Made by a program: the position numbers and the translations under genes | The notes under the pieces: generated by a model | Seen by the model: the letters and a program-made list of their open reading frames with translations, nothing else | What the model was told of the DNA's origin: nothing | Databases searched by the model: none | Shown here: positions 1 to 64,000 of the stretch, in pieces | Layout of the letters: the number at the start of each line of letters is the position of its first letter | Numbering within the stretch: the stretch's first letter is position 1 | Origin: Frankiaceae bacterium | GTDB taxonomy: Bacteria; Actinomycetota; Actinomycetes; BP-191 | Direction of reading: 5' to 3' | Length of the DNA: 64,000 bases | NCBI GenBank assembly: GCA_035536815.1 | Contig: DATLNJ010000145.1 | Coordinates: forward strand, 24,231-88,230

Positions 1-8808: not shown

Positions 8809-9228
8809 ATGGACGTTCCCGAGGTACAGCGCCGGCTCGCGGCGGCGCTGCGACTGCAGTACCGCTCCGCGCTGCTGCACGCGATCGCCGCGGGCGTCGT
8901 CGGCGGCCCGGACGGCGTCCTCGCGACCGACCTGCTCGCCGAGTACGCCGCTCTGGAGCTGGCCGACGTAGGACGGCTCGCCGACAAGCTCGTGTCGCTG
9001 GACGGAACGCCGCCGGCCGACCTCGGCACGCTGCCCGCGCTCTCCGGCGCCCTCAAGGACGTTCTGACCACCCTGGTGGAGACGGACGACGAGACGATCG
9101 CCGCGCTGCACAAGGTCATCGAGCCCTCCGGCCAGGAGCCGCGCTCGGAGGCGCTTGAGCACCTGATCGAGCACGTCATCACCCGCAAGCAGGCGCAGGT
9201 GGACCGGCTGCGCCGCGCCCTCCGCTAG
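8809..9228 (+). CDS. small helical (ferritin-like?) hypothetical protein
   Basis: 139-aa C-terminal part of ORF 8581..9228 from ATG (MDVPEVQRRLAAAL...). All-helical, acidic. Upstream part of the ORF is Arg-rich noise. Divergent from the PP2C gene. Confidence 0.45.
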   Translation: MDVPEVQRRLAAALRLQYRSALLHAIAAGVVGGPDGVLATDLLAEYAALELADVGRLADKLVSLDGTPPADLGTLPALSGALKDVLTTLVETDDETIAALHKVIEPSGQEPRSEALEHLIEHVITRKQAQVDRLRRALR

Positions 9229-9235
9229 TACGGCC

Positions 9236-11971
9236 CTAGGAGTCGGCGCGCACGGTTGCCGCGAGGATCGCGACGTCGTCGTGCGCGACGTCCGCGGCGA
9301 GCGCGGCCAGCGCCTCGTCGCAGAGCCGTTCCGGCCCGAACGCCCCCCGCGCACCGACCGCGAGCAGCATCGCGAGCCCGTCGTCCACCGGCCGGTCGCG
9401 GCTCTCCACCAGCCCGTCGGTGAACAGCAGCACGGTGGTGCCCGCGGAGAGCTCGCACACGACCTGCGGGTAGTCGCCGGGCCCCGCGCCGAGCGGCGGA
9501 CCCGGCTCGACCTCGGCGTACTCCGGGTCCCCGTCCGGCGGCACCAGCAACGGCGGCAGGTGGCCGGCCGACGCGACCGTCAGCGTCATCGCCGCCGTGT
9601 CCAGGACCGCGACCAACGCCGTCGTCAGCCGCTCCTGCTCGAGCCGGCCGGCGACGGCGTCGAGGCCGCGCAGCACCGCGGCCGGGTCGATCTCGGTAGC
9701 CACCAACGCCGTCGCGGCCGCCCGCATCTGCCCCATGACGGCGGCGGCGTCGAGGCCGCGGCCCATCACGTCGCCGATGACGAGCGCCGTGCGGTGCGGC
9801 GCGACGGGGATGACGTCGTACCAGTCGCCGCCGACGTGGACGCCGACGTCGGCCGGCGAGTAACGCCAGGCGATGTCGACGCCGCGGACCTCCGGCAGCC
9901 GCTGCGGCAGCAGGCTGTGCTGGAGCGTGACCGCGACCTCGCGCAGCCGGCCGAAGCTCTGCGCGTTGTAGAGGGCGATGGCGGCGCGCGCCGCGACCGC
10001 CTCGATCAGCTCGACGTCGTCGTCGGTGAACGGCTCCGGCGCACCGGTGCGGACCAGGCCGATGACACCCATGATCTCGCCGCCGACCCGCATCGCGACG
10101 GCGAGCGAGCTGGTTGGCGCGAGGCGGGCGACGTACGCCGGGTCGTCGAAGCTCTGCCCGATCCGCTGCCGGATCTCCTCGGGCGTCCTGCGGTACCGGA
10201 TGGTGCGGCCGGTGCGCAGCGCCTCGACCACCCCGCCCGCCGCGTGCAGGTCGATGGCGGTGGTGAAGAACCGCTCGTTCAGGAATGCGTCCAGCTCGGC
10301 GTCGCGGTGCGCCACGACGATCGGGCGCGCCTTGGCCGTCCCCGGGTCCGGCTGGTACACCGCACCCCATTCGGCGAACTGCGGCACGAGCACCGACATC
10401 AGGTGGCGTGACGTCTCGTCCGGCTCCAGCGACGAGCCGAGCAGGTCGGTGGTTCGCGACAGGAAGGCGAACCGTTCGCGGGCCGCGCGTTCGATGGCGA
10501 TGAGGTTCGAGCGTTCCAGCGCGAGCGCGGTCTGCGCGGCGAGCGCGGCGACGAACGCGCGTTCCTCGAGGTCGAAGATGCGCGGCTCCGCGAACGAGAA
10601 CCGCAGGGCGCCGACGACGGTGTCGCCGGCGACGAGCGGCACGGCGCAGAGCGAGACGGTCGTCGGCTCGAGCGCGGCGAGCTCAGGGAACCGCTTGTCC
10701 CGCTCGGCGGGCGACTCGAGCCAGACGGCCTCGCCGGTACGCAGCGTGTGCGCCCCCGGCAGCTCGGCGTCCGGCCGTTCGGCGCGCAGCCGCTCGACCA
10801 CCGCCTCCGAGTAGCCGACGACGCCGGGGACGCCGAGGTGCTCGTCGTCCAGCGGCATGAGCAGGCCGCCGCCGGACGCGCCGAGCGCGGCGACGCCCTC
10901 GGTGACGACGACCGCCGCGACGTCCTCGGGCGCGACGGCGCGGGCGAGCGCCGCGGTCACCGTCTGCAGCCGCGCGCCGCGGTCGGCGAGCCGTTGCGCC
11001 GCCGCCACGGACCCGACCTCGGCGAGCAGGAACTCCTCGAACGACGCCACGCCGGGCGGTGCCTCACCCGCGGCCACGGCGCGCAGCTGCGTGACGAGCG
11101 AGCCGACGTACCAGCGGCGGAACGCGCGGTGCTGCGGCGGCGTCGCGAGCGTGAGCAGCCGGGCCGCGCGCGCGTAGTGGTCGACCTCGTCGAGCGCGTG
11201 CAGGTAGTCGGCGCCCGCGTCGGCCGCGGACACCGGGAGCCGCAGCACGAGGTGCGTCCGCGGCTGCGCCGACGAGGCCGCCCCGACCGCCTGCCGCTTG
11301 ATCGACTCGCGCGCGGCGGCGAACCGCGTGGTGACCGTCTTGATCAGGTCGGCCAGGTGCGCGGGGACCGTGGCGCTCTGGCCGGCCGCCGCGCCCGCCG
11401 CCGCGAGCGTGAACTCGCGGACCAGGTTGTCGACGTGCGACTTCGCGTCGATGAGGAGGTCCGTGGGGACGTCGCCGAGCTCGACGTCGTACATCTGCTC
11501 GCCGAGCAGCAGGTCGTCGTGGTCGATCCACGCGTCGGGGAACAGCGGCACGACCGTCGCCGTCGCCTGCTCGCCGGCGACGAGCTCCGCCCAGACGACC
11601 TTGCCGGTGCCGCGCGAGTCGGAGCCGACGCGGCGCGCGAGCGCCGCGACGAGGTGCAGCCCGCGGCCGGTCATGCTGTTGACGCCGGCCAGGCCCCGGA
11701 ACGGCAGGTTCGGGTTCCCGTCCTCGACCTCGAGCCGTGCCATCGTCTCGGTGGCGAGCACCCGCACGTGGATCGGCTCCAAGCCGTGCAGGACGGCGTT
11801 CGTCACCAGCTCGGTCATGATCACCGACGCGTCGTCGACCAGGTCGTCGAGCCCGATCGCCGCGAGCGTCTCCATGGCGAGCCGCCGCGCGCGGGGTACG
11901 GCGTCCGGCTCGGCGGTGAAGCGGAGGTTCGCGTCCGCGATCCAGCCGGCGCCATTGTGTGAAGGCGTCAC
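9236..11971 (-). CDS. multidomain partner-switch regulator: RsbW-like HATPase + GAF + PP2C phosphatase
   Basis: N-terminus SVIMTELVTNAVLHG...GRGLHLV (anti-sigma kinase HATPase fold); central GAF-like segments; C-terminal PP2C motifs GGDWYDVIP...IGDVMGRGLDAAAVMGQ...FTDGLVE. Confidence 0.8.
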   Translation of the reverse strand: MTPSHNGAGWIADANLRFTAEPDAVPRARRLAMETLAAIGLDDLVDDASVIMTELVTNAVLHGLEPIHVRVLATETMARLEVEDGNPNLPFRGLAGVNSMTGRGLHLVAALARRVGSDSRGTGKVVWAELVAGEQATATVVPLFPDAWIDHDDLLLGEQMYDVELGDVPTDLLIDAKSHVDNLVREFTLAAAGAAAGQSATVPAHLADLIKTVTTRFAAARESIKRQAVGAASSAQPRTHLVLRLPVSAADAGADYLHALDEVDHYARAARLLTLATPPQHRAFRRWYVGSLVTQLRAVAAGEAPPGVASFEEFLLAEVGSVAAAQRLADRGARLQTVTAALARAVAPEDVAAVVVTEGVAALGASGGGLLMPLDDEHLGVPGVVGYSEAVVERLRAERPDAELPGAHTLRTGEAVWLESPAERDKRFPELAALEPTTVSLCAVPLVAGDTVVGALRFSFAEPRIFDLEERAFVAALAAQTALALERSNLIAIERAARERFAFLSRTTDLLGSSLEPDETSRHLMSVLVPQFAEWGAVYQPDPGTAKARPIVVAHRDAELDAFLNERFFTTAIDLHAAGGVVEALRTGRTIRYRRTPEEIRQRIGQSFDDPAYVARLAPTSSLAVAMRVGGEIMGVIGLVRTGAPEPFTDDDVELIEAVAARAAIALYNAQSFGRLREVAVTLQHSLLPQRLPEVRGVDIAWRYSPADVGVHVGGDWYDVIPVAPHRTALVIGDVMGRGLDAAAVMGQMRAAATALVATEIDPAAVLRGLDAVAGRLEQERLTTALVAVLDTAAMTLTVASAGHLPPLLVPPDGDPEYAEVEPGPPLGAGPGDYPQVVCELSAGTTVLLFTDGLVESRDRPVDDGLAMLLAVGARGAFGPERLCDEALAALAADVAHDDVAILAATVRADS

Positions 11972-12099
11972 CGGCCGATCATGCCGGGTTCGGGATCAAT
12001 CCGGGAGCAGGCGGCGGCGGGAAACGGACACACCGGTCCAGACCGCCCGCGGAACCCGCCCCGCCGCCGTCCCGCGGGTTCGACGGCGCTCGCCACCGG

Positions 12100-12867
12100 T
12101 CAGATCCAGCCGAGGTCGCTGAACTCAGGGAAGCCCTGCCAGTAGAGGCCCCACCCGGCGAGCAGCGCCGTCGCCACCCCGAACGCGCACAGCAGCAGGC
12201 CGCTGCGCCGCCGGACTCCCCAGCCGGCGAACGCCACCGCGGCGGCGAGCGTGAACACCGGCGTCCCGCCCTCGATGCCGTTGGTCGCGACGGTCAGCCC
12301 GAACAGCGCCGCGAGCGGCCACCGCCACGCGCTGACCACGGCCGCCGGCGTCAGCGCGAGCGCCGCGACCAGCAGGTACAGGCCGCCGTACCAGAGGTAG
12401 TGCCCGACGACCTCGTCCCACAGGTGCACGGGTGCGGCGTCGCCGCGGGCATTGCCGACGGAGTTGGCCGCCAGGTGGATGCCGTGCCCCTCGACGTAGG
12501 CGATCGCACCCGCGGCGGCGACGAGCCACGCGCGCCGGCGCGCGCCGGCCGCCGCGAGCGCGGCGAGCGCCGACCCGACGACCGCGAACGGCGTCAGCAG
12601 GTCGACCCAGTCGGCCCACTCCGTGCGGCCGCCGACCTCGCCGAACGGGCCGACGAGGGTGCCGACGTGGTGGCCGAGGACGACCGCGACGGCGAACGCC
12701 GCGAGCCAGCGGGAGTAACGCACCCCCGCAGCCTGCCGGTCCCCGCCGCCGCGCCGGGTACGCCACGCCGGGCCGGGCCGGGCCGACTCTGCCGGTCGCG
12801 CGCGGGCGGCGGTGTCCGCGCCGCGGAGGCCGGCGGTCTCCGGACGACGCCGGCGCGCACGGGACAT
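12100..12867 (-). CDS. integral membrane protein (hypothetical)
   Basis: Multiple hydrophobic helices (WLAAFAVAVVLG..., YLWYGGLYLLVAALALTPAAVV...). First ~48 aa of the ORF are Arg-rich; true start likely internal (near 12723). Confidence 0.5.
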   Translation of the reverse strand: MSRARRRRPETAGLRGADTAARARPAESARPGPAWRTRRGGGDRQAAGVRYSRWLAAFAVAVVLGHHVGTLVGPFGEVGGRTEWADWVDLLTPFAVVGSALAALAAAGARRRAWLVAAAGAIAYVEGHGIHLAANSVGNARGDAAPVHLWDEVVGHYLWYGGLYLLVAALALTPAAVVSAWRWPLAALFGLTVATNGIEGGTPVFTLAAAVAFAGWGVRRRSGLLLCAFGVATALLAGWGLYWQGFPEFSDLGWI

Positions 12868-13127
12868 GTCGCGGGTGGGGCGGCGTCACCGGAGGCGCGG
12901 CACAGTGGACGGCAGCCGTGCGCCGCACGCGGTACCCGTCGGCGCGGCGTGCCTATCGGGACACGGCGATCCGAAGTTCCCCGGCGGGACCTGGGGACGT
13001 TCGGAAATATCCTGGAAAGTCTCGACACGATGTCCGCGAATCATTACGTTCCCCCCTGTCGCCGCGTGCGGCCACGTTACCTCGCTCCCTACGCGAGGTG
13101 CCGCTGCGCGGGATAACGGGAGGAATC

Positions 13128-13706
13128 TTGATCAAGAAGCTTGCGATGGCGGCCCTCGCCGTGGGCGCGCTCGCGCTCAACGCACCGGCCGCGCAGGCCG
13201 ACGCGCCGACCGTCGACTGCCGGCTCCGCTCGGTCCAGCAGGACACGGTCACGGGCCAGACGTTCCAGGGCGCGCTCGGCGGCGTCATCGCCCACAGCGA
13301 CCCGACCACGGTAACGATCAAGTGCCGGGTCACCGTCAACGGCGTGACCGCCGCCTCGACTGACACGGGCACCGGCGTCGGCGTCGCCGCGACGGCGAAG
13401 GACATCTCCTTCGCGGCGGGTGACGCGGACGTCGTCAAGGTGTGCGCGGACTTCACCTCGAGCCACGGCTCGGGCACGATCTGCGTCACAATCGGCATCA
13501 TCCAGGTCCCGCCGCAGGTCGTGTACGACACGCTCGACCCCGTACTCGACGTCGTGTGGGGCACTGTGGACCCCGTCGTCTGCGCGGAGCTGAAGAAGCT
13601 CGCGGGCAGCTACGCGGGTGGCGCGATCGTCATCAACAGCCAGGGCGACGTGTACGTCAACAACGCGCCGCAGTACGACTGCCCGCCGTACGACATCGTC
13701 TGGTAG
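13128..13706 (+). CDS. secreted Cys-containing hypothetical protein, paralog A
   Basis: Signal peptide LIKKLAMAALAVGALALNAPAAQA. GGGAGGA upstream but only 3 nt from the TTG start, so the start codon is tentative (ATG at 13146 also in frame). About 60% identical to paralog B over the shared region. Confidence 0.6.
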   Translation: MIKKLAMAALAVGALALNAPAAQADAPTVDCRLRSVQQDTVTGQTFQGALGGVIAHSDPTTVTIKCRVTVNGVTAASTDTGTGVGVAATAKDISFAAGDADVVKVCADFTSSHGSGTICVTIGIIQVPPQVVYDTLDPVLDVVWGTVDPVVCAELKKLAGSYAGGAIVINSQGDVYVNNAPQYDCPPYDIVW

Positions 13707-13734
13707 CTCCATCCCGGTAATTCCTGGCGTCATC

Positions 13735-13769
13735 CCGTGGGGCAGCCGATTCTGTCGGCTGCCCCACGG
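13735..13769. terminator. GC hairpin (14-bp perfect stem ccgtggggcagccg / cggctgccccacgg, 7-nt loop) after paralog A
   Basis: Inverted repeat read directly; about 30 nt after the stop codon. Confidence 0.5.
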
Positions 13770-14054
13770 CGTTGTCCCCGAGTTTGCGCGTCCGCCGGAG
13801 ACCACGGCACGTCGATGAGCACTTCCGGCGTGAGAAGCACGACGCGGCCGGGCACACACATTCGCCCGGAAACCTCAGGGCGGGAGCGTCGGACGTCGGC
13901 GAGTGCGCACGTCACTGCGTACTTGTCGCGTCGACGCGGAGCCGCCGAGCGGTGGACACGTGGTCGCCGCGCGGCGCGGCATCGCGGCAGGTGGCGCCCG
14001 TCCCGGCGACGAAGGGCTCCCCCCACATCCCCTCCGAGCGGAAGCGAGACCCCT

Positions 14055-14234
14055 ATGAAGACCACGCTCAGCCTGAAGCGCGAACGGCTCATGGAGCTGT
14101 CCGTGGCCGACCTGACGAGCGTCCACGGCGGCCACGCCATCACCGCCGTCGGCTTCACCTGCCCGCTGCGCAACTGCGACCTCGGCATCACCGAGACGAG
14201 CTGCGAGTGCTGCACCGCGTCGGGCAGCTGCTAG
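14055..14234 (+). CDS. double-glycine-leader Cys/Ser/Thr-rich peptide P1 (59 aa): MKTTLSLKRERLMELSVADLTSVHGG-HAITAVGFTCPLRNCDLGITETSCECCTASGSC
   Basis: C-terminal 59 codons of ORF 13737..14234 from the in-frame ATG. Leader matches the motif shared with P2/P3. Core has 6 Cys. Confidence 0.55.
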   Translation: MKTTLSLKRERLMELSVADLTSVHGGHAITAVGFTCPLRNCDLGITETSCECCTASGSC

Positions 14235-14467
14235 CCCGACCCGCATGCGGCGCCGCTTCCGGTGCCGCCAGAACACCTCGCGTGCTCGGCGGCACTGGGA
14301 GCCGGCGGGGCTCCTGCGCGGGTCGGGGGCCTGACCACTTTTGAGCATGTGCGGGTTTTCTCTGGACGATGCCCCTCCGCGTCCTTATGTTCTCGCCAGC
14401 CCGCGCCGCGGTTCCTCTTCTCGTTCCCTACGCGAGATGCCGCCGCACGGGACAACGGAGGAAACCC

Positions 14468-15499
14468 TTGTTGAAGAAGCTTGCCATGGCGAGCCTCGCG
14501 TTGAGCGCGCTCGCGCTCAACGCGCCGGCCGCCCAGGCCGACCAGCCCACGCACGACTGCCGCCTCCGCTCGGTCCAGCAGGACACGGTCACGGGCCAGA
14601 CACACCAAGGCGCGCTCGCCGGCGTGATCACGCACGCGGACACGAGCAACGTGTCGATCCGCTGCCGCGTCACGGTCAACGGCGTCACGGTTGCGGCGAC
14701 CCCGGTCGGGACCGGCCCAGGCGTCGCCACCACCGAGAGCGACGTCTCGTTCGCCGCCGGCGACACGGACGTCGTCCGCGTGTGCGCGGACTTCACCTCG
14801 GCCCACGGCTCCGGCACGGTGTGCGTTCTGGTCGGCATCACCGAAGTCCCGCCCCAGGTCGTCTGGGACACCCTCGACGCCGCGCTCGGCGAGCTGTGGC
14901 CGCTCATCGACCCGGTCGTGTGCGAGGTGCTGAAGCAGATCACCGGCAACCACCCCGGCGGGGTCGTCGTCAACGACCAGGGCGACGTGTACGTCAACGG
15001 CGAGCTCGTCTGGGACTGCCCGCCGTACGAGGTCGGCGGGCCGTCCGAGCCGCCGCCGCCGCCTAGCGTGCGGTCCGCGGTCGTCGGTTATATCCGGATC
15101 GTCCGCGACGGCAGCGCGGCGCAGCCCACGACGACCTGGGTCGCGAGCGGTGCGCTGTCGGACCCGAACCAGTGGAGCTGCACCGGCAGCGGGGGTAGCA
15201 CGTCGTACACCGTCACCTGCACGCCCCTCGTGCTGCCGGTCGACGTCAACTACACCTGCGACGTCCTGCACGCCGACATCTACGCGACCACCGCCGGCGC
15301 GTCCGGGCGGACGTCCATGGACTGCAACAGCGACGGCATCCCGGAGGCGCAGACCGGCCAGCAGTTCGGACCGGGCGGCTACGACTTCGTCTGGGCCGCT
15401 AGCACGATGCCCGTGACGGCGTTCACCTGCACGCTCGACCTCGCGGTCCCCACCGTGACCGCCGGCTGCGGCGACCCCGGCCTGGTCGGCATCGAGTAG
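14468..15499 (+). CDS. secreted Cys-containing hypothetical protein, paralog B (longer, extra C-terminal domain)
   Basis: Signal peptide LLKKLAMASLALSALALNAPAAQA; GGAGGA 5 nt upstream of TTG. N-terminal 190 aa paralogous to 13128..13706; the upstream 110 nt is also duplicated. Confidence 0.65.
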   Translation: MLKKLAMASLALSALALNAPAAQADQPTHDCRLRSVQQDTVTGQTHQGALAGVITHADTSNVSIRCRVTVNGVTVAATPVGTGPGVATTESDVSFAAGDTDVVRVCADFTSAHGSGTVCVLVGITEVPPQVVWDTLDAALGELWPLIDPVVCEVLKQITGNHPGGVVVNDQGDVYVNGELVWDCPPYEVGGPSEPPPPPSVRSAVVGYIRIVRDGSAAQPTTTWVASGALSDPNQWSCTGSGGSTSYTVTCTPLVLPVDVNYTCDVLHADIYATTAGASGRTSMDCNSDGIPEAQTGQQFGPGGYDFVWAASTMPVTAFTCTLDLAVPTVTAGCGDPGLVGIE

Positions 15500-15509
15500 C
15501 ACCACCTGC

Positions 15510-15555
15510 CGTACGACGAACGACCCTCGGTTACCCGGGGGTCGTTCGTCGTACC
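15510..15555. terminator. GC hairpin (16-bp perfect stem gtacgacgaacgaccc / gggtcgttcgtcgtac) after paralog B
   Basis: Perfect inverted repeat read directly, 11 nt after the stop. Confidence 0.55.
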
Positions 15556-15970
15556 GGTCAGCAAGCCCGCTCGACGTTCTTGCGGGCGGCGGTACCGCTC
15601 ACGCGGAAGGCGCGGGAAACAACGCCGCCGAAAGCGACGACCGTCGAGTGGCGCCGAAGCCTTTCGCTGCCGGAGATGGTCCGGCGGCGCGGCGCTGTCA
15701 CAGCTGCTTCTCGATGTCGAAGCCAGGTGGTCCTTTCGAATCACGGCAACACCGAACGCGGCCAGCGGCTCCGCGCGTGTCGTCGGCTGCCCTCGCGTGG
15801 CGGCTCGTGGCGCCTGGTGCGGCTGAGACTCGTCCACGACGACGGGCCGGGCCTGGCACGCACACCTGAGCTGGATGCCGGTCGCCCGGTCGGGACGCCA
15901 ATCCCCGTTGTGCGCGGCACCTGGCGCCGTTACGGTCCGCTTCTCCCTACCCCAGAACTGGAGCGGTCCC

Positions 15971-16273
15971 ATGACTCCGCAACGCCTCCTGGCCCGCGTG
16001 GCCGCCGTCTCCGCACTCGCCGTCGTCCCTGTCGTGGCCGCCACGGCCCCCGCGTCGGCGAACGAGTACGACGTCGGCTGCCTCATCTACCCCGGCATCC
16101 TCGTCGGCGAGGAGACGTGGACCAAGGGCTGCCCGTATGACGTCTCGGTCAAGTGCGAGCCGGCCTGCGACGAGCTCCAGGCCCTCGTCAAGCCGCTCAC
16201 GTACTACGCGTACGACACCAAGGACTACCTGCTGGCCAAGACCTGCGAGACCGAGCCGCGGCTCTGCGAGTGA
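15971..16273 (+). CDS. small secreted 6-Cys protein (100 aa; mature ~70 aa)
   Basis: Signal peptide MTPQRLLARVAAVSALAVVPVVAATAPASA. Mature NEYDVGCLIYPGILVGEETWTKGCPYDVSVKCEPACDELQALVKPLTYYAYDTKDYLLAKTCETEPRLCE. Convergent with the S8 protease gene. Confidence 0.6.
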   Translation: MTPQRLLARVAAVSALAVVPVVAATAPASANEYDVGCLIYPGILVGEETWTKGCPYDVSVKCEPACDELQALVKPLTYYAYDTKDYLLAKTCETEPRLCE

Positions 16274-16275
16274 CC

Positions 16276-16321
16276 GCCTTCGCGGCTCGTGGCGCGGGGT
16301 TCGACGCCCGCGCCACGAGCC
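16276..16321. terminator. bidirectional GC hairpin between convergent genes
   Basis: gcggctcgtggcgcgggg ... cccgcgccacgagccgc inverted repeat between stops at 16273 (+) and 16330 (-). Confidence 0.45.
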
Positions 16322-16329
16322 GCCTCAGC

Positions 16330-18099
16330 TCAGAACTGCAGGCTCCACGAGTCGATGTAGCCCGTGTCGCCGGAGTAGATGTCCTGCACCCGCAGCTTCC
16401 ACGTGCCGCTCGCCGTCTCCGTCGAGGCGTTCACCGTGTACGTCGCGAGGACGTTGTCGGCCGAGTCCGAGCTGCTCGAGTTCTTCAGCCGGTACAGCGA
16501 CCCGTCCGGGGCCACCAGGTCGATGACCAGGTCGCCGCGGAACGTGTGCTTGATGTCGACCGGGACCTTCAGCGTCGACGGGGCGAGGCCGGTCCGGCTG
16601 ACGCTGATCGGGCTCTCGACCGTCGCGTTGTCGCTGATCGTGTAGTTGTTCGAGTTCGTGAACAGCGACGGCGACGTGCCGCCGCCCATCACCGCGGTGA
16701 TGGTCTTCGCGGCATCGACGAGGCCGGCCCCGCAGCCACCGCTGCAGGTGCCGGGGATCGCGCGGACGTTCGCCTTGAGAGTCGCCTCGACGTCGGCCGG
16801 GGTCATCGACTTCTTGCTGAGCATGAGCGCGACCAGGCCGGCGACGTGCGGCGTCGCCATGCTGGTGCCCTCGTAGTAGACGTACGCCTCGGTGGTCGGC
16901 GTCGTGGTGCCGCTGTTGAGCGTCGAGGCGATGCCGTTGGCGGCCGCGACGTCGAGCTCGCCACCGGGCGCGGACACGTCCACGACGGTGCCGTAGTTCG
17001 AGTACGACGCGCGGTTGCCGGTGCGGTCGAGTGCGGCGACCGTGACGACGTTCGCGCAGTTCGCCGGCTGCGAGCCGGACGCGTTGACGTTCTCGTTGCC
17101 GGCCGCGACGACGACCGTCGCGCCGCGGCTCACCGCGGCGTTGATGGCGTTCTGGTACGTCGCGCCGCAGGTACCGCCGCCGCCGAGGCTCATGTTGACG
17201 ACCTTGGCCGGGTTGGCGTTGGCGGGGACGCCGGTGACGGTGCCGCCGGCCGCCCAGATGACGCCGTCGGCGATGTCGGACAGCGTGCCGCCGCACTTGC
17301 CGAGAACGCGGACCGGGACGACCTTCGCGTTGAACGCGACACCGGCGACGCCCTTGGCGTTGTTGGAGACCGCGGCCACGGTGCCCGCGACGTGGGTGCC
17401 GTGCCACGAGCTGTTCGAGCCGTACGGGAGCCCGCACTCGCCGGCCGCCCACCAGTCGCCCTGGTCGGCCGCGTTGCTGTCCCGGCCGTTGCCGTCGCGG
17501 GCGGCGGTGGCGCTGGAGATGAAGTCGTAGCCCGCGAGGATGTTCGCGGACAGGTCGGAGTGCGTGGTGATGCCGGTGTCGACGACCGCGACGACCTGGC
17601 CGGTGCCCGTGGCGTTGTCCCACGCGGCCGGCAGGTTCATCCCGGCGGTGGCCTCGTGGTAGTGCCACTGCACGCCGTAGTGGGTGTCGTTCGGCGTCAG
17701 CAACGACCTCATGACGGCGTCCGGCTCGACGTAGCCGACGCCGGGGCGGGCCGCGACGGTGGCCATGAGCGCGCGCGACGCCGCCGCGTCGAGCCGTGCG
17801 TCGGTCGAGAACAGCACGCCGCCGGTCGCGATCCGTCGGACGAAGCCGAGGCGGTGCCCGGCGGCGACGCCGGCCGCGGTGAGCTCGGCGCGCGCCGCTG
17901 TGTCGTCCAGCGCGGCCGGCGCGCCGACCGTGAAGTGCACGATGAAGCGGTCGTACGTGCTGGTGGCGTCGACGGCGGCGTCGTTGGTGCGGCCGCGGAG
18001 TGAGGGGTCGTCGGCCGACGCGGCCGGGGCGGTCAGTAGGGTGACCGCCGCCAGTGCGACGGCCGTGGTGAGCGCGCAGGTGCGCGGGAACGACTTCAA
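16330..18099 (-). CDS. secreted subtilisin-like serine protease (S8) with C-terminal P/proprotein-convertase domain
   Basis: Signal peptide plus pro-region. Catalytic motifs VAVVDTGI (Asp), HGTHVAGTVAA (His), GTSMATPHVAG (Ser). C-terminal ~110 aa beta-rich P-domain-like (FRGDLVIDLVAPDGSLYRL). Confidence 0.85.
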   Translation of the reverse strand: MKSFPRTCALTTAVALAAVTLLTAPAASADDPSLRGRTNDAAVDATSTYDRFIVHFTVGAPAALDDTAARAELTAAGVAAGHRLGFVRRIATGGVLFSTDARLDAAASRALMATVAARPGVGYVEPDAVMRSLLTPNDTHYGVQWHYHEATAGMNLPAAWDNATGTGQVVAVVDTGITTHSDLSANILAGYDFISSATAARDGNGRDSNAADQGDWWAAGECGLPYGSNSSWHGTHVAGTVAAVSNNAKGVAGVAFNAKVVPVRVLGKCGGTLSDIADGVIWAAGGTVTGVPANANPAKVVNMSLGGGGTCGATYQNAINAAVSRGATVVVAAGNENVNASGSQPANCANVVTVAALDRTGNRASYSNYGTVVDVSAPGGELDVAAANGIASTLNSGTTTPTTEAYVYYEGTSMATPHVAGLVALMLSKKSMTPADVEATLKANVRAIPGTCSGGCGAGLVDAAKTITAVMGGGTSPSLFTNSNNYTISDNATVESPISVSRTGLAPSTLKVPVDIKHTFRGDLVIDLVAPDGSLYRLKNSSSSDSADNVLATYTVNASTETASGTWKLRVQDIYSGDTGYIDSWSLQF

Positions 18100-18214
18100 G
18101 CCAGAGCCTCCAGGTCCCCCCAGGAAACGGACATATCTGGGCGAACCTAGACCCGTACCTTGCTCACCTCGAAGTGAGTCTTAGGTAGCCCTGTCGCCAT
18201 AGTGCACCGGCCGA

Positions 18215-18388
18215 TCACCGCAGGCAGGGGTAGAAGAGCTGGCTGAACATCCGCTCGACCCAGCCGGTGACGCACTCCGGCGTCGGGCAGAGCATCGTCG
18301 CGTCGCCGCCAGCGACCGCCTCGAGCTCGCCGGTGCTCAGCTCGGTGAGCGTCTCCTTGGTCAACGTCAGCTTGCGAACGGCGCGCAC
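18215..18388 (-). CDS. double-glycine-leader peptide P2 (57 aa): (M)RAVRKLTLTKETLTELSTGELEAVAGG-DATMLCPTPECVTGWVERMFSQLFYPCLR
   Basis: Hand-translated from the minus strand. GGAGGA present but only 3 nt upstream of the GTG start, so the start is tentative. Leader aligns with P3 nearly residue for residue. Confidence 0.55.
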   Translation of the reverse strand: MRAVRKLTLTKETLTELSTGELEAVAGGDATMLCPTPECVTGWVERMFSQLFYPCLR

Positions 18389-18532
18389 GTGTCCTCCAGG
18401 CAGGGGTGGCAGAAGTCGACGGTACGGCGCCGCGGGCCGGTGGCACGGTGGCCGGACGGCGACTGTTCGGCTACCGCGCCGCGACCGCGCCGCGACCCCG
18501 CCGCCGGCGCCGCCCCGGCGGTAGCCTCGCCG

Positions 18533-18993
18533 GTGCCCCGCGCGCTCCCCGCCGTCGCCGTCGCGGCGGTGTTCCTCGTGCCGCTGTTGCGGGAGAACGC
18601 CCGGTCGATGCGGCTCCCGAACCTGCTCACGCTGGGCGGGTCCGCCGCGGTGGCGTTCACGCTCGTCGTCCCTGCCGCGGGGACGCGCGACGGCGCACCG
18701 GTCGACGCGCTCGTCGGCGGGCTGGCCGGCGGGCCGCGCTGTACGGGCTGCTCTTCGCGTGGCTGTTCGCGCAGCCGGCCGGCCTCGGGTTCGGGACCGC
18801 GAAGGCCGGGCTCCTCGTGGGACTCGCCGCGGGCGCCCTTGGCCTCGTGCCGTGGGTGGTCGCCGTCGCGACGTTGCTGCTGGCCATCGGCGGAAGCGTG
18901 GTGGCGCTGCGGCGGGCGGAGCGGACGCAGGTCCCGACCGGCCCGCCGCTGGCGCTCGCGCTGCTCGCCGCCGCGATCGCCGCCTTCGTGTGA
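18533..18993 (+). pseudogene. small multi-TM membrane protein apparently split by a +1/-1 frameshift near 18725
   Basis: Frame of ORF 18389..19087 gives TM-like LPAVAVAAVFLVPLL...SAAVAFTLVVPAAG up to about 18725. Frame of ORF 18406..18993 then gives TM-like AALYGLLFAWLF...GLLVGLAAGALGLVPWVVAVATLLLAIGGSVVAL to its stop. Each frame is Arg-rich noise outside these parts. Confidence 0.35.
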
Positions 18994-19022
18994 CCTCCCG
19001 CGCCGCCGCTCGCGCTCCCGGC

Positions 19023-19193
19023 TCAGCAGGTCCCGGTGCAGTAGTAGTCCGGGCAGGCGGTCAGCGTATGCCGCAGGCAGTTCGTGACGTCCGCGGTGGC
19101 CGGGCAGCCGGTGCCGCCGACCACCTCGGCCAGCTCCGCCGACGTGAGCTCGGCCAGCGTCTCCTTGCGCAACCGCAGCGTGCGAACGGTCAT
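19023..19193 (-). CDS. double-glycine-leader peptide P3 (56 aa): MTVRTLRLRKETLAELTSAELAEVVGG-TGCPATADVTNCLRHTLTACPDYYCTGTC
   Basis: Hand-translated from the minus strand. SD-like GAGGTGA 4 nt upstream of ATG. Core has 6 Cys and 8 Thr. Confidence 0.6.
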   Translation of the reverse strand: MTVRTLRLRKETLAELTSAELAEVVGGTGCPATADVTNCLRHTLTACPDYYCTGTC

Positions 19194-19289
19194 CGGGTCA
19201 CCTCGCGTCCGTAGGGAGAACGACGCGTCGAGGCTACTGCGCCACCGTCGTCACCCACGCGGGCGCACGGCGCAGGCCGAGCGACCCGC

Positions 19290-19751
19290 TCAGGGGCTGA
19301 GATCGACCGAGGCGACCTGGGTCCCGACTGCCGGGTTCCACACCGCGTGCCCGATCGACTGCGCCACGGCGTTCGAACCCACGCCGGTGAACGTGAAGTT
19401 CGCGACGAACGTGCCGTCGCGGGTGCCGAACTTCTGGACGTACTCGCAGTAGTCCACGGTGTACCCCGAGCTGTACCAGCCGGTGCCGGTGAAGTACTGC
19501 CCGTCCCGCACGCCGTTGATGTCGAGCTGCCACTCACCCGTGATCTGGGTACCGACCTGCCGCTCGCCGTGCACGCACACCTTCAGCGAGTCGAAGCCGA
19601 CCAGCAACGTGATCTTGGACCGCGCGACGAGCCCGGGGCCGCGTTCGTCCGCCCCGGCGGTCCCGGACCCCGCGGCGAGGACGGTGATGACGACGGCAGC
19701 GGGCAGCGTTGCGCGCAGCGCACGCGAAAGCAGACGCACGGTGACGATCAC
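19290..19751 (-). CDS. secreted hypothetical protein (153 aa)
   Basis: Signal peptide MIVTVRLLSRALRATLPAAVVITVLAAGSGTAGA; beta-rich mature part with 2 Cys. Directly downstream of the sigma factor gene. Confidence 0.6.
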   Translation of the reverse strand: MIVTVRLLSRALRATLPAAVVITVLAAGSGTAGADERGPGLVARSKITLLVGFDSLKVCVHGERQVGTQITGEWQLDINGVRDGQYFTGTGWYSSGYTVDYCEYVQKFGTRDGTFVANFTFTGVGSNAVAQSIGHAVWNPAVGTQVASVDLSP

Positions 19752-19801
19752 TCCTTCGGGACTGGGTGTCGGAGCGTGGCGGTGACGCGGTGCTGTGCTG
19801 G

Positions 19802-20947
19802 CTAACGAGTGAGCGGGGGATCGACAACGGGGTCGTCGTGCCGGGTGCAGGTCACGACCGGTGCGAGCGGCTCGACGGCCGGGCAGACGCCGACGTAGGA
19901 CTGCATCACGCAGGGCAACGTGCTTCCCGGGAGGACGCAGATCTCGTCGCCCTTCGGGTCGTGACCGACGCAGTGGTCCTCGCCGACGCAGGCTCCCCCA
20001 GGCATCTCTTTCGGCAGCAGCGAGGGCGGGTCCTGCGTCGGAGGCGCCGAGACTCGCTTGCGCGGGGTCGCGCGCGCCAACTTGGGCGCCGGCTTCGTGA
20101 CGGGCGTCCGGAGCTCGGCGCGCTCCGGGCCGGCCACCGCCGCGACGGCGGTCGTGCCGGCCGGCGCGGCGGCCTCCGCGACGTACGGCGGCGCCACGGG
20201 GACGGCGGGCGCGTGCGCGACCGTCAGCACCAGCGCCGCGAGGACGACGAACGCCGGGGCGGTCGCCACCGGAGCGAGCAGCGACGGCTTGCGGAACCGG
20301 AACAGCGCCGCGATGCCGGAGACCTCGCGCAGCTCACGCCGCAACGACTCGCGGCCGCGCTGGACCAGGCCCTTGAGCGTCGTCGCGCTGACGCCCATCG
20401 CGTCCGCCGCCTCGGACTGGCGCAGCTCGGCGACGTCCACCAGCGCGAGCGCCCGCCGCTGGCTGTCCGGCAGCTGGCCGAACGCCCGGCGCACGTCGGC
20501 GTTGCGCAACTCCCGCAACGCCTCCTCCTCCGGGTCCTCGACCATCCGCGTGGTGCGGCGGTACACGGTCTCGAGCCAGCCGTCGTGCCGGACGCGCTCG
20601 CGCCGCCGCGCGTCGCTCAGCGCGCGCAACGCCGTCTTGTGCGCGTAGTTGTAGGCCGCGTACTCGGTGTCGAGCGTGTCGTACACCGGCATCAGCTTCA
20701 CGAACGCCGTCTGCACGACGTCGTCGACGTCGATGTCGGCCGGCAGGCCGCGACGCCGCGCGTCGGACCGCACCTCCCTGCGCAGGCCGTCGGAGGACGT
20801 TGCGACGAACGCCGCGAACGACCTCTTCCCGCTCAGGCTCGAACCCCCCGGCGCGACCACGGGCCGACCTCCTCGTCTTGGCACTGCATGCTGGGATGCA
20901 CGTAGTACGCACGAGATGGGTGGTTCGGGACATTTCGCCCGGGACAT
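19802..20947 (-). CDS. ECF sigma factor fused to a TM helix and Pro/Cys-rich extracytoplasmic C-terminal domain
   Basis: Sigma-70 region 2 (VVQTAFVKLMPVYDT...YAAYNYAHKTALRALSDARRRE) and region 4 HTH (LPDSQRRALALVDVAELRQSEAADAMGVSATTLKGLVQRGRESLRREL). Then TM (SLLAPVATAPAFVVLAALVLTVA), a Pro-rich linker and an 8-Cys C-terminal module. Start uncertain (ATG at 20947, or the upstream ATG at 21022). Confidence 0.65.
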   Translation of the reverse strand: MSRAKCPEPPISCVLRASQHAVPRRGGRPVVAPGGSSLSGKRSFAAFVATSSDGLRREVRSDARRRGLPADIDVDDVVQTAFVKLMPVYDTLDTEYAAYNYAHKTALRALSDARRRERVRHDGWLETVYRRTTRMVEDPEEEALRELRNADVRRAFGQLPDSQRRALALVDVAELRQSEAADAMGVSATTLKGLVQRGRESLRRELREVSGIAALFRFRKPSLLAPVATAPAFVVLAALVLTVAHAPAVPVAPPYVAEAAAPAGTTAVAAVAGPERAELRTPVTKPAPKLARATPRKRVSAPPTQDPPSLLPKEMPGGACVGEDHCVGHDPKGDEICVLPGSTLPCVMQSYVGVCPAVEPLAPVVTCTRHDDPVVDPPLTR

Positions 20948-21212
20948 CGGGTGGCCTTTGCACCGATCAGTCGCGCGTGGCGCGACTGTGCCGCGTGGTG
21001 GGCTCCTGCGCAAGCCCACCACGCGGCTCCCGTCTCCGCAGGCTACGGACGGGGAGGAGGCCGGCGACCCCTACAACCGCCGCCCTCCACTAGGTAAAGA
21101 CGCGCGAGCGCCCGGAACGGAACGGCCTCGCCCGAACTTTTTTTCGCGGGCCTCTCCGGGTCTCCGGCCGCTGCGGTTGGATCGGACCGACCGCGGCCAC
21201 CAGGGGGTCTGC

Positions 21213-21605
21213 ATGCTCGGCTTCTCGCACGTCAGCCTGTCCGTCCGCGACCGCGACCGGAGCGCGGCCTGGTACACGGAGCTGTTCGGGTTCGAGGTGT
21301 TCGAGCAGCTCGACGAGCCGGAGTACGTCGAGGCGGTGCTGCTGCACCGCGCCACCGGCACCATCCTCTGCCTCCAGCAGCACCGGTCGAACGCCGGGGA
21401 GCCGTTCGACCCGCGGCGTACCGGAGCCGACCACGTGGCGTTCCGGATCGGCTCGCGGGACGAGCTGGTCGCGTGGGAGGGCCGGCTGGCCGAGCGGGGA
21501 GTGCCGTTCACGCCCGTGGTGGACCGCCATTACGGCTCGGTGCTCTGCCTGCGCGACCCGGACGGCATCCAGCTCGAGCTGTTCTACCGGGAGCAGCACC
21601 CGTAG
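21213..21605 (+). CDS. VOC family protein (glyoxalase/bleomycin-resistance fold)
   Basis: 130 aa: MLGFSHVSLSVRDRDRSAAWYTELFGFEV...GADHVAFRIGSRDELVAWEGRL...RDPDGIQLELF. Confidence 0.75.
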   Translation: MLGFSHVSLSVRDRDRSAAWYTELFGFEVFEQLDEPEYVEAVLLHRATGTILCLQQHRSNAGEPFDPRRTGADHVAFRIGSRDELVAWEGRLAERGVPFTPVVDRHYGSVLCLRDPDGIQLELFYREQHP

Positions 21606-21613
21606 GGCGGCGG

Positions 21614-22456
21614 TCAGCGGCCGCGGCTGCGCTCGCCTTCCTCCCACGCCCGCTGGCGCAGCTGCTCGACGTTGAGCTCGGCTCGTTGCGCCTTCGTCCG
21701 CGCGTCGCGCACCGCCTTCGTCGCCTCGGCCAGCTCGGCCTTGACCTCCCGCAGCCGCACCTCGGCGTCGTGCAGGTCGGCCGCCCGCGCCTTCGCCTCG
21801 GCCGTCGCGGAGGCCAGCTCCTTCGCCAGCCGGTCGTCGCGCGTTGCCGGGGCCTTCTTCGCGGGTGTCTTGACGGGCTCCGGCGCGGGCTCGGGCTCGG
21901 CCTTCGCGGCCCTGGCGGGCTTCGTCGCCTTCGCCGTCTTCGCCGTCTTCGCGGGCTGCTCGCGGGGCGGCGGCGGCGTCCAGTCGCCGATCTCGCCGAA
22001 GCCGAACCCGGCAGCGGCCGCCGACCGCTCCTTGTCCAGCCGTCCGGCCCGCACCAGCTCCGCGACGTCGGGGTCGACGGTGGCCGCCTCCAGCGTCGCC
22101 GACACCGCCCCCGCCTGGGCCGGCGCCCGCTCCCCCAGCACGTCAGCCACGAGGCCGGCGACCGCCGCGACCGCGCGGCGGCGCTCCTCCGTCGCCGTGC
22201 GCAGCGCGCCGGCGTCGCCGCGCAGCGCGTTCTCCTGCGCCGCGCGCAGCCGGTCGCCGGCGTCGAGCAGCGCGGTGACCTCGTCCGGGTGCTCGCGGGC
22301 GACGACGTTGATGCCGTACGCCGCCACCGTCGGCCGCCGCAGCCTCGCGACCTGGGCGGCCGCCGCCTTGTCGGTCTTCCTCAGCTCACGCACGATCGCG
22401 TCGCGGGCCGGCACGAACTCCTCTGGGTCGATGCCGTAGAGGTCGTCGGGCGTCAC
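21614..22456 (-). CDS. hypothetical protein with Lys/Ala/Pro-rich linker and C-terminal coiled coil
   Basis: 280-aa C-terminal part of ORF 21614..23209. GTG start overlapping the VIT gene stop (GTGA). Rest of the ORF overlaps the VIT gene in another frame and is rejected. Confidence 0.5.
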   Translation of the reverse strand: MTPDDLYGIDPEEFVPARDAIVRELRKTDKAAAAQVARLRRPTVAAYGINVVAREHPDEVTALLDAGDRLRAAQENALRGDAGALRTATEERRRAVAAVAGLVADVLGERAPAQAGAVSATLEAATVDPDVAELVRAGRLDKERSAAAAGFGFGEIGDWTPPPPREQPAKTAKTAKATKPARAAKAEPEPAPEPVKTPAKKAPATRDDRLAKELASATAEAKARAADLHDAEVRLREVKAELAEATKAVRDARTKAQRAELNVEQLRQRAWEEGERSRGR

Positions 22457-23172
22457 GTGAGGCCGACGCCGACGACGTTGCCGACGGCGTACGTCACCGC
22501 CGCGGCGCCGGCGCCGAGCGCGAGCTGCCGGAGCGCGGTCAGCGGCCACGGCCGTGCGGTCATCCGCCCGACCACCGCGCCGATGACGAACAGCGCCAGC
22601 CCGCTGAACACCGCCGCCAGCACGAACGGCCGCCCCAGGTCGAACGCGTACGCCAGCACCGGCACCATCGCCCCGAGCGCGAACGCCACGAACGACGAGA
22701 TGGCGGCCACCCACGGCGACGGCAGGTTGTCGGGGTCGATGCCGAGTTCCTCGCGCGCGTGGATGCGCCAGAGCACCTCGGGGTCGCGGCCGAACTGCCG
22801 CGCCACCTCGCGCGCCAGGTCGGCGTCGAGGCCGCGGCTGCGGTAGATGCCGGCCAGCTCGGCCTCCTCCGCCTCCGGGGCGCGCGCCAGCTCGCGGCGT
22901 TCGATGGCGATCTCGGCGTGCGCCAGCTCGGACTGCGAGCGGACGGAGTTCCACTCGCCGGTGGCCATCGAGAACGCGCCGGCGAACAGCCCGGCGAGCC
23001 CGGCCAGCAGCACGAACTGGCTCGACACGTCGGCGCCGGCCACGCCCATGACGAGCGCGAAGTTGGAGACCAGTCCGTCGGTCACGCCGAACAGCGCGGG
23101 CCGCAGCCAGCCGCCGGTGATGTTGCGGTGGCGTACGTGGTGGTCGACGCGCTGCGCGGCCGGAGCGCCCAT
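22453..23172 (-). CDS. VIT1/CCC1 family membrane protein (iron/manganese transporter homolog)
   Basis: GVTDGLVSNFALVMGVAG ... C-terminal TM bundle ISSFVAFALGAMVPVLAYAF...VFSGLALFVIGAVVGRMT. Confidence 0.8.
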   Translation of the reverse strand: MGAPAAQRVDHHVRHRNITGGWLRPALFGVTDGLVSNFALVMGVAGADVSSQFVLLAGLAGLFAGAFSMATGEWNSVRSQSELAHAEIAIERRELARAPEAEEAELAGIYRSRGLDADLAREVARQFGRDPEVLWRIHAREELGIDPDNLPSPWVAAISSFVAFALGAMVPVLAYAFDLGRPFVLAAVFSGLALFVIGAVVGRMTARPWPLTALRQLALGAGAAAVTYAVGNVVGVGLT

Positions 23173-23181
23173 AGGACGACC

Positions 23182-24417
23182 CTACGACTTGAAGACGTAC
23201 TTCCCCCACGTGAGGCCCCGGTCGCGGGTGTAGTGGATCGCGCCGAAGCCGAGTGCCCAGCCGTTCGTGAAGTCGATCGTCTCGACCTTGCCGAAGCCGA
23301 AGTCACCGGTCGACGGGACGACCGTCCGCCAGGTGATGCCGCCGTCGTTCGTCCGCAGCAAGCCCTCGGTCGTCGCCAGGACGCCGAGCTGCCGCGCGCC
23401 GAACGCCTGCAGGTCGGTCGGTGCGGCGTTCTTCGGCCCGGCGTTCTTGCTGCCCCAGTGCGAGCCGGCGTCGGACGAGTGGTAGACGGACGAGACCTGC
23501 GTGTCCGACTCGGCGTCGCTCGCGCAGACCAGCCAGAGGTGCTGCGTGTCGTACCGCGAGAGCCGCTGGCGGTAATTGCCCTGCGTCTTGCACGGGTTGG
23601 CGACCTGCTGCCACGTCTTGCCGCCGTCGGTGGTGCGGAGGATCTCGCTGTCGCCGTTGCCCCAGCCCGACACCCAGCCGTGCGCCGAGCCCGCGCGGAC
23701 CAGCTGGTACGTCTTCTCGTTGGCGTCGGTGCCGGGGATCACCGAGCGCAGCGTGAACGAGTCCGACGACGACGGCGCGGTCCACAGCGACAGCTTGCAG
23801 CCACCCGCCTCGCACGACGAGACGACCAGCCAGGTCGTGCCCCTCGTCTGCTCCAGCGCGACGACGTCGCCGTCGGTGGGGATCTGCTTCCACGACTGGC
23901 CGCCGTTGTGCGTGGCGTACAGCGTCGGGCCGAAGATCCAGCCGTCGTTCTGGTTGCCGAAGCGGATCGCACGGACCGAGTCGCCGTCGTCCTCGCCGCT
24001 CTTGACGTTCTTGAGGGCGGGCAGCGCGTGCCAGGTGCGGCCGCCGTTCGTCGTGCGCGCGACCTTCGCGGTGCACGGCGCGCTGCCGCAGTCGCGGCCG
24101 AGAGCCCAGCCGAAGTTCGCGCCGATGAACGAGAAGTCCGCCGGCGAGAACGCCGTCGGCGCCGGGCCGCCCGCCTGCGGCAGCCCGGTCTTCGCCGGGG
24201 ACGGCGTGGCGGTCGGCGACGGCTTGGCCGTGGGCTTCGTGGTCGGCTTCTTGGTCGGGGTGGTCGTCACCGTCGGCGACGCGGTGGCGGTCGCCGACTC
24301 CGACGGCGCGGACGGTTCGGGGGCCGCACCCGGGTCGCCGCCGTTGCAGGCGGTGAGAGTGAGCGTGAGTACGACGCAGGGCAGCACGAGACGACGCGTG
24401 GGCATGCGGGCGATCAT
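23182..24417 (-). CDS. lipoprotein with BNR/Ycf48-like beta-propeller domain
   Basis: Lipobox LTLTAC; Thr/Pro/Lys-rich linker; repeated TxDGGxTW motifs (TTNGGRTW, THNGGQSW, TTDGGKTW, TNDGGITW, TRDRGLTW). Confidence 0.7.
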   Translation of the reverse strand: MIARMPTRRLVLPCVVLTLTLTACNGGDPGAAPEPSAPSESATATASPTVTTTPTKKPTTKPTAKPSPTATPSPAKTGLPQAGGPAPTAFSPADFSFIGANFGWALGRDCGSAPCTAKVARTTNGGRTWHALPALKNVKSGEDDGDSVRAIRFGNQNDGWIFGPTLYATHNGGQSWKQIPTDGDVVALEQTRGTTWLVVSSCEAGGCKLSLWTAPSSSDSFTLRSVIPGTDANEKTYQLVRAGSAHGWVSGWGNGDSEILRTTDGGKTWQQVANPCKTQGNYRQRLSRYDTQHLWLVCASDAESDTQVSSVYHSSDAGSHWGSKNAGPKNAAPTDLQAFGARQLGVLATTEGLLRTNDGGITWRTVVPSTGDFGFGKVETIDFTNGWALGFGAIHYTRDRGLTWGKYVFKS

Positions 24418-24485
24418 GCCCGGGTGGGCCTCCGCTGGCGAGCGCCGCGGCCTACGCGGCCGGTGTGTCGTCGGCCACAACGCCG

Positions 24486-25246
24486 TCAGCGGGCGCGGCA
24501 GCCGGCGGCGAGGTCGGCGGCCAGCGCGGCGACGCCCGCGGCGCCGCCGTCCATCGCCGCGCGGACGAACGCCGAGCCGACGATGACGCCGTCGGCGTAC
24601 GCCGCCACCTCGGCCGCCTGCGCGCCGTTCGAGACGCCGAGCCCGACGGCGACCGGCAGGTCGGTCGCCGCGCGCACCCGCGCGACCAGCGCCGGCGCCA
24701 CGTCGGACACGGCGTCGCGCGCGCCGGTGACGCCCATGGTGGAGGCGGCGTAGACGAAGCCGCGGTTCGTCGCGGCGACGACACCGATCCGCTCGGCGGT
24801 GGACGACGGCGCGACGAGGAAGATCGGGTCGAGGCCGTGCGTCGCCGTGGCGGCCAGCCAGTCGCCGGCTTCCTCGGGGATGAGGTCAGGCGTGATGGCG
24901 CCCGCTCCCCCGGCGGCGGCCAGGTCGCGGGCGAACGCGCCGGCGCCGTACCGCTCGACCGGGTTCCAGTACGTCATGACGACCGTCGGCACCCCGAGCG
25001 CGGCGACCGCCTCGACAGTGGTGAGGACGTCGCGCGTCGTGGTGCGAGCCTCCAGCGCGCGCTGCACCGCCGCTTGGATGACCGGACCGTCCATCAACGG
25101 GTCGGAGTAGGGCAGCCCGACCTCGACGACGTCGGCGCCGTTGTCGACCATCGCCTCGAACGTGTCGGCAGGGGCGAACCCGGCGGGCAGGTAGCCGACC
25201 AGCAGGGCGCGGTCGCCGCGGTCCGCGAACGCCTGGGACAGCCCGG

Positions 25247-25250
<4 letters not shown>
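24486..25250 (-). CDS. trpA: tryptophan synthase alpha subunit
   Basis: [29 protein letters not shown]...; GTG start overlapping trpB stop (GTGA); ATG at 25265 is an alternative. Confidence 0.9.
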
Positions 25251-26427
<1,177 letters not shown>

Positions 26428-26431
<4 letters not shown>

Positions 26432-27240
26432 TGGTTGAACCGGGAGACGGTGGGGTGCTTGCCGGCCGCGACCAGCTCGGCGACGGCGTGCCGCGGGTCG
26501 CGGCCGGTGACGACGCCCTCCCCGACGAGTACGGCGTCCGCCCCGGCGTCGGCATACGCGCGCAGGTCGTGCACGCCGCGTACGCCGCTCTCGGCGACCT
26601 TGACGATGCCGCTCGGGATCTTGCACGACAGCCGGGCGAAGATGCCGCGGTCCACGTCGAGCGTCTTGAGGTTGCGGGCGTTGACGCCGATGACGTGCGC
26701 GCCCGCGTCGAGCGCGCGGGCCAGCTCCTCCTCGTCGTGCACCTCGACCAGCGGCGTCATGCCGAGCGACTCGATGCGTTCCACGAAGCTCACCAGCGCC
26801 GTCTGCTCGACGGCCGCGACGACCAGCAGCACCAGGTCGGCACCGTGCGCCCGCGCCTCCCAGATCTGGTACGGCGACACGACGAAGTCCTTGCGCAGGA
26901 TCGGCACGTCGATGGCGCGGCGCACGGCGTCGAGGTCGTCCAGCGAACCGCCGAAGCGGCGTTGCTCGGTCAGCACGCTCACGACCGACGCGCCGCCCTG
27001 GGCGTACGCGGTCGCCAGCGCGGCCGGGTCCTCGATCTCGGCGAGCGCGCCCTTCGACGGCGAACGCCGCTTCACCTCGGCGATCACGCAGACGCCCGGC
27101 CGCTTGAGCGCGGCCACCGCGTCGAGCGCGGGCGGCACGCGCGCGGCCAGCTCCTTGAGCCTGTCCATGGGCGTGCCGGCCTCGCGCGCGGCGAGGTCCT
27201 CGCGGACACCCACCAGGATCTCGTCGAGGACCGTCGTCAC
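26428..27240 (-). CDS. trpC: indole-3-glycerol-phosphate synthase
   Basis: [49 protein letters not shown] motifs. Confidence 0.9.
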
Positions 27241-27351
27241 CCACGCATCGTAGCGACGGGACGCAGCGAACCCCTCTGGACCCGTCCGCCGCGGGCGGCC
27301 ACACTGCGTCGCACCCGGCGCCCCGCCGGGTCCATAGAGGGGGTCTCTCGT

Positions 27352-28242
27352 ATGCATCACCGACGACTTGCCGCGCTGGCGGCTGCCTGCGTGCTCGCGG
27401 CCCTGGTGCCCGCGACCGCGACGCCGCGGGCCGGCGACGCGCACTGGCTGACACCGGACCTGATCGCCCGCGTGGACGCGGCCGGAGCGCGCGGCGTGCC
27501 GCTCCCCGCCGACGTGGCCGGTGACGCGGCGACGGCGGCGATCGCGTTCGCGGGCATCCGGCCGGGCACGCTGCTCCTGTTCGTCAGGCGCACGGGCACC
27601 CGCGACGTGGAGGTCTCCAACTGCACCGCGAACTTCGTCTTCCAGGAGACCGCCGGCGCGTTCGACCCGTCGCAGCAGCTCTACCTCGGCACCGCAGGCC
27701 ACTGCATCGACGCGACCGGCGAGGCCGTGACCGCCGTGGCCGTCGCGCCCGGCACGACGACGCCCGTCGTCATCACCGTCGGCACGGTGGTGCTCACCAC
27801 CCCGGCCCCCGACGACTTCGCGCTCATCGCAATCGACCCAGCGCTCAACTCGTGGGTGAGCCCGTCGGTCGCGTACTGGGGCGGGCCGACCGGCGTGTAC
27901 GGCGGCAGCGCCGGCGGGATCGGCACGATGGTCGGATACGGCGGTTACGCGGGCGGCGCCGTACCGCGCGCGGGCGAGCTCACGGTCTACAACAGCACCC
28001 AATTCCGGCTGAGGTACCCCGGCGCCGTCGGCGACTCCGGAGGCCCGGTGCTCACCGCGGAGGGCGAGGCGGTCGGCGAGATCTCGGAGTTCGAAGACGG
28101 GACCGATCCGCTTGGTCCGCGCTTGGTCGGCGTGGGGTCGGTCGGCCCGTCGCTGCCGCGAATGCTGGCACTGTCCGGCAAGGCGCTCTCGACGTGCCCG
28201 ACGCGCACGCCGTGGCCGCTCGCCGGGTGCCCACCGCTGTAA
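27352..28242 (+). CDS. secreted trypsin/chymotrypsin-fold serine protease (S1)
   Basis: Signal peptide [23 protein letters not shown]; TAGHCID (His), GDSGGPV (Ser) motifs. Inserted between trpC and the Trp-region membrane gene on the opposite strand. Confidence 0.75.
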
Positions 28243-28275
28243 CCGCTCGGGGACCCGGCGGCGGAACGTCCCGCC

Positions 28276-28809
28276 CTACGCCGTCGGGTCCTCGCCGCGG
28301 TCCTGCGCGGCCCACAAGTCGGCGTCCGTCACTGGCCGGTCGGCGGGGGCGTCGTACTTCGCGGACAGCGCCGCCCAGCGCGGGCCGCGGACGGCGACGA
28401 GCAGCCCGGTCAGCGCGAGCAGCGCACCCGCGGCGACCGCGACGTACGGCCACACCGTCAGGTCCACGGCGGTCGGCGTGGTCGGGATGCGGCGCAGCAC
28501 GGTGTCCTCCAGCACCCGCACGTTGACCTCGCGGATGGCCCGCACCGACAGCGCGGCCACCGTCACGCCGGAGGCGAGCAACGCGCCCCCGACCGGGATC
28601 CGCCCGAGCCGCCGGGTCGCCGCGACGGCGACGACGCCGGCCAGCGCGACCAGCCCCCAAACCGTCAGCGACCCGGCGAGCGAGGACCCGGTCACGCCGC
28701 GCGGCCGGTCCGGGTACGCGACCCGCGCCCACTCGCGGCCGTTCGCCATGAGGATCAGGAACCCCGAGAGCAGGCAGCCGAGCAACGCCGCGCGCAGCCC
28801 GCGCGTCAC
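28276..28809 (-). CDS. Trp-biosynthesis-associated membrane protein (conserved actinobacterial Trp-operon membrane protein)
   Basis: 177-aa 4-TM protein immediately after trpE (GTGA overlap); position and architecture match the TIGR02234-type protein. Confidence 0.65.
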
Positions 28810-30347
28810 GTCGCCGCCCGCAGCGTCTCGGCGGCGCGGATCGCGGTCAGCACCGCGGCCGCCTTGTTGCGGCACTCGGTGTCCTCGGCCGGGCCATCGC
28901 TGTCCGCAACGATCCCGGCGCCCGCCTGCACGTACGCCACCCCGTCGCGCAGCAGCACGGTCCGGATCGCGATGCACGCGTCGAGGTCCCCGGCGAAGTC
29001 GAGGTAGCCGACCGCGCCGCCGTACAGCCCGCGCCGGCGCGGCTCGATCTGCTCGATCAGCTGCATCGCCCGCGGCTTCGGCGCGCCGGACAGCGTGCCG
29101 GCCGGGAAGCAGGCGGTGAGCACGTCGAACGCCGCGTGCTCCGGTGCCACCCGGCCCACGACGGTCGAGACGATGTGCATGACGTGCGAGTACCGCTCGA
29201 CCGAGAAGAAGTCCACGACTTCCACCGAGCCGGGGAGGCAGACCCGCCCGAGGTCGTTGCGGCCCAGGTCGACGAGCATGACGTGCTCGGCGCGCTCCTT
29301 CGGGTCGGCGAGCAGCTCGGCCGCGAGCGCTGCGTCCGCCTCGGGCGTCGCGCCGCGCGGGCGAGTGCCGGCGATCGGGTGGAGCATCGCGCGGCCGCCG
29401 TCCACCTTGACCAGGGCCTCCGGCGAGGAGCCGATGACGTCGAAGCCGTCGAAGCGCAGCAGGTACATGTACGGGCTCGGGTTCAACACCCGCAGCACCC
29501 GGTAGACGTCCAGCGGCGCGGCGGCGGTCGGCGTCTCGTACCGCTGCGACAGCACGACCTGGAACACCTCGCCGGCCCGGATCTCCTCTTTCGCGCGCTC
29601 GACCGCGGCGACGTAGCCGCCGTCCGGAACGGTGCTCGCGACGCCGTCGAGCGAGACCGTCGTCGTGAGGGTGGCGACCGAAGGGTCGGCCGGCTTCGCC
29701 AGGTCGGCGGTCATCGCGTCCAGCCGGGCGACCGCGTCGTCGTACGCCTGGTCCACCCGCTCGTCGGTGTCGTCCCAGTTGACGGCGTTGGCGATGAGCA
29801 GCACCGAGCCGTCGTCGTGGTCGAGCACCGCGAGGTCGGTGGCGAGGACGAACGCCAGCTCCGGCACGTGCAGGTCGTCGGTCGCGAGCGCGGGCAGCCG
29901 TTCCAGGCGGCGGACGGCGTCGTAGGCGAGGTAGCCGACCAGGCCGCCGGTCAGCGGCGGCAGCCCCGGCAGCGGCTCCGTGCGCAGCCGCGCGACGGTC
30001 TCCTTCAAGGCGACCAGCGGGTCGCCGGACATCGGCAGGCCGACCGGCGGCGTACCGGTCCAGACCGCCTCGCCGTCCCGCTCGGTGAGGGTCGCGGCCG
30101 AGCGCGCACCGACGAACGAGTACCGCGACCACGACCGGCCGTGCTCCGCCGACTCCAGCAGGAACGTGCCGGGGCGGTCGCCGGCCAGCTTGCGGTAGAC
30201 GCCGACCGGCGTCTCGCCGTCGGCGAGCAGCTTGCGGGTGACCGGGATGACGCGCCGGTCCCGCGCGAGGGCGCGGAACGTCTCCCGGTCGGGCGTGACG
30301 ACGCCGGTGCACCCCCCGGCCGCCGGGCTCGCGGAAGCAGCGGTCAC
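28806..30347 (-). CDS. trpE: anthranilate synthase component I
   Basis: 513 aa with chorismate-binding motifs ([34 protein letters not shown]); GTG start overlaps hisI stop. Confidence 0.95.
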
Positions 30348-30721
30348 GGCAGCGGCGCGCCGGCCACCGCCGGCAGCACGTCCGCGTCGAAGCAGGTCCG
30401 GTCACCGGTGTGGCACGCGGCACCGATCTGGTCGACCCGCACCAGCACGGTGTCACCGTCGCAGTCGAGCGCCACCGACTTCACCCACTGCTCGTGGCCG
30501 GACGTAACGCCCTTGACCCAGTACTCGTTGCGGCTGCGCGACCAGTACGTGCACCGGCCGGTCGTCAGGGTGCGGTGCAACGCCTCGTCGTCCATCCACC
30601 CGACCATGAGCACCTCGCCGGTGTCGTGCTGCTGCGCGACCGCGGGGAACAGGCCGTTCGGGTCGCGCTTGAGGCGGGCCGCGATGGCGGGGTCGAGGTC
30701 GGAGGGGCGGGCTTCACTCAT
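30344..30721 (-). CDS. hisI: phosphoribosyl-AMP cyclohydrolase
   Basis: 125 aa; [33 protein letters not shown]...[20 protein letters not shown]. Confidence 0.9.
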
Positions 30722-30754
30722 GCGTCCGAGTCTCGCACCCCGGCGCGGCCGGGG

Positions 30755-33400
30755 TCAGTCGCGCGGCACCCGCGCGGGCGCCACGCCGGTCCGGCGGCTG
30801 CGGTGCAGGCCGAACGCCGCCGCGCCGGTCATCGCGAACGCCGCCGCCCACGCCACCGCGGGCAGCGGCGGCCCGGCCCGGTCGAGGCCGGTCATCGCGA
30901 GCTCGTCGTCGAGCCGCAACGTGCTGTCGGCCAGCGCGAGCTGGACCTGCTGCTCCTCCTGCGTCGCGAACCCGGCGTTCGGGTTGAGCTGGGGGTTGGG
31001 CTGCGGGTTCGGGTTGGGGTTGGGGTTCGGCTGCGGGTTCGGCACGGGCGCGGGTGGCGGCGGGGGCGGCGGGACGAACGCCACCGCGAGCGGCGGGCGC
31101 GGCCGCGGCGGCGGGGCCGGCTCGATCGGGTCCGGGGCGACGCACTCGAACGTCGCCGTCGTCGCGCCCACCTCCTCCCCGGCCCGCTGCGCCACGATGC
31201 GCAGCGGCGTCTCGGTCCCAGCGTTCTCGGCCGTGCAGGTGAACTCCACCGGCAGCCGGAACGCGTTCTTCGCCTTGACGTTCACGCTCGGGAAGTGCTG
31301 CGTGCCGAGCGGGCGGACGTACCGGTCGGCGCCGCGCAGCGCGATGTCCACGGGCGCGTAGTCCTCGATGCCCGCCAGCATCTGCACGAACGCGCCGGCG
31401 ATCGTGTCGCCGGCCTTGGGATCGAACGTGCACACGATCGGCCCGCCGCCGGCGACGTCCGCGATCCCGTCGCCGTCGCAGTCGACGCCCTCGTCCGGGG
31501 CGACCGCGCCGGTGTCGCGCGCGAGACGTTCCATCTCCGTCCGCGCCGAGCCACTGTTGGTGTCCACCTCCAGGCCGACGAGGTAGATGCCCTTGCCGCG
31601 CAGCGTCTTCGACACGAGGTCGAGGCTCGGGCCCGGGTACGCCGGGTCGGTCGGGCCACCGAGCCGGAAGTTGTCGTCGGTCGCGACGAGGACGACCTTC
31701 ATCGCCTCCGGACGGAAGCCGGCCGGGAAACCCGGCTGCACCAGCTGCCGCCCAAGCACGTCCACCCGGCCGGCACCGGTCGCCGCCTGGTAGATCGCCT
31801 CGAGGCCGGCGTCGTGCCCGCCGGTGTAGTTGCCGCCGCCGGTCCGCAGGCTCTCGAGTGCCTCCTCGAGGCCGGTGTCGATCGGGCCGACCTCGCGGAG
31901 GCGCCGGTAGGCGTAGTTCGTGCGGTCGTTCTCGTCGCGCGGGTAGTCACGGAAGTCGGCGACGCCGAACCGCACGCTGATGCCGGTCTCGGCCAGGCCG
32001 TCCACGATGCCCTGCACGCCGCTCTGGACGCTGGCGATGGTGCGGCGCATCGAGCCGGTGCTGTCGGTCATGAAGAACACGTCGAGTGGCGTCGGGACGG
32101 GCGGCAGCGCGACCCGGTAGTCGACCACCTTCCGCTGCCCGGGCCGGAGCCGGATCGCCGCGCGCGCCGGCTCGATCGCGGCCGTGGCGAGGTTCGCGTC
32201 GCGGTCGCGGACGTCCACGTCCACGTCGGTCCCGCCGCCGTCCCCGGCGGGCGGGCGCGGCGGCAGCAGGCCGAGCGGGATGGTCCGCCGGTACAGCCCG
32301 CGCGGCTCGAACGCGTACAGCGGCATCCCGCGGTCCGCGACCGGCGACCCGAACCGCACGTCGCGCACGTTCGCGTCGGCGGGCGACACGTCCACGGTGC
32401 GCCCGGGCGCCTCGATCAGGACGTCGGACTCGGTCGCCAGCGCGCGGACGCCGGGGGCGAGGTGGAACGAGCTCGCCGACCGGACGCCCACGGGCGCGGG
32501 CGCTGCCGTGAAGTTCGCGCCGCCGTCGTCGGACACCGAACGCTCGGCGGCGCCGGTGAAGAACACGTGCAGGTTCGCGGGGTCTCGGCCGGTCAGCGCC
32601 AGGTCAACGGTCTGCACGTTGCCGTTGATCTCCGGCAGCAGCCGCGGCGCCAACTCACCGATCTTGCCCATCAGCACGCCGTTGCTGCTCCACGCCCACA
32701 CGACCGGCTGCTCGAACGCGCCCGGCGACACCCAGTCCACGACGAAGTCGGACTGCTCGTCCTGGTCGCCCCAGACGAGCTGCCACGTCGCGCCGTCGGT
32801 GGTGGCGTAGAACGCGTACTCGACGCGGGGCGCGGTCGTCTGGAACAGCAGTACCGCCGCCCGCCCGAACATCCCCCGGATCGCGACCGGCCGGCCGAGC
32901 GGGGGCAGGCCGTCCACGACGGCGATGAACGCCGGGCCGCCCGCCTGCCCGAGGAGCACCCGCGGGCGGGTCGCGGTGGTGCCGTCGATGACGACGTCGG
33001 TCTGCCCGATCGCCCAGACCGCGGGGGCCGCGCCACCGCCGAACCGCACCTGGCTGATCGACTGCGGCACGACCGGCACGCCGTCGCCGAGCGGCAGGTC
33101 GCTGACCGGCGGCGCGTCGGCGGCGAGGTCGCCGAGCGTCCACGTGCAGCCGGCGTCCGTGCTCGTCGCGATCGCGCTGCCGTTCGTGGCGGCCAGGTGG
33201 TCGGGCGAGGCGCCGGAGACGTCGTAGCCGGTGAGGGTGTCGAGGCCGGCACCGAAGGCGGGTGCCGCGATGCGGGTCCAGCCGTCGGCGAGGCGCTCGG
33301 TACCGGCGCAGTCCCCGGCGCCGGCCGGGCCGGCCGCGCCCGCAGCGAGGACGGCGATGGCGGCGAGCAGGCGAGCGCGAGCCGACCTCGCACCACCCAT
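30755..33400 (-). CDS. secreted cell-wall-anchored protein: beta-propeller-like N-domain + vWA (MIDAS DSTGS) + Ca-binding CDGDG + Pro-rich PNPQ linker + LAMTG sortase-E-type sorting signal
   Basis: Start at ATG of MGGARSARARLLAAIAVLAAGAAGPAGA (signal peptide). vWA block VFFMTDSTGSM...VRFGVADFRDYP...VVLVATDDNF. VDCDGDGIAD. PPPPPPPAPVPNPQPNPNPNPNPQPNPQLNP. C-terminus LAMTG + hydrophobic stretch + HRSRR. Confidence 0.75.
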   Translation of the reverse strand: MGGARSARARLLAAIAVLAAGAAGPAGAGDCAGTERLADGWTRIAAPAFGAGLDTLTGYDVSGASPDHLAATNGSAIATSTDAGCTWTLGDLAADAPPVSDLPLGDGVPVVPQSISQVRFGGGAAPAVWAIGQTDVVIDGTTATRPRVLLGQAGGPAFIAVVDGLPPLGRPVAIRGMFGRAAVLLFQTTAPRVEYAFYATTDGATWQLVWGDQDEQSDFVVDWVSPGAFEQPVVWAWSSNGVLMGKIGELAPRLLPEINGNVQTVDLALTGRDPANLHVFFTGAAERSVSDDGGANFTAAPAPVGVRSASSFHLAPGVRALATESDVLIEAPGRTVDVSPADANVRDVRFGSPVADRGMPLYAFEPRGLYRRTIPLGLLPPRPPAGDGGGTDVDVDVRDRDANLATAAIEPARAAIRLRPGQRKVVDYRVALPPVPTPLDVFFMTDSTGSMRRTIASVQSGVQGIVDGLAETGISVRFGVADFRDYPRDENDRTNYAYRRLREVGPIDTGLEEALESLRTGGGNYTGGHDAGLEAIYQAATGAGRVDVLGRQLVQPGFPAGFRPEAMKVVLVATDDNFRLGGPTDPAYPGPSLDLVSKTLRGKGIYLVGLEVDTNSGSARTEMERLARDTGAVAPDEGVDCDGDGIADVAGGGPIVCTFDPKAGDTIAGAFVQMLAGIEDYAPVDIALRGADRYVRPLGTQHFPSVNVKAKNAFRLPVEFTCTAENAGTETPLRIVAQRAGEEVGATTATFECVAPDPIEPAPPPRPRPPLAVAFVPPPPPPPAPVPNPQPNPNPNPNPQPNPQLNPNAGFATQEEQQVQLALADSTLRLDDELAMTGLDRAGPPLPAVAWAAAFAMTGAAAFGLHRSRRTGVAPARVPRD
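30950..31075. repeat. coding low-complexity repeat (PNPQ/Pro-rich linker; DNA gggttggggtt iterations)
   Basis: Visible tandem gggttgggg/gggttcggc units in the DNA. Confidence 0.6.
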
Positions 33401-33529
33401 CCGCGACTCCCGGGGCCGGAACACCTCTACCAGAGGCCGATACTGGACCGCCACGCACCCGCCGGGAAGGCTGCGTCGCGGCGCGTGCACGACAGCCCGC
33501 GCGAACGCGCCGCGCCGCACGCCCCCCGA

Positions 33530-33579
33530 AACTTCCAGTCGCTGGTGAGCACGCGCAGGAGCGGGCCGCACTGGAAGTT
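33530..33579. other. hairpin (10-bp perfect stem aacttccagt/actggaagtt, ~30-nt loop) in the hisF-vWA intergenic region
   Basis: Inverted repeat read directly, between hisF stop (33608) and the vWA gene start (33400). Confidence 0.35.
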
Positions 33580-33607
33580 GGAGCGGACGCGCCGCGCCCG
33601 TCGGCTC

Positions 33608-34366
33608 CTAGCGGACCGGGTGGCCGGCCGCGCGCAACGACTCCTTGACGGCGCCCACGGTCAGCTCGCCGAAGTGGAACACGCTCGCGGCGAGCACCGC
33701 GTCGGCCCCGGCCGCGACGGCGGGCGCGAAGTGCTCCACCGCACCCGCTCCCCCGCTGGCGACGATCGGGATCGTCACGACCGACCGGACCGCGGCCACC
33801 ATCTCGACGTCGAAGCCGGTCTTGACCCCGTCCATGTCGACGGAGTTGAGCAGCAGCTCGCCCGCGCCGCGCGCCTCCCCTTGCGCCGCCCACTCCAGCA
33901 GCCCGATCCCGGTACCGGTGCGGCCGCCGTGCGTCGTGATCTCGAAGCCGTTGCCGTCGGTCCGCCGCCGCGCGTCGCAGGACAGCACGACGCACTGGCT
34001 GCCGAAGCGTTCGGCGGCCCGGCTGATCAGGTCGGGGTCGGCGACCGCGGCGGTGTTGATGCCGACCTTGTCCGCTCCCGCGCGCAGCAGCGCGTCCACG
34101 TCCTCGACGCTCCGTACGCCGCCGCCGACGGTGAGCGGGATGAACACCTGCTCGGCGGTCCGCCGCACGACGTCGTACGTCGTCTCCCGGCCGGCCGACG
34201 ACGCCGTGATGTCGAGGAACACCAGCTCGTCCGCGCCCTGCGCGTCGTAGCGCGCGGCCAGCTCGACCGGGTCGCCCGCGTCCCGCAGGCCGGTGAAGTT
34301 GACGCCCTTCACGACCCGCCCGGCGTCGACGTCGAGGCACGGGATGACGCGGATCGCGACGGTCAC
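33608..34366 (-). CDS. hisF: imidazole glycerol phosphate synthase cyclase subunit
   Basis: 252 aa; [17 protein letters not shown]...; GTG start overlaps hisA stop (GTGA). Confidence 0.95.
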
Positions 34367-35073
34367 GCCGTCACCGCCGCGAGCGCCTCTTCGAGGGTGA
34401 ACGCCCCGGCGTACAGCGCCTTCCCGACGATCGCGCCCTCGACGCCGGGCACCGTCGTCAGCGCCCGCAGGTCGTCCAGGCTGCTCACTCCCCCGCTGGC
34501 GATCACCGGCCGGTCGGTGGCGTCGGTGACCGAGCGGAGCAGGTCGAGGTTCGGGCCGGTCATGGTGCCGTCGCGGCCGATGTCGGTGACGACGTACCGC
34601 GCGCAGCCCTCGTCGTCGAGGCGGGCCAGCACCTCGAACAGGTCGCCGCCGTCGCGGGTCCAGCCCCGCGCGGACAGCGTGCGGCCGCGCACGTCGAGAC
34701 CGACCGCGAGCCGGTCGCCGTAGTTCGCGATGGCGCGGGCGACCCAAGCCGGGTCCTCCAGCGCGGCCGTGCCGACGTTGACGCGCGCGGCGCCCGCCTG
34801 CAGCGCCGACTCCAGCGACTCGTCGTCGCGGATGCCGCCGGACACCTCGACCCGGACGTCGAGCCGGCGCGAGATGTCCGCGATGAGGTCGGCGTTGGTG
34901 CCGCGGCCGAACGCCCGGTCCAGGTCCACCAGGTGCACCCACTCCGCGCCCGCGTCCTGCCACGCCCGCGCGGCCAGCCAGGGGTCGCCGTACGACGTCT
35001 CGGTCCCGGCCGCGCCGTGCACCAGGCGCACCGCCTGACCGTCCGACACGTCCACGGCGGGCAGCAGGATCAC
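34363..35073 (-). CDS. hisA: bifunctional phosphoribosyl isomerase (ProFAR isomerase, PriA type)
   Basis: [18 protein letters not shown]...; GTG start overlaps hisH stop. Confidence 0.9.
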
Positions 35074-35705
35074 AGCGACCCCACCCAGTTCGCGAGCAGC
35101 CGGGCGCCCACGTCGCCGGACTTCTCCGGGTGGAACTGCGCGGCGGCCAGCGCGCCGGTCTCGACGACCGCGGCGAACCGCGCACCGTGCCGGGCCCACG
35201 CCGTCACCTCGCTGATCTCGACATGGTCGGGCGCGCCGACGCAGGCGGCGTACGAGTGCACGAAGTAGCAGCGGTCGTCCGGGCCGATGCCGTCGAGCAG
35301 GACCGAGTCGCCGGAGCGTTCGAGGGTGTTCCAGCCCATGTGCGGCAGCACCGGCGCGTCACGCAACCGGCGGATCGTGCCCGGCAGCGCCCCCAGGCCG
35401 GCGATCTCGGCACCGTGCTCCTCGCTGCCGTCGAACAGCACCTGCATGCCGACGCACAGGCCGAGCACCGGGCGTTGGCGGTCGATGCGGTCCCACAGCA
35501 CCGCGCGGCCGCCGATCGCCTCGAGCTGCGCCATGCAGGCGCCGAACGCTCCCACGCCGGGGACGACGAGCCCGTCGCAGCGCACCGCGTCCACCTGGTC
35601 ACCGCTCACCACGACGTCCGCGCCGGCGCGGGCCAGCGCGCGCTCGGCGGAGCGCAGGTTGCCGGAGCCGTAGTCGTAGACGACGACCTTCGGGCGACCG
35701 GTCAC
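35070..35705 (-). CDS. hisH: imidazole glycerol phosphate synthase glutaminase subunit
   Basis: [24 protein letters not shown]...; class I glutamine amidotransferase ([10 protein letters not shown]; HPEKS). Confidence 0.95.
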
Positions 35706-36289
35706 AGCACGCCCTTGGTGGAGGGCACGCCGGTCACCCGGCCGTCGACCACGACCGCGTCGCGCAGCGCGCGCGCCACCGCCTTGAACTGCGCCTCCAC
35801 GATGTGGTGCGCGTTGCGGCCGGAGAGCACGCGGACGTGCAGGCAGATCTGCGCGGCGTTGGTGAGCGACTCCCAGATGTGCCGGGTCAGCGTCGTGTCG
35901 TACGAGCCGATCAGCTCGACCAGGTCGGGCTCCTCGTGCACGACGTACGGCCGCCCGGACAGGTCCACCGCGACCTGCACCAGCGCCTCGTCCAGGGGCA
36001 CCAGCGCGTCGCCGAACCGCCGGATGCCGGCCTTGTCGCCGAGCGCCGCGCGCAACGCCTGCCCCACCGCGATCGCGGTGTCCTCCACCGTGTGGTGCGC
36101 GTCGATGTGCGTGTCGCCGGTGGTGACGACGGTCAGGTCGAAGCCGGCGTGCCTGCCGAGCTGGGCGAGCATGTGGTCGTAGAACGGCACGCCGGTCTCG
36201 GCCGAGGCGCGGCCCTGGCCGTCGAGGTCGAGCTCGACGGTCACCGAGGTCTCACCGGTGACGCGCTCGATCCGGGCGGTACGGCTCAT
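35702..36289 (-). CDS. hisB: imidazoleglycerol-phosphate dehydratase
   Basis: [24 protein letters not shown]...; ATG overlaps hisC stop (ATGA). Confidence 0.95.
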
Positions 36290-37314
36290 GTCTGTCCCAG
36301 CGCTTCCAGGAAGGTGTCGCATTCCTCGGTGGTGCCGACGGTGACCCGCAGCCGGCCGGGCAGCCCGACGTCGCGGACGAGCACGCCGCGGTCGAGCAGC
36401 GCCTGCCACGTCGCCGCCGCGTCGGGCACGCGGAACAGCACGAAGTTCGCGTCGCTCGGCGTGCAGTCCAGCGCCGCGACCAGCCGGTCGCGGTCGCGCC
36501 GGACCAGCTCGACCGTCGCCAGCGTCTCGGCCGCGTGCGCCAGCGCGACCCGCGCGGCCGCCTGGGTCAGCGCGGACAGGTGGTACGGCAGCCGCACGAC
36601 CCGCAGCGCGTCCACGACGCTCCCAGCGGAGAGCAGGTAGCCCACCCGGGTGCCCGCCATCGCGAACGCCTTCGACATCGTGCGCGTGACGACGAGCCGT
36701 TCGCGGCCGGCCAGCAACGGCGCCACCGACGGCGCGCGCGAGAACTCCACGTACGCCTCGTCCACCACGACGACGCCGTCCGTGGCGTCGTAGACGGCCG
36801 CGACGACCTCCGGCGGCAACGCGGTCGCGGTGGGGTTGTTCGGCGAGCAGAGGAACACCACGTCCGGCCGGTGCCGTTCGACCGCGCGGACCGCCGCCGC
36901 CGCGTCCAGCGTGAAGTCGTCCGCCCGCTGCTCGCTCACCCAGCGGGTGCCGGTCGCCTCGCTGATCAGCCGGTGCATGGAGTACGACGGCTCGAAGCCG
37001 AGCGCGGTCCGCCCCGGCCCGCCGAACGCCATGAGCAGCTGCTGCAGGACCTCGTTGGAGCCGTTCGCGGCCCAGGTGCCGTCGGGGGTGTGCCGCGCGT
37101 ACGCCGCCAGGTCGGCGCGCAGCGCGACCGCCTCCCGGTCCGGGTAGCGGTTCAGCGTGGTGGCGGCATCGGTGACGGCGGCGGCGAGGTCGGCGACCAG
37201 GCCGGGCGACGGCGGGTACGGGTTCTCGTTGGTGTTGAGGCGCACCCGCGCGTCGAGCTGCGGGGCGCCGTACGGCGCCCGCCCGCGCAGGTCGGCGCGG
37301 ATCGGCAGCGTCAT
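36286..37314 (-). CDS. hisC: histidinol-phosphate aminotransferase
   Basis: 342 aa; [15 protein letters not shown]-lysine region [16 protein letters not shown]. Confidence 0.95.
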
Positions 37315-38618
37315 GCGCCTGGGTCTTCGCTAATGCGCTCACCGCGGGCGTACAGCGCCGGGAAGCGCGCCTGGACCGCGTGCACGTGGTTGGGCAGCGA
37401 CTCGGCGCCGCCGAGCGCCGCCACGTGGTCGGCGACCTCGGCGAGCGCCTCCTGCGTGTACGTCACGACGTGCACGCCGCGCACGAACGAGTCCACCGAC
37501 AGCCCCGCCGTGTGCCGCGCGGTCCCGGCCGTCGGAAGGACGTGGTTGGAGCCGGCCAGGTAGTCGCCGAGCGACACCGGGGCGTACGGCCCTACGAAGA
37601 TCGCACCGGCGTTGGTGACCCGGGCCGCGACCGACGCGGCGTCGGCGGTCATCACCTCGAGGTGCTCGGCCGCCCAGGCGTCCACCACCTTGACACCGTC
37701 GTCCATCGACGCGACGAGCACCGTCGCCGCCGCCTCGCACAGCCCGTCCCGCAGCAGCACGTCCACCCAGTCCGCCAGCGCCTTGGACGTCGTGACCAGC
37801 AGGCATGCGGCGAGCGGGTCGTGCTCGGCCTGCGCGAGGAGGTCGATGGCGACGTGTGCCGGCGAGGCGGTGCCGTCGGCGAGGATCGCGATCTCGGTCG
37901 GCCCGGCCTCGGCGTCGATGCCGACGACGCCGCGCACCAGCCGCTTCGCGGCGGCGACGTAGACGTTGCCGGGGCCGGTCACCAGGTCGACCGGCTCGAC
38001 GCCCTCGTCCGCCGCGCCGTACGCGAGCAGCGCGATCGCCTGCGCGCCGCCGACCGCGTAGACCTCCTCGACGCCGAGCAGCGCGAGCGCGGCGAGGATC
38101 GACCGGTGCGGCAGCCCGTCCGCCTGCGGCGGCGACGCCACCGCGATCGACGCGACGCCCGCCTCCTGCGCGGGCACGACGTTCATGACGACCGACGACG
38201 GGTACGCGACCCGGCCGCCGGGGACGTAGAGACCGACCCGGCGCACGGGCACGTACCGCTCCACGACGGTCGCGCCCGGCGCCACCTCCACGACGACGTC
38301 CGAACGCCGCTGCGCCGCGTGCACCAGGCGCGCCCGGCGGGTCGCCTCCTCCAGCGCGGCGCGGACGTCGGGGTCCAGCCCCTCCAGCGCCGCGGCGAGC
38401 GCCTCGGCCGGCACCCGCAGCGACTCGGGCACCGCCGGGTCGAAGCGCGCGGTCGCGTCGCGCACCGCCGCGCCGCCACGCTCGCGCACGTCGGTCACGA
38501 TCGGTCGCACGATCTCGACCGCCGCCTCCACGTCGAGCGCGGCGCGCGGCAGCACGGAGGCCAGCCCGGACGCGGGCAGCCCGGCGCGGAAATCGAGGCG
38601 GCGGAGCACGAAAGCCAC
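37311..38618 (-). CDS. hisD: histidinol dehydrogenase
   Basis: 435 aa; typical HisD length and motifs ([14 protein letters not shown]). Start within 14 nt of the divergent ABC-F gene, so the exact start is uncertain. Confidence 0.9.
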
Positions 38619-38631
38619 CCTACGATGACGT

Positions 38632-40257
38632 GTGTCCGCTCACCTCCTGGCCCGCGGGGTCGCGCTGTCGTTCGGCGCGCGCACGGTCCTCGCCGGCGTC
38701 GACCTGCTCGTCACGCCGGGCAGCCGGATCGGTGTCATCGGCCCGAACGGCGTCGGGAAGTCGACGTTCCTGCGCATCCTCGCCGGCGAGCTGGCCCCGG
38801 ACGCGGGCACGGTCACCCGGACGCCGCCGGCCGCGACGGTCGGCTACCTGCCGCAGGAGGCGGGTTCGGGAGGCCACACCGAGTCGCTGGCCGGGCTGCT
38901 CGCCCGCCGGACCGGCGTGGACGCCGCGCAGGCCGAGCTCGACCGCACGGCGGCAGCGCTGGCCACCGGCGGCAGCGACGAGGAGTACGCCGACGCCTTG
39001 GAGCGCTACCTCAGCCTCGGCGGCCCCGACTTCGAGGCCCGCGCGGCGGCCGTCTGCGCCGACCTCGGGCTGCCCGCGCACCTCCTCGACCTCGGCACCG
39101 AGGCGCTGTCCGGCGGCCAGCTCGCGCGCGCCAGCCTGGCCGGCATCCTGCTGTCCCGCTACGACGTCTTCCTGCTCGACGAGCCGACCAACGACCTCGA
39201 CTTCGACGGCCTGGAACGGCTGGAGAGCTTCCTCGGGCAGGTCCCCGGCGGCCTGGTCGTGGTCAGCCACGACCGGGCGTTCCTCGAACGCACCGTGACG
39301 AGCGTGCTGGAGCTGGACGAGTTCAGCCACGGCGCGACGGAGTTCCGCGGCGGCTGGCAGGCGTACGTCGACGCGCGCGACACCGCGCGGCGGCACGCGC
39401 AGGAGGCGTACGACCTCTACGAGACGACGAAGGAGAGCCTGGAGGACCGCGCCCGGCAGCAGCGCCAGTGGGCGGCCAACGCCTCGTGGCAGGCGCGCAA
39501 GAAGGCGACCGACAACGACAAGGCGCAGCGCGGCTTCAAGGTGAACCGCACCGAGAAGCAGGCGGCGAAGGTCCGGCAGACCGAACGCCTCATCGACCGG
39601 CTGGACGAGGTCGAGGAGCCGCGCGAGGCGTGGCGGCTCCAGCTGTCGATCGGTAGCGCGCCGCGGTCCGGCGACGTCGTGGCCCGGCTGTCCGGCGCCG
39701 TCGTGCGGCGGGGGTCGTTCACCCTCGGCCCGCTCGACCTGGAGGTCGGCTGGGCGGAACGGCTCGCCATCGTCGGCCCGAACGGCTCCGGCAAGACCAC
39801 GCTGCTCCAGGCCCTGCTCGGCCGGCTGCCGCTGGCCGAGGGCACGCAGTACCTCGGCCCCGGCGTCGTCGTCGGCGAGCTGGACCAGGCGCGGCGGGTG
39901 TTCCGCGCCGAGCGACCGCTGCTCGACGTGTTCAGGGAGCACACGACGCTCGCGCCGACCGACGCGCGCAAGCTGCTCGCGAAGTTCCGGCTCGGCGCGC
40001 AGCAGGTGCACGAGACGGCGGCGCGGCTCTCGCCGGGTGAGCGCACCCGCGCCGAGCTGGCCCTCCTGATGGCGAACGAGGTCAACTGCCTGGTCCTCGA
40101 CGAGCCGACGAACCACCTCGACCTGCCGGCCATCGAGCAGCTCGAACAGGCGCTGGAGACGTACGGCGGGACGCTGCTGCTGGTCAGCCACGACCGGCGG
40201 CTGCTCGACGCGGTCCGGGTGACGCGGACGCTGGAGCTCGGCGCGCTGCGTAGCTGA
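38632..40257 (+). CDS. ABC-F family ATPase (tandem ABC domains, no TM; translation factor/resistance type)
   Basis: Two Walker A (GPNGVGKST; GPNGSGKTT), two signature LSGGQ motifs, inter-domain linker. Confidence 0.9.
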
Positions 40258-40282
40258 GCGGCGCGTCGGGCAGGATGGCGCC

Positions 40283-40948
40283 GTGACCGCGGAGCTGCTC
40301 CCCCTGTTCCCGCTCAACACCGTGCTGTTCCCCGGCGTCGCGCTCCCGCTGCACGTGTTCGAGCAGCGGTACCGCATCCTGTTCGACGAGCTGACCGCGC
40401 AGGACGGGCCGAAGCGGTTCGGCGTCGTCGCCATCCGCCAGGGCCTCGAAGTGGGCGAGACCGAGATGCCGCTGCTGCACGAGGTCGGCTGCGTCGCCGA
40501 GCTGCGGCACGCCACGCGTTACGACGACGGCCGCTACGACGTCGTCGCGACCGGCGGCCCGCGGTTCCGGCTGGTGGACGTGGACGACGCGCGGCCGTTC
40601 CTGCGCGCGCACGTCGAGTACCTCCCCGACCAGACCGGCGACGCCGCCGGCGCGCTCGCCGTCGCGACGGTGGCGACGTTCGCCGACTACTGGCGCGCGG
40701 TGGCCGGCGTGCGCGGCGACGACGACCCCGGCGCGCCGCCGGACATCCCGGTCGACGACCCGGCGCTGGTGTCGTACGTCGTCGCCGCCGCGATGCGGCT
40801 GGACCTGCCGGAGAAGCAGGCGCTGCTCGCGATCGGCGACACGCCGGCCCGGCTGCGGCGGGTGCTGTCGCTGCTGCGCAGGGAGACCGCGCTGATCGGC
40901 GCGTCGCCCGCCGAGGTGCCGACCGAGGGGCCGTTCAGCCTGAACTAG
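40283..40948 (+). CDS. LON N-terminal (substrate-binding) domain protein
   Basis: LLPLFPLNTVLFPGVALPLHVFEQRYRIL. Confidence 0.8.
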   Translation: MTAELLPLFPLNTVLFPGVALPLHVFEQRYRILFDELTAQDGPKRFGVVAIRQGLEVGETEMPLLHEVGCVAELRHATRYDDGRYDVVATGGPRFRLVDVDDARPFLRAHVEYLPDQTGDAAGALAVATVATFADYWRAVAGVRGDDDPGAPPDIPVDDPALVSYVVAAAMRLDLPEKQALLAIGDTPARLRRVLSLLRRETALIGASPAEVPTEGPFSLN

Positions 40949-40961
40949 AGGGGAGGCGGCC

Positions 40962-41729
40962 GTGAGCGTACGCGTGGACCGCGAGGGGACGACCACCGTC
41001 GTCACGATCGACCGGCCGGACGTCCGCAACGCCGTGGACGGGCCGACGGCGGCGGCGTTGCTGGCGGCGTTCGAGGAGTTCGACGCCGACGACTCGCAAC
41101 GCGTCGCGGTCCTGACCGGCGCGGGCGGCACGTTCTGCGCGGGCGCCGACCTGCGGGCGCTGACCGCGGGTGTGCCGATGGCGCTGGACGAGAACGGTCC
41201 AGGGCCGATGGGCCCGACCCGGCTCGAGGTGTCGAAGCCGACCATCGCCGCGGTCGAGGGGTACGCCGTCGCCGGCGGGCTGGAGCTCGCGCTGTGGTGC
41301 GACCTGCGCGTCGCCGCCGAGGACGCGGTGTTCGGCGTGTACTGCCGGCGGTGGGGCGTGCCGTTGATGGACGGCGGCACGGTCCGGCTGCCGCGGCTGA
41401 TCGGGCAGTCCCGCGCGCTCGACCTGGTGCTGACCGGACGCGGCGTGAGCGGGGCGGAGGCGGTGGCGTTCGGGCTGGTGAACCGGTCCGTGCCGGCCGG
41501 CACGGCGCTCGACGCGGCGCTGGCGCTGGCGGCCGACGTGGCAGCGTTCCCGCAGTTCTGCGTGCGGTCCGACCGGGCGTCCCTCTACGCGTCGTGGGAC
41601 CTGCCGCTGGCGGCGGCGTTATCGCAGGAGCACCGGTACGCGATGGCCACGCTGGCCAGCGGCGAGACGCTGGCGGGCGCGGCGCGGTTCGTCGAGGGCG
41701 CCGGGCGGCACGGCGGACCGGCTCAGTAG
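40962..41729 (+). CDS. enoyl-CoA hydratase/isomerase (crotonase) family protein
   Basis: VAVLTGAGGTFCAGADLRAL; AAVEGYAVAGGLELALWCDLRVAAEDA. GTG start with GAGGGGAGG upstream. Confidence 0.85.
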   Translation: MSVRVDREGTTTVVTIDRPDVRNAVDGPTAAALLAAFEEFDADDSQRVAVLTGAGGTFCAGADLRALTAGVPMALDENGPGPMGPTRLEVSKPTIAAVEGYAVAGGLELALWCDLRVAAEDAVFGVYCRRWGVPLMDGGTVRLPRLIGQSRALDLVLTGRGVSGAEAVAFGLVNRSVPAGTALDAALALAADVAAFPQFCVRSDRASLYASWDLPLAAALSQEHRYAMATLASGETLAGAARFVEGAGRHGGPAQ

Positions 41730-42500
41730 TAGGGCGGCGGCTCGGCGTCGTGGCGCTCCCGGTCGAACGCGAGGGTCAGCACGACGAACGCCGCCAGCAG
41801 CGCGACCGGCAGCACGACCAGCGCGGGCAGCGAGTGCAGCCGCAACGTGCCGTCGTAGATGAAGCACTGGATCTCCGGGCCGTCGCAGAAGTCGTAGAGG
41901 TAACGATCGACGACGAGCCGGCGCCCGACCGCCGCGGCCACCGCCGCGGCCGCGATCCCGCCGGCCGCGATGCCGAGCGGCGCGGCCGGGCCGCGGTTGC
42001 GCAGCAGCAGCCACGCCACCGCCCCGACGACGGCACCGGCCAGCAGCGAGACGACGACGAACCACCCGTCCACGGCGAACACCTGGTCGCTCTCCAACGC
42101 CGCCGGCTGCGGCCCGGCCGCCGTCTGCAGTACGACCGGCGGCGTCGCGACCGCCCGCCACAGCAGCGCGAGCGGCGCGCCGAGCAGCGTCAGCGCCGCC
42201 GTCGCCATGCCGAACGTCAGCAGGTGCGGCTTGGCGCGCTCGGCGAACGGCACCGGCACCACCGGCTCCCACGGCGTCGGGTACTGGCCGGGCGGCGGGA
42301 AGAACGCCCACTCGCCGCCGGCGGCCGGCGGATAGCTCGTCGGCGGGCGCTCCGGCTCGCCGGTGGGCGGCGCGGTCGCCGGGGACGCGGCGGTCGCCGG
42401 GGGCGCGGCGGGCGGCGGGCCGCCGGTCACGCCGGGGCGCCAGGTCCGGTTCGGATCGGGGTCGCCCCAGCCGCTGGTCACCCCGCCATCCTCGCTCACC
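41723..42500 (-). CDS. membrane protein with Pro-rich N-terminal region (hypothetical)
   Basis: C-terminal 259 aa of ORF 41723..43222; GTG start 1 nt after permease stop. Pro-rich then 4 hydrophobic helices; ends PPPYY. Confidence 0.5.
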
Positions 42501-43275
42501 GCCGCACCGCGCGCCGGAATGCCGCCGCGGCTCCCGCCAGCGCCACCACGGCGACCGCCGCGCAGATCGCCAGGTCGGCGGCGAGCGCGCCGTAGCGCGG
42601 CGCCGCCGCGAACGACTCGCGCAGCGCCTCGACGGCGTACGTGCTCGGCAGCAGCGCCGCCACCGGCCGCAGCGCCCCCGGCGGCTCGACCAGCCCGAGG
42701 AACAGCACCGCCGTCATGCCGAGCTGCCCGGCGACCGTCGCCACCTCCGGCTTGGGGGCCAGCAGGCCGAGCGTGGCGCCGAGCCCCGCCAGCGCGGCGC
42801 CGCCGAGCACGGCAACCGGCAGGAGCACCCAGAGCCGGCCGAGCGGGAGGTCGTAGAGCAGCGCGCCCGTCACCGCGGTCGCGACGACGCCCGGGACCGC
42901 GAACGTCGCGTACGACGCCGCCGTGCCGAGCACCACGGCCGACGGCGGCGTACCGAGGGCGGCGTAGTAGTCGAGCCCGCCGTGCGCGCGCAGGTGCCCG
43001 AACCGCTGGGCCAGCAGGTTCAGCGCGACGAACGCGATGACCAGCACGACCGCACCCGCCACGACCTGCCGCTTCTCCGCGACGTCGGCGTCGTCCACGA
43101 CGCCGCGCAGCAGGACGAGCAGCCCGATCGACTGCAGCCCGGCCACGAACAGCAACGGCACCCGCGCCACCCTGGCCCGCGCGACCTGCCCGGCGTAGAC
43201 GGCGGCCACCGCGGCGGTCCACCGCGCGCGCGGCGCCAGGCCGGCCCCGTCCTCCCGGGGCCCCAGCGGCGTCAC
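42496..43275 (-). CDS. ABC-2 type transporter permease
   Basis: 6-TM permease; GTG start overlaps ATPase stop (GTGA). Confidence 0.7.
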   Translation of the reverse strand: MTPLGPREDGAGLAPRARWTAAVAAVYAGQVARARVARVPLLFVAGLQSIGLLVLLRGVVDDADVAEKRQVVAGAVVLVIAFVALNLLAQRFGHLRAHGGLDYYAALGTPPSAVVLGTAASYATFAVPGVVATAVTGALLYDLPLGRLWVLLPVAVLGGAALAGLGATLGLLAPKPEVATVAGQLGMTAVLFLGLVEPPGALRPVAALLPSTYAVEALRESFAAAPRYGALAADLAICAAVAVVALAGAAAAFRRAVRR

Positions 43276-44204
43276 TCGTGCTCCAGGTCGCGGGCCCGGC
43301 CGCCGAGCGCCAGGTAGACGTCCTCCAGCGACGGCGTGGCCAGCGTGAAGTCGTCCAGCGCCGCGAACGCCGCCCCGCTGGTCAGCCGCCCCAACGCCAC
43401 CCGCGCCTCGTCGGCGCCGAGCCGCGCGCTCCACCGCCGCCCGGACTGCTCCGCGCGGGCGGCCAGCGCGGCCACCGTCGGGTCGTCCAGCGGCGGGTCG
43501 GCCCGCCACACCAGGTCCAGCCGGACCTCGTCCGACACCGCCGCCTTCAGCCGGCCAGGGGTGTCGCACGCGATGACGCGGCCGTTGTCGAAGACCGCTA
43601 CCCGGTCCAGCACCGTCTCGGCTTCGAGGACGTTGTGCGTGACGAGCACGACGGTCGCGCCGGCCGCGCGGCGGCGTTCCAGCGCGGCCCACACCGCGCG
43701 CCGCGCGGCGGCGTCCAGCCCGGTCGTCGGCTCGTCGAGGACCAGCACCGGGCGGTCGCCGACCAGGGCGGCCGCGGCGGCGGCGAGCCTGCGCTGCCCG
43801 CCCGACAGCTTCCCGATCGGCCGGTCGGCCAGCCCGAGCTCGCCGACCAGCGCGTCCCGCTGCCGGCGCGCCTCGGCCGCGTCCAGCCCGCGCAGCCGCC
43901 CGGTCAGCTCCACCGCGCGCGGCGGGGTCAGGTCGGCCAGCGCGGTCTCGTCCTGCGCCAGGTACGCCGCCGCCCGCGCCCCCACCTCGGGGTGGCGGAC
44001 GACGTCGTGGCCGAGCAGCTCGACCGACCCGGCGTCCGGCGCCAGCAGTCCCACCAGGCAGCGGACGAACGTCGACTTCCCCGCGCCGTTCGGCCCGAGC
44101 AGCCCGAACACCTCGCCCGCGCCCACCTCGACGTCCACGCCGTCGAGGGCGCGGACGGAGCCGTACGAGCGGGACAGGCCACGGACCGCGGCGACTGGCG
44201 TCAT
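43272..44204 (-). CDS. ABC transporter ATP-binding protein
   Basis: GLLGPNGAGKST Walker A; LSGGQRRL signature; VLVLDEPTTGLD Walker B. Confidence 0.9.
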   Translation of the reverse strand: MTPVAAVRGLSRSYGSVRALDGVDVEVGAGEVFGLLGPNGAGKSTFVRCLVGLLAPDAGSVELLGHDVVRHPEVGARAAAYLAQDETALADLTPPRAVELTGRLRGLDAAEARRQRDALVGELGLADRPIGKLSGGQRRLAAAAAALVGDRPVLVLDEPTTGLDAAARRAVWAALERRRAAGATVVLVTHNVLEAETVLDRVAVFDNGRVIACDTPGRLKAAVSDEVRLDLVWRADPPLDDPTVAALAARAEQSGRRWSARLGADEARVALGRLTSGAAFAALDDFTLATPSLEDVYLALGGRARDLEHE

Positions 44205-44287
44205 CGCTCCCCTGCGTCGTGCGGCCGGTACGGGCGTCGTCAGCGTGGCCGAGCCGTTCGGCGGGCGCAACCTGGCACGATGTGCCT

Positions 44288-44914
44288 GTGCGCTTCCTGC
44301 CGCGTCACGTTGCCGCCGTGCTCACCGCCGTCGCGCTCGTCACGGGCTGCGGAGGCGCGGACGACCCGCGCGCCCAGCCCACGCCGTCGCTGCCGCTCCC
44401 CACACTGCCGGCCGGCGACCTGAACGACCGGGTGCTGCAGCCGGCCGAGGTGTCGCGCAACCTCGTCCCCATCGCCGCGAACACCGGCACCCGCGACATC
44501 AAGGCCGTCTCGGCGTTCTACGCGGACGCCAAGGCGGCCGAGAAGCAGCTGCAGAAGAACGGCTTCCAGGCGTCGTACGTCGTGCAGTACGCCGACCCCT
44601 CGACCAACGCCGTCGTGACCAACGTCGTCACGAAGTTCGCCACCGCGGCCGGTGCCAAGGGCGACCTCACCGCGGACCTCACGTCGGCGCGCAAGACCGG
44701 CGCGGTGTTCCCTGTCACCGGGCTCGGCGACGAGGCCGGCGGCGTCCGCAGCAAGCGGGACAAGAACTCGCCGGAGGGCTCGCTCGTCACGCTGCGCTGG
44801 CGGTCCGGCGACACCACCTGGCTGCTGGCCGTCAGCGCGTCCACGCTGGTCGCGCAGGACGGCGTACGCAAGCTCGCCGACCAGCTGATGACGCGGCTGT
44901 CCAAAGAGGCGTAG
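44288..44914 (+). CDS. lipoprotein (hypothetical)
   Basis: GTG start; signal/lipobox AVLTAVALVTGCGG; 200-aa mature part. Confidence 0.65.
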   Translation: MRFLPRHVAAVLTAVALVTGCGGADDPRAQPTPSLPLPTLPAGDLNDRVLQPAEVSRNLVPIAANTGTRDIKAVSAFYADAKAAEKQLQKNGFQASYVVQYADPSTNAVVTNVVTKFATAAGAKGDLTADLTSARKTGAVFPVTGLGDEAGGVRSKRDKNSPEGSLVTLRWRSGDTTWLLAVSASTLVAQDGVRKLADQLMTRLSKEA

Positions 44915-44923
44915 CCCCCTCGG

Positions 44924-45193
44924 CTAGACCTCGGGGCCCTCGTCGTCGTCCCCGTCGTCGTCCCCGTCGTCGTCCGCGTCGGCGAGCGACCACTTGAGCT
45001 GGAACTCCACCTCTTCGGAGTCGTCCTCGCGCTCGTGCTCGATGCTGAACTCCGCGCGCTTCGGCACGTTGATCCGCTCGCCGGCCACGGAGATGCGGAA
45101 TCGCTTGCCGCTCTCCAGCGCGTCCGCGAGGCGGCGCAGCTTCGCCGCGGAGTCCGCGGCCGAGTACATCTTCTCGACGTCACGATCAGCCAT
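44924..45193 (-). CDS. amphi-Trp domain protein (small acidic-tailed protein)
   Basis: 89 aa; MADRDVEKMYSAADSAAKLRRLADALESGKRFRISVAGERINVPKRAEFSIEHEREDDSEEVEFQLKW...DADDDGDDDGDDD. Rest of ORF 44924..46252 is frame noise. Confidence 0.65.
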   Translation of the reverse strand: MADRDVEKMYSAADSAAKLRRLADALESGKRFRISVAGERINVPKRAEFSIEHEREDDSEEVEFQLKWSLADADDDGDDDGDDDEGPEV

Positions 45194-45204
45194 GGCGCGG
45201 AACC

Positions 45205-46188
45205 CTAGCCGACCACGGCGAGCGGCGCGCTCCACCCGTACGCCACCGGGTCGCGTTCGAGCACGACCGCGCACGCCGGGCCGCCGGCTTCGAGCCGGCC
45301 CGACCACCGGCCGGCCAGCCCGGGCGCCGCCGCCGCGCCCTCCGTCGCCGCCCGCAGCGCGCCGAGGCGGCCCAGGCCGGCGTCCGCGAGCCGGTCCAGC
45401 TCGCGCTGGTCCACGCCGGGGAACGTCCCCGCGTTTCCGAGGTCGGTGCCGTAGCGCAACGGCACCCCGGCCGCGTGCAGGGCCGCGGCGTTGCGCGCGG
45501 CGTCGTCGCCCAGCGTCTCGATGGTCGAGACCACCGCGACGCCGCTCGCCGCGACGCGCGCCAACGTCGCCTCCGACAGCGGCTCGACCGGCGTGTGGCA
45601 CAGCTCGTCCACGCCCGCGTCCAGCGCGCGCAGCACCATCGCCTCGGTCAGCGCGTGCGCGGTGACCGCCAGGCCGCGGGCGTGCGCCGCCTCGACCACC
45701 GCGCGGACCACCTCGGGCGGCGGGACCGGCTGCCCGCCGGCCGGCTCCAGCGCGACCTTGACGACGTCCACGTCCAGCGCCGCGACGGTCTGCCGGGCCT
45801 CCTCCGGAGAGGCCACGAACGCCGCGAAGCCGTCCGCCCCCCAGGACCGCGACGGGTAGCCGCCGGGCGCGGTCAGCAGCGGGCCCGCGACCGCGACCCG
45901 CTCGGACCGCCACTCCCGGGCCGACTCCGGCGGCGCGCCGAGGTCGCGGACCGCGACGACGCCCGTACGCCGCAGCTCCTCGACCGACCCGAACGCCAGG
46001 TGCACGTGCGCGTCCACGATCGCCGGGCCGACCCAGCCGCCCTCGACGACCCGGTCGGGCAGCGACAACGCCGCCGCCGGGCCGACCGCGACCACCCGGC
46101 CATCCGCCACGACCACCGCGCCGTCGGCGACGACCGGCGCGGCGCCGCCCGGCCAGAGCAGCGCGCCGCGGAGGGCGTACGCACTCAC
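45205..46188 (-). CDS. amidohydrolase family protein
   Basis: VSAYALRGALLWPGG...AIVDAHVHLAFG...; GTG start overlaps upstream stop (GTGA); C-terminal 327 aa of ORF 45205..46806. Confidence 0.8.
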   Translation of the reverse strand: MSAYALRGALLWPGGAAPVVADGAVVVADGRVVAVGPAAALSLPDRVVEGGWVGPAIVDAHVHLAFGSVEELRRTGVVAVRDLGAPPESAREWRSERVAVAGPLLTAPGGYPSRSWGADGFAAFVASPEEARQTVAALDVDVVKVALEPAGGQPVPPPEVVRAVVEAAHARGLAVTAHALTEAMVLRALDAGVDELCHTPVEPLSEATLARVAASGVAVVSTIETLGDDAARNAAALHAAGVPLRYGTDLGNAGTFPGVDQRELDRLADAGLGRLGALRAATEGAAAAPGLAGRWSGRLEAGGPACAVVLERDPVAYGWSAPLAVVG

Positions 46189-46814
46189 CCCGGCGGCTCG
46201 CTCGACATCCAGACGAGGATGTCGAGGATGCGCAGCTGGGTGAGCAACGCACCCTTGTCGGCGGCCGCCTGGCGCAACGCCACGAACTCCCCCCGGTTGC
46301 TTCCCAGGTCGGACCGCATCGCGTGGCAGAGCGCCTGCATGACCTCGACCCACGGCCGGTGGCTGCCGCGGCCGATCGCGCCGGAGATGGTGTACGCCGA
46401 CCAGATCCGCGAGTCGTAGAGCGGGATCAGGTCGGGGCGCTTGCGATGCAGCACCTTCGACACGATCGTGCCGCGCGCGCCGGCGCGGGCGTAGATCGGC
46501 TCGTCGAGCACGCTGAAGACCCGCGCGACCGCCGCGATGCCCGCGTCGTCGGTGTCCTCCAGCGGGGTCGGCGGCAACGCCGCCATCCCCTCGCAGATCG
46601 ACGGGAGCATCCGCTTGAGCAGCACGAAGCGGGCGTAGTCCACGTGCGCCCCGAGCAGGCTCGGCGCGAGCAGGTCGCCGTCGACCAGGTCGGGCGAGCC
46701 GTTCGTCACGAGGTCGTCGTACGCGGGGTACGCGTACGCCCCGTCGGGCTCGACGTAGGCGAGGAGGAGCTCCTCCGGGTCCTCGACCGCGAGGGTGCCA
46801 CCGCACAGCTGCAT
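46185..46814 (-). CDS. hypothetical protein (209 aa)
   Basis: Non-repetitive, protein-like composition; translationally coupled to the amidohydrolase. Confidence 0.55.
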   Translation of the reverse strand: MQLCGGTLAVEDPEELLLAYVEPDGAYAYPAYDDLVTNGSPDLVDGDLLAPSLLGAHVDYARFVLLKRMLPSICEGMAALPPTPLEDTDDAGIAAVARVFSVLDEPIYARAGARGTIVSKVLHRKRPDLIPLYDSRIWSAYTISGAIGRGSHRPWVEVMQALCHAMRSDLGSNRGEFVALRQAAADKGALLTQLRILDILVWMSSEPPG

Positions 46815-46877
46815 GGGCCCATCCTGCCCGAGTCGCGCCGTCGCTACCGCGCTACGACACCCCGGACGGGCCTCCGG

Positions 46878-47342
46878 TCAGCCGGCGGTGACCGAGACCC
46901 AGGTGCCGTCGAGCACGCGCTGCTTCGTCATCTTGTCGCGGCGGGTCGCGGTGTCGACCATCACGATCACGCCGTGGCCGCGGCCGGTGCCGATGCGCAC
47001 GGTGCAGAACCGCAGCCGCAGCCCCTCCGGGTCGGTGTCCTCGTCGCACCGGGTGCTGGTCTCCCGGCCGGACACCCTGGCCAGCGTCGCCTCGACCTCG
47101 GGCACCAGGGAAACCACGTCGCGGGCGGGCAGGTGCGTGCAGCGGCGGAAGACGTCACCGTTGCACTGGTCGCGCGGCATGACCTTCGCGCCGGGCAGCT
47201 CGGGCACGGCACGCGCGATCCGGTCGGCCTCGGCCTGGGCAGCGCGGTGGGCGCGGCCCAGCGCGGCCGGGACGTACAGGTACGCGCCGAGACCGGCGAG
47301 CGCCAGCACGAGCGCGACGAGGAACAGCGGCCTGGTACGGGT
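46878..47342 (-). CDS. membrane-anchored hypothetical protein
   Basis: N-terminal TM RPLFLVALVLALAGLGAYLYV; 4 Cys in the extracytoplasmic part; GTG start with AGGGA upstream preferred over the TTG at 47396. Confidence 0.5.
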   Translation of the reverse strand, partial: TRTRPLFLVALVLALAGLGAYLYVPAALGRAHRAAQAEADRIARAVPELPGAKVMPRDQCNGDVFRRCTHLPARDVVSLVPEVEATLARVSGRETSTRCDEDTDPEGLRLRFCTVRIGTGRGHGVIVMVDTATRRDKMTKQRVLDGTWVSVTAG

Positions 47343-47399
47343 CACCCCGTCCCTATCGGCAGCGCGCGGCCCCCGGCACACGCCCGGCCGGGCCAAATC

Positions 47400-50300
47400 T
47401 CAGCCGAGGCAGCCGGCGCCGAGCAGCTCCTTGAGGTCGGCCATCAGCGACGGCGTGACCGAGACGCGCAGCCCGTCGTCGAGCTTGAGCAGCGTGGTGC
47501 GCCCGCCGCTCGCCAGCTCCAGGTGCACCTCCGTCAGGCCGGGGTGCTGGCGCAGCACGTCGCGCAGCCGCTCGACCAGCGGCTCGGTGCACCGGCTGGT
47601 GTCGATGCGGACCACGACCGGCCCGCGCACGGTGTTCGCGGTGGACAGGTCCGGGCGAGACACCTCCATCGCGACGAGCTTCGGCGTGTCCTCGCGCTTG
47701 TCCAGCCGGCCCTTGACGACGACGACCTCGTCCTCGGCGAGCAGCAGCCCGAACTCGCGGTACGTGTTCGGGAAGAACCACACGTCGATGGCGCCTTCGA
47801 GGTCCTCCATCACCGCGGTGGCGTACGAGTCGCCGCGCTTGGTCACCTTGCGCGCGACCGACGACAGCAGGCCGCCGACGGTGACGACCTTGCCGTCCTC
47901 CCCCGCCTCTGACGTGAGGTCCATGACGCGGGTGTCGGTGTGCTGCGCGAGAACGTGCTCGACGCCGAGCAGCGGGTGGTCGCTGACGTAGAGCGAGAGC
48001 ATCTCCCGCTCGAAGTTCAGCAGCGTCTTCTTGTCCCACTCGTTGAGCGGGATCGCGATGTTGCCGAGCGGGTCCGCCCCGTCGTCGGTGGCGGCCGGGT
48101 CCACCTCGCCGAACAGCGAGAACTGCCCCATCGACTCGGCGCGCTTGGTGTCCATGCACGCGTCGATCGCCTGCGCGTGCACCGCCATGAGCCCGCGCCT
48201 GGTGTGCCCCAGCGAGTCGAACGACCCCGCCTTGACGAGCGACTCGACGACGCGCTTGTTGCACGCCACCGGCTCGACCTTGCGGAGGAAGTCGTGGAAG
48301 CCGGTGTAGCGACCCTTCGCGCGGCGGGTCGCGATGATCGAGTGCACGACGTTCTCGCCGACGTTGCGGATCGCCGAGAGGCCGAAGCGGATGTCGGTGC
48401 CGCGCGGGGTGAAGTTCAGGTCGGACTCGTTGACGTCCGGCGGCAGCACCTTGATGCCCATCCGGCGGCACTCGTGCAGGTACAGCGCGGACTGGTCGCG
48501 GTTGTCCTTCACCGACGTCAGCAACGCCGCCATGTACTCCGACGGGTAGTGCGCCTTGAGGTACGCCGTCCAGTACGACACCAGGCCGTAGCCGGCGGTG
48601 TGCGCCTTGTTGAAGGCGTAGTCGCTGAACGGGACGAGGATGTCCCACAACGTCTTGATCGCCGGGTCGGAGTAGCCGTTCTTCCGCATGCCTTCGGAGA
48701 ACGGGACGTACTCCTTGTCGATGATCTCCTTTTTCTTCTTGCCCATGGCGCGGCGCAGCAGGTCGGCTTGTCCCAGCGTGTAGCCGGCCAGCTTCTGCGC
48801 GATCGCCATGACCTGCTCTTGGTAGACGATCAGGCCGTACGAGTCGCCGAGGATCTCCTCCAGGCACTCGGCCAGCTCGAGGTGGATCGGCTTGATCTCC
48901 TTGCGGCCGTTCTTGCGGTCGGCGTAGTCGTTGTGCGCGTTGGCCGCCATCGGGCCGGGCCGGTACAGCGCGAGCACCGCGGAGATGTGCTCGAAGTTCG
49001 TCGGCTGCATCGAGCGCAGCAGCGCCCGCATCGGGCCGCCTTCCAGCTGGAAGACGCCGATCGTGTCGCCGCGGGCGAGGAGGGCGTACGCCTCCGGGTC
49101 GTCGAGGGTCAGCTCCTCCAGCACGACCGTCTCGCCGCGGTTGTCCTTGACGTGCTGGAGGCAGTCGTCGAGGACGGTGAGGTTGCGCAGGCCGAGGAAG
49201 TCCATCTTGAGCAGGCCGAGCTTCTCGACCGCGCCCATGTCGAACTGCGTGATGACCGCGCCGTCGGCCTCGCGCCGCCAGACCGGGATGGTGTCCGTGA
49301 GGGGGTCGCGGGCGATCACGACACCGGCGGCGTGCACGCCCGCCTGCCGCTTCAGCCCTTCCAGCCCGCGCGCGGTGTCGAGGACCTTCTTGACCTCGGG
49401 GTCGGACTCGTAGACCGACCGCAGCTCGGCGGCTTCCTTGTACCGGTCCGCCTTGCTGTCGAACACGTCGCGCAGCGGCATGTCGCGCCCCATGACCGGC
49501 GCCGGCATCAGCTTGCTGATCTTGTCGCCCACGGCGTACGGCAGGCCGAGCACCCGCGCGGAGTCGCGGATCGCGGCCTTCGCCTTGATCGTGGAGTACG
49601 TGATGATCTGCGCGACCCGCTCCTCGCCGTACTTCTCGGTGGCGTAGCGGATCATGTCGGCGCGGCGGCGTTCGTCGAAGTCCAGGTCGATGTCGGGCAT
49701 CGACACGCGCTCGGGGTTGAGGAACCGCTCGAACACCAGGCCGTGCGCCATCGGGTCGAGGTCGGTGATGCCGAGGCAGTACGACACCATGCAGCCGGCC
49801 GCCGAGCCACGGCCGGGGCCGACGCGGATGCCGTTGCGCTTCGCGTGCTGCACGAGGTCGGCGACGATGAGGAAGTACGAGGGGAAGCCCATCTGCACGA
49901 TGACGCCGGCCTCGTACTCGGCCTGGCGGCGAACATCCTCCGGCACGGCGTCGCCGAACCGCCGGCGCAGCCCGACCTCGACCTCGTGGCGGAACCACGA
50001 CACCTCGTCGTGCCCGTCCGGCACGTCGAACTTGGGCAGCAGGTAGCCCTCGGTCTCGAGGTGGACCTCGCAGCGCTCGGCGACGAGCAGCGTGTTGTCG
50101 CACGCCTCGGGGAAGTCGCGCCAGACGTGGCGCATCTCCTCCGGGGTCTTGAGGTAGAACTCCTCCGCGTCGAACTTGAAGCGGTTCGGGTCCGCGATCG
50201 TCGCGCCGGTCTGCACGCAGAGCAGCGCCTCGTGGACGACCGAGTCCTCCTTGCGCGTGTAGTGCAGGTCGTTCGTGGCGAGCAGCGGCAGGTCGAGCTC

Positions 50301-50921
50301 CTTGGCGAGCCGGAGCAGCTCCGGCATCGTGCGCGTCTCGATGTCGAGCCCGTGGTCCATGACCTCCACGAAGAAGTTGCCGCGGCCGAAGATGTCGTTG
50401 TAGTCGCTCATCGACTGCCTGGCGGCGTCCGTGCGCCCCTGCTGGAGCAGCCGGTTGACCTCGCCGGACGCGCAGCCGGTCGTCGCGACCAGCCCGGCGG
50501 CGTGCTCGGCGAGGATCTCCCGGTCCATGCGGGGCTTGTAGTAGTAGCCCTCGAGGCTGGCCCGGCTGGCCAGCTTGACGAGGTTGCGGTACCCCTCGTC
50601 CGATGTCGCCAGGATCGTCATGTGGGTGTACTTGTCGCCCTTGGCGTCCGGGTCGCCGCCCTTGCCGCCGAGGCCGACCATCGTCCGGTCGGTGCGGTGC
50701 CCGGGCGCGAGGTACGCCTCGATGCCGATGATCGGCTTGACGCCGTACTGCTTGGCGCTCGTGTAGAAGTCGTACGCGCCGTAGAGGTTGCCGTGGTCGG
50801 TGGTGGCCAGCGCGGGCATGCCCATCCGGGCGGCCTCGGCGAAGAGGTCCATGACCCGCGCCGCGCCGTCGAGCATCGAGTACTCGGTGTGGACGTGCAG
50901 GTGCACGAACGAGTCGGTCAC
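47400..50921 (-). CDS. dnaE: DNA polymerase III alpha subunit
   Basis: 1173 aa; PHP domain FVHLHVHTEYSMLDGA; polymerase core motifs. Confidence 0.97.
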   Translation of the reverse strand: MTDSFVHLHVHTEYSMLDGAARVMDLFAEAARMGMPALATTDHGNLYGAYDFYTSAKQYGVKPIIGIEAYLAPGHRTDRTMVGLGGKGGDPDAKGDKYTHMTILATSDEGYRNLVKLASRASLEGYYYKPRMDREILAEHAAGLVATTGCASGEVNRLLQQGRTDAARQSMSDYNDIFGRGNFFVEVMDHGLDIETRTMPELLRLAKELDLPLLATNDLHYTRKEDSVVHEALLCVQTGATIADPNRFKFDAEEFYLKTPEEMRHVWRDFPEACDNTLLVAERCEVHLETEGYLLPKFDVPDGHDEVSWFRHEVEVGLRRRFGDAVPEDVRRQAEYEAGVIVQMGFPSYFLIVADLVQHAKRNGIRVGPGRGSAAGCMVSYCLGITDLDPMAHGLVFERFLNPERVSMPDIDLDFDERRRADMIRYATEKYGEERVAQIITYSTIKAKAAIRDSARVLGLPYAVGDKISKLMPAPVMGRDMPLRDVFDSKADRYKEAAELRSVYESDPEVKKVLDTARGLEGLKRQAGVHAAGVVIARDPLTDTIPVWRREADGAVITQFDMGAVEKLGLLKMDFLGLRNLTVLDDCLQHVKDNRGETVVLEELTLDDPEAYALLARGDTIGVFQLEGGPMRALLRSMQPTNFEHISAVLALYRPGPMAANAHNDYADRKNGRKEIKPIHLELAECLEEILGDSYGLIVYQEQVMAIAQKLAGYTLGQADLLRRAMGKKKKEIIDKEYVPFSEGMRKNGYSDPAIKTLWDILVPFSDYAFNKAHTAGYGLVSYWTAYLKAHYPSEYMAALLTSVKDNRDQSALYLHECRRMGIKVLPPDVNESDLNFTPRGTDIRFGLSAIRNVGENVVHSIIATRRAKGRYTGFHDFLRKVEPVACNKRVVESLVKAGSFDSLGHTRRGLMAVHAQAIDACMDTKRAESMGQFSLFGEVDPAATDDGADPLGNIAIPLNEWDKKTLLNFEREMLSLYVSDHPLLGVEHVLAQHTDTRVMDLTSEAGEDGKVVTVGGLLSSVARKVTKRGDSYATAVMEDLEGAIDVWFFPNTYREFGLLLAEDEVVVVKGRLDKREDTPKLVAMEVSRPDLSTANTVRGPVVVRIDTSRCTEPLVERLRDVLRQHPGLTEVHLELASGGRTTLLKLDDGLRVSVTPSLMADLKELLGAGCLG

Positions 50922-51167
50922 GGGTTGCGGGTGCCTCCCTTCGCGCGCGTGGGGTCACGGTCAAGCTGCTCGCAGCGATCCGCGCAGGCGCGGACCACTC
51001 CTCAGGCGCGGGGGAAGGCGTGCCGGTGGTGTGGGTCGTGCGGGTCTGACGGTGCCGCCGTCGGGTGCCGCGGCCCGGCCATTGTCACACGGGGGAACCG
51101 GCCGGAGGGTGGAGCCCGGCACCGTGTCGCGGCCCGCTCGGTCTCCTGGGTCAGAAGTCCCAGGGCA

Positions 51168-52127
51168 CTAGGACTGGTTGCCGCCGGTGACGATCGTCGT
51201 CTCCTCGGGCAGCAGCGCCGAGTACGTCAGCTCGTCCAGCTCGGCCCCGGGGTCGCTGACGTCGATCACCCGCAGCTCCGGTATCCGCAACGCGTCGAGC
51301 AGCAGCCGCAGCTGCGCCCGCACCACGATCGCGAACACGCACGCGCACCGGCCGCGCAGGACGTCCGCCTCGCGCTGGGCGAGCCGCGCGTCCTTCTCGT
51401 GCTCGGTCTTCTGCGCCGGGTCGTTCTCGATGGTCGCCGCGACCTTGGCCAGCTCGCGCGCCTCCTTCGCCCGCAGCCGCGCCGCCTCGCGGAACGCGCG
51501 CCGGCTGTCCACCACCAGGTCCTCGACCGGGGTCGTGCGGACGATGCCGTTCGGCAGCTTCAGCGCCGACGCCCGGTAGAACGCCCGGCGCGCCTGGATC
51601 GGGCCGATCAGGTCGCGCACCTGCTCCGGCGTCAGGTAGGCCTTGAACTGCACGACCGCCACGACCTGGCGGTCGCGGTACTTCGTCCCCAGGCGGCCGA
51701 GGCGTTCGATGTTGGTGCGCTCGTACGCCGCGACGTCCTCGCCGATGTCCGGTCCCAGCGTGCCGTCGCCGAACTCGTCCTCCGTCTGACCGGGGCCCGC
51801 GCCGGGGCCGGCCTGCGACTCGGGGCGGTTGCGGCTGAAGACCGTGATGCTGCTGACCAGCACGAGCGCCGCGAGGAGCACCGCGCCGAGCTGCGGTACC
51901 TCGCGCAGCAGCGCCAGCGGCCCACCGGAGGCCCACCGGTCGTCGAGCCGGCGCAGCCGCACGATGACCGGCAGCGGCGCGGTGGCGGCTGGACGGCGCC
52001 CGGCCGGCCGCGCCGGAGCCCGTTTGGCCGGCGGCGGCGAGCGGCGCGGGAGCACCCGCAGGGCTCGGTCCACGGCTTCGGCCAGCCGGGGGACGTACTT
52101 CTCGTCGAGGTCGCGGAGGAAGCTCAT
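51168..52127 (-). CDS. membrane-anchored hypothetical protein (319 aa)
   Basis: Single TM (LGAVLLAALVLVSSITVF); follows rluD with a 1-nt gap. Confidence 0.55.
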   Translation of the reverse strand: MSFLRDLDEKYVPRLAEAVDRALRVLPRRSPPPAKRAPARPAGRRPAATAPLPVIVRLRRLDDRWASGGPLALLREVPQLGAVLLAALVLVSSITVFSRNRPESQAGPGAGPGQTEDEFGDGTLGPDIGEDVAAYERTNIERLGRLGTKYRDRQVVAVVQFKAYLTPEQVRDLIGPIQARRAFYRASALKLPNGIVRTTPVEDLVVDSRRAFREAARLRAKEARELAKVAATIENDPAQKTEHEKDARLAQREADVLRGRCACVFAIVVRAQLRLLLDALRIPELRVIDVSDPGAELDELTYSALLPEETTIVTGGNQS

Positions 52128-52128
52128 C

Positions 52129-53058
52129 TCACGCCTCGTCCCGCAACGTGTCGAGCGCCGCCTGCAGGTCGGCGGCGTACGGGCTGTCGTACGACACCCG
52201 CCGCCCGTCGGACGGGTGGTCGAACGCCAGGTGCACCGCGTGCAGCCACTGCCGGGTCAGGTTGAGCCGGGCCGCGAGCGTGGGGTCGGCGCCGTACTGG
52301 AGGTCGCCGGCGCACGGATGCCGCAACGCCGCGAAGTGCACCCGGATCTGGTGCGTCCGCCCGGTCTCCAACCGGATGCTCACCAGCGAGGCGGCGCGGA
52401 ACGCCTCCTCGGTCTCGTAGTGCGTGACGCTGTCCCGGCCGCCCGCCACGACGGCGAACCGGTACGGGTGCGTCGGGTGCCGGTCGATCGGCGCGTCGAT
52501 GGTCCCCGCCAGCGGGTCCGGCCGGCCCTGGACGAGCGCGTGGTAGCGCTTGTCCACGCGGCGTTCGCGGAAGTCGTCCTTCAACGCCGAGTACGCGCGC
52601 TCCGACTTCGCGACGACCATCAGGCCGCTGGTCCCCGCGTCGAGCCGGTGCACGATCCCCTGCCGCTCGGCCGGGCCGTGGATCGACAGTCGGTGGCCCG
52701 CGGCGAGCAGCGCGCCGACGACGGTCGGACCCTGGTAGCCCGGGCTCGGGTGGGCGGCGACGCCGGCCGGCTTGTCCACGACGAGCACGTCGTCGTCCTC
52801 GTGCAGCACCCGCAGGCCCTCGACCGGCGTCGGCGTCGCGGTCGGCGGGGCAGGCGGCGGCGGCAGCGCCACGTCGAGCCACGCGCCGCCCTTCACCTTG
52901 TCCGACCCCTTGCGGACCACGCCGTCAACGAGGGCGCCGCCGTTGTCGACGATGTCGGCGGCGACGTTGCGGGACACGCCGAAGAGCCGGGCGATCGCGG
53001 CGTCCACGCGCAGCCCGTCCAGCCCGTCGGGCACGGGCAGCGTGCGGCGGTCGCTCAC
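52129..53058 (-). CDS. rluD: RluA-family pseudouridine synthase (RluD-like, S4 domain)
   Basis: [20 protein letters not shown] catalytic-Asp motif; N-terminal S4-like [16 protein letters not shown]. Confidence 0.9.
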
Positions 53059-53086
53059 TCGGGGGTCCCCGCGGCGGGCGGCAAGG

Positions 53087-53623
53087 TCATGCCTCAGTAT
53101 CGCCCGGCGGCGTCATCTCCACGCCGCGCACGGACAGCAGCAGCGCGAGCGCGGCGCCCGTGACGATCGCCATGTCGGCGACGTTGAACACCGGCCACAC
53201 CGAACGGCCGTTCCAGTGCAGGTCGATGAAGTCGACGACATGCCCGCGCAGCGGGCCCGGCGAGCGGAGCAGCCGGTCCAGGAGGTTGCCGCTCGCGCCG
53301 CCGAGCAGCAGGCCGAGCGCGACCGCCCACCAGCGGGAGGCGAGCTGGCGGGCGACCCGCACGATCACCCCGACGATGACCAGCGCGATCAACGAGAACA
53401 CGACAGTCGCGCCGCCGGCCAGGCCGAAGGCGGCGCCGGGGTTGCGGTGCAGGTGCAGCACGACGAGCCCCCCGAGCGTGTCGATCTCACGGCCGGAGAG
53501 GCGTTCGACCGCCCACACCTTCGTCGCGACGTCGGCGGCCAGGACGAGCGCCGCCGCCGACGCGAGGTACGTGACGGGGCTGCGCCTCAGCGGCGTTCCT
53601 CGCGCTGCTTGCAGGTCACGCAC
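53087..53623 (-). CDS. lspA: lipoprotein signal peptidase II
   Basis: [26 protein letters not shown] motifs. ATG at 53623 overlaps the dksA-like stop by 37 nt; CTG at 53590 would be the coupled alternative. Confidence 0.85.
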
Positions 53624-55062
53624 AGCGTCGCCGCCGGGCGGGCCATGAGGCGGGCCTTGGCGATGGCGTTGCCGCAGATCTCGCAGTAGCCGTAGGTGCC
53701 GTTGGCGACTCGTTCGAGGGCGCGCTCGACCTGGGCGAGCAGGTCACGGCTGTTGTTCGCGAGCGACATCTCGTGCTCGCGTTCGAACGTTTTCGTCCCG
53801 GCGTCCGCCTGGTCGTCGCCTGCGCCCTCGCCGCCACCCTCGGCCTGGATCTTCGCCCAGGTCGTCTCGGCGTCCTGGATCTCGCGGCGCAGCTCGTCGC
53901 GCTGCTGCTCCAGGTCCTTGCGGACGGCGTTGAGCTCGGACTTCGACCACTTCTCGCCCGGGGGCTGCGGCGCGGGAGCGGCCGCCTTCGCGGGCTTGGC
54001 GGGGGCGGCCTTGGCGGCCGGCTTGACCGCGGCGGCGGCCTTGGCGGGCGGCGGTGCGGGGTCGGCGGGCGCCTTGGCCGCGCCCGGCTGGTCGGCGCCG
54101 GTGGCGGCCGGGCGTGCCTTCGCGGCCTTGACCGGCGGCGTGGCCGGCGTCGCCGCCTTCGCGGGCTTCGCGGGCTTGGCCGGCACCGGGGCCGCCTTGG
54201 CGGTCTTCTTGGGGGCCGCGGCGGGGGTGGCCGGGGCGGCCTTGGTCGCCTTCGCCGGCTTGGCCGGCTGTGCGGTCGTCGCCGCCGTGCCCTTGGCGGG
54301 CTTGGCGGCGGCTTTGGCCGGGGCGACCTTCGCGGGCGCGGGCTTGGCTGGGGCCTTCGCCGAGCCTGCCTTCGCCGGGACCGCCTTCGCTGCCGCACCC
54401 TTGGCGGGCGCACCCTTGGCGGGCGCACCCTTCGCGGCGGGCTTGGCGGCGGTCTTCGCGGGTGCCGCCTTGGCGGGCGCGGCCGGCTTCTTGGCCGCCG
54501 CTGCGGGCTTGGCCGGCGCAGCCTTGGCGGCCGGCTTCGCGGGCGCGGCCTTGGCGGGCGCGGCCTTGGCGGGCGCCGCCTTGGCCGCCTTGGCCGGCTT
54601 CGCCGCGGGCGCGGCCTTGGTGGGCTTCGCGGCGCCCTTCACCGGCTTGCTCGCCTTCGCCGCGACCTCGGCCTTCTTGGTGGCCGGCTTCGTCGCGGGC
54701 TTGGTGGCCGGCTTCGCCGGTGCCTTCGCCGCCTTCGCGGGCGCGGCCTTGGCCGGAGCCGCCTTCGCGGCGCCCTTGGCGGCAGGCTTCGCGGCCGCGG
54801 GAGCGGCCTTCGCGCCCTTCGCGGGTGTCGTGGTGGCCGCGCGCTTGGCCGGCGCGGCGGACTTGGCAGCCGTCGGAACCTCCTTGGCCGGTGCGGGACG
54901 TACCGTGACCGAAGACGGCTCCGGAGGCAACTCCACCGGCCCGCCCCCGCCCCGGCGGCCGCCCAGCAGCTTGGCAAGACGCCCCTTGGCGGCCCGGCCG
55001 CGCGCATCGGCCTCGAACGTCAGGCGCTGCGAGCGCTGCGAGCTGACCGGGTACCTGGTCAT
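53587..55062 (-). CDS. DksA/TraR-family C4 zinc-finger regulator with ~330-aa N-terminal Ala/Lys/Pro-rich histone-H1-like repeat domain
   Basis: C-terminus coiled coil + [29 protein letters not shown] (CxxC-x17-CxxC). N-terminal iterations of PAKAA/AAKPA. Start at ATG (MTRYPVSSQ...). Confidence 0.8.
   Translation of the reverse strand: MTRYPVSSQRSQRLTFEADARGRAAKGRLAKLLGGRRGGGGPVELPPEPSSVTVRPAPAKEVPTAAKSAAPAKRAATTTPAKGAKAAPAAAKPAAKGAAKAAPAKAAPAKAAKAPAKPATKPATKPATKKAEVAAKASKPVKGAAKPTKAAPAAKPAKAAKAAPAKAAPAKAAPAKPAAKAAPAKPAAAAKKPAAPAKAAPAKTAAKPAAKGAPAKGAPAKGAAAKAVPAKAGSAKAPAKPAPAKVAPAKAAAKPAKGTAATTAQPAKPAKATKAAPATPAAAPKKTAKAAPVPAKPAKPAKAATPATPPVKAAKARPAATGADQPGAAKAPADPAPPPAKAAAAVKPAAKAAPAKPAKAAAPAPQPPGEKWSKSELNAVRKDLEQQRDELRREIQDAETTWAKIQAEGGGEGAGDDQADAGTKTFEREHEMSLANNSRDLLAQVERALERVANGTYGYCEICGNAIAKARLMARPAATLCVTCKQREERR
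53900..54900. repeat. coding low-complexity tandem repeats (gccttggcgggcgcg... encoding AKP-rich tail)
   Basis: Iterated cttggc/cttcgc(g/c)gg units visible across about 1 kb. Confidence 0.6.
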
Positions 55063-55354
55063 CGCTGCTCCGTCCCTGGCGCGTGGCCGGGTTGTCCACA
55101 AGTCCGCGTGCGGCGGCTGCGGTACTTATCCACAACTCGGCAGTCCGAGTGGCACGCAGGATAAGTCCGCCGCCGGGGGTGATCAACGCGCCGCGCCGTA
55201 CGGTTGCCGACGCAATCACGCCCCGGGCGAGCCCGCCGCCCGCGCCGCGGCGGAAACCTCCGCGCGCGGGGGCGGTGCGCCGGGCTATCGTTGCGGCCAA
55301 GCGACGACGGGGACGAGTACCGCCGTACGCAGCCAAGGAGCGACCCCGGGACGG

Positions 55355-55533
55355 TGCGAGCCGGGGGGCGAGCGCGGCGCGAAGATCACCCCCGAGCTCG
55401 GGAAGAACGGCGCGGCAGCGCCCAGTAGACCCCGGTGCACGACAAGAGCGGGCGGCGCGCCGCCAAGGAGGGTGGTACCGCGCGGGTCACCGCGTCCCTC
55501 CGGTCAGGGAACGCACGCGACCGGAGGACGAGA
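55355..55533 (+). promoter_or_regulatory. T-box riboswitch leader (Ile specifier AUC) controlling ileS, SD-sequestering type
   Basis: Specifier context cgcgaAGAUCAcc (AUC at 55383-55385); T-box consensus AGGAGGGTGGTACCGCGCGGG at about 55464-55484; anti-SD ccctcc facing the SD ggagga immediately before the ileS GTG. Confidence 0.6.
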
Positions 55534-58500
55534 GTGACCAAGCGCTTCGAGCCCGCCCCCGCCCAGCTCGACCTGCCGGCGCTCGAACGCCGCGTGCTCG
55601 ACCGCTGGGAGGCCGGCGACGTCTTCGGCCGGAGCCTGGCGCAGACCAAGGACGGCCCGGTCTGGGCGTTCTACGACGGCCCGCCCACCGCCAACGGCAA
55701 GCCCGGCATACACCACGCCGAGCCGCGGGTGTTCAAGGACGTGTTCTGCCGCTACCGCGCGATGACCGGCCACTACGTCCCCCGGCGGGCCGGCTGGGAC
55801 TGCCACGGCCTCCCCGTCGAGCTGGCGGTCGAGAAGGAGCTCGGCTTCTCCGGCAAGCAGGAGATCGAGCGGTACGGCATCGAGGCGTTCAACGCGAAGT
55901 GCCGCGAGTCGGTCCTGCGGCACGTCGCCGAGCACCAGGAGCTGTCCCGCCGGATGGGCTACTGGGTCGACCAGGTCAACGCCTACCGCACGATGGACCC
56001 CGACTACGTCGACGCCGTCTGGTGGTCGTTGAAGGTGGTCTTCGACAAGGGGCTGCTGGTCGAGGACCACCGGGTGGCGCCGTACTGCCCGCGCTGCGGC
56101 ACCGCGCTGTCCGACCACGAGGTCGCCCAGGGCTACGCGATGGTCGAGGACCCGAGCGTCTTCGTGCGGTTCCCGCTGGTGGACGACGATCGCACGCTGC
56201 TGATCTGGACGACGACGCCGTGGACGCTCGTCTCGAACACCGCCGTCGCCGTCCACCCCGACGTCACGTACGTCACCGCGCGGGTCGGCGACGAGCGGCT
56301 GGTCGTCGCGGAGAGCCTGGTCGAGAAGGCGCTCGGCGAGGGCGCGGTGGTCGAGGAGCGCTTCCCCGGCCGCGACCTCGAACGCCGCCGCTACCGCCGG
56401 CCGTTCGACCACGTCGAGATCCCCGACGCGCACTACGTCACCCTCGCCACCTACGTCACCACGGAGGACGGCACCGGCCTGGTCCACACCGCCCCCGCGT
56501 TCGGCGCGGAGGACCTCGCGGTCTGCCGCGAGTACGGCCTCCCGGTCGTGAACCCGATCACCGGCCGCGGCGAGTTCGCCGACACCGTGCCGATGGTCGG
56601 CGGCATGTTCTTCAAGGACGCCGACGCCCCGCTCACCGCGGACCTCGAGGCGCGCGGGCTGCTGTGGCGCAGCGAGCGGTACGAGCACTCGTACGCGCAC
56701 TGCTGGCGGTGCGACACGCCGCTCATCAACTACGCGACGCCCGCCTGGTACATCCGCACCACCGCCATCAAGGACCGGCTGCTCGCCGAGAACGCGCGCA
56801 CCGACTGGCACCCGGAAACCATCAGGGACGGCCGCTACGGCGACTGGCTGGTCAACAACATCGACTGGTCGCTGTCGCGCTCGCGCTACTGGGGCACGCC
56901 GCTGCCGATCTGGCGCTGCCCGGACGACCACCTCACCTGCGTCGGCTCCCGCCGCGAGCTCGGGGAGCTGGCCGGCGCCGACTACTCGGAGCTGGACCCG
57001 CACCGGCCGTTCGTGGACGACGTCGCGCTGCCCTGCCGCGAGTGCGGCGAGACCGCGCGGCGGGTGCCCGAGGTCATCGACTGCTGGTACGACGCCGGGT
57101 CGATGCCGTTCGCGCAGTGGGGCGCGCCGCATCGCAACGCGGAGACGTTCGAGCAGCAGTACCCGGCGAAGTTCATCGCGGAGGCGATCGACCAGACCCG
57201 CGGCTGGTTCTACACGCTGATGGCGATCGGGACGCTGGTGTTCGAGCGGTCGTCGTACGAAACCGTGCTCTGCCTCGGCCACATCGTGGACGACGACGGC
57301 CGCAAGATGAGCAAGCACCTCGGCAACATCCTGGAGCCGTTCGAGCTGTTCGACCGGCACGGCGCCGACCCGGTCCGCTGGCTGCTGCTCTGCGTCGGGA
57401 CGCCGTGGCTCAACCGCCGCGTCGGCCACGCCGGCATCGAGGAGGCCGTCCGGAAGGTCCTGCTGACCTACTGGAACACCGTGTCGTTCTTCACCCTCTA
57501 CGCCTCGACGGCCGACTGGGCCCCGGGCGGCGACGCGGGCGAGCCGACCGCGATGGACCGGTGGCTGACGTCGGAGCTGCACGCGACGGTGGCGGAGGTC
57601 ACCGAGTCGCTGGAGACGTTCGACACGACGCGCGCCGGGCGGCGGCTCACGCAGTTCGTCGACGACCTGTCGAACTGGTACGTCCGCCGCGGCCGCCGCC
57701 GCTTCTGGAAGGCCGACCCGGCCGCCCTGGCGACGCTGCACTCGACGCTGCTCACGCTGACCCAGCTCATGGCGCCGTTCGTGCCGTTCCTGACCGAGGA
57801 GGTCTGGGACCGGCTGCACGGCGACGGCGACTCCGTGCACCTCACGTCGTGGCCGGTCGCCGACCCGGCGCTGGTGGACGAGACGCTGTCCCGCCAGATG
57901 GCGCTGGTCCGCCGCCTGGTCGAGCTCGGCCGCGCGACCCGCGCGGAGAGCGGCGTGAAGACCCGGCAGCCGCTGGGCCGCGCGCTGGTCGGCGCGGCCG
58001 GCTGGGCCGACCTGCCCGACGAGCTCAGGGCGCAGGTGGCCGAGGAGCTGAACGTCCTCGCCCTCGACGCCCTGGACGAGTCGGCCGGGCTGGTGGACGT
58101 GTCGGTGAAGCCGAACTTCCGCGCGCTCGGCAAGCGCTTCGGCAAGGACACGCCCCGGATCGCGAACGCCGTCACCGCCGCCGACCCCGCCGCGCTCGCC
58201 GCCGGGCTGGCGGCCGGCTCGGCGACCGTGACGGTGGACGGCGAGGACGTCGCGCTCACCGCCGAAGACGTCGTCGTGACGGAGTCGCCGCGCGAGGGCT
58301 GGGCCGTCTCCTCCGAGGCGGGCGCCACCGTCGCGCTGGACCTCAAGATCACGCCCGCGCTGCGGCTGGCCGGCCTCGCGCGCGACGCCGTTCGCGTCCT
58401 CCAGGAGAGCCGCAAGGCCACCGGCCTCGACGTCAGCGACCGGATCGAGCTCTGGTGGGAGGCCTCCGGCGAGCTGGCGGACGCGTTGGAGGCGCACGGC

Positions 58501-58623
58501 GGCGCCGTTGCGGAGGAGGTGCTGGCTGTCGCCTTCACCCGCGGCGCCCCCGCCCGCGATCTCGCCCCTCACTCGGATCGCGACCTGGGTCTGACGTGGT
58601 GGTTGCGCGGGGCTGGTCGGTAG
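55534..58623 (+). CDS. ileS: isoleucine--tRNA ligase
   Basis: 1029 aa from GTG (GGAGGA upstream); class I HIGH-type motif PPTANGKPGIHHAEPRVFKD; KMSKS (KMSKHLGN). Confidence 0.97.
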   Translation: MTKRFEPAPAQLDLPALERRVLDRWEAGDVFGRSLAQTKDGPVWAFYDGPPTANGKPGIHHAEPRVFKDVFCRYRAMTGHYVPRRAGWDCHGLPVELAVEKELGFSGKQEIERYGIEAFNAKCRESVLRHVAEHQELSRRMGYWVDQVNAYRTMDPDYVDAVWWSLKVVFDKGLLVEDHRVAPYCPRCGTALSDHEVAQGYAMVEDPSVFVRFPLVDDDRTLLIWTTTPWTLVSNTAVAVHPDVTYVTARVGDERLVVAESLVEKALGEGAVVEERFPGRDLERRRYRRPFDHVEIPDAHYVTLATYVTTEDGTGLVHTAPAFGAEDLAVCREYGLPVVNPITGRGEFADTVPMVGGMFFKDADAPLTADLEARGLLWRSERYEHSYAHCWRCDTPLINYATPAWYIRTTAIKDRLLAENARTDWHPETIRDGRYGDWLVNNIDWSLSRSRYWGTPLPIWRCPDDHLTCVGSRRELGELAGADYSELDPHRPFVDDVALPCRECGETARRVPEVIDCWYDAGSMPFAQWGAPHRNAETFEQQYPAKFIAEAIDQTRGWFYTLMAIGTLVFERSSYETVLCLGHIVDDDGRKMSKHLGNILEPFELFDRHGADPVRWLLLCVGTPWLNRRVGHAGIEEAVRKVLLTYWNTVSFFTLYASTADWAPGGDAGEPTAMDRWLTSELHATVAEVTESLETFDTTRAGRRLTQFVDDLSNWYVRRGRRRFWKADPAALATLHSTLLTLTQLMAPFVPFLTEEVWDRLHGDGDSVHLTSWPVADPALVDETLSRQMALVRRLVELGRATRAESGVKTRQPLGRALVGAAGWADLPDELRAQVAEELNVLALDALDESAGLVDVSVKPNFRALGKRFGKDTPRIANAVTAADPAALAAGLAAGSATVTVDGEDVALTAEDVVVTESPREGWAVSSEAGATVALDLKITPALRLAGLARDAVRVLQESRKATGLDVSDRIELWWEASGELADALEAHGGAVAEEVLAVAFTRGAPARDLAPHSDRDLGLTWWLRGAGR

Positions 58624-58666
58624 GGGGTTTTCTTCTACCAGGGGGCCGTGTTCTGGTGGTCGGGCG

Positions 58667-58734
58667 GGGTGGGGCCACCTGGCTCACTAGGGCGACTGCG
58701 TCGCTTTAGTCGTTCGCCAGGTAGCCCCACCCCG
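58667..58734. repeat. ~68-nt hairpin-forming element, copy 1 (arms ggggtggggccacctggc / gccaggtagccccacccc)
   Basis: Read directly; its loop CGACTGCGTCGCTTTAGTCG is near-identical to the reverse complement of copy 2's loop. Confidence 0.5.
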
Positions 58735-58783
58735 CCCCTCCCCCTCACCGGCCCTCCGGGGCGCTGCGCTGGCAGCACGGAAA

Positions 58784-58827
58784 GAGCCCCCGCCGCGCTC
58801 GCAGCGCTCGATGCGCGGCGGGGGCTC
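58784..58827. terminator. GC hairpin (15-bp stem gagcccccgccgcgc / gcgcggcgggggctc) downstream of ileS
   Basis: Perfect inverted repeat, 14-nt loop. Confidence 0.5.
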
Positions 58828-58864
58828 GCCTCTCTCCCCGCGGGAGGACTTAGGGGAGGCGTCG

Positions 58865-58933
58865 GGGGTGGCGACCCTCTGGCGCGACTAAAGCGAGCGC
58901 AGCGAGCCTTAGCGCCGGAGGGTCGCCACCCCC
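58865..58933. repeat. ~68-nt hairpin-forming element, copy 2 (inverted orientation; arms gggggtggcgaccctctggcgc / gcgccggagggtcgccaccccc)
   Basis: 20/21 inverted repeat with 27-nt loop homologous to copy 1. Confidence 0.5.
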
Positions 58934-59058
58934 GACGCCGGACCCATGGTGGACGTCATGGCGGAACTTCACCCGGATGGCCCAGCAAGATCGCCCCCTC
59001 AGAACTCCGATGGATACGCCATACGGCACAACGCCCGTCGTCCGAACGGAGACCCACG

Positions 59059-59529
59059 ATGTCGCTCTTGGCAGTGGAGTCCGGTACGCGCCTCTCGCTG
59101 GCCACGCACGCGGTCGCGGTGCCGGCGCTGTCGTCGCACGTACGGCCGGCGCTGGTGCTCGCCGAGGAGGAGACCCGTAACCTGCTGCAGCTCGCCGGTC
59201 AGTACGACGTCGCGCGCGGCGGCCGGTTCTCGGCGGGCCCGGCGGGGATCCAGGTGTGGAGCGGCCCGTTCAACGGGCCGAACGGCTCGCACGGCACGGC
59301 CGCGCTGCTCGGCGCGGTGGACTGGTCGTACGACACCCCGACCCGCCACTACGCGACCGTGTACCGCGCGATGGTGACCGCCGCCGGGGTGGCCGCCGGC
59401 GAGACGACGGAGTCGGTCCTGAGCGCGGTGCTCGGCCTCGCCGAGATCCGCCTCGACGGCACGCACGTGACGATGCCCGCGCCGCCGCCGCGCGACCCGT
59501 TCCGCAGCTCGGCGCTGATGGCGCGCTAA
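59059..59529 (+). CDS. hypothetical protein (156 aa)
   Basis: C-terminal part of ORF 58648..59529 from the in-frame ATG; the upstream portion runs through the structured repeat region and is rejected. Confidence 0.45.
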   Translation: MSLLAVESGTRLSLATHAVAVPALSSHVRPALVLAEEETRNLLQLAGQYDVARGGRFSAGPAGIQVWSGPFNGPNGSHGTAALLGAVDWSYDTPTRHYATVYRAMVTAAGVAAGETTESVLSAVLGLAEIRLDGTHVTMPAPPPRDPFRSSALMAR

Positions 59530-59600
59530 CAGACGCTCGCGAGTCTCCCCGGTCTCGCGTGCACGCGGTCTCCCCGGGCCGCGAACTTCCCCCCGGAAAG

Positions 59601-59642
59601 CCGAAGGCCTCCCCCCCCCATCCCCGGGGGGAGGCCTTCGGC
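59601..59642. terminator. GC hairpin ccgaaggcctcccccc / ggggggaggccttcgg between convergent genes
   Basis: Perfect 16-bp inverted repeat; a second IR cgacggccctc/gagggccgtcg follows at about 59690-59730. Confidence 0.5.
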
Positions 59643-59738
59643 CTGTCCGGCCCCGGTTACACCGTCGCCCGGTCGAGCCCCGAATACGCCGACGGCCCTC
59701 GCCGCCGGAGCGGGAGGGCCGTCGGGACGAACGTCCGG

Positions 59739-60611
59739 CTACGAGGGCTTGCAGACACCGCAGGGGACGTAGCCCTGGCGCTTGGCCGTGGCCTTGCTGA
59801 GGTTGACGGTGCCGGGGACGTCCCTGACGAACCGGCAGGTCTGGACGTGGTACTTGCCGCGGTCGGGGATGACGACGACCTGCGACGCCGCGGTGCTCTT
59901 GGCGGCGGTGGTCTTCTTGGCCGGCTTGGCGGCCGCGGTCGTGGCGGCGGCGGCGCTCGCTGCGCTCGCAGCGCCCGACGCCGCGGCGGTGCGGGTCCGC
60001 TTCGCGGGGGCACGCTTCGCCGGGGCGGGGGCGGCCTCCTCCGGCTCCGGCGAGGTCTCCTCGGCGAGCGTGAGGGTCGCGGTCTCGGCGGTCTCGTCGG
60101 CGAGCGCCTCGTCGCGGGCGGTGTCGCCACCGCTGTCCTCGGTCGTCGTAGCCGCGGCGAGCGCGGCGTCGGGCTTGCAGACGCCGCACGACGTGTAGCC
60201 GTCGTCGCGCGCCTGCTCGACCGGGACGGTCTCGACATCGGGGCGACCGGCCAGGAAGCGGCAGTTCTCGACGTGGTAGCGCGGGCGCCCGGGAACGACG
60301 TAGACGTCGCCTTCGGAGCCGCCCGCCGCGGCGGCGGTGTCGCCGGCGTCGGCGGACTCGGTCTCGCGCGGCCGGAGCGACACCGCGGTGACCCGCTCCA
60401 GCGCCTCCGTGCCGGTGTCGGCGGTGTCGCCGGCGGCGGTCGCGGGCGTACCGCGGCGCTGCAGCGCACCGAGCAGCAGGAACACACCCGCCACCACGCT
60501 CGTCCCGATGGACAGCCAGATCATCTGCAGCCCCTCTTGGAGCAACCCGATGATCAGGAAGATGAGCGCGACGAGCACGAGCGCGCCACTGACGACGATC
60601 AAGACGGCCAC
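59739..60611 (-). CDS. membrane-anchored protein with two zinc-ribbon-like repeats (PxRxxYHxxxCRF...GYxxCGVCKP)
   Basis: N-terminal TM pair; duplicated motif VVPGRPRYHVENCRFL...GYTSCGVCKP and VIPDRGKYHVQTCRFV...GYVPCGVCKP. Confidence 0.6.
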   Translation of the reverse strand: MAVLIVVSGALVLVALIFLIIGLLQEGLQMIWLSIGTSVVAGVFLLLGALQRRGTPATAAGDTADTGTEALERVTAVSLRPRETESADAGDTAAAAGGSEGDVYVVPGRPRYHVENCRFLAGRPDVETVPVEQARDDGYTSCGVCKPDAALAAATTTEDSGGDTARDEALADETAETATLTLAEETSPEPEEAAPAPAKRAPAKRTRTAAASGAASAASAAAATTAAAKPAKKTTAAKSTAASQVVVIPDRGKYHVQTCRFVRDVPGTVNLSKATAKRQGYVPCGVCKPS

Positions 60612-60695
60612 CTTTGCAACGAGACCAGACCGGTCTGGAGGTCAGCGCGCATCCTACATATCCGGCGGAGCGGACGAGGAACCGCGCGGGGTCGG

Positions 60696-64000: not shown

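Follow-up and report, generated by a model that had tools for sequence, protein, structure and literature searches.

Lanthipeptides are a known class of bacterial peptides with rings. A leader of the form LxLxKx5L...GG, used together with a C39 protease, has been described for class I lanthipeptide precursors (LanAs) (Walker et al. 2020, PMC7268733). This type is known mainly from Bacteroidetes, with precursors encoded within seven genes of their enzymes, and genome-mining tools confine their search for lanthipeptide precursors to the few genes around the enzymes (PMC7268733). Clusters combining LanBC and LanT with double-glycine precursors have been reported from Mycobacterium tusciae, Corallococcus and Cystobacter (Singh and Sareen 2014, PMC3951391).

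Three small genes, here named P1, P2 and P3, were examined in a 64-kb stretch of Frankiaceae DNA (the window, meaning the whole stretch analysed). Judged by their sequences, P1–P3 are probably LanA precursors of a class I lanthipeptide system, carrying the LxLxKx5L...GG leader and not the classical FNLD type, and would be matured in trans. Neither these genes nor most of their relatives adjoin their enzymes as genome mining demands, adjacency being a criterion of detection and not of chemistry.

Three intact precursor genes

The original prediction of three paralogous, lanthipeptide-type ORFs with double-glycine leaders was confirmed, both for the frames, which are intact and coding-like, and, by leader profile, for the shared GG-ending leader. 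The three genes are the following:

14055..14234, + strand: P1 precursor gene (VNA20_18050, HVF06744), 59 aa, ATG at 14055 and TAG ending at 14234; leader MKTTLSLKRERLMELSVADLTSVHGG at 14055-14132, core HAITAVGFTCPLRNCDLGITETSCECCTASGSC at 14133-14231
18215..18388, - strand: P2 precursor gene (HVF06748), 57 aa, GTG at 18388 and stop ending at 18215; leader MRAVRKLTLTKETLTELSTGELEAVAGG at 18388-18305, core DATMLCPTPECVTGWVERMFSQLFYPCLR at 18304-18218
19023..19193, - strand: P3 precursor gene (HVF06750), 56 aa, ATG at 19193 and stop ending at 19023; leader MTVRTLRLRKETLAELTSAELAEVVGG at 19193-19113, core TGCPATADVTNCLRHTLTACPDYYCTGTC at 19112-19026

Each has a ribosome-binding site, including GGAGGA 3 nt 5' of the P2 GTG and GAGGTGA 5' of the P3 start, and third-position GC (0.98 in P1, 0.95 in P2 and 0.95 in P3) is typical of coding sequence in this window of 74% GC. 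Conservation, which the prediction had called for alongside translation signals, was also seen, with 12 metagenomic homologues. A homologue from another sample is 89% identical to P3 and has ...TLT[AF]CPD[YF]YCTGT[CV] in common with four others, and five P1-like peptides retain the core ...T[ED]TSCECCTASGSC, their C-terminal core being identical. A promoter and terminator scan gave little information in this GC-rich DNA, with 0 promoters and 3 terminator-like sites against 2.3 expected, and a search for an upstream motif common to P1, P2, P3 and the cluster-linked precursor found none. GenBank labels P2 and P3 as 'class I lanthipeptide' and P1 as 'hypothetical'; P1 should carry the same name as the other two.

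The cores contain 6 Cys and 9 Ser/Thr in P1, 5 and 7 in P3, and 3 and 4 in P2, the last being poor in both; by these counts all three hold Ser/Thr and Cys for possible thioether rings. Averaged over 56 distinct family members, core composition is 13.9% Thr, 13.4% Cys and 7.1% Ser, and their leaders are free of Cys. The pattern [ST]xPxxxC was considered as a sign of thioethers and set aside as non-discriminating, with nine members lacking the inner Cys and nine lacking the Ser/Thr. Many members conserve a short segment, such as QAITAxG, between the GG and the first Cys motif.

Leader family

A leader HMM was built from seven leaders, all encoded on other contigs beside LanB, LanC or C39-transporter genes. 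Run over 815 segments from the six frames of the window, it scored P3 at 43.5 bits (E 8e-13), P2 at 36.8 bits (1e-10) and P1 at 25.0 bits (5e-7), with the next best segment at 2.1 bits, indicating exactly three such ORFs in the window. Two of these also pass the cut-off (22) of NF038153 (lant_leader_L1a), P2 with 27.2 bits and P3 with 22.8 bits, while P1 gave no match to this model at E<=1. Precomputed Pfam matches to PF28317 (Lant_leader_dom) comprise P2 and P0011. The motif LxLxKx5L...GG is present as L6-x-L8-x-K10-x5-L16 ...GG27 in P3 and as L7-x-L9-x-K11-x5-L17 ...GG28 in P2, and P1 has R in place of K (L5-x-L7-x-R9-x5-L15 ...GG26). Leaders of the 56 distinct members end in GG (36), GA (14), AG (3) or AA (3).

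Five loci have this leader next to LanB (L010, L011, L019, L020) or LanC (L011, L019, L020, L031); in L010 the precursor's neighbours include LanB and a C39 transporter, and in L011 and L019 they include LanB, LanC and the transporter. Based on these profile and motif matches, the leader of P1–P3 belongs to the LxLxKx5L...GG type, which goes with class I LanB/LanC systems.

Gene neighbourhood

No LanB, LanC or C39 transporter was found by tblastn with family-specific LanB/LanC/LanT queries across the 64-kb window, where generic ABC-ATPase similarity alone was detected, in agreement with the earlier statement that no maturation enzyme lies nearby. Pfam analysis identified SpoIIE phosphatases, a VIT1 protein, a glyoxalase and the trp operon among the neighbouring genes, and dnaE, ileS and ABC ATPases at 30-62 kb of the window (frames picked by codon-position GC). 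A separate TOMM-like (thiazole/oxazole-type) cluster with its own Cys-rich precursor, missed in the first reading, lies at 551-4331 on the - strand; the distance from the end of its SagC-like gene to P1 is 9.9 kb. The genes closest to the precursors, listed for context only, include:

13128..13706, + strand: secreted paralog of about 190 aa (VNA20_18045), directly upstream of P1
14471..15499, + strand: second secreted paralog, 342 aa (VNA20_18055), directly downstream of P1
16330..18099, - strand: secreted S8 subtilase with P-domain (Pfam Peptidase_S8 and P_proprotein), downstream of P2

The precursors have no conserved partner in the S8 protease, the ECF sigma factor or the secreted paralogs. 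The paralogs are absent at every other precursor locus compared, and as a candidate enzyme they were rejected on a structure model that shows a beta-sandwich only. The nearest solved relatives of the S8 protease are secreted proteases of the AprV2/BprV type, and none of the 60 structure matches listed names a lanthipeptide-associated protease; it was rejected as a lanthipeptide leader protease, its nearest solved structures being generic secreted subtilases. Trimming of the peptides by this protease would be speculative; a weak counterpart, 32% identical, adjoins a precursor in L014. The ECF sigma factor, a 153-aa protein, a Cys-rich mini-protein, a 255-aa membrane protein and an 820-aa protein of the window have no counterparts at other precursor loci. 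A frameshifted membrane ORF lies between P2 and P3; considered as a degenerate prepilin peptidase, it gave no Pfam match.

Maturation enzymes in the same genome bin

A 38,993-bp contig (L020) of the VNA20 bin encodes LanC (HVF03797; PF05147), LanB (P0031, HVF03796; PF04738 and PF14028), a small accessory protein of 148 aa (VNA20_03050), a C39 transporter and a cognate precursor of 49 aa (VNA20_03065). From residue 1 onwards the transporter shares 82% identity with transporters that carry the Pfam C39 domain PF03412, and its best NCBIfam match is an NHLP-type peptidase/permease/ATPase exporter. The leader of the cognate precursor, MRLTLKKDTLHELTADELTSVVGG, has 14 of 23 aligned residues in common with that of P3. 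Locus tags around LanB (VNA20_03050 to 03075) bear the same prefix as that of P1, run SRR8544467 is the source of both the Lan cluster and L006, a stretch identical to window 17662-19750, and the GC values compared are 0.732 and 0.739. LanB and LanC, the criterion for class I, are present in the same genome as P1–P3 at the level of a bin, which is not a closed genome and in which membership is no proof of a single organism. The description of P1–P3 as orphans holds for their position only, since the bin encodes LanB, LanC and a C39 transporter.

Precursor dispersal in related genomes

Public data contain intact family proteins of 48-76 aa in about 1,240 sequence clusters. Precursors in related genomes are mostly far from enzymes, with a Lan enzyme at five of about 19 precursor loci having at least 8 kb of flank, and dispersal is the rule. 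Precursor arrays in these genomes reach up to 18 genes, and a 277-kb contig has such arrays near positions 154, 229 and 266 kb; a LanC homologue lies close to the third position alone. A frameshifted precursor copy was observed in relative L017.

Proposed maturation and alternative explanations

Maturation of P1–P3 would be in trans, because the enzymes lie outside the window on the 39-kb contig of the bin. By analogy with the established class I mechanism, from which the following steps are drawn, the conserved leader would recruit full-length LanB dehydratase, which would convert core Ser/Thr to dehydro-residues via glutamyl-tRNA-dependent glutamylation and elimination. The LanC cyclase would then add core Cys thiols to the dehydro-residues, forming thioether rings, and the ABC transporter with its N-terminal C39 peptidase domain would cleave after GG (or GA/AG) and export the product. 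P1–P3 would form part of a dispersed precursor library with hypervariable cores. Leader family membership, the enzyme set in the bin and precursor dispersal in relatives were observed; we infer action of the HVF03796/HVF03797 enzyme set on P1–P3, along with ring patterns and bioactivity of any kind.

It is unlikely that the peptides stay unmodified and serve as double-glycine bacteriocins or signals with disulfide bonds, using only the C39 transporter for cutting and export, with LanB and LanC not involved. Such peptides would be consistent with weak matches to the GG-leader model PF10439 (13-14.5 bits, under cut-off), an even number of Cys in 37 of 56 cores, the few Ser/Thr of P2 and a CPxxxC that could close as a disulfide loop. 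However, the LxLxK-E part of the leader, far from the cleavage site, is kept equally strictly in distant precursors and in those beside LanB/LanC, which suggests recognition by an enzyme and not by the transporter alone. An all-disulfide peptide would also not favour the odd Cys number of the other 19 cores, Ser plus Thr equals or exceeds Cys in all 56, and LanB was present at every examined locus where a member adjoins a C39 transporter. The intact frames, ribosome-binding sites and coding-like third-position GC, the cores kept in other samples (the close P3 homologue and the five P1-like peptides) and the many clusters of intact proteins make it more improbable still that P1–P3 are copies of cluster-encoded precursors that have fallen silent or are decaying and now yield no product, even though unrelated housekeeping and regulatory genes lie all round them, relative L017 has its frameshifted copy and the membrane ORF between P2 and P3 is frameshifted.

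The leaders had been assigned as class-II-like, and P1–P3 could in principle belong to class II and depend on a LanM encoded far away, in the style of prochlorosins and ProcM, given that class II leaders look like the ELxxxxVxGG half of this one. Among class II models the best match, TIGR03893 (lichenicidin A2 family), is nevertheless weak at 15.6 bits, far under its cut-off of 32.95, the enzyme is LanB and/or LanC at all five enzyme-linked loci, and the same bin holds LanB and LanC together with a precursor of their own that has this type of leader. No LanM turned up among the neighbours examined at loci with precursors. In view of these results and the NF038153 matches, the class-II-like assignment was not upheld and a distant LanM is very unlikely; the resemblance to lacticin-481/mutacin leaders reflects a C39-transporter cleavage motif in common. 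We give even less credence to a new maturation system composed of the neighbouring secreted paralogs, S8 protease, Cys-rich mini-protein and ECF sigma factor. The paralogs flank P1 and three more copies adjoin the bin's LanC/LanB cluster, but the family has at least 15 copies in the bin and in L021 and L022 forms arrays that contain no precursor. Three loci have a secreted protease close to precursors (S8 in the window and L014, M4 inside the L012 array), and ECF sigma factors are found close to them in L001 and L002, yet the window protease resembles generic secreted subtilases, and the window ECF sigma factor, 153-aa protein and mini-protein are without homologues at other loci, so this suggestion was not sustained. 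Among the three explanations originally offered, the favoured one is in-trans modification by a synthetase encoded far away, with LanB, LanC and a C39 transporter in the same bin.

Taking P1–P3 as class I precursors matured in trans, a broader proposal is that a single LanB/LanC/C39 set matures dozens of scattered precursors with hypervariable cores (singles and arrays of up to 18) in uncultured soil Frankiaceae and related Mycobacteriales. We regard this class I counterpart of the prochlorosins, a natural combinatorial library on split class I enzymes, as a tentative possibility with slightly less than an even chance. If true, one LanB/LanC pair acting on many scattered and very different cores would be a substrate-tolerant class I pair that could serve peptide engineering, and library-style precursor diversification would extend beyond the class II enzymes of cyanobacteria. 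Mining limited to the vicinity of enzymes would overlook almost every member of this precursor family. For the window itself the outcome is mostly clarification, two of the three genes being already correctly named in GenBank.

Comparison with known systems

Leaders of lacticin 481 and mutacin II have a comparable ELxxxEL..GG segment, a part that C39 transporters recognise across many families of peptides, but belong with another synthetase class and lack the upstream LxLxK segment. In systems of the LicP and CylA type leader removal takes place in two steps, an S8 protease acting after GG cleavage. An S8 protease likewise adjoins P2, and the QAITAxG-like segment follows the GG in many members; the window protease is a lead only, being not close to lanthipeptide proteases among the structure matches listed and unconserved beside family members.

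The prochlorosins and ProcM (class II, marine cyanobacteria) are similar in having many precursors with one conserved leader ending in GG, hypervariable cores and genes scattered far from the synthetase. They differ in using a single LanM and a Nif11-type leader, in contrast to the separate LanB/LanC and other leader family found here. The clusters of PMC3951391, one from an actinomycete, are alike by description in combining LanB/LanC, a C39 transporter and GG precursors, with very Cys-rich cores, but their precursors are encoded inside the cluster. Closest is the LxLxKx5L...GG class I type (PMC7268733; NF038153; PF28317), with the same leader motif, GG end and Ser/Thr/Cys-rich core and the same gene set in the genome, namely full-length LanB, LanC and a C39-domain ABC transporter. 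It differs from the present case, in which the host is an uncultured Frankiaceae and most precursor genes, P1–P3 included, are far from enzymes. The layout is unusually scattered but the system is ordinary, with P1–P3 as new members of a known lanthipeptide type.

Precursor genes and leaders

The window has a GC content of 74% and lies on a contig of 103,093 bp from an uncultured Frankiaceae genome bin. Three small ORFs for candidate precursor peptides were found in the sequence exactly where the original prediction had placed them, and its description of them as sequence features holds.

14055-14234, + strand: P1, ORF of 59 aa
18215-18388, - strand: P2, ORF of 57 aa with a GTG start
19023-19193, - strand: P3, ORF of 56 aa

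Ribosome-binding sites are clear for P2 and P3 and weaker for P1, and third-position GC is 0.95-0.98 in the three ORFs. The aligned leaders are invariant at L, L, E, L, E, L, L, V, G, G, and a C-P pair shortly past the leader is common to all three. The motif LxLxKx5L is exact in P3 and P2, with Arg for Lys in P1. Both P2 (27.2 bits) and P3 (22.8 bits) score above the 22-bit cut-off of NF038153, the NCBIfam leader model of this type for class I (LanB/LanC) lanthipeptides, and both are already named 'class I lanthipeptide' in GenBank, where P1 is 'hypothetical protein VNA20_18050'. An independent leader HMM, based on seven leaders from other contigs only, each beside LanB/LanC/C39-transporter genes, was run against the six-frame translation of the window, 815 segments in all; P3, P2 and P1 scored 43.5, 36.8 and 25.0 bits, respectively, and the next-best segment 2.1 bits. 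Given the NF038153 matches of P2 and P3 together with the independent HMM result, the leader similarity of the three peptides exceeds chance.

Family size and core composition

A profile search of a 90%-clustered protein collection returned twelve further peptides. One subgroup of homologues retains the P1 core (...FTCPxxxC...T[ED]TSCECCTASGSC) and another the P3 core (...TLT[AF]CPD[YF]YCTGT[CV]), including a member 89% identical to P3. Across 1.84 billion cluster representatives, a full HMMER scan yielded 1,242 clusters at E<=0.001, nearly all of 48-76 aa, and a sample of these was alike in leader and core style. The same scan contained the database protein P0177 (481 aa), with approximately nine tandem units, each pairing a GG-leader-like IELSEEDLEAIVGG with a short core after it that contains Cys, ..CTPDDCGENHNETL.., a layout that may indicate a multi-core precursor.

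Among 56 distinct members, the core residues include 13.9% Thr, 13.4% Cys and 7.1% Ser, and Cys is absent from the leader. Ser and Thr together equal or outnumber Cys in every member, and the number of Cys is odd in 19 of the 56. These statistics fit class I precursors modified in trans. The motif [ST]xPxxxC recurs in 31 of the 56, and on its own does not discriminate between a thioether ring and a disulfide loop.

A LanB/LanC/C39-transporter set in the same genome bin

No LanB, LanC or C39 transporter was found in the 64-kb window. A search with the LanB of L011, a related locus, led to a Frankiaceae LanB (database protein P0031, HVF03796) on a contig of 38,993 bp. Its accession falls in the block that also includes those of P1-P3 (HVF06744, HVF06748, HVF06750). 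Its neighbours are tagged VNA20_03050 to VNA20_03075, the prefix also carried by P1. A copy of this cluster, L020, comes from run SRR8544467, which also gives a contig (L006) identical to window positions 17662-19750. The accession block, the VNA20 prefix and the common run tie HVF03796 to the window. The order of genes in L020 is as follows.

1: three secreted paralogs
2: 49-aa precursor, MRLTLKKDTLHELTADELTSVVGG-RIPTWYSGCVTTIYPSVGEDTCIPR
3: LanC, 404 aa
4: LanB, 1,003 aa, with both Pfam domains
5: 148-aa protein, its N-terminus reading like transporter accessory proteins (no family match)
6: transporter with 82% identity, from residue 1 onwards, to those of L010 and L011, which carry the Pfam C39 domain

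P1-P3 are best interpreted as class I lanthipeptide precursors that undergo maturation in trans. By analogy with what is established for class I systems and C39 transporters, LanB would be recruited through the leader to dehydrate Ser/Thr, thioether rings with Cys would be formed by LanC, and the C39 transporter would cleave after GG (predicted as GG26 in P1, GG28 in P2 and GG27 in P3) and export the product. The original prediction had taken the peptides for class-II-like orphans, perhaps with a new maturation route; they appear instead to be class I precursors whose leader type is known and whose genes lie apart from their cluster for LanB, LanC and the C39 transporter.

Enzyme-linked and dispersed relatives

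A total of 13 loci turned up in a scan of species-representative genomes; they belong to five genome bins, of which three are Frankiaceae, one is Mycobacteriales and one Actinomycetota. At three of the loci, precursors adjoin Lan genes.

L010: C39-ABC transporter and LanB, the contig ending inside LanB
L011: LanC, LanB, 148-aa accessory protein and C39 transporter
L019: C39 transporter, LanC and LanB

No LanB, LanC or C39-transporter enzyme was found at the remaining loci within the sequence available around each, and these enzyme-less loci include large tandem arrays with 10 (L008) and 18 (L012) leader hits. Some precursors lie next to housekeeping genes, read from translation as rpoC in L017 and gyrA/gyrB in L007. 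A metagenome scan added 22 loci. On a single 277-kb contig, precursors form groups of 7 genes at ~154 kb and about 9 genes at ~266 kb, with one more gene at ~229 kb; a LanC homologue is present near the ~266-kb group alone, ~9 kb away. A Lan enzyme is present in about five of the 19 loci having at least 8 kb of flank.

Several individual loci have further features. The L012 array, the largest (7777-13206 and 14240-16576), has two other genes embedded in it and a weak radical-SAM match, below cut-off, directly downstream.

L012 9185-9769: fatty-acid-hydroxylase-like membrane protein
L012 11254-12801: thermolysin-type M4 protease

Two tandem precursor copies, the first frameshifted relative to the second, lie directly downstream of the rpoC-like gene of L017, itself read from translation (copies at about 1600-2179). 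A tightly packed operon at L001 has three precursor genes, with the gene for a DUF4157/eCIS_core protein that contains HExxH (9030-10550) wedged among them. L002 encodes a distinct GG-leader peptide without Cys, MPEPIQRLTDDELRVVAGG-THTIEHILAQVHYHADRKENDVNELLSRILHS (6095-6250, - strand), adjoining a 340-aa protein without an assigned family.

Other genes of the window

Pfam matches around the peptides comprise SpoIIE phosphatases, a ferritin-like protein, a VIT1 protein, a glyoxalase and trpA/B/C; trpE was read from translation only, and dnaE and ileS lie farther off. The S8 protease, encoded at 16330-18099 (- strand), carries a P-domain and, among the matches listed, is closest to AprV2/BprV-type secreted proteases. 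Other family members lack neighbours homologous to the ECF sigma factor, a 153-aa protein or the Cys-rich mini-protein. An ECF sigma factor near the L001 precursors likewise has a long C-terminal extension; it is unrelated to that of the window, and the two are not orthologues. The small membrane ORF that separates P2 from P3 is encoded on the other strand and stays open only if a frameshift near 18720 is assumed; it has no Pfam match, and the 820-aa protein has neither a Pfam nor an NCBIfam match.

4812-7274, - strand: 820-aa protein with an LQRAAGNAAV motif, an Ala-rich region and membrane spans
about 18500-18993, + strand: small multi-pass membrane ORF
19802-21022, - strand: ECF sigma factor with a fused C-terminal region reading as a membrane span, then a Cys-rich segment

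Separate from P1-P3, a thiazole/oxazole-type (TOMM-like) operon occupies 551-4331 (- strand), followed downstream by an amidohydrolase-like gene. No YcaO cyclodehydratase is visible. In transcription order the operon comprises:

4176-4331, - strand: 51-aa Cys-rich candidate precursor, ...GGWCCSCCCWCHCHV...
3087-4151, - strand: SagC/E1-like leader-binding protein (TIGR03882, 52 bits)
2223-3077, - strand: 284-aa protein with a faint SagB match
1285-2613, - strand: SagB-family dehydrogenase (TIGR03605, 131 bits)
551-1618, - strand: multi-pass membrane protein

Comparison with known systems

An LxLxKx5L leader that ends in GG, together with a C39 protease in the cluster, has been described for class I LanAs, mainly from Bacteroidetes (Walker et al., PMC7268733). 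Clusters that combine LanBC and LanT with precursors of the GG type have been reported from Mycobacterium tusciae and two myxobacteria (Singh and Sareen, PMC3951391). This kind of peptide is therefore already known, and the host lineage and degree of dispersal extend its known range modestly. What merits following is that, in this uncultured lineage of actinobacteria, the genes are scattered and form arrays. That gene layout resembles the scattered one of the prochlorosins, which are missed by neighbourhood-limited mining (Walker et al., PMC7268733).
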